Shown: positions 1-64,000 of the stretch, piece after piece
Layout: every line of letters begins with the position of its first letter
Numbering within the stretch: the stretch's first letter is position 1
Virus record (IMG/VR): IMGVR_UViG_3300025769_000090
Span: 1 to 64,000 of that record
From: a virus
DNA: 64,000 nucleotides
Reading direction: 5' to 3' (one strand)
The notes under the pieces: generated by a model
Database searches by the model: none
What the model was told of the DNA's origin: nothing
Seen by the model: only the letters and a program-made list of their open reading frames with translations
Position numbers and translations under genes: made by a program

Positions 1-10
1 AAATATAAAA

Positions 11-40
11 TTTGGGATAGAGACTAATTTTTCGTATCTT
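11..40 (+). promoter_or_regulatory. Host-type (Bacteroidota-like) promoter TTTGG-N17-CGTATCTT
   Basis: Same motif and 17-nt spacing recur at 10092, 10445, 37433 and 47798(-); resembles the Bacteroidota -33 TTTG / -7 TAnnTTTG promoter. Confidence 0.65.
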
Positions 41-61
41 TCGCTAAGAAAAGCGAATTAT

Positions 62-1798
62 ATGCAAAAAGGAGCAGCGTACTGGATGGATCTTCATCAC
101 TTCAATGATGAGGATCCATTCTTTTTGGCACAAGTCCAAAGAGGAATCACTAACTTTGTAAAAATCCTAACAGGAAAAGACATTCCTGTAGAATATGCTA
201 CATCAGGTGACTCAATGACTGATGGGGAAACTGTTTATATTGCTTCAAATATAAAAGAAGATACAATAGATTATACAGTTGGGTTAGCTCTCCATGAAGC
301 TTCCCATGTTCTTTTAACGGATTTTAATTATCTTAATAAAGAAAAAGGGACTGTGTTAAAAAAGGTACATAATGTTCCTGAAGAAGATCACGATAATGTA
401 TTTACCTTAATTAATTTTGTTGAAGATAAACGCATAGATGATTATGTTTACAAATCAGCTCCTGGATACCAATTTTACTATGAAGAATTATATAATAAAT
501 CTTTTTACTGTCCTATAGTAGATGAAAATCTTCAAAAAGATATATTTGTTATACCCACTTGGGATGCATACTTCTTTAGAATAATTAATATATTCAATCG
601 TAATTCGGATCTTGACGCCTTACCTGGGTTAAGAGAGGTATTCGATTTAATAGATATTAAAAACATTAATAGATTAAAATCTACCCGCGATAGTGTAGAG
701 GTAGCTATCAAAATTTATAATATAATTAAGCCCTATATTCAGACAGAAGATGAAGAAGAAGGTGGGGAAGATCAATTAACAAATCAAGAATATAAAACTC
801 GAGATAGAGTAGAACGTCAAAAGAATTTTATAGACTCAAAGTATAGAAAAAAACGAGTCCATAAAAATGTCAAAAACGAAATCCAAAAACTGGCTAATAC
901 TAAAACTAGTATTACAGACTATAAAATCAATAACAATTCAAGTGTTACTACATTAGTAACCAAAAGTTGGAAAGATTATTTTTGTTCTCCTGTTAAGAAG
1001 CATTTAAAGGATGTAGATGAAGGGATTAATATGGGTAAAAGGCTCTTAAAGCAACTAAAAGTTAGAAATATATCTAAACAAGATATTTTTGAAAACCTTA
1101 AAAAAGGGAAATTAGATGTAAAAAAGATTTATAGTGCTCCTTATAATAAAAATATCTTTAATAGGGTTGAAAAAGAAGATTATAAATATACTTTCCTCCA
1201 CATTTCATTAGATCTAAGTGGTAGTATGAGAGGACCCAAATTAAGTAAAACCATAAAAACAGCAGTTGCTATATCGTATGCTGCTTGTTACTTGAAAAAC
1301 TTTGACGTTGAAGTTTCACTCAGAGGAACTTATACTGCGGCGGGTCAGAATAGAGGTTCAGAAAAACCCGTGTTGGCTTATATTTTTAATTCTAAAACCC
1401 ACTCTGCTAAAGAGCTAAATAGATTTGGCTCTCTAAAAACATCAGGTATGACCCCAGAGGGTATATGTCTTGACCTAATCGACTTACCTGCTCCAAATTA
1501 CTTTACAGAAGTTTATTTATTAAATATTTCAGATGGACTACCCAATATTAATAATATGAAATATAATTTTGGGACCGCTATAAACCATACTAAAAAAGTA
1601 GTTAGTTCTTATAAAAAAGAAGGAATAGGAGTATTAAGTTATTTCATACATGACACATGGGATAAAGGTCAAAAAGGAGAAGACTCGTTTAAAAAAATGT
1701 ATGGAAAAACTGCTAAATTTATTGATGTAGAAAACACATCTCAAGTAGCTAAAACCATAAATAACCTACTATTAAATAATACTATTAAGGTTTTTTAA
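62..1798 (+). CDS. HExxH metallopeptidase-like N-terminal domain plus C-terminal VWA domain (CobT-like / MoxR-associated type)
   Basis: GLALHEASHV followed by NFVEDKRID; MIDAS motif SLDLSGSM, GMTPEG and NISDGLP. Confidence 0.8.
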   Translation: MQKGAAYWMDLHHFNDEDPFFLAQVQRGITNFVKILTGKDIPVEYATSGDSMTDGETVYIASNIKEDTIDYTVGLALHEASHVLLTDFNYLNKEKGTVLKKVHNVPEEDHDNVFTLINFVEDKRIDDYVYKSAPGYQFYYEELYNKSFYCPIVDENLQKDIFVIPTWDAYFFRIINIFNRNSDLDALPGLREVFDLIDIKNINRLKSTRDSVEVAIKIYNIIKPYIQTEDEEEGGEDQLTNQEYKTRDRVERQKNFIDSKYRKKRVHKNVKNEIQKLANTKTSITDYKINNNSSVTTLVTKSWKDYFCSPVKKHLKDVDEGINMGKRLLKQLKVRNISKQDIFENLKKGKLDVKKIYSAPYNKNIFNRVEKEDYKYTFLHISLDLSGSMRGPKLSKTIKTAVAISYAACYLKNFDVEVSLRGTYTAAGQNRGSEKPVLAYIFNSKTHSAKELNRFGSLKTSGMTPEGICLDLIDLPAPNYFTEVYLLNISDGLPNINNMKYNFGTAINHTKKVVSSYKKEGIGVLSYFIHDTWDKGQKGEDSFKKMYGKTAKFIDVENTSQVAKTINNLLLNNTIKVF

Positions 1799-1833
1799 AT
1801 TACCCCATATGTACTCCTGAAAAAAACACTGTA

Positions 1834-2007
1834 ATGGATCAAGGAGACATAATTACAAGACTGGAAGTCATCATAGATAAGATAGAATATGATGAAACTA
1901 GCATGGGAGAAGTATATGATATGTTAACTTCTCTAGTATCTGATATTGAATTTTCAACAGATTATGATGCTGATTTCGGAGATGTTCAGTTTAGTGACTT
2001 AGATTAA
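1834..2007 (+). CDS. Small acidic hypothetical protein (57 aa), not in ORF track
   Basis: ATG 1834 to TAA 2007, MDQGDIITRLEVIIDKIEYD...FSDLD; fills the intergenic gap. Confidence 0.6.
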   Translation: MDQGDIITRLEVIIDKIEYDETSMGEVYDMLTSLVSDIEFSTDYDADFGDVQFSDLD

Positions 2008-2014
2008 TATTTAT
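2008..2014 (+). promoter_or_regulatory. Putative late promoter core TATTTAT upstream of the envelope cassette
   Basis: Same core sits in most short intergenic spacers before structural genes. Confidence 0.45.
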
Positions 2015-2066
2015 CAGCGTCTTAAATAAATAGGTTGCTATTAAATTAATCAAGAGGTAATTTGAT

Positions 2067-2354
2067 ATGGCAAAAGAATTAAATGAAGATACTGGCTTTC
2101 AAGTTAGTATAAAAACCCTAGCAGGAATAGGGGCGGCGATAGCGACCGTAGTTAGTATGTGGTTTGCTCTTCAAGCTGATATAGCTGAAGCAAAAGAATT
2201 GCCTGCTCCCCCAGCTCCCGAAATTACAAGAATGGAGTTTGACATGAAGGACCAACTAGTGCGTCAAACAATTATGTCAACACAATCAGACGTAACTGAG
2301 ATTAAAGATCAATTAATACGTCTTGAGGATAAGATAGATGATCTAAAAGATTAA
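2067..2354 (+). CDS. Single-TM membrane protein with coiled-coil C-terminus
   Basis: Hydrophobic LAGIGAAIATVVSMWFAL; Pro linker; heptad tail VTEIKDQLIRLEDKIDDLK. Confidence 0.7.
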   Translation: MAKELNEDTGFQVSIKTLAGIGAAIATVVSMWFALQADIAEAKELPAPPAPEITRMEFDMKDQLVRQTIMSTQSDVTEIKDQLIRLEDKIDDLKD

Positions 2355-2355
2355 T

Positions 2356-2724
2356 ATGAAATATTTAATTTCAGTATTATTATTCTTATTTATTAGCACT
2401 AATGCTAGTAAACCCCCATTATTAGAAGAAAAAACCCCCATATGTGGGGATAATATATGCGTTGTACAGTTTAACGCAGCATTTAATTCAGCAAATGAAG
2501 TAACTTGGTTAGGTGATTTAACAGACTGTGATGTTAATACTGTTGACATTATGGTTGATCCTAGTTTACCCCAAGATTATAAAATTGTTGTTGTACCCAC
2601 AATCCTTATTTTAGATGAAGGAGAAGAAGTAGCGAGGTTTCAGGCCAACATTATGATGACTATGGAGGCAACTCGTGAAGAGGTGCAAGAATCTATAGAT
2701 AACATCATAATGAGCAAATTTTAA
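2356..2724 (+). CDS. Exported thioredoxin-fold protein lacking CXXC
   Basis: Signal peptide; VVQFNAAF...VDIMVDPSLPQDYKIVVVPTILILDEGEEVARF matches the Trx pattern including the cis-Pro VPT. Confidence 0.7.
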   Translation: MKYLISVLLFLFISTNASKPPLLEEKTPICGDNICVVQFNAAFNSANEVTWLGDLTDCDVNTVDIMVDPSLPQDYKIVVVPTILILDEGEEVARFQANIMMTMEATREEVQESIDNIIMSKF

Positions 2725-5700
2725 TGAAACATTTTTTAACCTCTCTTTTATTTTTTATTGGATTAGTAGGGTTGGCTCAGCCAACCTACTTAGATCTCTC
2801 TATTCAATTAGATGAATACCCAAGTGAAACATCTTGGATGCTTACACAAGGTAATGATACCCTTGCTTATGTTCCCTTTAACACATATCCTGAAGGAATC
2901 TTAGATAGTGCTTTAATCGAAGAAACTCTTTATTTAGAACCAGGAATTGAATATAAATTTTATCTATTTGATGAATTTGGTGATGGGAATTGTTGTGGAT
3001 TTGGCAATGGGTGGGTATCAGCTGAAAATGATTGTCAAGGAATTATATTTGAAGAATATAACTTTGGTGGTTCTGCTATAGATTTTCAGTTTGTATTAGA
3101 ACCATGTGCCCCCCAAGTCCCCGTTGCTGAGGTTTTATTTAGAGTAAACTTAGCTAATGCTCCTCCTGGCATAGAAACCCCAGGCGTATTAGGTAGCTGG
3201 AATGGGTGGCAGGTAATCCCAATGACTTATGACGAAAACGATGAATGGTTTTTAGAAGTTGAAGTCCCTTTAGGAAACCATTTATGGAAATTTGCAAATT
3301 TTAATAACCCTGACCAACAAGAACTCCCATTAGGTGTTGGAGCTGGTTCTTGTTTTTTATTTGATGGTAATGGATATGTAAATAGAACTTTAAATATAAC
3401 CAGCGAAGAAGAAATAACCCTCCCCCCTTATTGCTGGGAGTCGTGTCTTCCCTGTGGAGCCATACCTGGATGTACAGATTTTAATGCTATTAATTGGAAT
3501 CCTTGGGCTAATTTTGATGATAATTCTTGTATTTCTCAAACCACAGAATGTGGTCCTGGAGAAACTACCATTGAAATAATAGTAACCCCTGATAACTTTG
3601 GTGGTGAAATTAGCTGGAAATTATTTAATGACTTTGGTGAAGTAGCAGCTGTAAATCCTGGTGAGTACGGAGGTTCACCCCCGGGTATTCCTATTTCTAC
3701 TTTTTTATGTGTACCTACTGATGTATCATATGATTTAGTTACTTTTGATACTTATGGCGATGGGGTATGTGGTTCATGCTTTGGGGGAACAGTAATAGGT
3801 AATGTTCAAATTTTAGATTGTGAAGGCACAGAATTATATAATTTGCAAGATGAATTCCCTGATGGTAATTTTGGGTATGATACCGTATCTGAACAGTTTA
3901 TTCCAACCCAGTGTGGTGGGGTAGTAGAGATTGAAGGGTGCACCGATTTCAATTATGTGGAATTTAACCCTGAAGCTACCATAGATGATGGAAGTTGTTT
4001 TACTGAAAGAATTTATGGTTGTTTAGATGAAACACAATTTAATTATAACCCAGAAGCTAATACACAAGATATAATAGAAAGTTGTGTATTTAACTTAACT
4101 ATTAAAGATGGTGTTGGTGATGGTTGGTTTGGTAGCTGGTTAGGAATTTGGCAATTTGGGTATAATTCTCCACAATACCAAATGGGTCCTAACGATGGTA
4201 TTGAAGAGTCGTTTACTCTTACTTTAGATGCCACTCAGCCGGCTTATATTTACTTCTTTGTAACCCCCCAATCCATAGGAACAGCCCAACAATGTGGGTT
4301 TACTTTAACTAATTTAGAAGGAGAGATAATGATTGATGTCCCCTTCTTTAACATAATCCCTTTCCTAAATGAAAGTGGTTGGTATGCTTATGAAATAAAC
4401 CTTAATTGTGGTAACAATTGTATTCCCTTTATAGAAGGATGCCTAGATGTTGAAGCTTTTAATTATCACCCTTATGCCAATACTGAAGACGGATCTTGTT
4501 ACTATGCTCCAGGTTGTACTAGCGCGGGTTATGTAGAATATTATACTCAAGGATTTGAAGCCGATTTTGATAATGGAGGTTGTCAAACATTAGCAATTTT
4601 TGGGTGCACTGATCCTGATGCATTGAACTATGATGAAAATGCTAATGTAGATAATGAAACTTGTATCCCTAAAGTATTTGGGTGTACTAATGAATTAGCA
4701 TTTAATTATGATCCTTTAGCCAATACTGATGATAATTCTTGTATTCCTATTGTAGAGGGTTGTACTAACCCTAATGCTCTAAATTATAACCCAATAGCTA
4801 ATACTGAAGATTTCAGTTGTATATTACCAATTTATGGTTGTACCGATCCTGAGGCATTTAATTTTAACCCTGATGCTAATGTAGATGATCAATCATGCGT
4901 AGCAGTAATATTCGGTTGTACTGATGAAACTGCTTATAATTTTAACCCATTTGCTAATACAAACGTAGGGTGTATTTCTATAGTATATGGATGTACAAAC
5001 CAATTTGCCTTTAATTTCAACCCATCAGCTAACATAGATGATGGTTCTTGTGAAAGTATGATTTATGGATGTACTGATGAGAGTGCATTTAATTATAACC
5101 CATTTGCTAACACAAATGTAGGATGTGAGTCATTTGTTGAAGGTTGTACTGATGTAGAAGCTATTAACTATAACCCTCAAGCCAACACTGACGATGGTTC
5201 TTGTGAACCAATCGTATTTGGTTGTTTAATTCCGACAGCATTTAATTTTGATTCTGAAGCCAATACTAATAATGGATCCTGTATAGATGTTATATTTGGG
5301 TGTTTAGACCCTACAGCTTTTAACTACGACGAATTAGCTAATACAGATAATGGTTCATGCGAACCTGTAATAGAAGGTTGTATGGATCCAGATGCTCTTA
5401 ATTTTAACCCATCAGCTAATGTAAATGATTTTGATTGTATTGAAGCAATTTATGGATGTACAGATGAGACAGCTATTAACTACAATGAATTAGCAAACGT
5501 AGATAATGATACTTGTATACCAAGAGTTGAGGGATGTATGAACCCAGAAGCTCTAAACTTTAACCCTGATGCTAACGTAGATGATGGAAGTTGTATATTA
5601 CCAATTTATGGGTGTACTGATGAAACTGCTTTAAATTATGATGCAGACGCCAATGTAGATAATGATTCGTGTATAGAAATAGTTGAAGGCTGTACTAACC

Positions 5701-6392
5701 CAGAAGCCTTAAATTATAATGAATTGGCTAATGTAGATGACTTTAGCTGTATACTTCCAATTTATGGTTGTACTGATCCATATGCTTTTAACTATAATGA
5801 ATTAGCAAACATAGATAATGATTCATGTGAAGATGTAGTAGAAGGATGTACTGACCCAACAGCATTTAACTATAATCCTGAAGCTAATACTGAAGATTTT
5901 AGTTGTGAGCCATTTATTTACGGTTGTACTGACCCTGAAGCTGCTAACTATGATGAATTAGCTAATACAGATAATGGTACTTGTGAAACTGTATATGCCG
6001 AATGTGCTGATCATGTTATAGAAGCATATAATGTATTAGATTTGGAAGCTGAGTGTTTTGCATGGGTAATTGATGTTAGCCCAAGTTGTTGTAGTAGTGG
6101 GTGGTCTTATGGGTGTCAGGAATTATATAATTATTGTGAAGATAACACAGTTACTTCTTTAGAAGATTTTAGTGAAACTCAAATACTTGTATTCCCTAAC
6201 CCGACAAGAGATCGCGTAAATATCGCAAGTAACTTGCAGATAAACGCAGTACTATATAATTATATAGGACAGCCCGTACTAAGGGAGACAAACGTAAATC
6301 AGTTGGATTTAAGTAGGCTTGAGGCAGGTATGTATAACCTAGTTTTAACTTATAATGATCTCCAATTTACTAAAAAAATTATTAAGCAATGA
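2724..6392 (+). CDS. Secreted Cys-rich repeat protein with CBM48-like domain and C-terminal T9SS (type A) sorting domain
   Basis: Signal peptide ending LA-Q; VLGSWNGW...W...WKF CBM48-like segment; 23 GCTDxxAxNYxPxANxDDGSC repeats; C-terminus VFPNPT...LDLSRLEAGMYNLVL...TKKIIKQ. Confidence 0.85.
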   Translation: MKHFLTSLLFFIGLVGLAQPTYLDLSIQLDEYPSETSWMLTQGNDTLAYVPFNTYPEGILDSALIEETLYLEPGIEYKFYLFDEFGDGNCCGFGNGWVSAENDCQGIIFEEYNFGGSAIDFQFVLEPCAPQVPVAEVLFRVNLANAPPGIETPGVLGSWNGWQVIPMTYDENDEWFLEVEVPLGNHLWKFANFNNPDQQELPLGVGAGSCFLFDGNGYVNRTLNITSEEEITLPPYCWESCLPCGAIPGCTDFNAINWNPWANFDDNSCISQTTECGPGETTIEIIVTPDNFGGEISWKLFNDFGEVAAVNPGEYGGSPPGIPISTFLCVPTDVSYDLVTFDTYGDGVCGSCFGGTVIGNVQILDCEGTELYNLQDEFPDGNFGYDTVSEQFIPTQCGGVVEIEGCTDFNYVEFNPEATIDDGSCFTERIYGCLDETQFNYNPEANTQDIIESCVFNLTIKDGVGDGWFGSWLGIWQFGYNSPQYQMGPNDGIEESFTLTLDATQPAYIYFFVTPQSIGTAQQCGFTLTNLEGEIMIDVPFFNIIPFLNESGWYAYEINLNCGNNCIPFIEGCLDVEAFNYHPYANTEDGSCYYAPGCTSAGYVEYYTQGFEADFDNGGCQTLAIFGCTDPDALNYDENANVDNETCIPKVFGCTNELAFNYDPLANTDDNSCIPIVEGCTNPNALNYNPIANTEDFSCILPIYGCTDPEAFNFNPDANVDDQSCVAVIFGCTDETAYNFNPFANTNVGCISIVYGCTNQFAFNFNPSANIDDGSCESMIYGCTDESAFNYNPFANTNVGCESFVEGCTDVEAINYNPQANTDDGSCEPIVFGCLIPTAFNFDSEANTNNGSCIDVIFGCLDPTAFNYDELANTDNGSCEPVIEGCMDPDALNFNPSANVNDFDCIEAIYGCTDETAINYNELANVDNDTCIPRVEGCMNPEALNFNPDANVDDGSCILPIYGCTDETALNYDADANVDNDSCIEIVEGCTNPEALNYNELANVDDFSCILPIYGCTDPYAFNYNELANIDNDSCEDVVEGCTDPTAFNYNPEANTEDFSCEPFIYGCTDPEAANYDELANTDNGTCETVYAECADHVIEAYNVLDLEAECFAWVIDVSPSCCSSGWSYGCQELYNYCEDNTVTSLEDFSETQILVFPNPTRDRVNIASNLQINAVLYNYIGQPVLRETNVNQLDLSRLEAGMYNLVLTYNDLQFTKKIIKQ
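4437..5984 (+). repeat. Coding tandem repeat, 20 consecutive ~26-aa (~78 nt) GCTD...C units
   Basis: Counted from the translation; three more dispersed units lie upstream in the same gene. Confidence 0.9.
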
Positions 6393-7423
6393 AAAAATTA
6401 ATTACCCTAATATTAACTCTAGCTTGTTTTATACCTGCTCAAGCTCAGTTTTTACAAAAACAACTTAAGTTTGCTACTTTCTACACAGCAGTTACGGGAA
6501 ATAATTCATTAGCTGATATTAGTTTATACTCTATAAATCCTACTACTGGTTTATTAGAAGAAGAAATTATAGAAACTCCTTTTGATTATACTTTAGCTTT
6601 TGGAGTTAGGAAAATTGCCCGTTTAGATTATGAAAATAGGAAAAATGTATTTTATAATGGCACCGAATCCTCAGTTTCAGATGCAGCTACAGTAGGTAAT
6701 GTAGAAGGTTTAGAATATTTATTTGAATTCGATTATAAAAGACAACAAGGTAGTAAATTTGTAGATCAACAACATTTTTTAAGATATGTTCATGATCATT
6801 GGATTGTAAAAACAGAATACGTCCAAGATGGGTTTGCTGATTTAAGGTATTTTGAAGCCTCCCAACGTTATAGATATAATTTTAATGAAAAGTTTTCACT
6901 TAACGCTGGTTTAGTACAACGTTTTTCTGAACCTTATGGATTTGATCCTTTAGATGGATTAACAGAACCCGAATTTAGTTTAATAGCCTTAGAGCAAGGT
7001 TATACTGCCAATATAGGAGAAGGAACCTGGTCTATAGATAATACTACAATAGCTGAAAATAGTGACGTATGGAGGTTAGTTGTACTTCCTGAGATATTAA
7101 GTGAATATTCTGATCAAGAAAAATCTCAACTATCTAATCAATGGAATCACTCATTAGTATTAGGGTATGATTATTATCATTATACTAAAACTTTTTGGTT
7201 TCACTCTTGGGCCAGTGTATTACCTCTCCATGTAAGTGCTAAAAGCGAGTACTCATACTCAAATTTTATTGATGGTAATACTTGGTTTGACTATACTGGT
7301 GGGTTAATTTTAGGATGGCAAGTAAATAAAAGATTAGGTATTTTTTCCGAGGGAAAATATCATAAGTATTGGAATCGTGTATGGCATGATTTTTCAATAG
7401 GATTTAACTATAGAATATTATAA
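6389..7423 (+). CDS. Putative outer-membrane beta-barrel protein
   Basis: Signal peptide AQA-Q; aromatic-rich amphipathic strands; C-terminal beta-signal-like FSIGFNYRIL. Confidence 0.65.
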   Translation: MKKLITLILTLACFIPAQAQFLQKQLKFATFYTAVTGNNSLADISLYSINPTTGLLEEEIIETPFDYTLAFGVRKIARLDYENRKNVFYNGTESSVSDAATVGNVEGLEYLFEFDYKRQQGSKFVDQQHFLRYVHDHWIVKTEYVQDGFADLRYFEASQRYRYNFNEKFSLNAGLVQRFSEPYGFDPLDGLTEPEFSLIALEQGYTANIGEGTWSIDNTTIAENSDVWRLVVLPEILSEYSDQEKSQLSNQWNHSLVLGYDYYHYTKTFWFHSWASVLPLHVSAKSEYSYSNFIDGNTWFDYTGGLILGWQVNKRLGIFSEGKYHKYWNRVWHDFSIGFNYRIL

Positions 7424-7435
7424 AAACATAACAAC

Positions 7436-7654
7436 ATGAAATTTACAGAAATTTTTAAAGAAAAAAATGACATCAACGAAAAATCAGTAGTTGGTTTCGC
7501 TGCATTTGCTATTATGGTATTATTTGCTGTAACTGACTTAGCAACAGGTTACTTCGGTAAAGATTTAGTAATTAATGAAGCAATTTATAACTCATTTGTA
7601 TTTGTAACTCTAGGTAGCTTTGGAATAGCTGGTTTAGAGAAATTCGCAAAATAA
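7436..7654 (+). CDS. Small two-TM membrane protein (holin-like topology)
   Basis: Two hydrophobic helices VVGFAAFAIMVLFAV and FVFVTLGSFGIAGL in 72 aa. Confidence 0.6.
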   Translation: MKFTEIFKEKNDINEKSVVGFAAFAIMVLFAVTDLATGYFGKDLVINEAIYNSFVFVTLGSFGIAGLEKFAK

Positions 7655-8031
7655 TGTACGAATATCACGCCGTAGTAAATAGAGTAGTTGATGGTGACAC
7701 AATTGATGTCACCATTGATTTAGGATTTCATGCCCATATAAAAACTCGTGTAAGAATGGAAGGTATGAATGCTCCTGAATCGAGAACAAGAGATTTAGAA
7801 GAGAAAGAACGCGGCCTTGCAGCTAAAGCTAGACTGAAGGAAATTATAGAATATAATAATAACCACTGTATATTAAAGGTATCAGGGCTTGGAAAATATG
7901 GAAGGGCGTTAGCCACAGTATTTGTAGATAAATTATCTCCGGTAGCCAAAGAAGGGATAACTTTAGTTGATGTGAATAAACAATTAATTAAAGAAGGACA
8001 CGCTGTTGAATATGACGGTGGAAAGCGTTGA
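7654..8031 (+). CDS. Staphylococcal nuclease (SNase/thermonuclease)-like protein
   Basis: RVVDGDTIDV, RVRMEGMNAPE, GKYGRALA, NKQLIKEGHA motifs. Confidence 0.9.
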   Translation: MYEYHAVVNRVVDGDTIDVTIDLGFHAHIKTRVRMEGMNAPESRTRDLEEKERGLAAKARLKEIIEYNNNHCILKVSGLGKYGRALATVFVDKLSPVAKEGITLVDVNKQLIKEGHAVEYDGGKR

Positions 8032-8049
8032 TTTTTTAACATTTTTATA

Positions 8050-8057
8050 TATTTATA
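8050..8057 (+). promoter_or_regulatory. Putative late promoter TATTTATA
   Basis: Intergenic, 15 nt before ATG 8073; recurrent motif. Confidence 0.55.
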
Positions 8058-8072
8058 ACAAAACCTCATTAA

Positions 8073-8531
8073 ATGGCTACACTAAACGAAAATAATGATC
8101 AATTTTATGGGTATAAACCTAAAAAAGAAGATAATACAGTAGGATGGCAAAATAATTCAATGGGACAAGGAACTCGTTTAGATAGAGTAAATCCTTATGA
8201 ATTTAAAAAAGGAATGTCCTATGAACTAGGAAAAATAGGTACTACCCTTAGAGAATCAGATGAAAATCAAAGAGAAAAAGCTACTGAAACTATTCTTAAA
8301 AATTTAAATAATGTTGATGCTTACTACTCTTATATGGAACATTATGAAACATCTACCCGTAATATGGAACGTAAGCCCTCTTTTAAAACTTTTTTAAAAG
8401 AACTAGAAGGTCATTCAATGAAAGAAATTGGTGAAAAATTTACTGAGGATAAAATGAAAGAAATTAAGCTCAAAGAAAATATTAGGGCTGAAGTTAGAAA
8501 TAAAATTAACGAACTTTTCAAAACAAAATAA
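8073..8531 (+). CDS. Hypothetical protein, probable head-associated protein
   Basis: MATLNE start and KLKENIRAEV segment resemble the tagged head-protein family. Confidence 0.6.
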   Translation: MATLNENNDQFYGYKPKKEDNTVGWQNNSMGQGTRLDRVNPYEFKKGMSYELGKIGTTLRESDENQREKATETILKNLNNVDAYYSYMEHYETSTRNMERKPSFKTFLKELEGHSMKEIGEKFTEDKMKEIKLKENIRAEVRNKINELFKTK

Positions 8532-8532
8532 A

Positions 8533-8940
8533 ATGACTATTGAAGAATTGAACAAAATCATTCAAGAAGAGCTTAAAGCTTACTTAAATGAAGAGCAAAC
8601 CGATGAAGCTATCCACGGTGAGGATGGTGATGATGATATTGAAGTAACTACTGACGAGCCTGAAGAAGGTAGTGAAAATGAAGCACTAGATACTTTAAAG
8701 CAAATTTATAATATGCTTAAGCCTATAGCCGAACCTGAGGATGAAGAGCCAGAAATGGATATGGATGATGAAGAAGCTGATGATGAGGAAGGTGAAGAAG
8801 AAGAAATAGATGAAGCAGTTGGATACGCTAATTATACTGCGGATCAAGTTTCTAAAGTAAAAGCTGACGCCGATGATGTAAATAAAGGCCTTAATGAATC
8901 AGTAGAACGCTTTAAGAAGCTCGCTAACATTAAAGGATAA
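8533..8940 (+). CDS. Acidic prohead-core-like protein with scaffold-type C-terminal tag
   Basis: N-term LNKIIQEELKAYLNE; very acidic; C-term LNESVERFKKLANIKG. Confidence 0.65.
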   Translation: MTIEELNKIIQEELKAYLNEEQTDEAIHGEDGDDDIEVTTDEPEEGSENEALDTLKQIYNMLKPIAEPEDEEPEMDMDDEEADDEEGEEEEIDEAVGYANYTADQVSKVKADADDVNKGLNESVERFKKLANIKG

Positions 8941-8945
8941 TTCCA

Positions 8946-10091
8946 ATGGTCAATATTGACGCTTTATTAAACGAATGGGCGTACAGATGTAAGAAGGGCT
9001 ATCCTGATATGGATAGCCCCTCTGATCTTCGTGTGTTAAATACCATTCTACAAGAACAGGGGATTTCATTATCAGAAACCCAAGAACCAGTTATAGTTGA
9101 ACAAGAGGAAGAAGGACCTAGTAAAAAAGAACTTATTGACCTAATTAATAAAAGTGATTTAAGCCCTAAAGCCCTAACTCGAATTATTAAAGTAGTTAAA
9201 GGTACTGGTTTCCGCACTAAAACAAAAGATCTTTTATCTAAAAATGGTTATACAGAAAAAGACTTTAAGAGTGGTGATGCTGATATAGATCGTATATTAA
9301 GTACTATTACTAATAGTGAGGTAGATGAATTATTTAAATATTTAGAAAATCCTAAAGCATTATCAAGTTTTCCCTCTAGAGGAAATATAATTAGTCAATT
9401 GGGTATTTCATCTAATTTAGCAAAAGATTTAATGGGTATTGAAGGAATTGATGAAGGTGGATCAAATATAGGTAAAATAGAAATATTTTTGGCTCTAGTT
9501 CTTAGCGATGTTGATAATAGAAAAGGAGGAGGTGATTTAAATTGGAATAGTGTAGGTAATTTAGAAATTAAAGGTGCTGGGGGTAGAGCAGGCCAACAAG
9601 GTGGTAGAGGGAATTATGTAAATGGGCAGAATAGAATAGCTGATAAATTTATACCAGAGGGAGAAGCCAGAGAAGAATTTGAATCAGGAGGTGAAAATGT
9701 TTATATGAATTATTGTTTGAAAAATGGCTTTGATTACGTTACTAAAAATAATGGTGATGTTAAAGGGTATATAAGTTTTACCCAAAAATTATTAGATGAA
9801 GCATTCTTTGATAAAGGATTAGCTAAAAAATATTTTAGTAAAACTGAAGATTTTAGAGACCTAGCTGTCATGAGGAATAAAATATTTAAATTAAATATAG
9901 AAGCATACGCTGAAAAAACTAATGTTGATGCTTTTATGTTCGCTAGTGCTAAAACAGGTGAATATGCTCTTATTAATATAGATAAAGTTGGAGAAGCCAT
10001 TGATCAGGGAATAATTAGGACCACAGTAGATCCTAAAAAGGGTTATATGTGGAATAACCCCAATCCTAATATTTACTTAAGTAAAAAATAA
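8946..10091 (+). CDS. Putative PD-(D/E)xK nuclease-like protein with head-protein-type N-terminal leader
   Basis: GKIE...GGGDL...LEIKG matches E..D..ExK; leader LLNE...ILQE...LSE...IVE. Confidence 0.5.
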   Translation: MVNIDALLNEWAYRCKKGYPDMDSPSDLRVLNTILQEQGISLSETQEPVIVEQEEEGPSKKELIDLINKSDLSPKALTRIIKVVKGTGFRTKTKDLLSKNGYTEKDFKSGDADIDRILSTITNSEVDELFKYLENPKALSSFPSRGNIISQLGISSNLAKDLMGIEGIDEGGSNIGKIEIFLALVLSDVDNRKGGGDLNWNSVGNLEIKGAGGRAGQQGGRGNYVNGQNRIADKFIPEGEAREEFESGGENVYMNYCLKNGFDYVTKNNGDVKGYISFTQKLLDEAFFDKGLAKKYFSKTEDFRDLAVMRNKIFKLNIEAYAEKTNVDAFMFASAKTGEYALINIDKVGEAIDQGIIRTTVDPKKGYMWNNPNPNIYLSKK

Positions 10092-10121
10092 TTTGGCTTT
10101 TCAGATTCTTGTCTGTATCTT
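10092..10121 (+). promoter_or_regulatory. Host-type promoter TTTGG-N17-TGTATCTT
   Basis: Recurrent motif with fixed spacing. Confidence 0.6.
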
Positions 10122-10177
10122 CCCTTACTGTAGGGGGGTAAGGGTAAGGGTCGCAACGGATCGCACAGTCGCACATT

Positions 10178-10459
10178 ATGTCATTAAGCAGTTTCTTCGA
10201 TACATTGGGTACAGAGGCGCAATTCGACGCCTGGCAGGATAGTATTCACCAAAAATTAATTCACCTCAAAAACACCCTCCCTACAGAAAATATGGAAGAG
10301 CGTTTATTTGTGGGAGAAACCATAGAGTTTTTATTATCCCTCACACTTTTAGACCCAAATTATTTAGCTAATACCACATACAGTGGTGAAAATAAAAAAC
10401 ATCTTACTGAAAGATTAAAAAAGTGTAATTCTTTTTACATAAAATTTGGAAAACGCTAA
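10178..10459 (+). CDS. Hypothetical protein
   Basis: ORF downstream of promoter motif; no recognisable domain. Confidence 0.6.
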   Translation: MSLSSFFDTLGTEAQFDAWQDSIHQKLIHLKNTLPTENMEERLFVGETIEFLLSLTLLDPNYLANTTYSGENKKHLTERLKKCNSFYIKFGKR

Positions 10460-10474
10460 AGTTTTTCGTATATT
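10445..10474 (+). promoter_or_regulatory. Host-type promoter TTTGG-N17-CGTATATT
   Basis: Recurrent motif; precedes the unit containing the sigma factor. Confidence 0.6.
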
Positions 10475-10491
10475 AAACAAAAATTTTAAAA

Positions 10492-10701
10492 ATGGCTTAT
10501 AAACAACAATTACAAACAGCTCTTGATCGCCTTGATCAGGGATTAGCACGTGTGCATAGTATGGTTAAGCGTGGTAAAAATGCCGACGCTACCCACTATA
10601 TGGAAAATGATTTAAAAGATCTATATGATGAACTCGAAAATATAATTAATATTGTGCCCGAGAAAGATCAATCACGTGTAGGATTTTTAGGAGGACGATA
10701 A
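10492..10701 (+). CDS. Hypothetical protein
   Basis: ORF coupled to the next gene by TAATG. Confidence 0.65.
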   Translation: MAYKQQLQTALDRLDQGLARVHSMVKRGKNADATHYMENDLKDLYDELENIINIVPEKDQSRVGFLGGR

Positions 10702-11489
10702 TGATTGGAGCAGAACAAATAAAAATTAATTTCGAAAATTTTAATGAAGTTTTAGGAGCTAATTTTGAAGGGGAACGTTTGGAAAAACTCCAAACTTTAA
10801 TCGAATGTCTTAAAGAACGTATGATGTTAGCTCCGGCTTCATCTAAAGATTGGTTTAATAATGCTTTCCCGGGTGGTTATCTTGACCATGTTTTACGTGT
10901 AAATAAGATTGCTAATCAACTCCATAAATTATACGATTTTCACGGAGCAACAGAATCTTATACTACTGAAGAACTTAACTTTGTATCCTTATTTTGCCAA
11001 TTAGGTAAATTAGGAGATTGGGATCATGAATATTTTACTAAAAACGATTCTGATTGGCATGTTAAAAATCTTGGTATGGTATATAAATTTAATGAACATG
11101 TGCCCGCAATGAAGGTATATGATCGTACAATATATCTCCTACAAGATGCTGGTATTAAAATTTCACATAACGAATACTTAGCTATTCGCAATCAAGAGGG
11201 GTTATTTGATGAAAGTAATAAATTTTATTTCTACAGTGGTCAAAAAGAAACTAAATTCCGCAACCACCTTCCCTTACTCATCCACCAAGCTATTCAAACA
11301 TCCCAAGAAATTGAATACCAAATTTGGAGTTCGGAAAAACCGGTTATACAACAATCGGTGAAACCCGCTAATGCTTCCAAAGCAGATAAATCAATAAGGA
11401 AAGCTAAAGCGATTAACCCAGAAAATAATCCTAATTTTAACGAAAAAACTAAATCAATCATTGATTCATTTTTTAATACTGACGAATAA
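10701..11489 (+). CDS. HD-domain (YhaM/Cbf1-like) protein with degenerate metal ligands
   Basis: PAS...AFPGGYLDHV...LFCQLGKLG...IRNQEGL...IHQAI follows the family pattern but HD is replaced by CQ. Confidence 0.7.
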   Translation: MIGAEQIKINFENFNEVLGANFEGERLEKLQTLIECLKERMMLAPASSKDWFNNAFPGGYLDHVLRVNKIANQLHKLYDFHGATESYTTEELNFVSLFCQLGKLGDWDHEYFTKNDSDWHVKNLGMVYKFNEHVPAMKVYDRTIYLLQDAGIKISHNEYLAIRNQEGLFDESNKFYFYSGQKETKFRNHLPLLIHQAIQTSQEIEYQIWSSEKPVIQQSVKPANASKADKSIRKAKAINPENNPNFNEKTKSIIDSFFNTDE

Positions 11490-11737
11490 TGGAAATTATA
11501 ATAAGCATATTATTAGCACTATTAATAGTAGCGGGATTTGCACTTCGTAATATGATTAAAAAAAATGAAGAATTAGAAGACTTCATAATTAAACAAAGTG
11601 AAGCTATTGATATGTGTGATCAAAGATTAAAGCAAATAGACGATAAAGGTTTTTTTGCTACCGACGATGAAATAGGTTGGTTTTTTACCGAAGTTAGGAA
11701 GATACAGGAGGCTATAAATGAATTCCGCCTCCGCTAA
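11489..11737 (+). CDS. Small membrane-anchored hypothetical protein
   Basis: N-terminal TM IIISILLALLIVAGFAL; DDEIGWFF motif. Confidence 0.7.
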   Translation: MEIIISILLALLIVAGFALRNMIKKNEELEDFIIKQSEAIDMCDQRLKQIDDKGFFATDDEIGWFFTEVRKIQEAINEFRLR

Positions 11738-11741
11738 TTAA

Positions 11742-12449
11742 ATGGCTAAAAAAAGAGGACGCAAAAGTAAAAGACAATATTTTACAGAAGATACAGAGCA
11801 CGCAATAATAGAATATCTAGCGAGCGAAGATCAAGCAGAGAGAAATCGGATTTATAATTCACGAATTCATCATTCGTTTTATAAGTTAGCCGAAAATCTT
11901 ATTCATACATTTAAATTTTATTACACTGAAGTGGATGACCTCGAGGATTTAAAACACGAGGTTATCTGCTTCCTACTCGAGAAACTTCATTACTTTAAAG
12001 CAGGTAAGGGTAAAGCGTTCTCATATTTCAGTATTGTAGGTAAAAATTACCTTATACTTTATAATAATAAAAATTACGCTAAAAAGAAAATTAAGGCTGA
12101 TTTAATGGATGTGGATACTGATGATAATATTCTAAATGAATTTGATCGTCAAGTAGTTAGAGGTGAAAAAGTTGAGTTTTTAGACTTATTTATAGCATAT
12201 ATGGATGTAAAAATGCACCGTATGTTTAAAAAAGATGCTGAAATAAAAGTTTCAGATGCCGTTTTAACTATATTTAAAAAAAGAGAACAACTTGAAATCT
12301 TTAATAAAAAAGCAATTTACATTTTTATTAGAGAAATTACAGGTGAAGAAACTCCAGTTATAACTAAGGTAGTAAAAAAAATGAAAGGCGAATACCAGAA
12401 ATGTTATTCCAAATACCTTGAAACTGGATATATTTATAATCATGAGTAA
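11742..12449 (+). CDS. gp55: T4 gp55-like late-transcription sigma factor
   Basis: YF...YKLAENL...F.Y...DL..E...F...KAFSYFSIVGKNYL resembles the gp55 region-2 pattern. Confidence 0.65.
   Translation: MAKKRGRKSKRQYFTEDTEHAIIEYLASEDQAERNRIYNSRIHHSFYKLAENLIHTFKFYYTEVDDLEDLKHEVICFLLEKLHYFKAGKGKAFSYFSIVGKNYLILYNNKNYAKKKIKADLMDVDTDDNILNEFDRQVVRGEKVEFLDLFIAYMDVKMHRMFKKDAEIKVSDAVLTIFKKREQLEIFNKKAIYIFIREITGEETPVITKVVKKMKGEYQKCYSKYLETGYIYNHE
12431..12438 (+). promoter_or_regulatory. Putative late promoter TATTTATA
   Basis: Recurrent motif immediately before ATG 12442 at the start of the baseplate block. Confidence 0.45.
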
Positions 12450-12795
12450 CCCTCTTGATACAGTAATATTTGACGGTAAAACATCATCCGATGTATTTAA
12501 GGAAATTTATAATAACAGTAAGAAAAAGGATAAACAAATAAGTGCCTTAATAGCTGAATTAAAACCTTTAATACAAAACATAGGTGATGCACCTGTAGTT
12601 GTCCCACTTATTAAAGAATACCTTGAAATTGGTGTAAAGAATGACGAACATTTAATTAAAATGATGGCTGTCATTCAAAGATTAAATAATAATGCTGCTT
12701 CTAACGGTGGGGATTCATTACTCACTGATGAAGAACTTAAACAGTTACAAGCAATAGCTGAAGAAGTAGCAAAAGATGAGTCTAAGACAAAATAA
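12442..12795 (+). CDS. Helical hypothetical protein (possibly small-terminase-like)
   Basis: ATG 12442 (MSNPLD) preferred over 12418; function is a guess from size and helicity. Confidence 0.6.
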   Translation: MSNPLDTVIFDGKTSSDVFKEIYNNSKKKDKQISALIAELKPLIQNIGDAPVVVPLIKEYLEIGVKNDEHLIKMMAVIQRLNNNAASNGGDSLLTDEELKQLQAIAEEVAKDESKTK

Positions 12796-13942
12796 AAATT
12801 ATGGATTTAGAGTGGGGGGTACTAGTACTCCTAAACCCTTGAAAAAAACTAAAAGGGTAGCGGATATTATTCTAAACCCAAATCACCCCAAATATACAGG
12901 TCCTGATAGTATTGGTACTATATTTTTTTCAGATGAAAATTCCCAAGAAATCACAGCTGACGTATATTCACTCCCTATTGCTAAACCTATTAGTAGAAAC
13001 AACTATACAGCCCCTTTAATTGGTGAAGTTGTAGAAGTTATTCAATCCATTTCAGGGGATTATTACAAAGATTTAGGTGGAAGGCGTAATAATAAATCTT
13101 ATTATTATTACCCCCCGTTAAATATTCATAATAATACTACTAATAATGCTTTACCTGTAGCAATACAAATTCCTCGTTCTACAATAAATCCCACAGGTGT
13201 TTCATTTAATGATTCTAATTTTTCTTTAAAAACCGAATTTACAAATATTAGTTTACAAGCTGTTGAAAGAGATTTAGATAATTACCTAAGAGATTTAGGT
13301 TATCCTTCAGGTAGAAAAGATCAGCGAGCACCCAAATATAAATTATCTAAGTTAAATAACGGAAGTTATAGCTTTATTTTAAGTGATTCTAGTGGTGAAA
13401 ATTCATCAAGGTTAGGGGATTATTTTGAAGAAAATAACAACCAACAACCTCTCACCCCTACAGAAGGGGATCAAATATACGAAGGTAGATCAGGTCAGCG
13501 TATCAGATTTACTAGTACAGGTCCTGATGGTACTAATTCAATTAGTGATGGTGCTACACAGGTTGAAGATGGCAATTCTACTGTAGGGGATCCTGCTATA
13601 CTTTTAAGTTTGGGAGAAGATCCTTCGGAAAACATCAATACAGATCAAGGATCATTTTATGTATTATCTAACCATAAAATATCTATAGACGTAATTTGTA
13701 AAAATATTGATTCACTCAACTCCAAATATACAGAATTAGCAAATCCTTTAACACAAATAGCCGCACCCGCTCCTATTATATTACCTGAAGAACCCATATC
13801 TACAACTCCTGATATAGATTATAATAATTTGGATCCTGTAGATGATACCCAAATTTCGTTATCTTTAACGACCCCAAATCCACAAATTAATGATCCTCTG
13901 TTTGATGATTTAAATCAAACCCAAGACGAATCTATTTTATAA
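12776..13942 (+). CDS. Baseplate hub/spike gp5-like protein, N-terminal part
   Basis: OB-fold-like PLIGEVVEVI; EGDQIYEGRSGQRIRF; position before gp25- and gp6-like genes. Confidence 0.5.
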   Translation: MSLRQNKNYGFRVGGTSTPKPLKKTKRVADIILNPNHPKYTGPDSIGTIFFSDENSQEITADVYSLPIAKPISRNNYTAPLIGEVVEVIQSISGDYYKDLGGRRNNKSYYYYPPLNIHNNTTNNALPVAIQIPRSTINPTGVSFNDSNFSLKTEFTNISLQAVERDLDNYLRDLGYPSGRKDQRAPKYKLSKLNNGSYSFILSDSSGENSSRLGDYFEENNNQQPLTPTEGDQIYEGRSGQRIRFTSTGPDGTNSISDGATQVEDGNSTVGDPAILLSLGEDPSENINTDQGSFYVLSNHKISIDVICKNIDSLNSKYTELANPLTQIAAPAPIILPEEPISTTPDIDYNNLDPVDDTQISLSLTTPNPQINDPLFDDLNQTQDESIL

Positions 13943-13950
13943 TATAAACT

Positions 13951-14388
13951 ATGGCTACTGAATTTATACAAGAAGATTTATTTGTAGGAAAACAAATTCT
14001 AATTGATAGTGATCGATTAGTATTTAATAGTAAAAAAGATTCTATACTATCTAGTGATAGTTTAATCCTTTTTAAAACTAACGGCGAATTTCATATTAAT
14101 ACTGGAAAAGATTCATTTATTAACACTCCCAAAATATTTATAGGCCCCGTTATAAATGGTGAAACCCCTAATATTCCAGCAGTAAAAAGCGATTCATTAA
14201 AAACCATTCTATCTGATTTGCTAAGTTCTTTAGAGGCCTTTTTTACAGTATCATACCCACAAACTTCGGGATTATCAGGCCCTAATCCAGCAGCAAATCA
14301 ATTATTAAGCCAATCAATAATTAATAATTTAAAGAGGATAGAAGCCAAATTAGACGGTATAGATAGTGAAAATGTATTCATCAGATGA
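13951..14388 (+). CDS. Baseplate spike C-terminal-like protein
   Basis: Short beta repeats QILIDSDRLVFNSKKDSIL...FHINT...FINTPKIFIG. Confidence 0.45.
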   Translation: MATEFIQEDLFVGKQILIDSDRLVFNSKKDSILSSDSLILFKTNGEFHINTGKDSFINTPKIFIGPVINGETPNIPAVKSDSLKTILSDLLSSLEAFFTVSYPQTSGLSGPNPAANQLLSQSIINNLKRIEAKLDGIDSENVFIR

Positions 14389-15209
14389 TTGAAAATTTAT
14401 TTAATAATAATATTAATTCATTAACTGAAACTTTATTCCAAAGTAAGGATCAGATACTAGCTTCGGCTCAAAAAAGGGACCAAGAAGGAGCTTTAAAAAA
14501 AGTCCCTACCCCTGACCAATTCGAAACAGAATTAAAAGGATATATAACAGATAATGTTACCCCTTCACAGTTAGTAGAAATAGAAAATAAACTTAATAAA
14601 GCAATTAATTTAATAGAAAAAGCAATCTCAAAATTAAAAGCTATTAAAAAACCCTTAGATCAAATTAGAAATAAAATTTCGAATATAGAAGCTAAATTAT
14701 CTTTTTTAAACGAAATATCAGGAATGGTTTCAGAAATTACATCCTTTATTAACCCCTTAATTTCTATCATAGATGGACTTTTAGTAGCTAATTCTGGCCC
14801 TGCAGCTAATGGGGCTACCATTAATAAGTTAGGAGAACAGAAAAAAGAAATTAAAAACCTTATAAAAAGAGGATCAAATACTGCTAATAGTATTTCCTCG
14901 GTCCAGGGATTTTTCTTTAAAGAAATCGATAAATTAATAACTCCTTTAGATGATGGGATATCTAGCCTTAACGAGGCCATTGAATTTTTAGAAAACTTAT
15001 TACTTAGATTCCAATCTATTTGGGGAGATTTCTTAACCCAAACCCTATCTAATATTAATCTTGAAAATACAGAATATGAAAATATAGATTTTACTACATA
15101 TCTTGAAAATAAAGAAGATAATACTAGTGATATTATATCTGACTTAATAGGTATTAATGAAGGTAATATAAGTACTGGTAACTTAGCGTTTAAAAGATTT
15201 AAAATTTAA
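14385..15209 (+). CDS. Coiled-coil hypothetical (structural) protein
   Basis: Long heptad helices; located in the baseplate block. Confidence 0.65.
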   Translation: MIENLFNNNINSLTETLFQSKDQILASAQKRDQEGALKKVPTPDQFETELKGYITDNVTPSQLVEIENKLNKAINLIEKAISKLKAIKKPLDQIRNKISNIEAKLSFLNEISGMVSEITSFINPLISIIDGLLVANSGPAANGATINKLGEQKKEIKNLIKRGSNTANSISSVQGFFFKEIDKLITPLDDGISSLNEAIEFLENLLLRFQSIWGDFLTQTLSNINLENTEYENIDFTTYLENKEDNTSDIISDLIGINEGNISTGNLAFKRFKI

Positions 15210-15228
15210 TATTTATTAAAAACTAATA

Positions 15229-15594
15229 GTGATGAAATTAAATTCATTTGAAAAAATAATTAGAAAAGTTGTGCGTGAGGAAATAGATTATGCCTTAAGG
15301 CGTGAAATTGCACTACTAAAAGAAGAATTAACTCCTCAACCCCAACAACGTATAGTTGAATCCCAATCAAACCCTCAAGAAGTTGAAGATTTTAGATCAA
15401 AATTAAGAGCACAAATGCCCCCACCTAATTTTAATACGGGTAATGATACTCTTAATTCACTTTTATCTGAAACTGCTACGGCACCTAACCCAGAACAAAC
15501 ATTTGCAGCTAACGATCCTGTAAATCAGTTTATAAACAAAGATTATAGTCAATTAATGACTGCTATCGATAAAAAGAAAGAATTTAGACCCTAA
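15229..15594 (+). CDS. Hypothetical protein with KIIRKVVREEI leader
   Basis: Preceded by TATTTATT at 15210; leader resembles those of other head-associated proteins; start may be ATG 15232. Confidence 0.65.
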   Translation: MMKLNSFEKIIRKVVREEIDYALRREIALLKEELTPQPQQRIVESQSNPQEVEDFRSKLRAQMPPPNFNTGNDTLNSLLSETATAPNPEQTFAANDPVNQFINKDYSQLMTAIDKKKEFRP

Positions 15595-16040
15595 TGGCAA
15601 TACGACTTCGGAACCCTATTAAGATCGACCCTGTAGATGTAAAAGATAAATCTGCAGTAGGGGTTCGTTTACCTTTTGGTTCAAGGAAAAATGTATTCAC
15701 CTTAGATTACACCACAAGAAGTCATGCTAAATCTAAATTAACTAATCTATTATTAACTTCCCCTGGTGAAAGAATTAATCAACCATTTTTCGGTGCAGGG
15801 TTAAAAAATAGATTATTTGAACAACAAACCGAAATATCTGAAGGGGAATTAAGGGATTATATAACCCCACAAGTTAAACGATATATCCCTGAAATAAAAA
15901 TAAATGATATAGAATTAAAAAAGGGAGGTTTACAAGGACATCAATTATTTGTCACTGTAAACTATTCATTAGTTAATAATGATGAAGAAGAATCAATAAC
16001 CCTTAGTTTCACTGACACTAATTTTGAATCTAATTACTAA
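15594..16040 (+). CDS. gp25: Baseplate wedge protein, gp25/GPW-like
   Basis: NLLLTSPGERINQPFFGAGLKNRLFE...YIPEI signature. Confidence 0.85.
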   Translation: MAIRLRNPIKIDPVDVKDKSAVGVRLPFGSRKNVFTLDYTTRSHAKSKLTNLLLTSPGERINQPFFGAGLKNRLFEQQTEISEGELRDYITPQVKRYIPEIKINDIELKKGGLQGHQLFVTVNYSLVNNDEEESITLSFTDTNFESNY

Positions 16041-17923
16041 TGGCATATATAGACGGAAATACTGGTAATAAAACTATAAATTACCTTAACAAGGATTTTA
16101 ACGACTTCAAAGAAGCCTTAATTAATATGGCTGAAGTTTACTACCCAGATATATCTAATGATTTTTCTGAGGGTAGTCCAGGTACTATGTTTATAGAAAT
16201 GGCATCTTACATAGGTGATGTATTATCATTTTATACGGATGCTCAACTTCAAGAAACTTTTTTGGAATATGCCCAAGAAAGAGAAAATATATATGCCCTA
16301 GCATATACTTTAGGGTATACTCCTGCTGTTACTAATCCTTCGGTTGTAGATTTAGAGATTTTCCAACAAATCCCAGCAAAAACCACAGATGATACCCCAG
16401 ATTATGATTATGCTCTAAGGATAGAAAAAAACTCTACCTTTTTACCCAACAATAGTAGTGGTGTTAGTTTTATTATTCAAGATGACGTAAATTTTGCATT
16501 CAGTTCTTCCTCAGATCCCACTGAACAAACTGTATATGCTACAGTAGCTGGTGGAACTCAACCCGATACTTACTTACTTAAAAAAACTGTAAAAGCTATT
16601 AGTGCCGAAATCAGAACCAAAACTTTTACTATAGGAGTAGCCGAAAGATTTAAAACCCTTTCTTTAGACGACTCTAATATTATAGGAATCCAATCAATCA
16701 CAGATAGTAATAATAACGAATATACTGAAGTCCCTTACTTAGCACAGGAAACAGTATTTGAAGAAGTACCTAACACAGAAGCTAATGACCCTGATTTAAA
16801 TCAGTACAATGGCCAAGTACCCTTTTTACTTAGAACTAAAAAAGTATCAAAACGATTTGTTAGTAGATTTAAATCTAATAATCGTTTAGAAATTCATTTT
16901 GGGGCAGGTGCAACAAGTGGAGATGATACTACAATTATCCCTAATCCAGATAATGTAGGATTAGGAATTAGGGATGGTAGATCATTATTAGATAAATCAT
17001 TTGACCCCTCAAACTTCCTATATACTAAAACTTATGGAGAAGTTCCTTCAAATACTACACTTACTGTAAGATACCTCACAGGTGGTGGAATTAAATCAAA
17101 TACTGGAGCAAATACTATAAATAGATTAGGCAGTGTTATTTCAATAGCCCGTAGAGGAAATTTAAACGCAGGATTATTAACTAGTGCTAGGGATTCTATA
17201 GCGTGTAATAATCCTAAACCTGCCACAGGTGGAGGATCTGGAGATACTCTACAGGATATTAAGTTAAATGCTGCTGCTAATTTTGCTTCTCAAAAACGAA
17301 CAGTAACTAAAGAAGATTATATATTCAGAACTTTAGTAATGCCACCCCAATTTGGTAAAGTAGCTAAAGCATATATAGCACAAGATACCCAAATATCACT
17401 TGATACTAGTAAAAGAATAGCTAACCCTAATGCATTAAACTTATATACCCTGGGTTTTGACATTAACGGCAAATTAACTAATTTATCAGAAGCTGCTAAA
17501 ATTAATTTAGCAACCTATCTAGAACAATTCAGAATGCTTACTGATGCAATTAATATTAAAAATGCTTCTGTAATTAATTTTACGGTTAACTTTGATATTT
17601 CTACTAGACGTGGGTATTCGGGTGATAGAGTATTACTAACGTGTATTAACGCGTTAAGACGTGAATTAAGTACGGATAATCGCCAAATCAACCAACCTAT
17701 TAACCTAGGAGATATTAATAGTCTTCTTTATACTATTGATGGGGTCCGAACGGTAAATAATTTAGAATTTAAAAACGTATTTGGTGAAGATAAAGGATAT
17801 TCTAAGTTTAAATACAACTTTGAAGCAGCTACTAAAAATGGAAACATATATCCTTCACTTGACCCCAGTATTTTTGAACTAAAATATCCCAACACTGACA
17901 TAATAGGCAGAGTAACAAGATAA
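16040..17923 (+). CDS. gp6: Baseplate wedge subunit, T4 gp6-like
   Basis: YLNKDF...DF...GTMFIEMASYIGDVLSFYTD...ETFL..A; ATGG...D...FASQKRTVTKEDY. Confidence 0.85.
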   Translation: MAYIDGNTGNKTINYLNKDFNDFKEALINMAEVYYPDISNDFSEGSPGTMFIEMASYIGDVLSFYTDAQLQETFLEYAQERENIYALAYTLGYTPAVTNPSVVDLEIFQQIPAKTTDDTPDYDYALRIEKNSTFLPNNSSGVSFIIQDDVNFAFSSSSDPTEQTVYATVAGGTQPDTYLLKKTVKAISAEIRTKTFTIGVAERFKTLSLDDSNIIGIQSITDSNNNEYTEVPYLAQETVFEEVPNTEANDPDLNQYNGQVPFLLRTKKVSKRFVSRFKSNNRLEIHFGAGATSGDDTTIIPNPDNVGLGIRDGRSLLDKSFDPSNFLYTKTYGEVPSNTTLTVRYLTGGGIKSNTGANTINRLGSVISIARRGNLNAGLLTSARDSIACNNPKPATGGGSGDTLQDIKLNAAANFASQKRTVTKEDYIFRTLVMPPQFGKVAKAYIAQDTQISLDTSKRIANPNALNLYTLGFDINGKLTNLSEAAKINLATYLEQFRMLTDAINIKNASVINFTVNFDISTRRGYSGDRVLLTCINALRRELSTDNRQINQPINLGDINSLLYTIDGVRTVNNLEFKNVFGEDKGYSKFKYNFEAATKNGNIYPSLDPSIFELKYPNTDIIGRVTR

Positions 17924-17925
17924 CA

Positions 17926-19089
17926 ATGGCACACTATTTTATTTTTCCCGAAAAAGATGCGACAATATACTCGCACCCTACTAATCAATCTCTTAACACA
18001 GGGATAGATGAAATATTAACTTTAAGAGATATAGCCTCAAACACAGACTTAAATTATTATCCTAGTAGATTTTTAATTCAATTTAAGACTAAAGACTTTG
18101 TAGACGTAATTAATAATAAAGTAGGAAATAAAAACTTAATTACTGCTAGTTTAAAAGCTTATCAAACTGAACATAGAGAATTAATAGGTGATCAACACTT
18201 AGAAATCTACCCATTAGCTGAAAGCTGGGTAAATGGAACTGGTAGACTTTCAAACACTCCCCAAACTACAAATGGTGTATCTTGGAAATTTAGAGATGGA
18301 AGTGATAACTCATTTTCTAATACATTCGGCACAGCTTGGACTACGAGTAGCTTTACCGCGGGCACCACAGGTAGTTTTATAAGTGATGCTAAAGGGGGTG
18401 GTGTCTGGTATACTGGATCTGGTTTTGAAGTTGAAAGAACATATGGGTTTAACGATGAAATAGATATATCTTTAGATATATCTACCCCAGTTTTAAAACA
18501 CTATAGTGCTAGCAATGATTCTGCTGTTTACCCTTCTGGTATAACTAATAATGGTTTTTTAATCAAACGTTCGGGCTCCCAAGAATTCACAGCTAAAGAT
18601 GAAGGAGAGTTAAATTTCTTCTCCATGGACACCCACACCATATACCCACCTTATTTAGATATAGCGTGGGATGATTCATCGTATGATACAGGATCTGCTA
18701 CAAGCGATAAGATCTTAAACACAGGTGAAGTTTATGTTACCCTAAGAAACAATAAAGCAGAATATAAAACTATAGAAGAACCTAAATTTAGACTTAATGT
18801 TAGAGAATTATACCCTACACGTAGGTTTACTACTTCTTCAAACTATTTAGATGTAAAATACTTTACTAGTAAATCATTCTATTCATTAGTTGATTATGCC
18901 ACAGAAGAAACTATTATACCATTTGGTCCAACTTCTAAATTAAGTGCTGATTCTGAAGGTATGTATTTCAAAATGTATATGAATGGTCTTCAAGAGGAAA
19001 GATACTATAAGTTACTTTTCAAACACGAAAATGAAGACGGTATTAGAGTATACGATGAAAACTACTACTTTAAAATCACTAGATCATAA
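17926..19089 (+). CDS. Virion structural protein (baseplate region)
   Basis: KDATIYS...NTGIDEIL...W..GTG beta-rich fold; located in the baseplate block. Confidence 0.6.
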   Translation: MAHYFIFPEKDATIYSHPTNQSLNTGIDEILTLRDIASNTDLNYYPSRFLIQFKTKDFVDVINNKVGNKNLITASLKAYQTEHRELIGDQHLEIYPLAESWVNGTGRLSNTPQTTNGVSWKFRDGSDNSFSNTFGTAWTTSSFTAGTTGSFISDAKGGGVWYTGSGFEVERTYGFNDEIDISLDISTPVLKHYSASNDSAVYPSGITNNGFLIKRSGSQEFTAKDEGELNFFSMDTHTIYPPYLDIAWDDSSYDTGSATSDKILNTGEVYVTLRNNKAEYKTIEEPKFRLNVRELYPTRRFTTSSNYLDVKYFTSKSFYSLVDYATEETIIPFGPTSKLSADSEGMYFKMYMNGLQEERYYKLLFKHENEDGIRVYDENYYFKITRS

Positions 19090-19970
19090 TGGCATACAGC
19101 AGCTACAGTGGCAATAATTCGCCTGCAAATAGCAAAGTTACTATAGATTCTGATGAAGATCAGGGTTTACCCATAGATAATTTTGATAAGGAAGAAACCC
19201 AATTTGATACCCAAGGTGATATAGTATCTATAAGTTCTACTATCATTACTGATACCCCCCGTGAAAGAAATAGTAGCGGTGAAATTAAGTTTCGCCGTGA
19301 AATATATAGTCCAGCAGCGTTTAAACAACAGGTAGATACTAGTTTTAGTGAATTAAATAATACTAGTGAAATAGATGTTTCTACATTTTTCAGACAATAC
19401 AGTAGATTATTTTACGATATTCCTAGACAAGGTGATGATTCCCATGAAACCCTTATAAGGGAAAGCAGTGCATTTTTTACCAATTATGAAGATGCTAGAG
19501 ATGCTCAAATAGATGTTTTAGAAGCCCAAATAAGCGATCTTACCCAACAGCTAGCCCTCTTAAATGCAGAAAATCTTGGATTACAAAATGCTAATGATGT
19601 TACTACTATAACATATGGCTCCGATTTAGACGATGTAATTCTTACTTGGAATGCACCCCTTGCACAAAATGGTTTAGAAGCACGAATCGGACAATTATCA
19701 AGAAACTCCAACCAAGTGGAAAACCTTACAGGCACGCCTTTAGAGACCAATGTAAACTTTAATAATGAACGTCCTGAATTAATACGTGATGCTAGACAAG
19801 CATTTGAAAAAGGAGGTTCACAGGGTATTAGAGCTAATGAAAATCAAAGAAAATTAAGTGAGTGGAAAGCTGACTTTGAACGCAGATCAAGCGGGCGTAG
19901 AAAAAGAGACCTAAACAACATTCTAAATGCTATCTACCAACTTATATTAAAAGACATAAACGAAGGATAA
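19089..19970 (+). CDS. Hypothetical structural protein with coiled coil
   Basis: TAATG-coupled on both sides; coiled coil IDVLEAQISDLTQQL. Confidence 0.6.
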   Translation: MAYSSYSGNNSPANSKVTIDSDEDQGLPIDNFDKEETQFDTQGDIVSISSTIITDTPRERNSSGEIKFRREIYSPAAFKQQVDTSFSELNNTSEIDVSTFFRQYSRLFYDIPRQGDDSHETLIRESSAFFTNYEDARDAQIDVLEAQISDLTQQLALLNAENLGLQNANDVTTITYGSDLDDVILTWNAPLAQNGLEARIGQLSRNSNQVENLTGTPLETNVNFNNERPELIRDARQAFEKGGSQGIRANENQRKLSEWKADFERRSSGRRKRDLNNILNAIYQLILKDINEG

Positions 19971-22900
19971 TGCTATTAGATTTAACAACCATAGAAAATA
20001 TAAGCCAAGCAGATCTGACAGGGTTACCTTCTAAAACTTTACTCAGAAGGTTTGGACAGGATAATGATTCAATAGAATTAACTATATATGATATTAATAA
20101 CAATATTATAATCAGGGATGAACAATTTACAGATTATATTCCTTATATAAATCCACAAGATAGTTTAATTGATTCTATTGATATTGATTATGTTCAAGTT
20201 CTAAATGATTATGGGCTAGAAAATGGACAATATAAATTAGTTTTTTCTTTCCAAAGAAAACTTTTAACTAGTGGTTTTGATAGACCATTTATAATCAAGG
20301 AAATTTCCCCCTCTAGAACTGAGATTAGATTTAAATCTAATAACTTAGATTCTGAATCATTTTCAGCTGTTTTAGAAAATCTTTTAGCAAACTTTACAAA
20401 TAATTCATTTGTAAAAGATATTAATTTAAGCTTCCCTGATGGTGTTACAAGCTTAGCAGTTAATGCCCAAAGAGATGTAGATTCTGGATTAATAAAATTA
20501 TATGATCCTCTTTTACCTAGTATTGCATTAAATACTCCTTTTAGAATATATGAGGAGGTAATAAATGCTTTAGAAGCTACTGTTGACTTAGGGACATCTA
20601 AAACTGAAAGTGGAGGAGTTGAACTAAGAGCCCCTAATTTTGATGTAGAATTTAACCAACACTATAGCACTCCCACAGAATTTAGAACATATGATGAGCT
20701 ATTAAATAATGGGGCTGTTACTTCTAGTTTTAATAACCTTCAAAATTACCTTAGTGGGAGCATTTCTGTTGATTTAGAATTTGATAATCCTAACACATCA
20801 ACAGGTTTTCACTTTGAAAACTTTATCCATTTTAGTTCCGCAACTGAGCGATTAAAAAACTTTAAATATAAGTTAGAACTACTAGAATCATACTCTAGTT
20901 CACTAGCTACCCTTGAAAACATCACTGGTGATGCTTCTTCTTCTAAACCCACTTTAGATAATATTAAAATATTTAATAATAAAACCGATAAAGTTATCCA
21001 AGGGTTTGATTATTACGAACGATTCTTATATTTTGAAAACAACCTATATGCTTGGCCTAAAACAACTACGGGGAGGTATCCACATATAAATGCTAAAGTT
21101 AATTCAGCAGCTGCTCAATCTTGGCTAGGTGCCGGAGTAGAAGATTCTACTAATCAGTATTATGGAGGGCAGTTACTAAGTGCTAGTAAATTTGATGAAA
21201 TTAACCCCCATAATTTAGCTACCACTATCCCACCAGATATAAGAGCCAATTCTGAAAATGAAGCCTATGTTCTATTTACCCAAATGGTGGGCCAACATTT
21301 TGATGGAATTTGGGCTTATATTGACAGTATACCAGATAAAAACCAAGCATATAGTGGATTAAATGATGGCATTTCTAAAGAATTTGTATTTGAAGCATTA
21401 AGAGAAAGAGGAATTAGAGCCTACAGTCAATTTGAAGATTCTTCAATATATGAATATTTCTTAGGTGACGATGGTACTGGTACTTTCCAATATGAAGCTA
21501 CTGATGGTTCAACTATGGTATCAGCTTCTAACGATGGGTCAATTCCCAAAGGTGACATATCAAAAGAAATTTGGAAACGTTTATATCATAATACCCCTTA
21601 CCTTTTAAAAACTAAAGGCACTGAGCGTGGATTAAAAGCACTAATTGCATGTTATGGTATCCCAGAAACAGTATTACATGTTAAGGAATATGGTGGTCCA
21701 TTAGTAGATAAAACAGGATTTAGAACATTTAGCTACCAGAAAGAAAGCCGAATGTTATCCCCTGCTGATGATGATTATGTTATTAGTGATACATTAATTA
21801 GTCGCCAGACAAGTCAAACACTACAAACTAGATTTTTACCTACTAAAGGATCAACCACAGCATTTGACATTATGTCATTTGCAGGTAATTCTGGTAATAC
21901 TAATGATATAGTAATTGGTATTTCACAGAGCTTAAATAATACTAAATTAGACTCGGGTTCATTTGCTCACTTAGTTATCGCCTCTGGTTCATTAGCTGAT
22001 CCATCGGCAGGTAGAATTAAAGCCATTTCTAGTAGTTTATTAGGACCAATTTTTAATGGTGAAGTGTGGAATTTATCTGTTATATTAAATAGTGGTTCTG
22101 ATAGAGGTAATACAATAGAAGCTTTTGCAACCAATACTACTTTTAATAAAAACACATATATTTTATCTTGTAGTTTAGATACACCCGAATTCTTCGCATC
22201 AGGTGCAGGTTACCCTTTTTATATTACTACTGTAGGCTCTACTAAACCTATAGGGGATAATAGCCAAAATGGAACTTTATTAGCACCCTTTAGTGGTAGT
22301 ATCCAAGAATTTAGGTCATGGGATGAAAAATTAACTAAAGATACAATAGTTACTCAATCCTTATCTCCCTTTAACTATAATGGTAATACTATAAGTTCAA
22401 GTTTTGAAGCTTTAAGAACTAGGTTATCATTGGGATCTTGCAATAGAGATTTAAGCCTACTTACAGGTAGTAAAAACCAAGCCCCAAATAAAACATTTAC
22501 AGATATTTCTAATAACCTTGCGCAAGTCCCGTCCACAGTAACCCTAACTACGATTGAAGAAACCCACCACCTAACTACACCAGATACTGTAGGTTCAGGA
22601 ATGGTTTCAGATAAAATTAGAATTGATAACGGTACATTTAACGATAATTTCTTAGACCCATTTATTTCTACTGAAACATCACCTCAAGACAGACAACCAC
22701 TTGATTATTCAGATGTAGGTGTATTTTTCTCACCAACTTTTGAAGTTAACGAAGATATAATTTACACATTAGGTGGATTTAGATTAGACGACTACATTGG
22801 AGACCCAACACATTATACCTCAGGTAGCTATCCTGATTTGAAAGACATTAGAGACGTTTATACTCAAAAATTAGATAAAAAATTAGGTATAGGTGATTAT

Positions 22901-23227
22901 ATAAGAACAATCCAATTCTTTGATCATTCATTATTTAAAATGATTAAAGATTTTGTCCCAGCAAGCGCTAACCTTAAAACAGGAGTGGTTATTGAGCCAC
23001 ACTACTTGGAGAGGATGAAAATTGCTGGTACAAACGTTGATTACGAACAACTTACAGAACACTTAGTTGCTCCTACAGGAATGACAGGTTCATTAAGTTC
23101 TACAAGTGAAAATGTTCACGATGTACTTATTGATGTAGATAACTTTATTCTTAAAGATGTTCAATCAAGTGCTGTTGAAAACGTAGCACAAACCGGAAGA
23201 AAAAGTAGAATTTTTAGTTTAGCATAA
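19970..23227 (+). CDS. Large baseplate protein with LamG-like domain
   Basis: LLKTKGTERGLKALIACYG baseplate-type motif; FSGSIQEFRSWDEKL LamG-like end. Confidence 0.6.
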   Translation: MLLDLTTIENISQADLTGLPSKTLLRRFGQDNDSIELTIYDINNNIIIRDEQFTDYIPYINPQDSLIDSIDIDYVQVLNDYGLENGQYKLVFSFQRKLLTSGFDRPFIIKEISPSRTEIRFKSNNLDSESFSAVLENLLANFTNNSFVKDINLSFPDGVTSLAVNAQRDVDSGLIKLYDPLLPSIALNTPFRIYEEVINALEATVDLGTSKTESGGVELRAPNFDVEFNQHYSTPTEFRTYDELLNNGAVTSSFNNLQNYLSGSISVDLEFDNPNTSTGFHFENFIHFSSATERLKNFKYKLELLESYSSSLATLENITGDASSSKPTLDNIKIFNNKTDKVIQGFDYYERFLYFENNLYAWPKTTTGRYPHINAKVNSAAAQSWLGAGVEDSTNQYYGGQLLSASKFDEINPHNLATTIPPDIRANSENEAYVLFTQMVGQHFDGIWAYIDSIPDKNQAYSGLNDGISKEFVFEALRERGIRAYSQFEDSSIYEYFLGDDGTGTFQYEATDGSTMVSASNDGSIPKGDISKEIWKRLYHNTPYLLKTKGTERGLKALIACYGIPETVLHVKEYGGPLVDKTGFRTFSYQKESRMLSPADDDYVISDTLISRQTSQTLQTRFLPTKGSTTAFDIMSFAGNSGNTNDIVIGISQSLNNTKLDSGSFAHLVIASGSLADPSAGRIKAISSSLLGPIFNGEVWNLSVILNSGSDRGNTIEAFATNTTFNKNTYILSCSLDTPEFFASGAGYPFYITTVGSTKPIGDNSQNGTLLAPFSGSIQEFRSWDEKLTKDTIVTQSLSPFNYNGNTISSSFEALRTRLSLGSCNRDLSLLTGSKNQAPNKTFTDISNNLAQVPSTVTLTTIEETHHLTTPDTVGSGMVSDKIRIDNGTFNDNFLDPFISTETSPQDRQPLDYSDVGVFFSPTFEVNEDIIYTLGGFRLDDYIGDPTHYTSGSYPDLKDIRDVYTQKLDKKLGIGDYIRTIQFFDHSLFKMIKDFVPASANLKTGVVIEPHYLERMKIAGTNVDYEQLTEHLVAPTGMTGSLSSTSENVHDVLIDVDNFILKDVQSSAVENVAQTGRKSRIFSLA

Positions 23228-24513
23228 TGGCAAATAATCCTATATCACAATCAAATCAAGTTGAATTCAACGATTCAGTTTTAACAACTAAGGCTTGGAA
23301 TTCATCTCGTTACGACGGTAGACAATTATCAGCAGCTAAAATTAATAGATTTACTGTTGGAGATTCTACTTACGGTAAAACACCAGTTATCCAAAATTAT
23401 AGTAGAAATATTTATATAGGGAACGATATAGTAGGTATGAGTTCAATTACTGGTGAGGCTGAAGATAATTCACTCCTTCAATTTGATAATTTTTCTTATG
23501 CGCAAACTAACACCTACATTACTGTAAATGAAGATGATAGCATTACCTTTAATACATTAAATGAACCAATCGAAGACGATTATAGTGAAATAATAGGTTT
23601 TTACCAAGCATTTTATGATGATTTTAAACAAGGTACCTACTGTAAAATCATTATAAATGATTTAAGCCAAAAAAATAATCTTAGACCATCATATCCTATA
23701 TGGTTTAATGGGGGACAATTCCAAAAACTACTCAAATTAACCCCAGGTAATAGCTCCCATTTAAAATTCACGAAAACGAATAATGCCCTTGATTATGATC
23801 ATGGCCCAAATGAGACTACAGGATTTTTAAGTACTATGTATGATGAAACTTTACTAAATGAGTTCTATACAGGATCATTAGTAGGTGAAATTTCTTTCCA
23901 ACCCCCAAGAGATGGTGATGATGGTGTTTTCCCCATTTCCTCAGAAACAGGTATATTAGCAGAAAATATAGGAAATTTAATTGATTCAGCTATAAGTTAT
24001 AAAAATAATTCAAGTTATAAAGGTGATAAAAGATTTTTTGCGTCATTTCTTATTTCGGGTAGTGAGGCTCCTATAAGAACCATAACAACAGGTAGTGTTG
24101 TTTCTATGCAGCAAACCTTTAGATCAAACAACCTAGCAGAGCTATCTACGGCTGAATTTCAGTCACACAGCATAAGCACCCATGTAATCAATTTTACAGA
24201 AAACACTAAACTTCACCAAGATTATATTTCAATTAACCAAACTAGTGATCCTATGACTCCTCCTCTTCATGGATCAGGAAGTGTTATATTTTCTCAAGTA
24301 AACGATACTACCCCTTCATTATTAATAGAACTTAATAAATCCAGTGAATTACCTGAGGGAACAGGTAATAAACCTTTTATTATATTACCTCATAATATAC
24401 ATCCTTTTATTAAAGATAACCTTTTATACTTCCTCACCCAGGCTGGTATTGATGTAGGAGGAAACACATCTACTGTACTAAAAATTAACCCTAGCAACAG
24501 ACTCCTTAAATAA
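23227..24513 (+). CDS. Hypothetical virion structural protein
   Basis: Coupled in the baseplate operon; Ser/Thr-rich. Confidence 0.6.
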   Translation: MANNPISQSNQVEFNDSVLTTKAWNSSRYDGRQLSAAKINRFTVGDSTYGKTPVIQNYSRNIYIGNDIVGMSSITGEAEDNSLLQFDNFSYAQTNTYITVNEDDSITFNTLNEPIEDDYSEIIGFYQAFYDDFKQGTYCKIIINDLSQKNNLRPSYPIWFNGGQFQKLLKLTPGNSSHLKFTKTNNALDYDHGPNETTGFLSTMYDETLLNEFYTGSLVGEISFQPPRDGDDGVFPISSETGILAENIGNLIDSAISYKNNSSYKGDKRFFASFLISGSEAPIRTITTGSVVSMQQTFRSNNLAELSTAEFQSHSISTHVINFTENTKLHQDYISINQTSDPMTPPLHGSGSVIFSQVNDTTPSLLIELNKSSELPEGTGNKPFIILPHNIHPFIKDNLLYFLTQAGIDVGGNTSTVLKINPSNRLLK

Positions 24514-24517
24514 TATA

Positions 24518-24525
24518 TATTTATA
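24518..24525 (+). promoter_or_regulatory. Putative late promoter TATTTATA
   Basis: In a 29-nt spacer before ATG 24543. Confidence 0.55.
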
Positions 24526-24542
24526 AACAAAACCAAATTTAA

Positions 24543-25223
24543 ATGGGATATTTAGATAATTCAAGCGTTATTGTAGACGCTATATTAACCAAAAAAGGCC
24601 GCGAACTTTTATCACAACAAAACGGGTCTTTTAATATTACTCAGTTTGCTTTAGCAGACGATGAGATTGATTATACGTTATATAACGAAAATCACCCAAA
24701 TGGATCTGCTTTTTATGGTGAGGCTATTGAAGCATTGCCACTAATTGAAGCAATTCCTAATGAAAATAATACTATGGTATCTAAACTAGCTACTCTTAAT
24801 AGAGGGTCTACAATTATACCAACTATTCAAGTGCAATCTACAGCTATTTCAATTACTAGAACTGGTGGAGGAGCTAATAATACATTTACCATTACACCTA
24901 GTACTAATGGGTTAACTGATACTGTTGAATCAGGTTACTCTTTCACAGTAGCTGATAGAAGAATCCTTTTCTCAGGTACAGGTGTTGGTGGTCCTGATCC
25001 AACCACTTTTGAGGTCCCATTCACAGGAACAGCTTTATCCCAGACATTTGTGGGAACATCATTCACTGGTACTGCTTTAAAGGGCGCTACATTATTTGGT
25101 AGTAACACAGCTTTAACCACTTCTATTATAGTTGTAGGACTTGACACTGGTGCTAGAACAACCATCACCCTTACAGTAACCAAAGAATCATCAGGTGGCA
25201 CAACAGCAGCCCGCAATCTATAA
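24543..25223 (+). CDS. Baseplate/tail-collar-type structural protein
   Basis: DAILTKKGRELL...ITQFALADDEIDY resembles the N-terminus of tail-collar/fibre attachment domains. Confidence 0.55.
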   Translation: MGYLDNSSVIVDAILTKKGRELLSQQNGSFNITQFALADDEIDYTLYNENHPNGSAFYGEAIEALPLIEAIPNENNTMVSKLATLNRGSTIIPTIQVQSTAISITRTGGGANNTFTITPSTNGLTDTVESGYSFTVADRRILFSGTGVGGPDPTTFEVPFTGTALSQTFVGTSFTGTALKGATLFGSNTALTTSIIVVGLDTGARTTITLTVTKESSGGTTAARNL

Positions 25224-25238
25224 TTAATTTAAATTAAC

Positions 25239-26327
25239 ATGGCAACTTATACACAATTTGACGAAAATTTTGACGTTGTAAACGACATATCTAGAGTATT
25301 TTCTAACGCTTGGTCTGGTATTACTCCCAATAATGATTTAGGAGCTAATCATTTTTCTTCTAGCACTCAATACGTAACTGATAATCCTACAGCTAGTGGT
25401 GCGTTCTTTATGGAAGTATATAGTACAGATCCAGACGCTAATCCAACTACGGCAGAAGTACAATATTCTATAGCTTATGGCAGCAGAACGGGAAAAGGAG
25501 GATTACAATTTAATGATGGTGTAGGTGCTGAAAATTTTACTTCTACTAAAGCTATTTATAGTCAGTATAGAAACCTAGTATTTGGTGGAGATGAAACACA
25601 AAATTTTTCATTTAACGGCTACGTTCCTGATGATATTTATGTTATTAATGTAAATAGGGCTAGATATAAAAACGCCCTTAGATTAGGTAATTTGAATCTT
25701 GTTATTTCAGGTGCCACATCAAACCAGCCCCTACATCTTACAGATGATTCAGTTACAACATCTGGATCAGCAAATGCTAATAGAGCAGGTGTAGGAAGAG
25801 AATTTAATTTAGTATCAGGTTCTAATGGAATAAGATTAGGTTCAAGTAACACATATGTAACTGATAGTGGTTCATATGGATTTGTATACCCAGATGCTGG
25901 ATTTATTATTTTAAATGCGGATGCTTTAGACCATAGTGGCTCCGCAGCCGCATTTGCAGCTGGGGGTGGTGGAACTAACCTAGGTACAGTTGTTACTTCA
26001 GACAACGAAGCAAAGAATCCTATTTTGTTACAAGAAGCTTTAAAACTAGGAGGTAGCTTTATATTAGATTCTCAAGAAGATATATCTAGTAAATTTTATT
26101 TCTGCAGAGCTCGAAATTCAGAATTTAACTATTCTACTAATGACTCATTTACTGAAGCCGATGGGACTATAAAATATGATTCTATGATTGATAATCCACA
26201 AGTTTATATTACTACTGTGGGATTATACAATGATAATCAAGATTTATTAGCAGTTGCTAAATTAAGCCAACCTCTTCCGAAAGATTTTACTAAAGAAGCC
26301 CTTATTAAGGTTAAACTAGACTATTAA
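25239..26327 (+). CDS. Baseplate/tail structural protein
   Basis: C-terminal YITTVGLYNDNQDLLAVAKLSQPLPK...KVKLDY, paralogous to the C-terminus of the next gene. Confidence 0.6.
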   Translation: MATYTQFDENFDVVNDISRVFSNAWSGITPNNDLGANHFSSSTQYVTDNPTASGAFFMEVYSTDPDANPTTAEVQYSIAYGSRTGKGGLQFNDGVGAENFTSTKAIYSQYRNLVFGGDETQNFSFNGYVPDDIYVINVNRARYKNALRLGNLNLVISGATSNQPLHLTDDSVTTSGSANANRAGVGREFNLVSGSNGIRLGSSNTYVTDSGSYGFVYPDAGFIILNADALDHSGSAAAFAAGGGGTNLGTVVTSDNEAKNPILLQEALKLGGSFILDSQEDISSKFYFCRARNSEFNYSTNDSFTEADGTIKYDSMIDNPQVYITTVGLYNDNQDLLAVAKLSQPLPKDFTKEALIKVKLDY

Positions 26328-28075
26328 TGGCTGGTATATTTAAAAAATTCAGTGCGAACGACATAAAAATAACACCTTTTGAAGCCCATAAGCAGTATAA
26401 TACTACTAATTTGGCTTCAATTGGTGCTAGTACTGAGTCTTTAGCTTGGAGTGGGGCTAGTAAAAACACATTTTCTACAGGAAGCAGACTTTACTATCAA
26501 GTAGATAAGCTTTATTATAGAAATTATATTAATGAAAGGGCACATAGATTAGAAATAGATAGTGCTAATTATAAAGTTCAAGAAAGAAGATTATATCAAA
26601 GTGCTAGTTTACTTTCATTAAGCCAAAAGACATTTGGCTCTCAAATTCAGCCAGGAACATTTGAACTCTCAGGATCTAAAGGATCAACCCAATTTAATCT
26701 TAAAGATGATGGGTATGGGAATTTATATGACATAAATTTAGGAAAAGATAATTTTCCCGATGAAAAACATAGAGTATTTTACTTAGCTCCAATTAAAGGT
26801 TTTAAACGTTCTGATTTAACTTTAAATTATGAAACAGGAAATACTTATATAAATACTCCTTTTTCAGGAGGTTATTCTGGTACGATTTTAGATGATTCAT
26901 ATTTCCAAAATAAAGTTACATTTTTTAATAATGCATTTGTAAAATCAGGACAGTCTACAACTGGTTTATTTAATACTCCCTATATAACACAAAATGCTAA
27001 AACTGATTCTAGAATTACTATTAAAAATGCTCCTTATTTAAACTTTAATGAAGATGATTTTGCTATAAGTTTTTATTTCATCCCCGGATCCGATATGCCA
27101 ATAGCTTTATCTTCAACCCCACGATATATTTTAACTAAAGAAGGAGCTCAAGATTCTTTCCCCTTAGGATCAGAAGCAGGAGGAAATTATTCAACAAGCA
27201 CATCTGGAGCATTAGATATTACTACTACACCCGCAGCTAATAGATTCCCATACAGATTAACTTTATCAGGAAGTAATGTTGGGGTTCCTACTAATAATTT
27301 TGCCGCAACTGGTTCTTTAGTATTTGAAAGGTTTGATGGAGATATAAAATCTTCTGTAGCTGGGGTTGTATTTTTAAGCGCGAGTTCAAATGTAAATGTA
27401 CCCATCCATGTACTTGTTCAAAAATCTGGTGATAATTTAGTGATATATAAAAATGGAACCCAAGTTGCAACCAGTTCAGATTTAACAACAGGGACATGTC
27501 AAAATAATAGCGATATAACTATATTTAAAAAGCAAAATCCCGATGGAACATATAGTAGTATTTCTTCCTCGGCTACAGCTGAAGCAGCTTGGGCTGGGCA
27601 ATTATCAGAACAGGGAGACGGATTTGCCATTCAACAATTACAAATGTGGGATAAAGCTTTAACAGAAACAGAAATTCAAATGGTTTCAGAATCATTTACG
27701 GGCACTTATCCTGTAGGTAATTTATTTTATGATAATGGATTTACTATTATTACTCACCCTAAATATATGGATGTATTTAATGGAGGTGAGTTAAATACTT
27801 TAAAATACAAAAATACCCATTTAATTACTGAAAATGAATATCAGTGTAATGTAAAAGAGGAAGAATTCGAATTTACTACTAATAAAACAGCATTAAAAGT
27901 TTCTCCTAATAATGAAGTAGCAGATTTCACAACAGGATCAGCTTTTAAACCGTACGTAACTACAGTTGGTTTATATAATGACAATGGAGAATTATTAGTA
28001 GTAGGAAAATTAGGACAACCAATTAGAAAAAGTAGTGAAACAGAAACTACATTCGTTATAAGATTTGATACATGA
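26327..28075 (+). CDS. Baseplate/tail protein with inserted LamG (concanavalin A-like) domain
   Basis: DFAISFY...HVLVQKSG..LVIYKNG...LQMWDKALTETEI; C-term YVTTVGLYNDNGELLVVGKLGQPIRK. Confidence 0.65.
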   Translation: MAGIFKKFSANDIKITPFEAHKQYNTTNLASIGASTESLAWSGASKNTFSTGSRLYYQVDKLYYRNYINERAHRLEIDSANYKVQERRLYQSASLLSLSQKTFGSQIQPGTFELSGSKGSTQFNLKDDGYGNLYDINLGKDNFPDEKHRVFYLAPIKGFKRSDLTLNYETGNTYINTPFSGGYSGTILDDSYFQNKVTFFNNAFVKSGQSTTGLFNTPYITQNAKTDSRITIKNAPYLNFNEDDFAISFYFIPGSDMPIALSSTPRYILTKEGAQDSFPLGSEAGGNYSTSTSGALDITTTPAANRFPYRLTLSGSNVGVPTNNFAATGSLVFERFDGDIKSSVAGVVFLSASSNVNVPIHVLVQKSGDNLVIYKNGTQVATSSDLTTGTCQNNSDITIFKKQNPDGTYSSISSSATAEAAWAGQLSEQGDGFAIQQLQMWDKALTETEIQMVSESFTGTYPVGNLFYDNGFTIITHPKYMDVFNGGELNTLKYKNTHLITENEYQCNVKEEEFEFTTNKTALKVSPNNEVADFTTGSAFKPYVTTVGLYNDNGELLVVGKLGQPIRKSSETETTFVIRFDT

Positions 28076-28497
28076 TAATACCAGAAAGTTATGAACAATT
28101 CCCAGAAGGCACATATGGATACGTTTACCAAACAACCCACTTACCTACTGGAAAGAAATATATTGGCAAAAAATCGTTAATATATAATCAAAAGAAAAAA
28201 ATTGGTAAACGTGAATTAGCACTGTGGGAAGGTAAAGGAAGACCACCAGTTTACAAGCAAGTTCAAAAAGAAAGCGATTGGAAAACCTATTATGGTTCTC
28301 ATCAATTTATTAAAGATGAAATCAAAAGTGGTAATCAAGCTGATTTTAAGAGACATATCTTACAATTAGCTTATTCTAAAAAAGAATTAACTTATTTAGA
28401 AAATAAAGCATTATTTACTTTAGGTGTTTTAGAAACCGAAGATTACTTAAACGACAATATTGAAGGAAGATATTTCAAGAAAGATTTTGGCTTTTGA
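28072..28497 (+). CDS. GIY-YIG family nuclease-like protein
   Basis: YGYVYQTTHLPTGKKYIGKK...WKTYYGS...LE...YLNDNI. Confidence 0.75.
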   Translation: MIIPESYEQFPEGTYGYVYQTTHLPTGKKYIGKKSLIYNQKKKIGKRELALWEGKGRPPVYKQVQKESDWKTYYGSHQFIKDEIKSGNQADFKRHILQLAYSKKELTYLENKALFTLGVLETEDYLNDNIEGRYFKKDFGF

Positions 28498-28520
28498 CCT
28501 TTCGTTCATATATTTAAGGC

Positions 28521-29441
28521 ATGAAGGAGGATCGCCTTATTTTTTTACTCGAAAGTCTTCTAGGAAAAAGCAAAAACGCACGCGGAGGCGATGAAGCTGT
28601 ATTTAGTTGCCCAAATTGCAACCACCATAAGAAAAAATTAACATTTAACAAATACACACAAAAATTCCAATGTTGGGTGTGTGGCTTTAAGGGTGCTAGA
28701 GCAATACAACTTCTTAAATTTATTAAAGCTCCTTACAACTCTTTCCAAGAGTTAAAAGATATTGATGCTCAATATAAGTTTAAATCTACTCATGTAGAAA
28801 AACCTAAAGATCAACTTCAATTACCTGAGGGATTTACCCCACTACTTAAAGGTAGAGGGTTAATCCGAGATAAAGCATGGAGTTATCTACAATCCCGCGG
28901 AGTTACTGCACAAGACGTAGTAAAATACAACATTGGATATATTGAAGAAGGCAAATTAGCCAACTTTATAATCATACCAAGTTATGACAGACACGGATCC
29001 CTTAATTATTGGGTGGGTCGCTCGTTCGATCCGCAAGCTTACCACAAGCACAAGCTTCCGCCAACATCAAAAGATATTATTGGCTTTGACATGCTTTGTA
29101 ACTTTAATATTCCTATTATCATTTGCGAAGGTGCCTTTGACGCAATCGCAATCAAACGAAACGCCGTGCCCTTGTTTGGAAAACGAATCAGTAAATCACT
29201 CTACAAAGAACTTGTAAGAGGTAATGTAAAACAAATATACCTTGCACTTGATCAGGATGCTATAAATGATTCACTTAAATATGCTAAGGAACTTATGGCA
29301 TATGGTAAGGAAATATTTTTATTAGAACTTGAAGGTAAAGACCCAAGCGACTTAGGTTTTGACGCTATGACTCGCATATTGCAGAATGCAAAACCACTAA
29401 CTTTCCAAGGATTAGTAGAAAAGAAAATCTTGTATCAATAA
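28521..29441 (+). CDS. DNA primase (Zn finger plus TOPRIM)
   Basis: CPNCNHHK...CWVC; IIICEGAFDA; LALDQDA; KDPSD. Confidence 0.9.
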   Translation: MKEDRLIFLLESLLGKSKNARGGDEAVFSCPNCNHHKKKLTFNKYTQKFQCWVCGFKGARAIQLLKFIKAPYNSFQELKDIDAQYKFKSTHVEKPKDQLQLPEGFTPLLKGRGLIRDKAWSYLQSRGVTAQDVVKYNIGYIEEGKLANFIIIPSYDRHGSLNYWVGRSFDPQAYHKHKLPPTSKDIIGFDMLCNFNIPIIICEGAFDAIAIKRNAVPLFGKRISKSLYKELVRGNVKQIYLALDQDAINDSLKYAKELMAYGKEIFLLELEGKDPSDLGFDAMTRILQNAKPLTFQGLVEKKILYQ

Positions 29442-29470
29442 GCTATATGTATTGACAAACTGCAGTTTAT

Positions 29471-32400
29471 ATGAAAATAGCTCTTTTACCAGGTGGATTT
29501 AAACCACCTCACTTAGGACATTATAATATGGCAAAATATCTTGCAGATTTTGCTGATAAAGTTATAGTAAGAATTGGTCAAAAAGAAAGAGAAGGTATAG
29601 GAGCACCACTAGCTCTTGAAATTTGGAATCTTTATAAAGAATCTGATCCTGACCCTAGAGCTAAAAAACTTATAATAAGCGTTGCACAATCACCATCCCC
29701 CATAAAAGATGTATATGATTTTGTAGAAACTACTGCACCTGAAGGATCTACAGTTATCCTTGGTTTAGGTGAAAAAGATGCTACTGATGGACGTTATAAT
29801 AGTATCCCTAAATTTGCAGAACCACGCAACATTAAGGCAGAAATAGAATTAGTACCACCTCAAGCTGGTGGTATTTCAGGTACTCGCATGCGTGAGATAG
29901 TTAAATCTAATAGTAAGATTGAATTTTTTAAATATATCCCAGAGTTCTTACCTGAAGAAATTAAAGAAGAAATTTGGACTAAACTTTTAGATACTACCCT
30001 ACCTACTGAAGTAGATGAAATAATGGGTGGTACTATGAATAGAGAAGAAATGGCTAAACATAATAAAAATATGCAAAAACTTCGCCAATTCCTTTCTAAA
30101 CAAGGGGATCAAATGACCCAAATCCCTACTAAATTAACAAAAGGGTTAAGAAGAAAGTTATATGAAAAACTCGGAATCCAAAGAGGAACAATCGAAAGTG
30201 AAGTACAATTCTTATCTAGGGAAATACTTGAACTTTTTAAAGACAATATCGGAAAACCCTACGAAACCGGGGGTATAGAAGGGTATATTGAAGGGGGTGA
30301 AGTTGTATTAGAATATGAAATCGACCTTAAATTTATACCATCCGACAGTATACCAGGATTTAGTTTTGATGCTTCTGCAGATGACGAAAACATCGAAATT
30401 GAAATAACCTATAACCCTAATTCATTCCCTGATGAATTTAATAGTCTTAATGCAGAATTAAAAGAAACTTTACGCCATGAAATTGAACATATAACTCAAT
30501 TTGGGTTTGAACTTAAAGGTGGTTTTGAAGAATACAAAGGTTCTATCCCATTTCACAAGTATCTTCAATTATCACATGAAATTCCAGCGTTTGTTAGAGG
30601 GTTATACAAACGCGCTAAAGTTAAAAAAATGTCACTTAAAGATACTTTTAATGAATTTTTTGATGACTATATAGATAGCTTTAATAACCCCCAAGAAATA
30701 GAACAAGTTAGGACTGCGTGGTCTAATTGGGCACGTGAAAATTTACCCGATGCCCAATTAGACGAAAACTATCCACCGTATAAAGCAAATCAAGTTCAAC
30801 AAACTAGATATAGGGCAAGTGATACATTTACAAATGATCCTAAAAAGGCTAAAAAATTAGGATATTTAGAAGATGATGCAGTAGATGAAGGAGATACCTA
30901 TGAAAAAATGGCTGCTAAAGGTAAAAAAGCGGGCAACTTAAAACAGGGTACTGTCAGAAAACGTTTAAAAATTCCTAAAGGTGAAAAAATACCTCTTTCT
31001 TTAATTAATAAAGAATTATCTCGCCTTAAAAAAATGGAAAAGAGAAGTGCTAAAAATCAAAAATATTATAAAGCATTAACGTTAGCTAAAACCTTAAAAA
31101 CTACAACCCATAAAGAAAATATAGATCCTAAAGCTCAAAAGAAGCATAAGGGTAAATCTGCTCCCTATGGTTCAGCTTATGAACCTGTAAAAGAAGGAGA
31201 CCCTAAAATAGGTACAGGTAAAAAGCCTAAAGGATCAGGGCGTCGTTTATATACCGATGAAAATCCTAAAGATACTGTAAAAGTTAAATTTAGCACTAGG
31301 CAAGATATAGTTGATACTTTATCTAAAAAATCATTTAAGGCTAAATCTCACGCACGTCAATCACAAATTATTAACTTAATTCACCAACGTGTAAGAGCAG
31401 CATATAGTAGAGCTAAAGACCCAGCTGTTAAAAAACGCTTAAAATCTGGGTTAGATTATATTACTAAGCGTAAGGATGCATCAAAAAGAAAAACACAAAG
31501 GATGAGAAAAGAAGGATTATTTTCTAAAGAATGGTGGTTAGATGTAATCACTGAAGAAATATTAAGCGAAGGAGGTGCAGCTGGACACATGGCTCACCCA
31601 TTTGATTTACCAAACGTTAAAACAGGTAAAGATTTAATTAAATCGTTTGAACAAGCTGCCGATAGTTTGAAAAAAACACCCGGTAGCGTCAAGATAGATG
31701 GCGTAAATGCGTCAATTAGATTGGTAAATTTCGACGGTAAACGTGAGTTCGCCATGGATCGCGGCTCAAAAAAGGCACTTGATTTACGTGGCGTTACTAA
31801 AGCTGACTTAGAAGATAGATTTGGTGCTGGTCACGGTATGATTAAATCTGGTGGTGACGTATTAGACATATTTAATGCAGCTTTACCTTCAATCCAAGAA
31901 GAATTAAATGCATTAGGATTAATTGATGATCCTAATATTATGTTTAATATGGAATACGTTAGTGGTAAATCTAATGTTCAAGACTATGGTAAAAATTTCT
32001 TAGCAATCCATGGCCTTTTAAAAGTAGAAACTAAAGAAGTACAAGGTGCTCGTAAAATGTTAACTAAAAGAATAACATCTGAAAAACTATTTGCACAAAG
32101 TGATATGGACGAGTTACTTAAAAAGTTAGAGCCATTTGCTAAAAAGAAAGGATTCGAAATATACGGTTCAGTACCTACAACATTTACTAAAGACCCTGAT
32201 TTTAAATCTGCACTAAATACTAGATACACTATTGATACAGCTGAAGGTGATCAAACTAAAACATTAGCTCAATGGTTAAATGGTGTTACTAATATCCCCA
32301 AAACAGATCGCCTAAAAATAAACATTGAAGAAACCGACTCTATTAAAGACGTAGGTGCCCTAAGTAAACAAGTATACTTTGCTGTATTTGGTGGTGAAAA

Positions 32401-32635
32401 TGTAGATTCACTATTTAGTGATGAACAAGAAGTTAATAAAGCTATCCAAGGAGCTACTACATATCTCGCAACTGAAAAATTAGGTGACGCAATATTAGAT
32501 GTACTTGATTCGCCTATGGGTTCAGTTAATGATCATGAGGGTGTAGTTATTAGAGACGAGAAAATTTCCCCACGTCCATTTAAAATTACAGGTAAATTTA
32601 TAACCGGAGGTGTATCCTCAGATTTCCAGAAATAA
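29471..32635 (+). CDS. Multidomain putative polyprotein: HxGH nucleotidyltransferase, HExxH peptidase-like domain, small basic modules, ligase-like (KxDG) domain
   Basis: PGGFKPPHLGH and ISGTRMR; LRHEIEHITQ...HEIPAF; VKIDGVN, NMEYV, HEGVVIRD, PFKITG. Confidence 0.7.
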   Translation: MKIALLPGGFKPPHLGHYNMAKYLADFADKVIVRIGQKEREGIGAPLALEIWNLYKESDPDPRAKKLIISVAQSPSPIKDVYDFVETTAPEGSTVILGLGEKDATDGRYNSIPKFAEPRNIKAEIELVPPQAGGISGTRMREIVKSNSKIEFFKYIPEFLPEEIKEEIWTKLLDTTLPTEVDEIMGGTMNREEMAKHNKNMQKLRQFLSKQGDQMTQIPTKLTKGLRRKLYEKLGIQRGTIESEVQFLSREILELFKDNIGKPYETGGIEGYIEGGEVVLEYEIDLKFIPSDSIPGFSFDASADDENIEIEITYNPNSFPDEFNSLNAELKETLRHEIEHITQFGFELKGGFEEYKGSIPFHKYLQLSHEIPAFVRGLYKRAKVKKMSLKDTFNEFFDDYIDSFNNPQEIEQVRTAWSNWARENLPDAQLDENYPPYKANQVQQTRYRASDTFTNDPKKAKKLGYLEDDAVDEGDTYEKMAAKGKKAGNLKQGTVRKRLKIPKGEKIPLSLINKELSRLKKMEKRSAKNQKYYKALTLAKTLKTTTHKENIDPKAQKKHKGKSAPYGSAYEPVKEGDPKIGTGKKPKGSGRRLYTDENPKDTVKVKFSTRQDIVDTLSKKSFKAKSHARQSQIINLIHQRVRAAYSRAKDPAVKKRLKSGLDYITKRKDASKRKTQRMRKEGLFSKEWWLDVITEEILSEGGAAGHMAHPFDLPNVKTGKDLIKSFEQAADSLKKTPGSVKIDGVNASIRLVNFDGKREFAMDRGSKKALDLRGVTKADLEDRFGAGHGMIKSGGDVLDIFNAALPSIQEELNALGLIDDPNIMFNMEYVSGKSNVQDYGKNFLAIHGLLKVETKEVQGARKMLTKRITSEKLFAQSDMDELLKKLEPFAKKKGFEIYGSVPTTFTKDPDFKSALNTRYTIDTAEGDQTKTLAQWLNGVTNIPKTDRLKINIEETDSIKDVGALSKQVYFAVFGGENVDSLFSDEQEVNKAIQGATTYLATEKLGDAILDVLDSPMGSVNDHEGVVIRDEKISPRPFKITGKFITGGVSSDFQK

Positions 32636-32970
32636 TGAAATTAAAAGATATATTAAACGAAATTACAGGAACTAAAGTTAAGGTAAAAGATCTTACTTTT
32701 AATATGTTAAAAAAAGTTTTCTCCTCAAAATATCAAAACCTAAGTAAAAGTGATACACGATCTATATATAAAGATCCTGTTTACTTACCCCAAGGTGATG
32801 GAAGTTCTAAAGGTATTATTGATGATGAGGCTTTAAAAGCTTATAAAGAATATATTATAAAAAGGGTGGGAAACGTTGAAATTACTTTAGATCCTACTAA
32901 AAATAAAGCCACTATAGAGGACCAAAATTTTAAAGATAGAGAATCTCGTATAGGAAAAGGTATTAATTAA
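32635..32970 (+). CDS. Hypothetical protein with MKLKDILNE leader (putative internal head protein)
   Basis: Leader almost identical to that of 52628. Confidence 0.65.
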   Translation: MKLKDILNEITGTKVKVKDLTFNMLKKVFSSKYQNLSKSDTRSIYKDPVYLPQGDGSSKGIIDDEALKAYKEYIIKRVGNVEITLDPTKNKATIEDQNFKDRESRIGKGIN

Positions 32971-32979
32971 ATAAAAGTT

Positions 32980-33573
32980 ATGTTAAATAAAGAATTTAAA
33001 AGAAAAGATGTAGAGCGTATGCGTAACCTTATTAAAGGTAACACAAATGAATCTGCAGAGTTACAAGTTGGTTATAAAACTAAAATAGAAGATCATAAAG
33101 AAGGTGATATTTGGGAAGAAGGTGGTAAAAAGTGGATTATTAAAGATGGTATAAAACAAACCTATACTAAATTAGATAAAGTAAAAAAAGAAGCTATCTT
33201 ACCACTATTTTGCCCCTGTTGTGGTACTTTAATGAAAAAACGCAATGATGTTAAAATGTATAAAATACATAAAAAATGTTTTGATTGCGTAATTGATATG
33301 GAGGCTAAACTTAAGCTAGAAGGTAAATATGAAGAATATGAACGTAATATAATAGCAGGTAATGCTGAAGCTTATTTAGATGATCTTGAACAATATTTAT
33401 TAGAAGCAATTAATGAATCTAATACCCAATATGTTTCTGAAAGGGGTGAAGTTGAACGTTGGAAGGGGGGAATTGATAAAACCGAATTTCTTGGCCAAAT
33501 AAAAACTAACTTTAAAGATTTTAGAAAACAAGTCGACGATTATAAAAACAATAAAACAGATGATCAAACTTAA
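32980..33573 (+). CDS. Hypothetical protein with Zn-finger
   Basis: CPCCG...CFDC. Confidence 0.7.
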   Translation: MLNKEFKRKDVERMRNLIKGNTNESAELQVGYKTKIEDHKEGDIWEEGGKKWIIKDGIKQTYTKLDKVKKEAILPLFCPCCGTLMKKRNDVKMYKIHKKCFDCVIDMEAKLKLEGKYEEYERNIIAGNAEAYLDDLEQYLLEAINESNTQYVSERGEVERWKGGIDKTEFLGQIKTNFKDFRKQVDDYKNNKTDDQT

Positions 33574-34174
33574 AGAACTTTTATTTGGCAAACCTGATTG
33601 CGATTGTGGTTGTGGTAATTGCGAAGATACTAAACTTAACGAGGGTGTTAAAGTATCCGAAAATTTACAATATCACTTAAATAATAAAATCCCATTAGGT
33701 GAATCCGTATTTAGAATCAGTTCTAACGCTCATGTTAAATTATTTGCAGAAACTAGAAAACTATGGGAAGCAAATAAAATAACCCTATCTGAAGCTGATG
33801 AATATTTCATGTCTACAGATGCAGGTCGTCAGGGGATGTATGAAGGTAAATTAGTACCTCTTGATTTACCCTATATTATGGAAGCTACTAAAAAGAAAAA
33901 GAAAAACCCACCACTAAATAAACCAAAACGAGGGGGCCCTAAAGCATATTTTGTTTATGTTAGAAACCCTAAAACTAAAAAAATTAAAAAAGTTACTTTT
34001 GGTTCAGGTGGATTAAGAGCAAAATTAGGAAATAAAAAAGCCTCACAGGCATTTGCAGCAAGACATGATTGTAAAAATAAAAAAGACAGGACTAAAGCTA
34101 GTTACTGGAGTTGTAACCTTCCTAGATACCATAAGCAGTTGGGCCTTGCAACACCTGCCTCAACTTTCTGGTAA
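33560..34174 (+). CDS. Putative internal head protein with MIKLKELL leader, Cys cluster and basic C-terminal module
   Basis: DCDCGCGNC; KLNE; IME|AT; KKVTFG...AFAARHDC...YWSC. Confidence 0.65.
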   Translation: MIKLKELLFGKPDCDCGCGNCEDTKLNEGVKVSENLQYHLNNKIPLGESVFRISSNAHVKLFAETRKLWEANKITLSEADEYFMSTDAGRQGMYEGKLVPLDLPYIMEATKKKKKNPPLNKPKRGGPKAYFVYVRNPKTKKIKKVTFGSGGLRAKLGNKKASQAFAARHDCKNKKDRTKASYWSCNLPRYHKQLGLATPASTFW

Positions 34175-34454
34175 GCCTTATACTGATATAATAGAGGCAG
34201 ACGGCACAACAAGTCGTCTGTTTTCTGCTTCAACTAAGCCAGAAACTTTAAAGTGGCATATGGATGATGAAGATAGAATTATTACAGTTCTTGATAAAAC
34301 TAATTGGCAATTTCAATTTGAAGATCAATTGCCGGTTCCTTTAAATAAGCCTATATTTATTAAGAGACATCAATGGCATCGTCTTATAAAAGGAGACGGT
34401 CCATTAATAATTAGTATCTATAAACATGCAAGAACGCAAACTAACAAAACCTGA
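34146..34454 (+). CDS. Cupin-fold protein (start uncertain)
   Basis: LKWHMDDEDR...IFIKRHQWHRLIKG cupin His pattern; in-frame TTG 34146 is plausible, ORF open from 34053. Confidence 0.6.
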   Translation: MQHLPQLSGKPYTDIIEADGTTSRLFSASTKPETLKWHMDDEDRIITVLDKTNWQFQFEDQLPVPLNKPIFIKRHQWHRLIKGDGPLIISIYKHARTQTNKT

Positions 34455-35190
34455 GGCTAAAGCCAAAGAGCGTATAGTTAAAGATTTAAAGGGGGCTAAA
34501 GCTGACTTTAAAAAACGTTACGGTAAAGATGCTGAGGCCGTTATGTATGCTACTGCTACTAAACGTGCTAAAAAAGTAGCCGAAGATGGTTGTGGGTGTG
34601 GGTGTGGAGATAGTGAAATAAACCATACTATAAACGAACTAATTGAAGATTTAGTATATGAAGAACTATGTAAGCGAGGTAAAGCTTATATAGCTGCTCG
34701 TAAAAGGGCGGGAGAAAAATCTTCTGCTTACTTATCTGGACGTGCTGTAAAAGTATGTAAAGGACAAATGAAAGGAGCAGGTGGTAAAAGAAAAAAATCT
34801 TATAGAAAAAAAAGACGTAAAAACGAATCTTTATATAATCAATTAAAACCACAAGTATTAAACCACTTAGAAGAATTATTTAATGATCCCTATTTTGCTA
34901 TATTAGCAGAATACAATGTTTCTGAAGGTAGTATAGACGAAAGTTTAAAAAATTGGTTTAAAAAAGAAGATTGGGTTCGTATTGATACCCAAGGAAATAT
35001 TGCTGGTAAGTGTGGTACAATGCCTAAAGGTAAAGCAACACAACGTTGTTTACCTCGTGCTAAAGCTAATTCACTTACTAAAGCCCAACGTAGAGCTACA
35101 GCTAGAAAAAAAGTTAGAGGTAGTAAAAAGGGTAAACAATTTGTTAGAAACACTAAAAAAGCTAAAGTTAGCTTTAAAAAGAAAAAATAA
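34426..35190 (+). CDS. Modular basic protein (three Lys/Arg-rich modules joined by acidic linkers)
   Basis: FKKRYGKDAEAVMYATATK; SAYLSGRAVKVCK; LKNWFKKEDWV...CG...CLP; linkers VAE, VYEE, IDE. Confidence 0.7.
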   Translation: MQERKLTKPEAKAKERIVKDLKGAKADFKKRYGKDAEAVMYATATKRAKKVAEDGCGCGCGDSEINHTINELIEDLVYEELCKRGKAYIAARKRAGEKSSAYLSGRAVKVCKGQMKGAGGKRKKSYRKKRRKNESLYNQLKPQVLNHLEELFNDPYFAILAEYNVSEGSIDESLKNWFKKEDWVRIDTQGNIAGKCGTMPKGKATQRCLPRAKANSLTKAQRRATARKKVRGSKKGKQFVRNTKKAKVSFKKKK

Positions 35191-35191
35191 T

Positions 35192-36535
35192 ATGAGCTTT
35201 TTAGACGAAAATATGGTAGTCACTGACGATCCTGCTAAGGCAGAAGCTTTAGCTAAAAAAGGGGTTATGGTTAAATTAGTAGATTCTGTTGATGAAAAAC
35301 TTGATCCTGTAGGGAAAGAAGATGGTGATATAGATAATGATGGTGATGTAGATAGTACTGATAAGTATTTAGCTAATAAAAGAAAAGCAGTAGCTAAAGC
35401 TATTATGAAATCTAAAAAAACTATTAAAAAAGAAACCCTTGAAGAAGGAATTTTGTCTAAATTATTAGGTGGTGCAGCTGTTCTTGCTGGACTTTTTGCA
35501 CTAGGAAAAATCAATACTAGTGATTCTGAAATCCAAGCTCTACAAGCTAAATATGAACAAGCCCAAACAGAAGAGGAAAAAGATCAAATTAAAGATCAAA
35601 TTACAGCTCGTTTGATTTTTTTAGATACTGGTAAAGAACAAGTTAAAGAAGATGCTGTTGATACTATTGGGAAAGGATTAAAAAACCTAGATAACTTTTT
35701 AAGCAAAGCAGCTAGTGGCAGCGTAACCCTTACATCAATAGTTAGAAGCATAGTTGATTCCTTTGACGACTTAGGAATTGAAAATATGAAAGATAGAGAG
35801 TTTGTAAAAGAGATTTTAGATAAAATAAAAGACGAAAAAAATCCAATAGTTCCTTTTGCAAAAGGTAGTGATGAGGAAAAAAAGTTTTTTGGTATTCTTG
35901 CTAAATCAAGTATGAATCAAAAGAATATAAAAATTATTGAAGATAAAATTAAGGAAATCCGCGATAAAAACTCAACTAATGAAGGTATGAAAAAAGATAA
36001 AGAAGAATTTAACTATAAAGCTCCTAAAGATAAAGATAATGACGATATTAGGATAGATCCTGATACTGAATTTAAAATTGATTTGAAGCACCTTATCCAA
36101 AAACATATGAAAGAGGGTAAGTCTAAAGAAGATACAATTAAGTTTACTAAAGAATTAATGGCAAAACTTCACAATAAAGGTGAAGTTACAGTTGATGGTA
36201 CTAAAATTGTATTTAAAGAAGCTAAAAAGAAAAAAAGTGGTTACATGGGCTATACTGAAATGGCCGAAGCTGATATTCCTATGGATAAGCCAATGGCACT
36301 ACCAGAACCAGATGCACCTGATTACTTAGGTGATGATGGTATGGATTATGAAGGTGGAATGGCTAAAAGCCAAATGCTTAAAATGAAGAAATATGCTGTT
36401 GCTCTTTGTGATATGATTGAAGATGAATCACAATTAGAATCATGGGTACAAGCTAAATTAACTAAAGCATCTGACTATATGTCCTCAGTTTTCCATTACT
36501 TAGATTATCAAAGATCTAAAATGAACGATGAATAA
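35192..36535 (+). CDS. Modular putative internal head protein with EF-hand-like loop
   Basis: ATG 35192 (MSFLDE) right after the upstream stop; DGDIDNDGDVDSTDKYL; C-term EGGMAKSQ...LESWVQAKLTKASDY. Confidence 0.65.
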   Translation: MSFLDENMVVTDDPAKAEALAKKGVMVKLVDSVDEKLDPVGKEDGDIDNDGDVDSTDKYLANKRKAVAKAIMKSKKTIKKETLEEGILSKLLGGAAVLAGLFALGKINTSDSEIQALQAKYEQAQTEEEKDQIKDQITARLIFLDTGKEQVKEDAVDTIGKGLKNLDNFLSKAASGSVTLTSIVRSIVDSFDDLGIENMKDREFVKEILDKIKDEKNPIVPFAKGSDEEKKFFGILAKSSMNQKNIKIIEDKIKEIRDKNSTNEGMKKDKEEFNYKAPKDKDNDDIRIDPDTEFKIDLKHLIQKHMKEGKSKEDTIKFTKELMAKLHNKGEVTVDGTKIVFKEAKKKKSGYMGYTEMAEADIPMDKPMALPEPDAPDYLGDDGMDYEGGMAKSQMLKMKKYAVALCDMIEDESQLESWVQAKLTKASDYMSSVFHYLDYQRSKMNDE

Positions 36536-36974
36536 TTTAACCGAACAAAAACTAAGACGCAAAATACGTCAAATCCTTAAAGAGGAAAGAGAGTATCAAT
36601 TACGTCAATTATCCCCTGGGGCACATGATGCTTTAGGCCCAGGTACCTTAGGTATCCCCCCATCTGCTGTAGTTGACGTTAAAATCATTAAAGCACCTAA
36701 ACCAATTTTTAAGTGTTTTCTTGATAATGGTCAGGCATTTAACTTGATCGATAACGGAGAATACATGCAAGCTGACATTAATCGTATTTTATTTGATTTA
36801 GATAGAGACGATGATATTAATGGTGCAAAATATGAGCTTAAAAAGCTAATGCAACAAGGTAGCATTAAATCAGATGAGGAGGAAGAAGAAACTGATACCT
36901 CATCTGCTGAACCCGACTTCGCTACTGACGAACCCGCAGATGAACCCGTAGACGAACCTGAAGGAGATGAATAA
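36528..36974 (+). CDS. Hypothetical protein with LTEQKLRRKIRQILKE leader and acidic tail
   Basis: Leader resembles the other tagged head proteins. Confidence 0.65.
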   Translation: MNNLTEQKLRRKIRQILKEEREYQLRQLSPGAHDALGPGTLGIPPSAVVDVKIIKAPKPIFKCFLDNGQAFNLIDNGEYMQADINRILFDLDRDDDINGAKYELKKLMQQGSIKSDEEEEETDTSSAEPDFATDEPADEPVDEPEGDE

Positions 36975-37362
36975 TAATCCTGAATTCCAACAAGCCCTAA
37001 CAGGTATCTATAAAGATGGTGTTAAAAAATTTAATATCCGTACTACTCCTAAAGTAGTACTACGTAAAGATGCTGAAAATGGAGCAATGACTTTAGGCCG
37101 TACTGCATATTATGATCCTAACGATTTAACTATTGTTCTTTATACATCAAATCGCCACCCTAAAGATATACTTAGATCATTTGCTCACGAATTAATTCAC
37201 CATGTACAAAATGAACGTGGCGATTTAAATTTAGGAGATTCTAGTGATCCCCAATATGCTCAAAATGATGACCATTTAAGAAAAATGGAAATGGAAGCAT
37301 ATCTAGAAGGTAATATGCTTATGAGAGATTTTGAAGACAATTTTAAGTATCAACAAGAATAA
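36967..37362 (+). CDS. Small zinc metallopeptidase-like protein
   Basis: DILRSFAHELIHHVQ (HExxH) with downstream MEMEAY third-ligand Glu. Confidence 0.7.
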   Translation: MNNNPEFQQALTGIYKDGVKKFNIRTTPKVVLRKDAENGAMTLGRTAYYDPNDLTIVLYTSNRHPKDILRSFAHELIHHVQNERGDLNLGDSSDPQYAQNDDHLRKMEMEAYLEGNMLMRDFEDNFKYQQE

Positions 37363-37413
37363 CATATGTAATAACGTATAGACTGATTCATAGCCAGTCG
37401 ATTAAAAAAATTT

Positions 37414-37455
37414 AGAGAGCTGTGACCTCATATTTGGGGTTTCAGCTTCTTTTTT
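37414..37455 (+). terminator. Rho-independent terminator
   Basis: AGAGAGCTG.GACCTCA-TATT-TGGGGTT.CAGCTTCT hairpin followed by a T-run. Confidence 0.6.
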
Positions 37456-37462
37456 GTATATT
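37433..37462 (+). promoter_or_regulatory. Host-type promoter TTTGG-N17-TGTATATT
   Basis: Recurrent motif, overlaps the terminator, precedes the FAD oxidoreductase. Confidence 0.55.
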
Positions 37463-37481
37463 TAATAGTTAAGATTAAGCA

Positions 37482-38882
37482 ATGGAAAAAGTATTAATAA
37501 TCGGAGCCGGTGTAGCGGGCGTAAATGCTGCAACAAAATTAGTAGATAATGGTTATATTGGTGAAAAAATTACCATTATTGATATGGGTAATGACCCATA
37601 TAAGCGTAAACCAGAAGAAGTCATGACAGGCTTTATGGGTGCTGGTGGATGGTCAGATGGTAAACTTACTTACCATACATCTATTGGTGGCCACATGTCA
37701 AAGTATTGTGGTGATGAGCGTGCAATGGAGTTAATGGATGAAGTAATTTCTAATTTTAGAAGATTCCACCCCAAACCTGAAGTTATTCAGTGTTCACATC
37801 CTGTAGAAGAGCCAGAGTTTATTAAACCTTATTTTGGTTTGCGACTATTCCCTGTATGGCACATTGGAACAGATTACCTACACGAGATTGGTAAAAATTG
37901 GTATGAATACCTTCGTTCTAAAGGCGTTAAGTTTATTTGGAATAATAAAGTTAATAAAATCGAATTTGACAAAAACAGAGCTTACTACAATAATGTAGAC
38001 AATCCACGCCCTGCAAGTAGTATTGAAATGTATGATCGTTTGATTTTTGCTGTTGGTAAGTCTGGTATTGATTTTGGTAAGCATCTTATTGAATCAAATG
38101 ACCAACCTACTGAAGCTAAGCCTGTACAAATTGGTGTGCGTTTTGAAGCTCCCCAAAAACATTTCCAAAAATTGATTGATATTAGCTATGACTTTAAGCT
38201 ATATCGTAAATTTGAAGACAAAGGTGTTTCCCTCAGATCATTCTGTACAAACAACAATGCAGCGTTTGTCGCTGTTGAAGAAACATATGGTGATCACAGT
38301 TATAATGGCCATGCTAAAAAAGATGAAGCATATCGTAACGATATGACTAACTTTGGTATCCTAATGGAAATTAGAGGTATTGATAAGCCATTTGATTGGT
38401 CACGTGAAGCAGTTAAAAAACTTCAAATCAATGGTACTGGTACTTATTATTCACCTAGTAAGCGAGTACCATCTAAAACAAGTGAAGGCGATTATGTCAA
38501 GACAGAAGTTGTAGATAGTATGGATATCTTATACGATGCTATTGGTGATAATGCAACTTATATTGTTGATTTTATTGAAGATATGCAAAAAGTATTCCCA
38601 ACATTAGGTAACGATTGGGGTATTTATATGCCAGAAGTTAAATACCTTGCACCAGAACCACTTGTAAATTATGATGATTTATCCCTTCAAGAAATACCAA
38701 ATGTTCACTTTGTAGGTGATGCTCTTTCAGCTAGAGGCATTACAGTAAGTGGTGCTCAAGGAACTTATGTTGCTGATACTATTTTAGAAGAACAAACTAA
38801 ATTTGATCACTTAGCAGATGCTACTTATATTGGTGGACTAACAATGCCCTCAGAAAAAAACGAATATTGGAAATCATTATGA
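37482..38882 (+). CDS. FAD-dependent oxidoreductase (COG2509-type uncharacterised dehydrogenase)
   Basis: IIGAGVAG; GFMGAGGWSDGKL; HIGTD; AVGKSG; IGVRFE; RSFCTN; NGH; PEVKY; VGD...RGI. Confidence 0.85.
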   Translation: MEKVLIIGAGVAGVNAATKLVDNGYIGEKITIIDMGNDPYKRKPEEVMTGFMGAGGWSDGKLTYHTSIGGHMSKYCGDERAMELMDEVISNFRRFHPKPEVIQCSHPVEEPEFIKPYFGLRLFPVWHIGTDYLHEIGKNWYEYLRSKGVKFIWNNKVNKIEFDKNRAYYNNVDNPRPASSIEMYDRLIFAVGKSGIDFGKHLIESNDQPTEAKPVQIGVRFEAPQKHFQKLIDISYDFKLYRKFEDKGVSLRSFCTNNNAAFVAVEETYGDHSYNGHAKKDEAYRNDMTNFGILMEIRGIDKPFDWSREAVKKLQINGTGTYYSPSKRVPSKTSEGDYVKTEVVDSMDILYDAIGDNATYIVDFIEDMQKVFPTLGNDWGIYMPEVKYLAPEPLVNYDDLSLQEIPNVHFVGDALSARGITVSGAQGTYVADTILEEQTKFDHLADATYIGGLTMPSEKNEYWKSL

Positions 38883-39175
38883 ATCAAGAAGAAATTAACG
38901 ATCACATCCGAAGACAAAATGAAATTATGGGAAAAGAAGATTTTCCTAAGTCAAGAAAAATGAAATCACCTGATGGTACTATAGCATACATTTGGGATAG
39001 TAAACTCCATAACTGGGAAGGACCAGCTCTTATACCAGAGGGTGATAAACGCAAAAGAGAGTATTATATTTATGGCATCCAGTATTCAGAAGAAGAATGG
39101 AAAGAAAGAAAACGTGACGGTAAGGGTTTGCCATGGTATAAAGACCCAAGATTTAAATCAAGAACAGCAGGATAA
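38879..39175 (+). CDS. Hypothetical protein with one LHxxxGPA-type repeat
   Basis: LHNWEGPALI...EYYIYG; ATG 38879 overlaps the upstream TGA. Confidence 0.65.
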   Translation: MNQEEINDHIRRQNEIMGKEDFPKSRKMKSPDGTIAYIWDSKLHNWEGPALIPEGDKRKREYYIYGIQYSEEEWKERKRDGKGLPWYKDPRFKSRTAG

Positions 39176-39696
39176 TGAAAATTGGACTTACAGGAACTAT
39201 GAGTGTTGGTAAAACAACATTAGTTAAAGCTCTATCTGAGATAGAACAATTTAAAGGATATACTTGTACTACTGAACGTAGTCAATATCTTAATTCACTA
39301 GGTATTCCCTTAAATCATGCTACAACTATTGAAGGCCAAACTATATTTTTAGCAGAGCGTGTAACAGAATTAATGCAAGACTGTTTAATTACTGATCGTA
39401 CTGTTATTGATGTTATGGCATTTACTAATTGTGCTAAAAAAGTAAGCTATATTGACGGTGATGCTTTTGCTGATTATGCTTCGCGGTTTGTTAGACAATA
39501 TGATTATATATTTTATATCTCTCCTGAGGGAATGGATGTCGAAGATAATGGGGTTCGAGAAACAGATACTACGTATAGAGCAGAAATTGACAATGAAATT
39601 AAAAAACTTTTAAACAAATATCGTCCGATTTATTTTGAACTCAAAGGAACTACCAATGAGCGAATCAATCAGATGATGAATATAATACAATTTTAA
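39175..39696 (+). CDS. P-loop nucleoside/nucleotide kinase (AAA_28, NadR-C-like)
   Basis: GTMSVGKTTL; ITDRTVID; YDYIFY; EDNGVR. Confidence 0.8.
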   Translation: MKIGLTGTMSVGKTTLVKALSEIEQFKGYTCTTERSQYLNSLGIPLNHATTIEGQTIFLAERVTELMQDCLITDRTVIDVMAFTNCAKKVSYIDGDAFADYASRFVRQYDYIFYISPEGMDVEDNGVRETDTTYRAEIDNEIKKLLNKYRPIYFELKGTTNERINQMMNIIQF

Positions 39697-39697
39697 T

Positions 39698-40003
39698 ATG
39701 AAATTATGGAAATGGATAGTGGGACTATTTGCAGCTATTGGTGGTGCTGCTGCGATAGCTTCCACTCAAAAGAAAAAAGCCCACGAAAAAAATGTTAAAG
39801 AAAACCAAAAACAGGTCAAGCAGGTACAAGCTAAAACTAAACAAGTTCAGCAACAAAAAGCTGAGACTAAAAAGGCAATTACTACTCAAAAGAAAAAAGT
39901 AACTACTGCTAAAAAGCAAGTTAAAAATACAAGTAGTGCTAAAAAGACTGCAAAAAGTTTTGAACAAAAATACCGCAAGCCAGGTAGACCAAAAAAGAAA
40001 TAA
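39698..40003 (+). CDS. Membrane-anchored basic coiled-coil protein (possible lysis accessory)
   Basis: N-terminal TM followed by a Lys/Gln-rich helix. Confidence 0.6.
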   Translation: MKLWKWIVGLFAAIGGAAAIASTQKKKAHEKNVKENQKQVKQVQAKTKQVQQQKAETKKAITTQKKKVTTAKKQVKNTSSAKKTAKSFEQKYRKPGRPKKK

Positions 40004-40383
40004 TGAAAAATATATTAGTAACTTTACTCTTAGGGTTATCTAACATATGTTATTCACAAGATACTCTTCGAATTCCCGCTACGGAACTTGAAGAGTTCTT
40101 CTTGGCTCTAGATACCCTTGAAATCCAAGACTCAGCTAAAGCAATATTAATTACTGAACTTGAGCGAACTATTAAACTATATGAACTCCTCGCTGAACAA
40201 GACAGTTTAATTATAAAATTTAAAGATCAAGAAATATCTTTACTAAACGACCAGATTCAACTTCATTTAGATTACATAAATGAAACTGATAAGTGGTATA
40301 ATAAACCCTCAGTAGGAGTTACAGCTGGTGTGTTAGGTACTATATTTTTAATACAAGCTTTAGATTATACGCTGCCTGACTGA
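40003..40383 (+). CDS. Exported coiled-coil protein with C-terminal TM (possible spanin-like)
   Basis: Signal peptide ending YS-Q; coiled coil; WY..P..GVTAGVLGTIFLI. Confidence 0.55.
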   Translation: MKNILVTLLLGLSNICYSQDTLRIPATELEEFFLALDTLEIQDSAKAILITELERTIKLYELLAEQDSLIIKFKDQEISLLNDQIQLHLDYINETDKWYNKPSVGVTAGVLGTIFLIQALDYTLPD

Positions 40384-40425
40384 TTTTTGTATATTTATTA
40401 TTGTTAACAACAATACTTTTGCAAA

Positions 40426-41550
40426 ATGAATAAAGCTGATATCAAGCAAATTATATTTGAAGAAATTGAAGCCGCTATTAAGGAGCTAAACGAAAACATG
40501 TCTCCTGAAGATTTAGCAGCAGATTCTCGTCCTGAAGAAGACGACATTACACCTCCAGGTATCGAAGATATGTCACCAGATCCTATATTTGGTGCTGATC
40601 CTTCATATGTTGAAGAGGAAGAATTATCTGAGATGCCCCGCACCTCAAATAAATTCAAACTCAGCCAGGATGCTGATATGAAGCAAGTCCTCCAATTTAT
40701 GCAACGCGTAAATAACAGACTTAAAACATTCAAATCACCAGGACAAAAGCGCCCTAAAAAGCGTTTTACACCTGAAGAAATGAAATCGTTAGCAACAGCA
40801 ATGCTCAACCCAGAAGGATTTACTTCTAAAGACGTAATTGCTGTTACCTCATATAACAGCCCCGCTCAAGCAAATAAATTTTTAAAAGCGCTTGAAATGA
40901 AGGGCTTAATTACATTAACCTCACAACTTAAAAAAGCACAAGAACCAGCTCGCGATCCTGATGCCCCTGAAACCAGAGGTAGAAAACGCAGAGATGCTGA
41001 ATTTGATATGTCAGATGATCCTACAATGATGGACTTCGGGGATTTTGATGATTTAGATTTAAGTGACCCACTAGCAGAAACTAAAGCAACCATGACAAAC
41101 TTAGAAAAGTACATTAAACAGCAAATCAAAGAAGCTAAAAATCCATTAGCTAAAAAGATGAAAGAAATTGAAAATCAAGGACGCGTTGCAGCGCTTGAAA
41201 CTAAATTAGCTGCTATTGCCGAAATGATTGAAGAAACAGAAGGTCGTTTAACTCGTATTGACGAAGATAACGAGTTTAGAGACATGATGGATAAAAACGC
41301 TGTTAAAGAAGTTCGTAAGCAACTTAAAGAACTTGAAAAAGCTAAAGGTAAGCTTGAAAAAGAAAGAGCTAAATTAGAAGGTAAAGTCGAAAAAAAAGAA
41401 GTAGTTGATGAAGACTTGCCCGTAGCTGAAGACGCAGTAGAAGAAGATGCTATAGACGCAGCTATTGATGAAGTTGAATTAGAAGAAGATAACTTTGCAC
41501 TTAATGAATCAGTTAAGCGTATGCAAAAATTAGCTAACCTAAAAGGCTAA
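40426..41550 (+). CDS. Putative internal head protein: winged-helix-like core between acidic linkers, scaffold-type C-terminal tag
   Basis: TATTTATT at 40392; leader IKQIIFEEI; FTSKDVIAVTSYNSPAQANKFLKALEMKGLITL; RGRKR; LNESVKRMQKLANLKG. Confidence 0.6.
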   Translation: MNKADIKQIIFEEIEAAIKELNENMSPEDLAADSRPEEDDITPPGIEDMSPDPIFGADPSYVEEEELSEMPRTSNKFKLSQDADMKQVLQFMQRVNNRLKTFKSPGQKRPKKRFTPEEMKSLATAMLNPEGFTSKDVIAVTSYNSPAQANKFLKALEMKGLITLTSQLKKAQEPARDPDAPETRGRKRRDAEFDMSDDPTMMDFGDFDDLDLSDPLAETKATMTNLEKYIKQQIKEAKNPLAKKMKEIENQGRVAALETKLAAIAEMIEETEGRLTRIDEDNEFRDMMDKNAVKEVRKQLKELEKAKGKLEKERAKLEGKVEKKEVVDEDLPVAEDAVEEDAIDAAIDEVELEEDNFALNESVKRMQKLANLKG

Positions 41551-41570
41551 CTTAACTAAATATAAAATTT

Positions 41571-41597
41571 AAGGGGACTTCGGTCCCCTTTCTTTTT
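41571..41597 (+). terminator. Rho-independent terminator
   Basis: AAGGGGAC-TTCG-GTCCCCTT-TCTTTTT. Confidence 0.9.
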
Positions 41598-41612
41598 AGC
41601 TACGTATATACG

Positions 41613-42260
41613 ATGGCAGACATTAAAGCAATTATAAAACAAGGGATATATAAAATAATTTCTCCTAGTGGAAGAATATATATAGGTCAAACTATAGATA
41701 TAGCAAGGAGATTTAAAGAATATAAAAATTTAAGGTGTAAAAGCCAGCCTAAACTTTACAATTCATTAAAAAAATATGGGCCTGATAAGCATATTTTTGA
41801 AATATTAGAAGAGTGTCCTACAAACTTTCTTTTAGAAAGAGAAATTTTTTACAAAAAATTATTTAATAGTGTAGAAAAGGGATTAAATTGTGAACTATAT
41901 GATATAGGTAGTGGTGGTCCTAGGTCTAAAGAAACTATAGCTAAAATTTCTAAAAGTCAAAAAGGAATTCCAAAGAAAGGTGGATGGCATCATAGTAATG
42001 AATCCAAAAAACTTAAAAGCGAATTAGCTAAGGGTAAACCTAAACCTAAAGGATTTGGAAAAAAAGTAGCCCAAGCTAAAGCTAATAACCCTAATTTAGG
42101 GGATAGTTACAAAAAAAGAATCATAGACCTTAATACTGGAAAAATCTATAATAGTTGCACAGAAGCAGCACAAGATAATAACATAAGTCCCTCTATTATT
42201 AGTAATAGTTTAAATGGACTTTATAAAAAATCTAAATGGAATTTTAAACACTATGGCTGA
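41613..42260 (+). CDS. GIY-YIG homing endonuclease with NUMOD3 and NUMOD1-like DNA-binding motifs
   Basis: GIYKI...IYIGQT...R...E...N; SKETIAKISKSQKG; HSNESK; KIYNSCTEAA. Confidence 0.9.
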   Translation: MADIKAIIKQGIYKIISPSGRIYIGQTIDIARRFKEYKNLRCKSQPKLYNSLKKYGPDKHIFEILEECPTNFLLEREIFYKKLFNSVEKGLNCELYDIGSGGPRSKETIAKISKSQKGIPKKGGWHHSNESKKLKSELAKGKPKPKGFGKKVAQAKANNPNLGDSYKKRIIDLNTGKIYNSCTEAAQDNNISPSIISNSLNGLYKKSKWNFKHYG

Positions 42261-43845
42261 TATTAAAGACATAATCAAAAAAGAGTTTATTAAAAGTGCT
42301 CAGTCTCCTACATATTTCATGAAAAAATATTGTTGGATCCAGCACCCAACAAGAGGTAGAACACAGTTTAACCTATACCCATTCCAAGAAAAAGTATTAG
42401 GACTACTAAATAAACACGATAAGTCAGTAATCCTAAAATCAAGACAGCTTGGTATTTCGACACTCTCAGCAGGTATAGCTTTACACATGATGTTGTTTCA
42501 AAAGGATAAAAACATCCTTGTAATAGCAACAAAACAAGAAACTGCTAAAAACCTAGTAACAAAAGTACGATTTATGTACGATCAGTTACCTAGTTGGTTA
42601 AAATTACCAACGGTAGAAAATAACCGACTATCACTGCGACTTAAAAATGGATCCCAAATTAAAGCAGTATCCGCAGCAGGCGATGCTGGTAGATCAGAAG
42701 CCATTTCACTTCTAGTAATTGATGAGGCAGCGTTTATTGAAGAAAATAGAATTGAAGAGATTTGGGGCTCAGCACAACAAACACTTGCAACTGGTGGTAG
42801 AGCAATTGTATTATCTACACCAAATGGTACTGGTAACTGGTTCCATAGAATGTGGGCTAAAGCACAAGATGGTACTAGTGGATTCACACCTATTAGATTA
42901 CCATGGACTGTACACCCGGAACGAAGTCAAGAATGGCGAGACAAACAGGATGATGAGTTAGGGGACAGAATGGCAGCACAAGAGTGTGACTGTGACTTTA
43001 CAACCTCAGGTGATACTGTATTCCCACCTGAAGTACTAAACCATATTGAAGCTACAATGATTAAAGACCCATTAGAAAAAAGAGGTATGAATAGTAGTTT
43101 ATGGGTTTGGGAATACCCAGATTATACAAGACAATATATGGTTGTAGCTGACGTAGCAAGGGGTGATTCTAAAGACTATTCAGCGTTCCATATTATAGAT
43201 ATTGAAAACTGTACACAAGTAGCTGAATTCAAAGACCAAGTCCCAACAAAAGATTTTGGCCGAATATTATTTAATATAGCAACAGAATACAATAAGGCAC
43301 TACTTGTAATTGAAAACGCAAATATTGGTTGGGCTGCTATACAAGAGGTAATCGATATGGGTTATGAAAACCTATATTACAGTCCTAAAGATGAAAAATT
43401 TACTCGCGATGCTGAAGCATACATTGCTAAAGGATATGACTTAGTTGATAAATCTAAAATGGTACCCGGATTTACAATGTCTTTACGTACTAGACCATTA
43501 ACTATTGCAAAACTAGATGCGTATGTTAAAGAACAAAGTATACAAATCCAATCAAGACGTACGTTAGATGAATTAAGAACTTTTGTTTGGAAAAATGGGC
43601 GACCAGAAGCCCAAACTGGGTACAATGATGACCTAATTATGTCCATAGCTACCGCATGTTACGTGCGAGATACTGCATTAAAATTTGCTCAGCATGGAGT
43701 TGACTTAACTAGGGCTATGCTTGAAAATACAACGAAAGCAAATTATAATCCCTTCTTTAGTACTTCACAAATAAATGATCCTAAACAAGCCTATAAAATG
43801 AAATTAAATGGAAAAGATGAGGATTTGTCTTGGCTTCTAGGTTGA
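42253..43845 (+). CDS. terL: Terminase large subunit (T4 gp17-like)
   Basis: LYPFQ; KSRQLGIST; LLVIDEAAF; LSTPNG; VADVARG...DYSA; DDLIMS; ATG 42253 preferred. Confidence 0.95.
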   Translation: MADIKDIIKKEFIKSAQSPTYFMKKYCWIQHPTRGRTQFNLYPFQEKVLGLLNKHDKSVILKSRQLGISTLSAGIALHMMLFQKDKNILVIATKQETAKNLVTKVRFMYDQLPSWLKLPTVENNRLSLRLKNGSQIKAVSAAGDAGRSEAISLLVIDEAAFIEENRIEEIWGSAQQTLATGGRAIVLSTPNGTGNWFHRMWAKAQDGTSGFTPIRLPWTVHPERSQEWRDKQDDELGDRMAAQECDCDFTTSGDTVFPPEVLNHIEATMIKDPLEKRGMNSSLWVWEYPDYTRQYMVVADVARGDSKDYSAFHIIDIENCTQVAEFKDQVPTKDFGRILFNIATEYNKALLVIENANIGWAAIQEVIDMGYENLYYSPKDEKFTRDAEAYIAKGYDLVDKSKMVPGFTMSLRTRPLTIAKLDAYVKEQSIQIQSRRTLDELRTFVWKNGRPEAQTGYNDDLIMSIATACYVRDTALKFAQHGVDLTRAMLENTTKANYNPFFSTSQINDPKQAYKMKLNGKDEDLSWLLG

Positions 43846-43846
43846 A

Positions 43847-43854
43847 TATTTATA
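43847..43854 (+). promoter_or_regulatory. Putative late promoter TATTTATA
   Basis: In the spacer before the portal gene. Confidence 0.55.
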
Positions 43855-43875
43855 CACACACAATAAACAATAAAT

Positions 43876-45723
43876 ATGGCGGATACTAGCTTATTTACAC
43901 GATTAAGGCGATTATTTTCTAATGACGTTATTATAAGAAACGTAGGAGGAAAACAATTAAAAGTGATGGATGTTGACCGTATTCAAAAATACGGTAACTT
44001 AGAATCTAATTCACTATATGATAGATTTACAAGATTACATAGACCAGTAGGTTCTTCTCTACAGTATAACCCAACACTTAACTATTCATCTATGCGCCTC
44101 CAGCTTTATAGCGATTATGAGGCTATGGATTATGATTCACTTATTGCACCCGCACTAGATATTATCTCAGAGGAATCAACTCTTAAAAATGAATATGGGG
44201 ATGTATTAACTATCAAATCATCAAATGAAAATGTTAAACGAGTCCTTCATAACTTATTTTATGATGTATTAAACATTGAGTTTAATTTACCTTCATGGGT
44301 TCGCCAAATGTGCAAATATGGAGATTTTTATCTCCATTTACAAATTTCTGAAAAATTTGGCATTTATAATGCACTACCACTTTCTGTATATCAAGTAGTT
44401 AGAGAAGAAGGTATGGATCCAGAAAACCCTAGCTATGTGCAGTTTATATTAGATCCTAATGGATTATCACAATCTAATACTTATAGTGCTAGAAGGAGTG
44501 ACCAAATGAAGCTAGAAAATTATGAAGTTGCTCACTTTAGACTACTTTCAGATGCTGCATATCTCCCATATGGTCGTTCTTATTTAGAACCTGCCCGTAA
44601 AGTGTTTAAACAACTTATTCTAATGGAAGATGCGATGCTTATTCATAGAATTATGCGTGCACCTGAAAAAAGAATTTTTTATATGAATGTAGGAGGTATT
44701 CCACCTAATGAAATAGATAGTTTTATGGAAAAAACCGTCCGCAGTATGAAAAAAACCCCATATGTGGATCAAGAAACTGGTGATTATAACTTAAAGTTCA
44801 ATGTTCAAAACATGACTGAAGATTTTTATATCCCAGTTAGGGGTAATGATTCATCAACTAAGATTGAAACAACAAAAGGTCTTGATTATGATGGCACGAC
44901 TGACATTGAATATCTAAAAAACCGGATGTTAGCCGCCCTTAAAATCCCTAAAGCATTCCTAGGATACGATGAAAATTTAGAAGGTAAATCAACATTAGCT
45001 GCTATGGATATTCGTTTTGCGCGTACAATTGAACGCTTGCAAAGAACTATTGTATCTGAACTTCATAAAATTGCACTTGTACATTTATATACTCAAGGAT
45101 TTACTGAATCAGATTTAGTAGACTTTGAATTAGAATTAACAGGTCCCTCAATTGTATTTGAACAAGAAAAAACTGAACTATATAAGTCTAAGGTAGAATT
45201 AGCTAACTCAATTTCGGATAAAAAGATATTATCTAGTGATTTTGTTTATAAAAATATATTTAATCTCTCAGAACAAGAGATTGATTACGAAAGAAATAAA
45301 TCTTTAGATGATGCAGCTCATATTTTTAGATTAAACCAAATAGAAAATGAAGGTAATGATCCTATTGAATCTGGTGAATCATATGGTACACCCCACGATT
45401 TAGCAGGCATGTATGCTACTAAAAGAGATAAGGGCATTAAAGATATTCCCGATGGGTATGATGAAAATGAACCAGGTCGCCCTAAACAAAAACTTAGCCG
45501 TTATGGCACTGATCAGGCTAATATGGGTAGAGATCCTTTAGGGAAAGCAGGCCTAACAGCTGATGATACCCCAAATAGAGCTAATGACGTTTCTACATTT
45601 GCCCTAGAAGAAAATAATAGAATACTTAAAAAACTCTCTTTAAATAGATTAGGTGGTAAACAAGTTTTAACAGAAGATAATAAAACATCTTTATTAGACG
45701 AAGAAAACATAATAAAAGAGTAA
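43876..45723 (+). CDS. gp20: Portal protein (T4 gp20-like)
   Basis: LMEDAMLIHRIMRAPEKRIFYMNVG; MTEDFYIPVRG; DIEYL...AALKIPK; DIRFA. Confidence 0.95.
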   Translation: MADTSLFTRLRRLFSNDVIIRNVGGKQLKVMDVDRIQKYGNLESNSLYDRFTRLHRPVGSSLQYNPTLNYSSMRLQLYSDYEAMDYDSLIAPALDIISEESTLKNEYGDVLTIKSSNENVKRVLHNLFYDVLNIEFNLPSWVRQMCKYGDFYLHLQISEKFGIYNALPLSVYQVVREEGMDPENPSYVQFILDPNGLSQSNTYSARRSDQMKLENYEVAHFRLLSDAAYLPYGRSYLEPARKVFKQLILMEDAMLIHRIMRAPEKRIFYMNVGGIPPNEIDSFMEKTVRSMKKTPYVDQETGDYNLKFNVQNMTEDFYIPVRGNDSSTKIETTKGLDYDGTTDIEYLKNRMLAALKIPKAFLGYDENLEGKSTLAAMDIRFARTIERLQRTIVSELHKIALVHLYTQGFTESDLVDFELELTGPSIVFEQEKTELYKSKVELANSISDKKILSSDFVYKNIFNLSEQEIDYERNKSLDDAAHIFRLNQIENEGNDPIESGESYGTPHDLAGMYATKRDKGIKDIPDGYDENEPGRPKQKLSRYGTDQANMGRDPLGKAGLTADDTPNRANDVSTFALEENNRILKKLSLNRLGGKQVLTEDNKTSLLDEENIIKE

Positions 45724-45741
45724 GCCTTAAGAACTCCTACA

Positions 45742-45749
45742 TATTTATA
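45742..45749 (+). promoter_or_regulatory. Putative late promoter TATTTATA
   Basis: Intergenic before ATG 45771. Confidence 0.5.
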
Positions 45750-45770
45750 TAGGAATAAATCCATTCATGC

Positions 45771-46610
45771 ATGAAACCTAAGCACTCCAAGTACAAAAAT
45801 ACTGGAATTCTTTTTGAATTGTTGACTAGACAAATTACGTCTGAGACTATTTCAAATACTCCACCAAAGGCTGTAGGTATTTTAAGAAAATTTTTTGGTA
45901 AAAATACTGCTCTTTTAAAAGAGTACCAGATATACCATGCTTTACTTAATAAAAAATTTAATAAAGAAGCTAGTGCTAATGTTCTTATTGAAACCTTAAC
46001 CGGTGCACATTCTAAATTAAATAAGTCTGTATTAAGAAGAGAAAGATATAATCTTGTTAAAGAAATAAAAGATACTTATAACATAGAAGATTTTTTTAAA
46101 GCTAAAATTCCTAACTATAAAATATACGCTAGTGTATTTAATTTATTAGAAAATAAAAGCGCTAATCCTATGTCTATAGTAAATTCTAAAGTTATTATTT
46201 TAGAACATATTACCCAACAAAATCTTCCTAATAAACCCAAAAAAGATATGGTTATGGAGGAGTATGAAAAATTTGATAAAGAAACTAGAGCACTAACATA
46301 TAAAATGTTAATGGAAAAGTTTAATGAAAAATATTCTGAGCTAGCTAGTAACCAAAAAAGACTTTTAGAGGCTTATGTTTATAATATTTCAAATAGCCCT
46401 AAGTTAAAAGCTTTTATTAACGAAGAAATTGTAGCTGTAAAAGCTGAACTTGAAACATTAACTAAAAATGTTGATCAAGTTACTCAAATTAAACTAAACG
46501 AAGTTAAGAATTTAATCAAACCATTATGTAAAAAATCTTCTGTTCATGATGATAATGTCATTAACCTTATGAATTATTACGAATTGGTTAATGAATTAAA
46601 ATCTATCTAA
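45771..46610 (+). CDS. Head-region hypothetical protein (prohead core candidate)
   Basis: KHSKYKNTGILFELL start; located between portal and protease. Confidence 0.7.
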   Translation: MKPKHSKYKNTGILFELLTRQITSETISNTPPKAVGILRKFFGKNTALLKEYQIYHALLNKKFNKEASANVLIETLTGAHSKLNKSVLRRERYNLVKEIKDTYNIEDFFKAKIPNYKIYASVFNLLENKSANPMSIVNSKVIILEHITQQNLPNKPKKDMVMEEYEKFDKETRALTYKMLMEKFNEKYSELASNQKRLLEAYVYNISNSPKLKAFINEEIVAVKAELETLTKNVDQVTQIKLNEVKNLIKPLCKKSSVHDDNVINLMNYYELVNELKSI

Positions 46611-46612
46611 TC

Positions 46613-46822
46613 ATGAATGCAGACCAACTCAGATCTTTAATCCGCGAATTGATTAAAACAGAGTTAGAAGAAGCCAATGTAGTTGGTACTGGTACTTCTA
46701 TTACAGTTGGCTCCAGTGAAGCTTATGCTACTCCTATGGCTTTTAGAAAAAAAGGAAAAAAAGCAAAAAATAGAGGCCTTGAACAAGCTAAACGCCTCGG
46801 ATATATACCCGTAAAAAAATAA
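46613..46822 (+). CDS. Small head-associated protein with LRSLIRELIKTELEE leader
   Basis: Leader ending LEE followed by a short basic peptide YATPMAFRKK. Confidence 0.65.
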   Translation: MNADQLRSLIRELIKTELEEANVVGTGTSITVGSSEAYATPMAFRKKGKKAKNRGLEQAKRLGYIPVKK

Positions 46823-46827
46823 AAGTT

Positions 46828-46968
46828 ATGCCAAGAAAAATTAACGCATTTGAATTTATTAATGATGGACATAAAGTGTCCCGTCCTGGTGTACATGCTA
46901 AAACTAAGCATAGTAACCATAAAAATTCAAAAAATTATAAAAAAACCTATAGAGGACAAGGACGATGA
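46828..46968 (+). CDS. Small basic protein ending KKTYRGQGR (46 aa), not in ORF track
   Basis: ATG 46828 to TGA 46968, overlapping the protease ATG (ATGA). Confidence 0.75.
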   Translation: MPRKINAFEFINDGHKVSRPGVHAKTKHSNHKNSKNYKKTYRGQGR

Positions 46969-47570
46969 AACAATTACTTATAGAACACATGCCATTTAAA
47001 GTAGATAAACTCTTAGTTGAGCAATCTATTAAAGAGAATAAACCACTTAGAGTAGGTGGTATTATCCAAAGAGCTGGTGTTAAAAACCATAATGGTAGAA
47101 TCTATGAGCAAGAAATTCTTGAAAGAGAAATTAAAAAATACATTGATGGTCCTGTTAAAGAAAAAAGAGCTTTAGGTGAATTAGACCACCCAGATTCTTC
47201 CGTTATTAATTTAAATAATGTATCCCATAATATAGTAGAAATTACTATGAAAGGAAATGATGTACATGGTGTTATAGAAATACTAACAACACCCGCGGGG
47301 AATATTTTAAAAGAGTTATTCCGTTGTGGTGTTACAGTAGGAATATCTTCTAGAGGTATGGGTTCAGTAGAAGAAAATTCAGATGGAATATTAATGGTTC
47401 AAGAAGATTTTGATCTTCTTTGTTTTGATATGGTATCAACCCCATCAACCCCTGGTGCTTATATGTCCCCCATGAATGAAGGAGTAAACACCCAGGTTAA
47501 AAATTATACTAAAGTACATAACGTTATTCGCGATATTATCTGCAATAACACAGGTATGTGTCAGTGTTAA
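46965..47570 (+). CDS. gp21: Prohead core protease (T4 gp21-like)
   Basis: NHNGRIY; GELDHP; VSH; LTTPAG; GISSRGMGS; DMVSTPS. Confidence 0.95.
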   Translation: MKQLLIEHMPFKVDKLLVEQSIKENKPLRVGGIIQRAGVKNHNGRIYEQEILEREIKKYIDGPVKEKRALGELDHPDSSVINLNNVSHNIVEITMKGNDVHGVIEILTTPAGNILKELFRCGVTVGISSRGMGSVEENSDGILMVQEDFDLLCFDMVSTPSTPGAYMSPMNEGVNTQVKNYTKVHNVIRDIICNNTGMCQC

Positions 47571-47749
47571 TCGTTTAAAAAACTTTTAACAAAGTTAAAA
47601 ATAAACACACCTGCCATTATTGGCCAAAATACAATCATTGATAATCTTTCACTGAAAGAAACACTTTGTCCAGTCCAGCGAATTGCGTGTTCTAATCCAA
47701 ATGACACAATTAATCCGATTAATAAGAATTTTGCTGATAATACTAACAT
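47567..47749 (-). CDS. Small two-TM membrane protein on the opposite strand (60 aa)
   Basis: MLVLSAKFLLIGLIVSFGLE...MIVFWPIMAGVFIFNFV; own promoter motif at 47798-47769. Confidence 0.6.
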   Translation of the reverse strand: MLVLSAKFLLIGLIVSFGLEHAIRWTGQSVSFSERLSMIVFWPIMAGVFIFNFVKSFLND

Positions 47750-47768
47750 AATATAGTTGTTTTTTCCG

Positions 47769-47798
47769 AAGATACGATAAAAAGTTTGTGCTTCCAAA
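47769..47798 (-). promoter_or_regulatory. Host-type promoter TTTGG-N17-CGTATCTT (minus strand)
   Basis: Exact motif and spacing, 19 nt upstream of ATG 47749. Confidence 0.6.
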
Positions 47799-47807
47799 CT
47801 TATTATA

Positions 47808-47815
47808 TATTTATT
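47808..47815 (+). promoter_or_regulatory. Putative late promoter TATTTATT for the scaffold-capsid unit
   Basis: Recurrent motif upstream of the structured leader. Confidence 0.5.
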
Positions 47816-47826
47816 TCTAGAAGCAT

Positions 47827-47916
47827 ACGTTATATTAAAATAACGTCCCTGGATTTTACAAACAAATCCCTATTAGAGATACTAAAATCTCTATTTCCTG
47901 TATTTTATTTACTGGA
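47827..47916 (+). ncRNA. Candidate structured 5' leader with four tandem hairpins
   Basis: ACGTTAT/ATAACGT, GGATTT/AAATCC, TAGAGAT/ATCTCTA, TCC.GTA/TAC.GGA. Confidence 0.5.
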
Positions 47917-47938
47917 GGCCAAAAACAATTAAATCAAA

Positions 47939-48970
47939 ATGGCTAAAGAAATTTTAAAAGAGGCTATTGCCGACGCAAAAGCCGTTAGAGAAGTTGCTTT
48001 AGAAAATGCTAAAATGGCATTAGAAGAAGCATTCGACTCTAAAATCAAAAACATGCTTTCTGCTAAATTAGCAGAGGAGCTTGAAGAAGACGTCGAACTC
48101 GAAGAAGAGTACATTGAGGAGGAAGCGGAAGCTACCGACGAAATGTACGGTTCTAAAAAGCGCATGATGCAAGACGACGACGACGATGTTAAAAAAGAGG
48201 AAGTTGAGCTCGAAGAAGAACTCGAAGAAGACCTCGATGAAGAAATCAACCTTGATGAACTCATGGCTGAACTTGAAGAAATGTCTATATACGATGAAGA
48301 TGAAGATGGAGACATGAAAAAAGAAGAAGCTGAGTTAGAAGAGGGAGAAGACCAACTCGAAGAAGAAGCGGAGCCGGTCGATGAAAATGTAAAGGATGCT
48401 ATGGATGCCATTAAAAAAGCAGCCAAAGAAGCAGGCAAAACCGTTACTGATTACCTATTAGGTAAAAAATTCATTGATTCTGGTATCACTACTACTAAGA
48501 GAGAGTCTGTTGATTTCGACATTGATTCTTTGGTTTCTGAAATTGAATCTGAACTAGAAGAAGGTAAGAAAAAAGATGAAAAAAAAGACGATGAGGATAA
48601 AAAGATGAAAGAAGACCTTAATGAGGCTCTCGAAACTGTTGATTCTCTTAAGTCTACTATTTCTGAAATGAACCTTCTCAACAGCAAACTCCTCTACTGC
48701 AACAAACTCTTCAGAGCTAACTCACTAACAGAAGCTCAGAAAGTAAAGGTGGTTGACGCCTTGGACAAAGCATCTACAGCAGGTGAAGCTAAATTGGTAT
48801 TTGAAACACTTCAAGAATCATTTGACTTTACTGGTGTAGAAAAAAGAGCGATTAAGGAAGGTTTAGCACGTGCTTCAAAGCCCGTCGGAACTGCTCCTAA
48901 AAATGTTATAACGGAATCCGTTGACGAGACAGTGTCAAGATTCCAAAAACTTGCAAACATTAACAAATAA
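47939..48970 (+). CDS. Prohead scaffold protein (gp22-like)
   Basis: Highly acidic coiled coil directly before the capsid gene; many LEE/LDE/LNE sites; C-term RFQKLANINK. Confidence 0.8.
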   Translation: MAKEILKEAIADAKAVREVALENAKMALEEAFDSKIKNMLSAKLAEELEEDVELEEEYIEEEAEATDEMYGSKKRMMQDDDDDVKKEEVELEEELEEDLDEEINLDELMAELEEMSIYDEDEDGDMKKEEAELEEGEDQLEEEAEPVDENVKDAMDAIKKAAKEAGKTVTDYLLGKKFIDSGITTTKRESVDFDIDSLVSEIESELEEGKKKDEKKDDEDKKMKEDLNEALETVDSLKSTISEMNLLNSKLLYCNKLFRANSLTEAQKVKVVDALDKASTAGEAKLVFETLQESFDFTGVEKRAIKEGLARASKPVGTAPKNVITESVDETVSRFQKLANINK

Positions 48971-48981
48971 TTTTAGAAAAC

Positions 48982-50679
48982 ATGAATGTTAACTCATTAT
49001 TAGAGGGCGCTTCACCACTTCAACACCAACAAGCTGAATCAGTTAAGTTGGCAGGTAAGTGGGAAAAGTCCGGTCTCTTAGAGGGTCTTAATGCCCACGA
49101 GAGCGAAAAAGCTAACATGGCTGTTCTCCTCGAGAACCAAGCCAGACAGTTAGTAAACGAAGCTAACCAGGTTGGTACTGTTACTAGCATTACTACTGGT
49201 CAAAGTGAAGCATGGGCGGGCGTTGCTCTCCCATTGGTAAGAAGAGTATTCGGTGAAATCGTTGCTAAGGACCTCGTGTCTGTTCAACCAATGAACTTAC
49301 CTTCAGGTCTCATCTTCTACCTAGATTTCCAATATGGTCAAGCTCAGCCTGGATTTGCTGAAAACGATAGCCTTTCAGCTGCGTCTACTGACAAGACTAA
49401 AACAGAATTACCATCGGTAGGACAAGGTAAAGGTCTTTACGGTGCAGGTAGATTCGGTTACTCAATTAACGAAGTAGATTCTGCTGCCCTTGCAATTACA
49501 GGTGGTCTTGCGGGTGACAATACACTTACTGGTGTAGGCACACTTGTTGCTGCAGGTACAGCTTCTTTTGCCCCATTAACTGCTGCTGATTCAGCATCTG
49601 TAAACTTTGATACTGAATTTATTAATTCTGTTGCATTAACTACTATTGACCAAATTAGAGTTCACAAAGACTCTCTTACTGACTTTGATCCTGAGGGTAT
49701 TAGAGCATTTGAGGTATTAAATGGTACTGCAAACGTAACCGTTTATAACCAATTTACTGCTTTTGACGGTACTTACATTGATTTCTTTGTTGATAACAGT
49801 GATGGTACTTTAGATTTTGATGATAAAGACGCTGATCTTGTTATTAGATACCAAAAAGGTCCAGATAACCTCAACGACAGAGGTGATTTCCAAGACGAAA
49901 CAGCTCCAGCAGCAAGCACAGTATCTGCTCTTGATATCCCAACTATCGATGTTAAACTCAACAGTTCAACTGTTACAGCGAAAACTCGTAAGTTAAAGGC
50001 TCAGTGGACACCAGAATTCGCTCAGGATTTGAATGCTTACCATAGCATTGATGCTGAAGCGGAATTAACGTCTATCCTTTCTGAGTACATCTCAATGGAA
50101 ATTGACCTCGAATTACTCGACATGTTGATTAGAAACGCTGATACTACTAACCACTGGAGTGCTAAGGTTGGTAAAGAAGTTCTTGACACAGGTGCTGAAA
50201 CTACTACTAGTGACCAGTACTACACTAAGATGTCTTGGTTCCAGACTTTGGGTGTTAAACTCCAGTCTGTTAGCAACACTATTCACCAGAAGACCCTTAG
50301 AGGCGGTGCAAACTTCCTCGTTGTTTCTCCAACTGTAAGCACAGTCTTAGAATCTATTCCTGGATTTGCTGCTGACTCACCCGGTGATTCTAACAAGTAC
50401 GCAATGGGTGTTCAAAAGATTGGTGCTATTAACTCACGTTACACTGTCTACAAGAACCCATACATGACTGAAAACGTAATCTTAATGGGCTATAAGGGTA
50501 ACCAGTTCCTCGAAACAGGTGCTGTATTTGCTCCATACATCCCATTAATCATGACTCCCCTCGTGTACGATCCTGTATCGTTCACCCCAAGAAAGGGTAT
50601 CATGACTCGTTACGCTAAGAAAATGGTAAGACCTGACTTCTATGGTAAGGTATTCTGCCACGATTTGAACTTAGTCTAA
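48982..50679 (+). CDS. gp23: Major capsid protein (T4 gp23-like)
   Basis: LLENQ; LPLVRR; VSVQPMNLPSGLIFYL; TAKTRKLKAQWTPEFAQDLNAYH; FAPYIPL; SFTPRKGIMTRY. Confidence 0.97.
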   Translation: MNVNSLLEGASPLQHQQAESVKLAGKWEKSGLLEGLNAHESEKANMAVLLENQARQLVNEANQVGTVTSITTGQSEAWAGVALPLVRRVFGEIVAKDLVSVQPMNLPSGLIFYLDFQYGQAQPGFAENDSLSAASTDKTKTELPSVGQGKGLYGAGRFGYSINEVDSAALAITGGLAGDNTLTGVGTLVAAGTASFAPLTAADSASVNFDTEFINSVALTTIDQIRVHKDSLTDFDPEGIRAFEVLNGTANVTVYNQFTAFDGTYIDFFVDNSDGTLDFDDKDADLVIRYQKGPDNLNDRGDFQDETAPAASTVSALDIPTIDVKLNSSTVTAKTRKLKAQWTPEFAQDLNAYHSIDAEAELTSILSEYISMEIDLELLDMLIRNADTTNHWSAKVGKEVLDTGAETTTSDQYYTKMSWFQTLGVKLQSVSNTIHQKTLRGGANFLVVSPTVSTVLESIPGFAADSPGDSNKYAMGVQKIGAINSRYTVYKNPYMTENVILMGYKGNQFLETGAVFAPYIPLIMTPLVYDPVSFTPRKGIMTRYAKKMVRPDFYGKVFCHDLNLV

Positions 50680-50703
50680 TCGAGCTGATTAATATTCTAT
50701 AGG

Positions 50704-50731
50704 AAAGGGCCGCAATTTGCGGCCCTTTTTT
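50704..50731 (+). terminator. Rho-independent terminator after the capsid gene
   Basis: AAAGGGCCGC-AATTT-GCGGCCCTTT followed by a T-run. Confidence 0.9.
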
Positions 50732-50768
50732 ATATTTATAATCAACAAACGTTTTTAAACCATTCATA

Positions 50769-51434
50769 ATGGCTAAACAAAATATCGAAAAAACCCCACC
50801 TAAGGGTAATATTAGGTTTTCAATATCCTTATCAGAAGAACAAAAAGCTGCTAAAACTGAAATTTTAAAACACCCTTTTAATTTTGTAGTAGGTAAAGCA
50901 GGTAGTGGTAAAACATTATTAGCTGTACAAGTAGCTTTAGATCAAGTATTTAAACGACAATTTAATAAAATTATTATTACAAGGCCTACTATTTCAACTG
51001 AAGATAATGGATTTCTTCCGGGATCCGAACGTGAAAAAATGGAACCGTGGTTAGTACCTATTCGTTCTAATATGCGAAAAGTTTATAATAAACCTGACAT
51101 TTTAGAAAAAATGGAAAAAGAAGAAAAAATTGAACTTGTATCACTTGCTCATTTTAGAGGTAGAACATTTGATAACGCTGTAGTAATAGTAGATGAATAT
51201 CAAAATCTAACTAAATCTCAATTAGCTATGTGTATAGGTAGATTAGGTAAAGATAGTAAAATGGTATTTTGTGGTGATTCTTATCAAATTGATTTAAGAG
51301 ATAAACAACATTCTGCTTACCATGACATGGCAAAATTAGCTAACTCAGAATTTGTATTTAAAACTGTATTAACAGATTCACACAGACATGCAGCTATTGA
51401 TGATTTATTAGAACTTTTAAATGGTTACCATTAA
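50769..51434 (+). CDS. phoH: PhoH-like ATPase
   Basis: GKAGSGKT; GFLPG; FRGRTF; VDEYQN; RLG; GDSYQIDL; HRH; preceded by TATTTATA at 50733. Confidence 0.93.
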   Translation: MAKQNIEKTPPKGNIRFSISLSEEQKAAKTEILKHPFNFVVGKAGSGKTLLAVQVALDQVFKRQFNKIIITRPTISTEDNGFLPGSEREKMEPWLVPIRSNMRKVYNKPDILEKMEKEEKIELVSLAHFRGRTFDNAVVIVDEYQNLTKSQLAMCIGRLGKDSKMVFCGDSYQIDLRDKQHSAYHDMAKLANSEFVFKTVLTDSHRHAAIDDLLELLNGYH

Positions 51435-51473
51435 GTGATTTTTTAATATATTTATAACCAAATACTAATATTT

Positions 51474-52628
51474 ATGGCAACTATTTCTATTTGGCCCGGC
51501 TCCGCTTCATTTAATGATACTACAAATCCAACCCCTTTTGGTTTTTATGACGCCGATAGTGATTTTACTTCTTCGGCTGATCAAGTAGCAACTTGGTGTG
51601 CTCAAAGATTAGGGTATCCTATAGTAGATATTGAACTACAAGCAGTAAACTTTTTTACAGCTTTTGAGGAAGCTGTAACTACATATGCCCAATATGTCTA
51701 CCAATATAAAATTATAGAAAATATTGGAACCTTTGAAGGATCTACTACAGGTAGTAATTTAAACGATCAATATGTACAACCTAACTTAGGCAACACCGTA
51801 GCTATTACTGAACAATATGGAACAGAGGCAGGTACTGGTGGAAATATAACATATAAAACTGGTAGTATTAATATAACTGCAGGTAAACAAAAATATTCTT
51901 TAGATAATTTATTTACTAATGTTAGTGAATCAGGCAATAATATAGAAATTAAAAAAATCTACCATTATGCACCTGCGGCAATTGTAAGGTACTTTGACCC
52001 ATATGCAGGTACAGGTACAGGTATACAATCGTTAATGGAAACATTTGGTTTTGGTAATTTTTCACCTGGCGTAAACTTTATGTTAATGCCTACTTATTAT
52101 GATATATTAAAAGTTCAAGCTATTGAATTTAATGATCAAATAAGAAAATCAGCATATAGTTTTGAATTATTAAATAATGACCAATTAAGAATCTTCCCTA
52201 TACCTAAAAGAAGCGAAACTTTATATTTTGACTATGTAGTTAAAAGTGATAGAAATAACCCTATTAGGAATACTGATACTGGTTTAGTTACTAATGTATC
52301 TAATGTTCCATATACTAATATAAGTTATACTACTATTAATACCCCGGGCAGGCAGTGGGTATTCCGTTATACGTTAGCATTAGCTAAAGAGATGTTAGCT
52401 AGTGTAAGAGGTAAATATTCAACAGTTCCTATTCCTGGTTCTGAAGTAACTACTAATGCTGGAGATTTAAGAAGTGAAGCAGCTTCTGAAAAAACTGCTC
52501 TTATTGACGAACTTAAATCAATGCTTGAAGAATCTTCAAGAGTTAAATACATGGAAAGAGACGCCCAAATAGCACAAAATGCTCAAGATACTTTTACTAA
52601 AGTACCCTATCCAATATATATCTACTAA
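51474..52628 (+). CDS. gp13: Neck protein (T4 gp13-like)
   Basis: RLGYPIVDIEL; WVFRYTLALAKEMLASVRGKY..VPIPG; preceded by TATTTATA at 51449. Confidence 0.8.
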   Translation: MATISIWPGSASFNDTTNPTPFGFYDADSDFTSSADQVATWCAQRLGYPIVDIELQAVNFFTAFEEAVTTYAQYVYQYKIIENIGTFEGSTTGSNLNDQYVQPNLGNTVAITEQYGTEAGTGGNITYKTGSINITAGKQKYSLDNLFTNVSESGNNIEIKKIYHYAPAAIVRYFDPYAGTGTGIQSLMETFGFGNFSPGVNFMLMPTYYDILKVQAIEFNDQIRKSAYSFELLNNDQLRIFPIPKRSETLYFDYVVKSDRNNPIRNTDTGLVTNVSNVPYTNISYTTINTPGRQWVFRYTLALAKEMLASVRGKYSTVPIPGSEVTTNAGDLRSEAASEKTALIDELKSMLEESSRVKYMERDAQIAQNAQDTFTKVPYPIYIY

Positions 52629-52984
52629 TGATTAAATTAAAAGACATATTAAACGAAGTTATTCAACTATATTCTGTTGATGTAGTGATAGTATCTGATA
52701 AGGATGCAAACTTCACTGATATATTAGATGGAATGAGGGCCACTAGAAAAGTTACTATCATTAATGCTAACACTTCAGATGAATTAGAACTAAAAAACCG
52801 AAAAAGAACAGATGGGAAAGCAGTAAGAACAGCTACGTTAAAATTTGCATCAGGAAAAGATCCAAAACAAGATTTAGAATTTTTAAAAACTACTATGTTA
52901 AGTAGTGATAAAGGTGATCCTGAAATGAGGATTAAAGGGTTACAAGCAATAATTTTTAAACCCGAATCCTTAACTCGACTCTAA
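52628..52984 (+). CDS. Hypothetical protein with MIKLKDILNE leader
   Basis: Leader shared with 32635. Confidence 0.65.
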   Translation: MIKLKDILNEVIQLYSVDVVIVSDKDANFTDILDGMRATRKVTIINANTSDELELKNRKRTDGKAVRTATLKFASGKDPKQDLEFLKTTMLSSDKGDPEMRIKGLQAIIFKPESLTRL

Positions 52985-53541
52985 TGCCATTATTCGGAGG
53001 AAGTAGAGATATATCATTGTTTAGGACAATGAATAAAGAACTGATTAATGATATTATTCAGACAGAGGTAGGCTTTTATAAATTTGTATTAGAAGATTCA
53101 AGAACTAATGTTTATGGTGAATCAAAAAATAAGGTTTATTATGAACCTATGTTAATTCCTTGCCTAATAAATAGAGACGATCAAAACTGGAGTGAAACTG
53201 ATTTTGGGCCCGATATTACTCAACAAATGACATTTTCTTTTTTACGAGCAACTTTAGTAGAAAAAAACTTAGTCCCTGAGGTAGGCGATATAGTATTATA
53301 TAATAATGATTATTTTGAATTTAATAGCATAATTGAAAACCAATTTTTTACAGGTAAAAATCCTGATTATTCTATGAGTGAAGATACTGATGATTTTGGT
53401 GTATCACTATCATTAATTTGTAGAGGTTCTAAATCAAGAATAGAAGTACTTAAAACAGTACCCCTTAGATCGGGAATATATCCTACTACTGTTAAAGTGG
53501 AAAAAACTAATGCTAATCCTAGAAATCAATTATACAGCTAA
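52984..53541 (+). CDS. Neck/head-closure protein (T4 gp14-like)
   Basis: NVYGE...FG...F...PEVGDIVLY...FE; position after the gp13-like gene. Confidence 0.65.
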   Translation: MPLFGGSRDISLFRTMNKELINDIIQTEVGFYKFVLEDSRTNVYGESKNKVYYEPMLIPCLINRDDQNWSETDFGPDITQQMTFSFLRATLVEKNLVPEVGDIVLYNNDYFEFNSIIENQFFTGKNPDYSMSEDTDDFGVSLSLICRGSKSRIEVLKTVPLRSGIYPTTVKVEKTNANPRNQLYS

Positions 53542-54419
53542 TGGATAGAATTAGGAAAAAACCCCGTGTAGCAAGACAATATGAGCTCTCACAGGCTCAT
53601 ATTGAGGCTAACTCTATAGATCAAGGGGGTCTTCCTGATATGCCCGCAGTTGGATTAGCCCCTGATAATAGAGCCCATGTTAATAGGGGTAAAGAACTTA
53701 GTTCTAATAATGATGATAAATCTACCTCTGATTTTTACTGGGGATTAGAAGGCATTGATGAAGCTATATTTTATTACTTTAATAAAATTATTAAACCTAA
53801 TGTTACTTTAAATGAAAACGTAACAGATATTCCTGTGATGTATGGTTTAGGAGAAAGATGGAAAATGGTTCAAAGAAAAGGCGTTCATAGAGATAAAAAT
53901 GGTAAAATTCAAGCTCCTTTAATTATGCTAAAGCGAGAAAGTATTGAAAAACGCAGGGACTTAGGAAACAAGCTTGATGCTAATAACCCGCAATTACATG
54001 TAATGTATCAGGAAAAGTATACTAAAAGAAACCAATATGATAATTTTGCCTTACTTACAAATCGTGTCCCTAAAAAAGAATATACAGCTACTGTAGTACC
54101 TGATTATATTAATTTAAATTATAGAGGTATTATATGGACTAATTATGTATCTAACCTTAATAAAGTTATTGAAGCAATCAATTATGCCTCTGATTCATAT
54201 TGGGGTGATCCTGAACGTTTTAAGTTTATGGCTATGATTGATCAATTTTCTAACATCATAGAATTAAACCCAGAAGATAATAGAATAATTAAAGCCGATT
54301 TTACAATAAAATTACAAGGTTATATTATACCTGAAAATATACAAAAAGAATTAAAAAAACAAAGTTCTAAAATATTTGGAGTATCTGCAGTCACTGTTAA
54401 AACTAGTTTAGATGGCTAA
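53541..54419 (+). CDS. Tail completion/terminator protein (gp15-like), paralog 1
   Basis: IPVMYG..ERW...PLIML.R...VPDY.NLNY...W...NKVIE. Confidence 0.65.
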   Translation: MDRIRKKPRVARQYELSQAHIEANSIDQGGLPDMPAVGLAPDNRAHVNRGKELSSNNDDKSTSDFYWGLEGIDEAIFYYFNKIIKPNVTLNENVTDIPVMYGLGERWKMVQRKGVHRDKNGKIQAPLIMLKRESIEKRRDLGNKLDANNPQLHVMYQEKYTKRNQYDNFALLTNRVPKKEYTATVVPDYINLNYRGIIWTNYVSNLNKVIEAINYASDSYWGDPERFKFMAMIDQFSNIIELNPEDNRIIKADFTIKLQGYIIPENIQKELKKQSSKIFGVSAVTVKTSLDG

Positions 54420-55641
54420 TAATAGAATAACTAAAAAACCAAAAGTAGCTAGACAACGTCAATTATCTCAAGCCCATATTGAGAATAATTCAATTGACCA
54501 AGGGGGACTCCCTAACATGCCTAGTGAAGGTTTAATCCCAGATGACAGTTTAAACAGAGGAAATAAAATATCTAATAATGGAAGTAAATCTGCTAATTTA
54601 AACTTAGGCTTAGAGGCCATAGACGAAGCTATATTTTATTACTTTGAAAATGTGATTAAGCCTAATGTTATATCAAACGGTGACATGATAGATGTACCCG
54701 TTATATATGGATCTGGTGAAAGATGGAATTTAGCTCAAAAAGATGGATTTTATAGAGATAAAAATGGTAAAATCCAAACACCTTTAGTTATGGTTAGGAG
54801 AACTAACCTTGAAAAACGCCGTGATTTAGGAAATAAGTTAGATGCTAATGATCCTAAGTTACATGTAACTTTTAAGGAAAAATATACTAAAAGAAACCAA
54901 TACGATAATTTTAGTATTTTAAATAATAGAATTCCACAAAAAGAATTTTTAGCTAACGTAGTCCCTGATTATGTTATATTAACGTATGAAGGGGTTATTT
55001 GGACAGATTATATATCTCAACTTAATAAAGTTATTGAAGCAGTAAATTATGCTTCAGACTCATATTGGGGTGATCCCGAACGTTTTAAATTTATGGCCCA
55101 GATCGATTCATTTAATAATATAAATGAACTTTCTGTAGAAGATGGTAGGATAGTAAAAGCCAATTTTAGCATAAAACTACAGGCATATATTATCCCTGAC
55201 AGTGTTCAAAAGAAAATTAAAGAAGAAAATTCTAGGTACTTTAGTAAAGCACAAGTAGTTTTAAATCAAGCTACTACTGTTATAGAAGAACCTAGCAAAA
55301 GAGCTCAATCTCTACGATCTGTTAAAGGGGGAGTTGAAGGAGGTGGTAGAATAACTAATGTAAATACATCAGTTACTAATAATGAATTAGATAACGATTG
55401 GACTATTCAAGGAGACTTAATTGTTAACGCAGAAGATAGAGATGTCCAAATTAATAATGCCTCACTTACAGTAGATATAGGATCTCAAGATGAAGATGTT
55501 TTTTTAATAAAAACTAATGGTAGTACTAAATTAAAAGTTAATTCAGACGGTATATTAGTTTTTTCAGAATTTAATGATTTCCCCTCAGTAGTAGAGGGAG
55601 GATTAATATATATAAATAACGAATTATATTTTGGGTTATAA
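54412..55641 (+). CDS. Tail completion/terminator protein (gp15-like), paralog 2 with C-terminal extension
   Basis: Highly similar to the previous gene (KRRDLGNKLDAN, EKYTKRNQYDNF, NYASDSYWGDPERFKFMA); extra beta-rich tail. Confidence 0.65.
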   Translation: MANNRITKKPKVARQRQLSQAHIENNSIDQGGLPNMPSEGLIPDDSLNRGNKISNNGSKSANLNLGLEAIDEAIFYYFENVIKPNVISNGDMIDVPVIYGSGERWNLAQKDGFYRDKNGKIQTPLVMVRRTNLEKRRDLGNKLDANDPKLHVTFKEKYTKRNQYDNFSILNNRIPQKEFLANVVPDYVILTYEGVIWTDYISQLNKVIEAVNYASDSYWGDPERFKFMAQIDSFNNINELSVEDGRIVKANFSIKLQAYIIPDSVQKKIKEENSRYFSKAQVVLNQATTVIEEPSKRAQSLRSVKGGVEGGGRITNVNTSVTNNELDNDWTIQGDLIVNAEDRDVQINNASLTVDIGSQDEDVFLIKTNGSTKLKVNSDGILVFSEFNDFPSVVEGGLIYINNELYFGL

Positions 55642-55655
55642 AAAAATAATTAAAC

Positions 55656-55883
55656 ATGGCTTCATTACAAGACTTAAAAAATAAGATACTAAATCCTTCT
55701 TACCAACCACCTCCTAAAAAATCATCATTACCTCCTAAAAAAGATTCACTTTTATTAGAAGTAGAAGAAGCTAGATATTTATTATCGTTAATTGCTAATA
55801 CTGATTTTTCAGGAAAAGATATTCAAATTGTATATAACACTGCTTTGAAACTTCAAGAAATAATTAAAGAAAATATAGATTAA
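55656..55883 (+). CDS. Small protein, possible tail-fibre chaperone
   Basis: LEVEE...IANTDFSGKD; paralog at 61995. Confidence 0.6.
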   Translation: MASLQDLKNKILNPSYQPPPKKSSLPPKKDSLLLEVEEARYLLSLIANTDFSGKDIQIVYNTALKLQEIIKENID

Positions 55884-55887
55884 TATA

Positions 55888-57180
55888 ATGGCCGATTTTA
55901 CAGATAGATTTTCGGGGAAGCAATATAGAGTTGCTACTTTTCTTGACCTTTCAGCTTCATTTGCTGCTGCCAGTGATAATAAAATAGACGGTAGAATTCA
56001 TGAAGAATTTGAAGGAAAAGAGGCTATAGCAAAACTTCCTTTTAGAATTAAACAAGGAGACCAAGCCAAATTTTTTCCAGGATTACAAGATGGAACTAGT
56101 GATGGGGGAATTGAAACCGGTTCTGCTATCCACCCTATTAGAGATACCGAAAGAAAAATTATATATGTTCCTATTAAAAAGAAAAATTACCAAAAAAATC
56201 TTATAGGAGTAGGTTCACACATTTCATCAACATTTTCTTCAAATGCTTACTTACAGGTTAGTGCATCATTCGCACAAAAATTTTCGGGTATTAGTGATGA
56301 TACAATAATTACATACTGCGTTGAAGAATTTTACAGCTCACCTAGTGCTAGTAGAGCATCAGCTTTTGTAGGACAATTAACTGCTTCTTATGATATAAAA
56401 GCAAGCGGTTCAACTACAGCATCATTTTCCGCTATCCATAGTGAAAGTTATAACCGTAATTTTGAATTCAGTTTCCCTACTGAAAATTTTATAACCCACT
56501 GGTCATTTAGATTTGCTGATGGAGCCTTCCCGGCATTTGTAACATCACAATACAGTTCATCTGTATTTCTTCCCTCAACCTTTGTAAGGTTTGATGGTTC
56601 TGGTACAAACACATCTTCTTTTGGTCTTACTGATAATCAATTTATTGAGCCAAGTTCTGGTTCTCAAATAGCAAGAGGTATGACTAGAAACATCAATGGA
56701 ACCAATACAGATGATGGCACATATACTCAATATGTTTTTAAAGGAATATTAAAAGGAGATGCAGACTCAGGTAGCTTATATGGTGATACTCAATTTATTG
56801 GAAACAATCAACTTATAATTTATCCCCCAACAACACCCGCTAATATAGCTAGCGCAAGTTTCCAATATCATGCTAGTGTTAGAAGAGCAGCTACTGGTTC
56901 ATCTACAATTAAAACATTATATTTTTATTCGGGAAGTGGTGCTTCTTCACTTGCAGATTCAGACTATGGATTTTTCGTTACAGGAGGTATTCCCACGATC
57001 CCGGGTAATTGTCATAGTACTCCCCTACACTCGGATGCTGCTTTAAGGTTTGGTGCTGATACTGGTTTTTATAGCCCATCAGGATCACAATATTCATCTT
57101 CAATTTTTGCAACCACAGCAAGTGGGGTAACAAGTGGTAAAGGTCCCTTATTTGGCCAACTATATGAAACAGGAAATTAA
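55888..57180 (+). CDS. Ser-rich virion (tail-associated) protein
   Basis: Dense SGS/SAS/TAS/TGS motifs; located in the fibre block. Confidence 0.6.
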   Translation: MADFTDRFSGKQYRVATFLDLSASFAAASDNKIDGRIHEEFEGKEAIAKLPFRIKQGDQAKFFPGLQDGTSDGGIETGSAIHPIRDTERKIIYVPIKKKNYQKNLIGVGSHISSTFSSNAYLQVSASFAQKFSGISDDTIITYCVEEFYSSPSASRASAFVGQLTASYDIKASGSTTASFSAIHSESYNRNFEFSFPTENFITHWSFRFADGAFPAFVTSQYSSSVFLPSTFVRFDGSGTNTSSFGLTDNQFIEPSSGSQIARGMTRNINGTNTDDGTYTQYVFKGILKGDADSGSLYGDTQFIGNNQLIIYPPTTPANIASASFQYHASVRRAATGSSTIKTLYFYSGSGASSLADSDYGFFVTGGIPTIPGNCHSTPLHSDAALRFGADTGFYSPSGSQYSSSIFATTASGVTSGKGPLFGQLYETGN

Positions 57181-57211
57181 TAAAACTATAACACAACAAA
57201 ATACATAAGAT

Positions 57212-59236
57212 ATGGCAGATTGGAAAAAAGTATTAGTATCGGGTTCCGATATACACATATCCTCGATAACGGCTTCTAATGTTCCTGAAGGCGCTTCAGG
57301 TGATAGAGTATTAGTCAGAACTACAGCTGATGGGGGATTCAAATCGGTTACCCAGGGCTCTATACAAGGAGTTACTGAAGCTACATTTCAAATCTCAGGT
57401 AGTGGCATTTTTGATACTGCTAGTTTTGATGGCACACAAGATGTTTTATTATTTACAGGAAGTGCCAATTCTGGATTATCAGTTGATGTATCAAAAGTTT
57501 CTGACCTTACAACAGTCACTGTAAACCTTCCCGAAGGTACTATTAGTGGATCATCACAAATAACTTTATCAGAAACTAATGGGTTTACTACCTTTAGCCA
57601 ATCATTAGCAACTGATATTAGTGGTAATTTAGGTAATATTAATGCTGCCCTCGCCAGTATTACAGAATTAGAAAGTGAATTAGTAGATTTAAATGCTACT
57701 GCAAGTCTATTAATTGCCACATCTGAATCTGTAGCCAGTGATTTAAATGACCAATCACTTGATATCACTAACTTACAAAGTTCTATTGGTGCATTAGAAA
57801 CCTTTTCATCTTCTGTAGTAGATGTTAGCCAAACAGGTAGTTTTGTAGTTTCTGCGTCTGTTTCAGGAACTCTTAATGAAATTGAACTTGAAGGTTTATC
57901 CAATTCAGGAATAAGAATAGGCCTTCCGGATAACGTCTCTATTCCTGGTATTTTAGAAGCACAGGCTATTGTCATTCAAGGTCAAGAACAAACCGAAACC
58001 GCAGCTGCTATAATATCAGGTAGTACATCATTTGGTACATCTGGAACAAATAATACCCATAAATTTACGGGTTCATTAGAAATTACAGGCGGACTTAGTA
58101 TAGATAATACTAACAATGATATTTCAATCAGTGAATTAACTATAGACAATACAGTAGGAATATCAGACATAATTGCTAGATCAACTACAGACCAAACACT
58201 TCATACTGCAGGTACTGCTATAGGAACTGCTATCAGTGGAGCATTTAACGACTTATCTCAATCTTTTGCTCAAACTCTTACCGGTTTAACTACAACAACA
58301 ACGACAACTAACGTAGCTGATATAACGGCGTTACAAGTTACTAGTGAATCTTTAGTAAATAGCGCTTCCTTAGGTATTCGTCTTGAAGTTGATGGGGGTG
58401 GGGGTACAAGTATAAGTTTAGGTGAAACAGCTTCCTTTACAGCCCAGAACACATTAAATGGACTTTCTGTTGATACAGTAGAACTATCTTCACCAACTAA
58501 CGGGGTAAATATTAATTATATATTAAACCCTACAACTATAGGTAATGCTATTGGAGCCTTCTCTGGATCACAACAATTACAAGATTTATTAGATGACGTT
58601 TACGTTCAACTTAGTGACATTCCTATTAGTGGTGCTCAACAGTTAATTGATCTAGGTTTTATAACAGCAAGTAGCTTTACCGAATTATCAGATGTTCCTA
58701 CGGGATTAATATCAGGTGTTGCTGCTAATTCAACGGGAGATCAAGGTACTATTTTAATAAATGGTAATTCGGTTGCAATTAATAATTTAGGTACTGATGA
58801 TAGTCCAACTTTCCAAAACTTAACAGTTACTAATAATTTAACTATTAATGGAGATTTAACTGCCCTCCAAGTAGATAATTTAAATATTGAAGATCAATTT
58901 ATATTACTTAACAGTGGAGCAGGAGCAAATGAAAACGATAAAGACGGTGGTATCATAGTAGATAATGGTGGAGGAAGTGGTTCTTTATTTATGTATGATT
59001 TTAACGCAAAAGCCTGGGGTTTTATAGGTGCTACTGATAATAAAGTTCGTTTTGATGAAACATCTGATGCTGGTGGAGGTCAATCACCTGAAGTATATGT
59101 AGGTACTGTATCATCTTCTAATAACGGAATCGGATCAGGTCCTACAGATGCTCCTGCTTATGGATTAGATGCGTCAACCGCAAAAGGTCAAATTCATGTA
59201 AATACATCAGATAGTAGTATATGGATTTATGTTTAA
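57212..59236 (+). CDS. Tail fibre-like protein
   Basis: MADWKKVLVSGS; coiled coil; SGSTSFG...HKFTGSL; LNIEDQFILLNSG...DGGIIV. Confidence 0.7.
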   Translation: MADWKKVLVSGSDIHISSITASNVPEGASGDRVLVRTTADGGFKSVTQGSIQGVTEATFQISGSGIFDTASFDGTQDVLLFTGSANSGLSVDVSKVSDLTTVTVNLPEGTISGSSQITLSETNGFTTFSQSLATDISGNLGNINAALASITELESELVDLNATASLLIATSESVASDLNDQSLDITNLQSSIGALETFSSSVVDVSQTGSFVVSASVSGTLNEIELEGLSNSGIRIGLPDNVSIPGILEAQAIVIQGQEQTETAAAIISGSTSFGTSGTNNTHKFTGSLEITGGLSIDNTNNDISISELTIDNTVGISDIIARSTTDQTLHTAGTAIGTAISGAFNDLSQSFAQTLTGLTTTTTTTNVADITALQVTSESLVNSASLGIRLEVDGGGGTSISLGETASFTAQNTLNGLSVDTVELSSPTNGVNINYILNPTTIGNAIGAFSGSQQLQDLLDDVYVQLSDIPISGAQQLIDLGFITASSFTELSDVPTGLISGVAANSTGDQGTILINGNSVAINNLGTDDSPTFQNLTVTNNLTINGDLTALQVDNLNIEDQFILLNSGAGANENDKDGGIIVDNGGGSGSLFMYDFNAKAWGFIGATDNKVRFDETSDAGGGQSPEVYVGTVSSSNNGIGSGPTDAPAYGLDASTAKGQIHVNTSDSSIWIYV

Positions 59237-59265
59237 TTATAAAAAAACAAATTAACCCCTAAAAC

Positions 59266-61914
59266 ATGGCAGCGAATTTTCGTAAAATATTATTTTCTGG
59301 ATCTAAAGTTGAAATAGCCCAAATTTCAGCTAGTAATATACCCGAAACTGCTTCATCTGCAGCTGAATTAGAGGTTTTAACTATTGACCCAAACACAGGT
59401 GAAGTTAGATTTATATCACAATCTGAACTACAAACCCCAAATGGAGATGTTACTTTTGGGATTAGTGGAAGTGATCTTACGGGTGTCCCATTTGATTCAA
59501 ATGGTGAAAGATTATTAATTACAACTAACAATCCAGATTACTTATCAACAAGTATTACTCCTGGGACTAATGCAGTTACTGCTAGCTTTAATATAGCAGA
59601 TAATTTTATAACAGGATCTGGACAATTAAATGCTATTAATTACAGTGTTAGCAGTTTTGGAATTGTTAGCCCAGCAGGTTCTCCTTCTGATTTTAGAACA
59701 GCTTTTCACACCCCCATTGTAGGTCATTCTGCATTTGGGTTTGGAAACCCCCAAGTAGGGTCTATTTTACATAATACAAACGCTATACAAGAGATCACTA
59801 CTAACCCCACAGTGGTCACTTTAACTGATGGAATACTTAGTAAAGTAATTAATGATGGTCCTTATACAGCTAGTATTCAAAACCTTTGGTTTAATCCTCT
59901 TTCAACTACAGATTCAACACCGGTATCAAATGCTTCAATTAGCAATTTAAACCCTGATACACTCACCGCCAATAGAGATAACTATGCATGGTTATCAGCA
60001 AGTTTAATAGGTGGATTTACACAAGGTGGTGTTCCATCACTTTCAGCATCATTTGTAGCATTTACTTCAAGTCTTGCTACTAATTCATCATCTATAGGCA
60101 TTCTTCAAGGAAGTTCTAGCAATATTACTGGTACTACTAGTAGTATGGCTTTAAATGAATTTACTTCTAGTTTTTTAAGAGTACTTAAACCTAAAAGAAT
60201 TTTATCATCCTTCCACAACGCTAACATAAGTCAAGTTACAATTGTTGATGAAACTAGCAATGATGGTACAGATCCAGATGTTTTACCCCAAGGAAGAATC
60301 CTCCAAATAGGAGGTACAGTACCCGCAACAAGCCCTCTAGGTAATTTCCTCCCAGATGCCAGACACCTTACAATTTCGGGAACATTTACTGCTAATGATT
60401 TAATATTAAATGCTAATGGTATTATTTTAGAGCAAATGGATGTTGCTTCTTTTTCTGGCAGCATTAATTATGGTACTAGCAGTCTTCATACTCATAGATT
60501 TATAGGAAATACATTTATAACTGGTGGTGGGGTAAGTGTAACAGGCCCGCTTTCTATACAAGCTTCTCTTCCTTTAGAAGATGATGTAACATTAGATAAT
60601 CCAGTACAAATTTTAGTAAGGTCTGGATCTAATAATATTCTTAGAGCTACTACAATAAACAGCGCTAATAGTATTATAGATAATGAAATAAGGTCTACAG
60701 CTACTATAACTTCATTGTCGTTTGAAGACCGCGTCGAAACCATTCAAGATAATATTGATTTAGCCCCAGGTCAGGCATCTAGTATCCACCTGTTACAATC
60801 TGGTTCTAATGATTTAACCGGTTCTTATTCGCGAGGGATATTTTTTAGTACTGCCTCTAACCAAGCTAGTAGTCTTATAGAGAACAGTGATGGATCTACA
60901 TTAGGTTTTGTCACTCACACAGCTTCATTTAGTGCTAGTATTGCTATAGGACCAAACACCGACCACACAGTTGATACTAATATATTTACAGTTTCCCATT
61001 CTTTAGCAAATAATATATCATCTATACAGTATATTTTTAATACGTCATCGTTTATAAGTGCTACAAATATTATTACTGCTAGTCAATTTATTACTGACAC
61101 TATTAATGATTTAGATAGATATGGAAAGCAAGTAAGTTTAATATTAACCCAAAGCAATACTGCAGGTAATATATTATATATAGCTGATTTAGCTACTAAT
61201 TTAACTGATGGAACAGGAAAACATTTCTTAACAGGAGCAGGATCATTTAATAGTCTTTTAGACGTTACAGATGTTTCTGTAAATGAACTCATATTTAACC
61301 AATTTACTACGACGGACCAAGGTAGTATTGTTTTTGATTTAAGCCCTGATCCAAGTAATTTTGTTCCAGGCAATGTTGCAGTGTCCTTTAAAGACTTGCA
61401 AAATACTAATTCTCCACAATTTACTAATTTAACAATAGGTACAGATCCTGTTACTGACCCTGGTAATTTAACAGTTAATGGTTCCCTTGTTAAAATTAAT
61501 AAAAGTAATCTTAATATTAAAGACCAATTTATATTAATTAATAGTGGTACACTTCCTGGAACTTTTGTAAATATAGACAATGACCCTGATGGTGGTATTA
61601 TAGTAGGAAACGGAAATAACAGTGGTTCTATGTTTATGTTTGATAATACACATAATCGATGGGGCTTTATAGGAGCAGACGGTAATAATTTACAAGCTTT
61701 AGATGTTGAGTCTAACGAGGATAATACTTTAACCCCAAAACTTGGAGTTAGAGTAACAGTTTTCAACACAGAAAAATTTAATGCTGATGGAACCCCTATA
61801 GATATTAATGAATTTGAATATGGTAATAGTGATCAAAACACTCAACTAGGTATAATGGCTGTATGTAATGATGTAACTAAAAACCCTGATAGAGATGTGT
61901 ATATATACGCTTAA
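59266..61914 (+). CDS. Tail fibre-like protein, paralog of 57212
   Basis: FRKILFSGS; FSGSINYG...HRFIG; LNIKDQFILINSG...DGGIIVG. Confidence 0.7.
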   Translation: MAANFRKILFSGSKVEIAQISASNIPETASSAAELEVLTIDPNTGEVRFISQSELQTPNGDVTFGISGSDLTGVPFDSNGERLLITTNNPDYLSTSITPGTNAVTASFNIADNFITGSGQLNAINYSVSSFGIVSPAGSPSDFRTAFHTPIVGHSAFGFGNPQVGSILHNTNAIQEITTNPTVVTLTDGILSKVINDGPYTASIQNLWFNPLSTTDSTPVSNASISNLNPDTLTANRDNYAWLSASLIGGFTQGGVPSLSASFVAFTSSLATNSSSIGILQGSSSNITGTTSSMALNEFTSSFLRVLKPKRILSSFHNANISQVTIVDETSNDGTDPDVLPQGRILQIGGTVPATSPLGNFLPDARHLTISGTFTANDLILNANGIILEQMDVASFSGSINYGTSSLHTHRFIGNTFITGGGVSVTGPLSIQASLPLEDDVTLDNPVQILVRSGSNNILRATTINSANSIIDNEIRSTATITSLSFEDRVETIQDNIDLAPGQASSIHLLQSGSNDLTGSYSRGIFFSTASNQASSLIENSDGSTLGFVTHTASFSASIAIGPNTDHTVDTNIFTVSHSLANNISSIQYIFNTSSFISATNIITASQFITDTINDLDRYGKQVSLILTQSNTAGNILYIADLATNLTDGTGKHFLTGAGSFNSLLDVTDVSVNELIFNQFTTTDQGSIVFDLSPDPSNFVPGNVAVSFKDLQNTNSPQFTNLTIGTDPVTDPGNLTVNGSLVKINKSNLNIKDQFILINSGTLPGTFVNIDNDPDGGIIVGNGNNSGSMFMFDNTHNRWGFIGADGNNLQALDVESNEDNTLTPKLGVRVTVFNTEKFNADGTPIDINEFEYGNSDQNTQLGIMAVCNDVTKNPDRDVYIYA

Positions 61915-61932
61915 AGCAAATTAATAAAAATT

Positions 61933-61959
61933 AAGCATCTATTTGGGTGCTTTTTTTTT
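61933..61959 (+). terminator. Rho-independent terminator
   Basis: AAGCATCT-ATTT-GGGTGCTT followed by a T-run. Confidence 0.65.
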
Positions 61960-61994
61960 ATTTACTACAATAATAAAAACTAAAATTAATAATA

Positions 61995-62150
61995 ATGTTG
62001 CAAATTAAATTAACCCCTCAAGAAATTCAAGTTAGTATAGCTGCTATTAACAATATCCAAATTACTGGTAAAGATGCTCATACAGTATCTGATCTATTAA
62101 GAAAATATGAAAATACTTTAGCTAATTTTAAACCAGTTAAAGCCGGATAA
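61995..62150 (+). CDS. Small protein (51 aa), paralog of 55656, not in ORF track
   Basis: MLQIKLTPQEIQVSIAAINNIQITGKDAHTVSDLLRKY... Confidence 0.7.
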   Translation: MLQIKLTPQEIQVSIAAINNIQITGKDAHTVSDLLRKYENTLANFKPVKAG

Positions 62151-62164
62151 TATTTATTATCAGT

Positions 62165-62221
62165 CTATTATTGGCCCGAAAGGGAAGTAGGCAGCAATAG
62201 TGCTGTATCTAACCGTAGTAG
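62165..62221 (+). ncRNA. Candidate cis-regulatory RNA (three-way junction with GAAA tetraloop)
   Basis: P1 62165-74/62213-21; CCC-GAAA-GGG; TAGG.CAGCA-ATAG-TGCTG..TCTA; lies between TATTTATT 62151 and ATG 62233. Confidence 0.5.
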
Positions 62222-62232
62222 TAAAATAAAAT

Positions 62233-62676
62233 ATGCCAAACTGGAAAAAAGTCATTGTATCCGGCAGTAATGCCGTATTAAATAACGTAACAGCTAGTGG
62301 GGATATTTCGGCTAGTGGAAATATTTTTACAACTGATATCTCAGCTAGAGGAAACATTTCTACAACTACTATTTCAACGTTAGAATCTGGTCCTCTTGGA
62401 ACCGATGCCCCTACTCGGGTAGATTTATATAATACTTCGCAATATACTGGCGCTATATACGATTATATCCTAGTAGACAGTACCGTCGGTGCCCGTACAG
62501 GGCAATTCATGGTAGTGCACGATAATGGCCTACTTACATTTACAGATACTTCTACTAAACATTTATCTGACAATATAGTCCCTGAAATTTCAGCATCGTT
62601 TAGTTCTACAGATGTTGAAATATATATCGTAAATGGTGATGGATATACGTTTAAATCATTTACTAAAAAGTTATAA
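62233..62676 (+). CDS. Short tail-fibre-family protein
   Basis: MPNWKKVIVSGS shared N-terminus; VTASGDISASG repeats. Confidence 0.65.
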   Translation: MPNWKKVIVSGSNAVLNNVTASGDISASGNIFTTDISARGNISTTTISTLESGPLGTDAPTRVDLYNTSQYTGAIYDYILVDSTVGARTGQFMVVHDNGLLTFTDTSTKHLSDNIVPEISASFSSTDVEIYIVNGDGYTFKSFTKKL

Positions 62677-62679
62677 TAA

Positions 62680-63447
62680 ATGGCATTTTTCTTTTCCCCT
62701 AAAATAGTAACAAATGGATTAGTACTTGCTTTAGACGCAGCAAATAATAAATCATATCCGGGCAATGGAATTACATGGAGTGATTTATCAGGCAATGGGT
62801 ATACTGGAACATTAGAAAATGGTGTAATTTGGGAACCCGAAAATGGTGGTTATTGGAACTTAAGCAGTAGCAATATACCCGAAAACGCCCACTTAAGTAT
62901 GCCTTATGATTCTTACTGGGATGATAATGTATTTGGCAATGCTACTAATTTTACAATTTCATGCTGGACCCAATGTGATAAAGATGATTTTTATGATTGG
63001 TCTACTATAATACAAAAATCTGGTAATGGGACTAATTATAGTAATTCTGAGGGCGCTAGTTTATGGGCTAGGTCAGGTTCAGCAGGTAATGAAGGCAGAT
63101 TTCAAGCAGTATTTGGCAATGGTCAATTAGGTAACCCCGCGGGTTCTTCATCAATCCTTACATATAATGTTACAGATGCGTCTCAGTGGCATAATTTAGC
63201 ATTTACGGGAGAAGGCTCTGCCGGTACTGGTACATTAAAATTTTATGTTAATGGTGTTGAAGAAGGTTCAGACAGCATTCCTACAAGAACTGTAGTAGAA
63301 ACTAACACAAACCCTATTGCATTTGGCCGAAGAGGAAGTAGTCTAGATTATTTAGGTAAAATATCTAATGTGTATTTATATACGAGAGCCCTCTCACCTA
63401 CGGAAGTTCTTCAAAACTATAACGCACTTAAATCAAGATTCACTTAA
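62680..63447 (+). CDS. LamG/concanavalin A-like virion protein
   Basis: GLVLALDAAN..SYPG.G..W.DLSGNG; FTISCW; WHNL; LKFYVNG; YTRALS..EVLQNYNA. Confidence 0.85.
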   Translation: MAFFFSPKIVTNGLVLALDAANNKSYPGNGITWSDLSGNGYTGTLENGVIWEPENGGYWNLSSSNIPENAHLSMPYDSYWDDNVFGNATNFTISCWTQCDKDDFYDWSTIIQKSGNGTNYSNSEGASLWARSGSAGNEGRFQAVFGNGQLGNPAGSSSILTYNVTDASQWHNLAFTGEGSAGTGTLKFYVNGVEEGSDSIPTRTVVETNTNPIAFGRRGSSLDYLGKISNVYLYTRALSPTEVLQNYNALKSRFT

Positions 63448-63449
63448 TT

Positions 63450-64000
63450 ATGGCAACATTCGGAGGACCACGACCAATAGTATCGGATGGATTAGTATTT
63501 ACTTTAGATGCTGCTAACGTTAAGTCATATCCTGGTAATGGAAACACAGTAACAGACCTAATCAACGATAATGATGGAACCATTCAAAATAGTCCTACAT
63601 TTATATCATCCGAAAACCAAGGGGTATTTTCATTTGACGGGCAAGATGACCATATAATCCTTGCTCCTATTCACGGTGGTAATGATGATAATAACAATTA
63701 TGCATGGACAGCAGATAATAGTGTAGGGAGTAATACATTTTGTTATGAAGTATGGTTTAAAGGAACTGATACTGTGGGTGAAATAATTTCTAAACCTTGG
63801 AATGGTAGTGGGAGATATAACTTTAGAGTTGATGATGGGAGATTTAACCTCCTCACAGGTAATGGAGGTGCCCCTGAAGATTCTGATTCATCTAATAATC
63901 TTAATTTTGACTCCAGTATTGCCGATGGAAATTGGCACCAACTAGTTATATGGGCTAATAGTACACAAATGGGATACTATATCGATGGAAATAGTTCATC
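63450..64000 (+). CDS. LamG-like virion protein, paralog of 62680, truncated by window end
   Basis: ATG 63450 MATFGGPRPIVSDGLVFTLDAANVKSYPG; open to the end of the window. Confidence 0.8.
   Translation, partial: MATFGGPRPIVSDGLVFTLDAANVKSYPGNGNTVTDLINDNDGTIQNSPTFISSENQGVFSFDGQDDHIILAPIHGGNDDNNNYAWTADNSVGSNTFCYEVWFKGTDTVGEIISKPWNGSGRYNFRVDDGRFNLLTGNGGAPEDSDSSNNLNFDSSIADGNWHQLVIWANSTQMGYYIDGNSS

Follow-up and report, generated by a model that had tools for sequence, protein, structure and literature searches.

Introduction

In Flavobacterium johnsoniae the gene of SprB, a large repetitive type B cargo of the secretion system of type IX (T9SS), is reportedly followed by a barrel gene of the PorP/SprF family, namely sprF. 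The phage locus described here shares with this pair a large repetitive T9SS cargo gene directly followed by one that encodes an outer-membrane barrel (about 300–350 aa), but its cargo, protein C, carries a C-terminal sorting domain (CTD) of type A and not of type B, and its barrel, protein D, is unrelated to PorP/SprF and also occurs without cargo. T9SS cargos of type A have been reported on bioinformatic evidence for the ‘Cryophage’, with cargo genes that vary between phage variants (Bellas et al. 2020, Nat Commun, PMC7468147), a precedent that the original prediction for our locus had been unaware of. Both phage genomes encode type A T9SS-tagged proteins and presumably hijack the host T9SS. 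Whereas the Cryophage cargos are enzymes (endoglucanase, GH39) and a PA14 protein encoded by single flexible genes, C is a Cys-repeat stalk protein whose gene invariably comes with a conserved set of three envelope genes that surround it (A, B and D, in the following the trio), across unrelated marine phage types. For uncharacterised phage proteins of Porphyromonas gingivalis, signal peptides exposing an N-terminal Gln have been described and taken as an adaptation to the Sec/SPase I of Bacteroidota and a potential outer-membrane modification (Matrishin et al. 2023, PMC10367356). These proteins, for which a T9SS tag was not reported, stem from prophages of an oral pathogen, whereas here lytic-type marine phages carry a T9SS tag within a multi-gene module.

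The third system for comparison are the two-component spanins such as lambda Rz/Rz1 and T4 PseT.3/PseT.2, and phages of Bacteroidota are among the spanin-less phages listed (Kongari et al. 2018, PMC6139136). Spanins and, in relatives of our phage, the trio both neighbour endolysin and holin in the lysis cassette, and both combine an N-in bitopic inner-membrane subunit having a periplasmic coiled coil, which in A is a predicted helix, with an outer-membrane subunit, together covering the whole envelope. However, they share no sequence similarity, the trio has a third, periplasmic subunit with a thioredoxin fold (B), and the periplasmic segment of A (about 55 residues, no Cys) falls far short of the length seen in Rz-type i-spanins. 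Since D is predicted to be a barrel of 344 aa whose leader is of the SPase I type and has no lipobox, and not a small lipoprotein, we rejected it as an o-spanin, and the analogy is limited to position and topology.

Results and Discussion

Source and gene layout

The window, the whole stretch of 64,000 nucleotides that was analysed, belongs to a T4-type phage contig on which baseplate, terminase, portal and capsid genes accompany the cassette, showing that the element is phage-borne as predicted. Among isolates a Flavobacterium phage comes closest, its capsid being 54.7% identical. Together with the CTD and the Bacteroidetes Q-rule described below this points to Bacteroidota as hosts of this uncultured marine phage, and the presence of a host T9SS is deduced from the CTD of C and the Q-rule. 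Six plus-strand ORFs (A–F, Table 1) were confirmed within 2067–8031 where the original prediction had placed them, and they are indeed tightly linked, the junctions A/B, B/C, C/D, D/E and E/F amounting to +1, −1, −4, +12 and −1 nt. Five of the products appear to be targeted to the envelope, also in agreement with the prediction.

Table 1: Features of the cassette (positions in the window).
Feature	Position	Strand	Description
TATTTAT promoter-like motif	2008..2014	+	59 nt upstream of A
A	2067..2354	+	95 aa, bitopic inner-membrane protein, trio member
B	2356..2724	+	122 aa, exported thioredoxin-fold protein without CxxC, trio member
C	2724..6392	+	1222 aa, T9SS type A cargo by architecture
C, signal peptide ending LA↓Q	2724..2780	+	Bacteroidetes Q-rule
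C, CBM48/CBM20-like beta-sandwich	3120..3434	+	residues ~133–237
C, Cys-repeat array, two-Cys ‘GCTDxxAxNYxxxAxxDDGSC’ units, period 26 residues	4437..5999	+	residues 572–1092
C, five-Cys module C[FY]AWVIxVxxxCC...W...C...YxYC	6045..6143	+	residues 1108–1140
C, C-terminal T9SS sorting domain of type A (PNPT ... GxY ... KKIIKQ)	6189..6389	+	residues 1156–1222
D	6389..7423	+	344 aa, predicted outer-membrane beta-barrel, trio member
E	7436..7654	+	72 aa, two hydrophobic segments, holin-sized
F	7654..8031	+	125 aa, SNase-type nuclease

The contig is linear and rated about 50% complete, and the cassette begins 2 kb from its end. The left junction (a vWA gene followed by A) is common to at least five and the right junction (F followed by h1) to at least 13 independently assembled contigs, showing that the cassette is not a chimera, and in the loci L002 and L082 it is placed between portal and capsid genes. 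Over 150 viral contigs from independent assemblies have A–D side by side, so this arrangement is not due to chance. The synteny survey thus bore out a co-occurrence of the genes in numerous other phages, and they show no decay. Purifying selection acts on all genes of the cassette, with dN/dS values of 0.10–0.20 for A, B, D and E, and in C on the five-Cys module and the CTD (values below). The AT skew of the cassette is unlike that of the rest of the window.

The predicted TATTTAT motif is present upstream of A, and the unit therefore sits behind a promoter-like motif of the phage itself. From the 28 copies in the window 12 are intergenic, although intergenic DNA makes up only about 2–3% of the sequence, and the intergenic stretches that precede structural genes show a strong enrichment of the motif. 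Most copies are located 22–36 nt upstream of start codons, among them those of structural genes such as the portal gene (43847). Just beyond F, at 8050, the next copy follows, so that promoter-like motifs bracket the unit, and a late timing of its expression appears probable.

Protein C, a T9SS cargo by its architecture

The CTD assigned to C by the original prediction was verified by profile search, which gave 40.8 bits against TIGR04183 (cut-off 23; 46.3 bits in the genome-level search) and 36.7 bits against PF18962 (cut-off 27), both matches covering residues 1156–1222 of 1222. TIGR04183 also matched in 29 of 31 C orthologues, the domain aligns with the solved CTD 8glj_D, and its dN/dS is 0.44. 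As cargo must reach the periplasm first, a Sec signal peptide is expected of a T9SS substrate, and a heuristic signal-peptide test indeed revealed a hydrophobic leader (MKHFLTSLLFFIGLVGLA↓Q). It obeys the Q-rule (PMC5837995), a small residue followed by Q, as do all 39 leader-bearing orthologues of C and 55/55 orthologues of D, compared to 18/41 leader-bearing controls. Judged from its sequence, C thus has the full architecture of a type A cargo with Sec leader, cargo body and C-terminal CTD.

The cargo body starts with a beta-sandwich head including a CBM48/20-like module, followed by a Cys-repeat stalk and the conserved Cys module that precedes the CTD. The head module resembles the AMPK-beta CBM structures 1z0n and 4yef (TM 0.72–0.76 on target, rmsd about 4 Å, 98 columns, 19–21% identity) as well as the CBM20 region of CGTase; the match to Pfam AMPK1_CBM is weak, and the atlas leads likewise point to CBM. 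There are 69 Cys in C. Of its 20 ‘GCTDxxAxNY’ units, 18 belong to the regular 26-residue array and one lies outside it at residue 249. No Pfam family covers the array. This type of repeat is restricted to C and its family; no virion protein has it, and a search of 81 Flavobacteriaceae genomes gave no match in 78. Within C, conservation is highest in the five-Cys module with invariant C, W, CC, W, C, Y and C (dN/dS 0.27 versus 1.2 in the linker after it). No enzyme domain was observed in C.

The envelope proteins A, B and D

A consists of an N-in transmembrane segment at residues ~13–31, a Pro-rich ELPxPxxPE linker and an amphipathic or coiled-coil helix of about 40 residues. It is the most conserved gene of the cassette (mean column identity 74%, dN/dS 0.10) and its family comprises more than 8000 clusters at 90% identity, many of them from Tara Oceans, but has no Pfam domain, no PDB relative and no homology to known families.

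B carries a Sec leader. B alone reached 18.4 bits against Pfam thioredoxin, which is under the cut-off of 23.5, but a profile built from 28 orthologues matched 107 PDB chains that are all thioredoxins (best 2vim_A, E 6.9e-7), and the cis-Pro loop VVVPT is invariant, supporting the predicted thioredoxin fold. As FN-x-x-N replaces CxxC in all 28 orthologues, with a HMMER gap at WCGPC, B has a redox-inactive thioredoxin fold and is not a thioredoxin. Its dN/dS is 0.20. The match to PF09673 is weak (E 0.019) and is regarded as a lead only, with no homology claimed. A periplasmic thioredoxin fold lacking CxxC is also found in conjugative pilus assembly, in proteins of the F-plasmid TraF type. B resembles these in the loss of the redox motif, the periplasmic location and the possible link to an envelope-spanning assembly, with a similarity below any threshold.

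The AF2 model of D (pLDDT 72.8, pTM 0.68) shows an outer-membrane barrel of 12–14 strands with a conserved helical insert at residues ~181–250. Structural matches include KdgM (Z 12.5), Tsx (12.4), EstA (12.0), NanC (11.7) and autotransporter barrels, and the leading Foldseek and VIA matches are essentially all outer-membrane barrels, with no specific subfamily resolved. With its signal peptide (AQA↓Q) and the closed barrel of the model, D is an outer-membrane beta-barrel as far as can be judged from modelling, in line with the original prediction. The dN/dS of D is 0.10. The D family includes 418 representative clusters, has no Pfam family and is absent from cultured genomes, being found in only 10 MAG contigs of scattered taxonomy. 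A membership in PorP/SprF (PF11751) was rejected, as there was no match in D (E ≤ 0.1) or in 10 remote members (E ≤ 0.01) and hhalign against 12 genuine PorP/SprF aligned the signal peptide only (probability 23%).

Distribution of trio, cargo and lysis genes

The trio exists independently of the cargo. In a remote lineage of 52 non-redundant loci, whose D is 27–29% identical to that of the window, A and B are present in 51 loci and a CTD or Cys-repeat protein in none of them. Instead, an M15 endolysin (PF08291 at 59–64 bits and a match to 1lbu) was found in 44/52 and a phrog_3427 holin in 15/52; one or the other lies within 2 kb in 51/52, the gap having a median of 540 nt. The endolysin and B are separated by small ORFs, which encode basic soluble peptides without lipobox. 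The trio is thus a very widespread three-gene envelope set, located in other phages directly next to the lysis genes, although genes next to lysis cassettes, for example lambda bor and stx, need not be lysis genes themselves.

Among cargo-bearing loci a holin from one of two unrelated families is directly adjacent in 16/47, a location in the lysis cassette applies to 16–20/47, and the order C-D-A-B-M15-holin is common. In the window neither an endolysin nor a known holin family was found beside the module, nor anywhere on the 75-kb half-genome, and the link of its trio to lysis is therefore borrowed from relatives. Near relatives encode a CTD or Cys-repeat protein in all 40 A-seeded loci with full flanks. 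Conversely, all C-seeded loci whose flanks are long enough contain D, A and B, C never occurs without the trio and it is usually located directly upstream of D; the trio could serve C in these phages. The module behaves as a mobile, self-contained unit. Three cyclic gene orders of it exist, its carriers include T4-type phages as well as phages with T7-type primase/helicase, and the genes flanking it are otherwise unrelated between phages. A search of 50,697 GenBank records gave no cultured phage with A, C or D, and our literature search found no paper on the A-B-D trio.

Possible function of the module

We consider it reasonably probable that a T9SS cargo and a lysis-linked envelope trio travel together in this phage lineage. 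We infer the T9SS dependence, the complex formed by the trio, its lysis role and the binding target of C as follows. A in the inner membrane, B in the periplasm and D in the outer membrane would form an envelope-spanning complex that may act at the final lysis step by disrupting the outer membrane, and in Bacteroidota hosts it would thus correspond functionally to spanins. The cargo gene C would have been inserted between B and D and be co-transcribed from the TATTTAT motif. Its product is expected to be exported by Sec, cut at A↓Q by signal peptidase I and folded in the periplasm with about 34 disulfides, before the host T9SS might recognise the type A CTD, translocate the protein and remove the tag. 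C would then end up on the cell surface or be released, probably as a long stalked, lectin-like adhesin presenting the N-terminal beta-sandwich and CBM-like domains at its tip.

The original prediction, which is partly supported by our data, had regarded the six genes as a single T9SS-dependent cassette for remodelling the surface of the infected cell. In such a machine A, B and D would fold, shuttle and anchor C, with B as periplasmic holdase for the 69-Cys protein, D as a private outer-membrane anchor like SprF for SprB and A as inner-membrane tether, serving adhesion, exclusion or receptor masking; these and the earlier proposals of anti-grazing and T9SS jamming are guesses. The constant association of C with the trio, the 40/40 near relatives with a CTD or Cys-repeat protein, the 4-nt overlap of C with D downstream of it and the conserved Cys module preceding the CTD, a conceivable site of docking, agree with this idea, but the trio without cargo beside endolysin and holin in 52/52 loci of another lineage, the lack of a relationship between D and PorP/SprF by Pfam or hhalign and the missing redox cysteines of B make it unlikely. 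We also rate as rather improbable that the trio, together with E, regulates lysis or excludes superinfecting phages as an envelope sensor, antiholin or immunity set with a role like T4 rI/rIII or imm/sp, C being an independent moron. A is small and bitopic with a short periplasmic domain and thus antiholin-like, E has the size of a holin or antiholin, and the trio adjoins holins of two families; yet its layout across three compartments and its near-universal endolysin adjacency suit the role of an effector more than that of an accessory regulator, and no homology to a known antiholin or exclusion protein was found.

That C binds algal or bacterial glucans on the cell surface and D, as a specific channel of the KdgM/NanC/Tsx type, imports oligosaccharides or nucleosides to fuel the infection seems very unlikely. 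The channels KdgM, NanC and Tsx are among the matches of D (Z 11.7–12.5) and C has its CBM48/20-like module, but the barrel matches reflect strand number only, with autotransporter, OMPLA and LpxR barrels scoring equally, A, B and the position in the lysis cassette are left unexplained, and late expression just before lysis would leave little time for a metabolic gain. The proximity of the cassette to the end of an incomplete contig and its deviating AT skew could finally indicate a chimera with joined host DNA, or C could be a virion fibre whose ‘CTD’ is a structural beta-sandwich. An artefact of either kind has a negligible probability: the shared junctions effectively refute it by synteny, the position between portal and capsid genes in L002 and L082 and the near absence of the D family from cellular sequences argue against it as well, and C, D and B have Sec leaders that are absent from virion proteins, which also lack the Cys repeat.

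Proteins E and F

The two hydrophobic segments of E were read by eye, and a crude 19-residue hydropathy scan flagged the first one only. E is a frequent companion of the trio (47/89 loci) and adjoins a PF05105/phrog_199 holin in loci of the order C-D-A-B-E-HOL. Searches of Pfam and PHROG gave no match to a holin or any other family, and E is possibly a holin or antiholin. F matches PF00565 (SNase) with 37.6 bits (cut-off 21) and the phrog_452 endonuclease with 1e-34. As its sequence has no signal peptide, F is a cytoplasmic phage nuclease and not an envelope protein, and it is linked to the module in 24/89 loci, all from close relatives. Its inclusion in the cassette by the original prediction is therefore not upheld, and F is a lineage-specific neighbour, an unrelated nuclease that lies outside the module.

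Integrity and conservation of the cassette

The six reading frames were recovered at exactly the coordinates of the original prediction, with junctions of +1, −1, −4, +12 and −1 nt between consecutive genes. Searches seeded with D and with C gave 100 viral loci. An assembly chimera is excluded, as the left junction (A preceded by a 57-aa gene and the vWA gene) is found in at least 5 and the right junction (F, h1 to h9, baseplate wedge) in at least 13 independently assembled contigs. The genes also show no decay, since the orthologues are full length, with median dN/dS values of 0.10 (A), 0.20 (B), 0.10 (D), 0.11 (E) and 0.13 (F). In two related viral loci (L002 and L082) the cassette is located between portal and capsid genes.

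When the ORFs lying up to 9 kb from D were clustered (89 loci), the recurring families were D (89), C (80), A (78), B (76), E (47) and F (24), and no other family was present in more than 20 of these loci. The module occurs as A-B-C-D, C-D-A-B and D-A-B-C, three orders that convert into each other by cyclic permutation. Beyond close relatives the remaining genes of the window recur almost nowhere near the module, so that F, a staphylococcal nuclease homologue (PF00565, phrog_452) without a signal peptide, is a neighbour in one lineage only. In the more distant loci the module is flanked by genes of another type of phage, with a T7-type primase/helicase and virion proteins of 2400–2900 aa. E has 72 aa and two hydrophobic segments by eye, of which a crude hydropathy scan flagged the first only.

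Several further neighbours were observed (see the table for coordinates). The conserved left neighbour in close relatives has 578 aa and carries a DxSGS motif of vWA type (phrog_1576); a homologue is also located near the module in locus L036. A DUF5675 protein (PF18925, phrog_1501) of about 156 aa, for which a sequence search of the PDB gave no relative, is encoded in 15 loci, either by the gene just before C or a few genes after the trio A, B and D. In many podovirus-like contigs the trio or its holin is immediately preceded by a giant ORF, which matches phrog_14770, phrog_616 or phrog_22602 (virion structural protein).

Coordinates of the cassette genes and of further features (L-numbers are viral or MAG loci carrying relatives of the module)
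Feature	Location	Remark
A	window 2067-2354 (+)	inner-membrane coiled coil
B	window 2356-2724 (+)	thioredoxin fold
C	window 2724-6392 (+)	predicted T9SS cargo
D	window 6389-7423 (+)	outer-membrane barrel
E	window 7436-7654 (+)	holin-sized
F	window 7654-8031 (+)	nuclease homologue
vWA-type protein	window 62-1798	578 aa
TATTTAT(A) sites	window 43847, 45742, 50733, 51449, 24518, 15210, 8050, 40392, 62151, others	upstream of structural genes
101-aa protein	window 39698-40003	N-terminal TM
126-aa protein	window 40003-40383	signal peptide MKNILVTLLLGLSNICYSQ...
DUF5675 protein	L084:6892-7362	also in 14 further loci
Giant ORF upstream of D	L029:89-7429, L053:12-8690, L061:69-7520, L209-L272	2300-3200 aa
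Cys-repeat protein with short tail	L158:12481-14682, L178:10641-12506, L179:11014-13791, L186:1719-4487, L204:11159-13462	and similar loci
Type B CTD protein	L003:17198-20356, L010:15239-17296, L020:15212-17299, L015:11451-14774 (- strand)

Phage, host and expression

The source contig is linear, has 75,239 bp and is rated as about 50% complete, the window being its first 64 kb. Every large ORF of the window is located on the + strand, and a T4-type baseplate wedge, the large terminase, the portal and the major head protein were identified by PHROGs; tRNA genes were not found in the window. Judged by the capsid protein, Flavobacterium phage vB_FspM_immuto is the nearest phage on deposit (54.7% identity), and comparison of the region and of C, D and A with 50,697 GenBank phage records (megablast, tblastn) gave no match. 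The leaders of C and D terminate in A/Q, and a small residue followed by Gln is present in all 39 C and all 55 D orthologues with a hydrophobic leader, compared to 18 of 41 leader-bearing control ORFs. This pattern is the Bacteroidetes Q-rule of signal peptidase I substrates (PMC5837995), which has previously been noted in Porphyromonas phage genes (PMC10367356). Taken together, the Q-rule leaders, the type A T9SS C-terminal sorting domain (CTD) of C and the affinity to a Flavobacterium phage point to a Bacteroidota host. CTD and Q-rule can also mark the host phylum of uncultured phages. In a search of 185,579 species genomes the D family was found on ten contigs only; all of them belong to MAGs, whose taxonomy is scattered (Nitrosopelagicus, Rickettsiales, Woesearchaeota, Flavobacteriales and others), which is the pattern expected from mis-binned phage contigs. 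The MAGs that hold the trio-bearing phage contigs of loci L102-L111 carry the labels Nitrosopelagicus, Parvibaculum, Maricaulis, Rickettsiales and Woesearchaeota, and such placements are probably binning errors and could mislead host assignment.

The motif TATTTAT shows strong intergenic enrichment in the window, as 12 of its 28 copies fall within the 2–3% of the sequence that is intergenic, where it is typically located 22–36 nt 5' of start codons, including that of the portal gene. As one copy lies 59 nt before A and the next just beyond F, the cassette looks like one phage-controlled transcription unit. The original prediction had regarded TATTTAT as a mark of late genes, which agrees with its position before structural genes, and TATTTAT(A) is a candidate late-promoter motif of this phage group. 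The T4 late consensus TATAAATA has only 4 copies, none of them intergenic. Matches to sigma-70 promoters in the window were no more numerous than in shuffled sequences (31 vs 33.7 ± 5.8), and the 7 terminator-like matches (3.0 ± 2.0 in shuffles) gave nothing interpretable.

The envelope trio and its link to lysis genes

The proteins of the trio are addressed to the inner membrane (A), the periplasm (B) and the outer membrane (D), and they are conserved jointly under purifying selection across unrelated phages. A, the most conserved gene of the set, encodes 95 aa with an N-in bitopic topology, a Pro-rich linker and a helix of about 40 residues; its profile gave nothing significant against the PDB. 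B has a thioredoxin fold, and its family profile matches thioredoxins only in the PDB (best E 7e-7), although all orthologues carry FN-x-x-N in place of CxxC; the cis-Pro motif VVVPT is invariant. D was modelled as an outer-membrane barrel of 12–14 strands (pLDDT 72.8) with structural matches to KdgM, Tsx, NanC and autotransporter barrels tying at Z 11–12.5. An assignment of D to PorP/SprF was rejected, as neither D nor ten remote relatives showed a Pfam match and as hhalign against twelve genuine PorP/SprF proteins aligned the signal peptide alone. The trio is extremely common: the A family comprises at least 8000 clusters, with many members from Tara Oceans, and is present on at least 576 IMG/VR contigs, while the D family gives 418 representatives when clustered at 50% identity. 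Within the limited literature covered we found no paper describing it.

In diverged loci lysis genes are the most frequent extra neighbours. A PF05105/phrog_199 holin directly follows E, a phrog_3427 holin (E 7e-22) directly precedes C or follows B, and among 47 diverged non-redundant loci a holin is immediately adjoining in 16 and at most three genes away in 20. A recurrent ORF of 149–156 aa between B and the phrog_3427 holin is a Peptidase_M15_3 endolysin-type enzyme (PF08291, 59–64 bits at a cut-off of 23.2) matching the zinc D-Ala-D-Ala carboxypeptidase 1lbu.

Among near relatives (40 A-seeded loci with at least 5 kb on both sides) no trio without cargo was found, a CTD or Cys-repeat protein being present in 40 of 40. 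A remote search seeded with a D relative 27–29% identical to that of the window gave 155 viral contigs and 52 non-redundant loci. Here A and B accompany D in 51 of 52 loci and a CTD or Cys-repeat protein was found in none of the 52, with an M15 endolysin in 44, the phrog_3427 holin in 15 and a lysis gene within 2 kb in 51 (median gap 540 nt). The remote D proteins obey the Q-rule in 70 of 73 cases; the two remote representatives P0122 and P0060 had no loci in IMG/VR. Thus, the trio is an independent unit associated with lysis cassettes, and C is an addition present in some lineages, which in the window is inserted between B and D.

In the window phage neither an endolysin nor a holin could be recognised beside the module or on the 75-kb fragment. 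As the contig represents about half a genome, the missing endolysin families (PF01510, PF00959, PF13539, PF01464, PF08291) say nothing on their absence from the phage, and in T4-type genomes the lysis genes are dispersed, so that their lack beside the module is not unusual (PMC6139136). A pair of adjacent 101-aa and 126-aa proteins without family matches, encoded after a thymidylate-kinase-like gene, could be another membrane/periplasm pair, possibly related to lysis.

The predicted cargo protein C

The predicted CTD of C was confirmed at residues 1156–1222 of 1222 by TIGR04183 (40.8 bits, cut-off 23) and PF18962 (36.7 bits, cut-off 27), and this tail aligns to the solved CTD 8glj_D via the motifs PNPT, G-x-Y and KIIKQ. 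C contains 69 cysteines. The unit 'GCTDxxAxNY' occurs 20 times, in 18 cases as part of a regular array with a period of 26 residues; the repeat matches no Pfam or named family, and an atlas search with it gave unnamed viral clusters only. Residues 1–575 form a string of beta-sandwich domains (AlphaFold model, pLDDT 77), of which the region around 133–237 resembles the CBM48 glycogen-binding module of AMPK-beta (TM 0.72–0.76 on target, rmsd about 4 Å, 98 columns) and, in structure comparison of the model, also the CBM20 region of cyclodextrin glycosyltransferases. This modelled similarity is a lead at fold level and no proof of sugar binding. The order of a Sec leader, a distal beta-sandwich and CBM-like head, a disulfide-rich stalk, a conserved Cys module and the CTD is that of a putative C-terminally anchored surface adhesin exported by T9SS, with a cleavable CTD and a rigid stalk. 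Constraint is uneven along C, as the dN/dS is 0.27 in the Cys module before the CTD, 0.44 in the CTD and 1.2 in the linker between them.

Two other readings of C were rejected. A virion fibre does not fit the Sec leaders and the lack of the repeat in all other ORFs, and recent capture of a host gene does not fit a search of 81 Flavobacteriaceae genomes, 78 of which gave no match to the repeat region. By its sequence signals C is a credible phage-encoded T9SS cargo. Type A T9SS cargo (an endoglucanase, a GH39 enzyme and a PA14 protein) has been reported for 'Cryophage', described by its authors as a unique occurrence (PMC7468147), so that the idea of phage-encoded T9SS cargo is not new.

Possible function of trio and cargo

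The original prediction of a six-gene T9SS cassette holds for C as credible cargo; the set itself is rather a cargo inserted into a lysis-linked envelope trio, the remainder being the holin-sized E and the unrelated nuclease F. We propose that A, B and D may assemble into a complex across the whole envelope, which would break through the outer membrane as the final step of lysis. In many phages the trio occupies the usual genomic position of spanins. The likeness to spanins is one of position and topology only, as sequence similarity is absent, D is a barrel unlike the spanin lipoprotein and A has a short periplasmic segment without cysteines; small ORFs between B and the endolysin were rejected as o-spanins since they have no lipobox. 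In the spanin survey of Kongari et al. no spanin was found in 91 of 677 phages, including the Bacteroidota-host phages Bacteroides B124-14 and Croceibacter P2559S/Y (PMC6139136), and an alternative outer-membrane device is therefore expected in this host group. There is a substantial chance, though less than even, that the trio is a novel three-component system for disrupting the outer membrane, which would replace spanins in a very large group of ocean phages of Bacteroidota, with C as a functionally coupled partner. With the trio at the usual spanin position, the breach of the outer membrane by Bacteroidota phages, a long-standing gap, becomes directly testable.

As C was never seen without the trio in the loci examined, some functional coupling is likely. 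C would reach the outer face of the same membrane as D late in infection, where it may dock on D via the conserved Cys module and may mark, weaken or mask the cell surface at lysis; possible purposes include adhesion, docking on D and the masking of receptors on cells undergoing lysis. One phage gene with a Q-rule leader and a T9SS CTD would indicate a phage loading its own cargo into T9SS. This secretion system also powers gliding motility and polysaccharide degradation. In the sea, algal polysaccharides are degraded chiefly by Flavobacteriia and other Bacteroidota, whose blooms are controlled by phage lysis.

Two variants of the cargo were observed among the relatives. In lineages with the order giant ORF-D-A-B the Cys-repeat protein has a shorter tail (...ITDLLGRxxKExKNxLLFYIYxDGTVExKxIK) without PNPT, which is missed by the CTD model used here; this tail could represent a T9SS tag that is shortened or has diverged, or a different signal. 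Close relatives of the window phage possess another Cys-rich protein, this one with a T9SS sorting domain of type B (TIGR04131 / PF13585 CHU_C), adjoining which no PorP/SprF partner was seen in these relatives. In locus L003 the genes before it encode a Peptidase_M43 protein of 669 aa and enzymes of 7-deazaguanine synthesis (queC, queD-like (PTPS) and radical-SAM genes).
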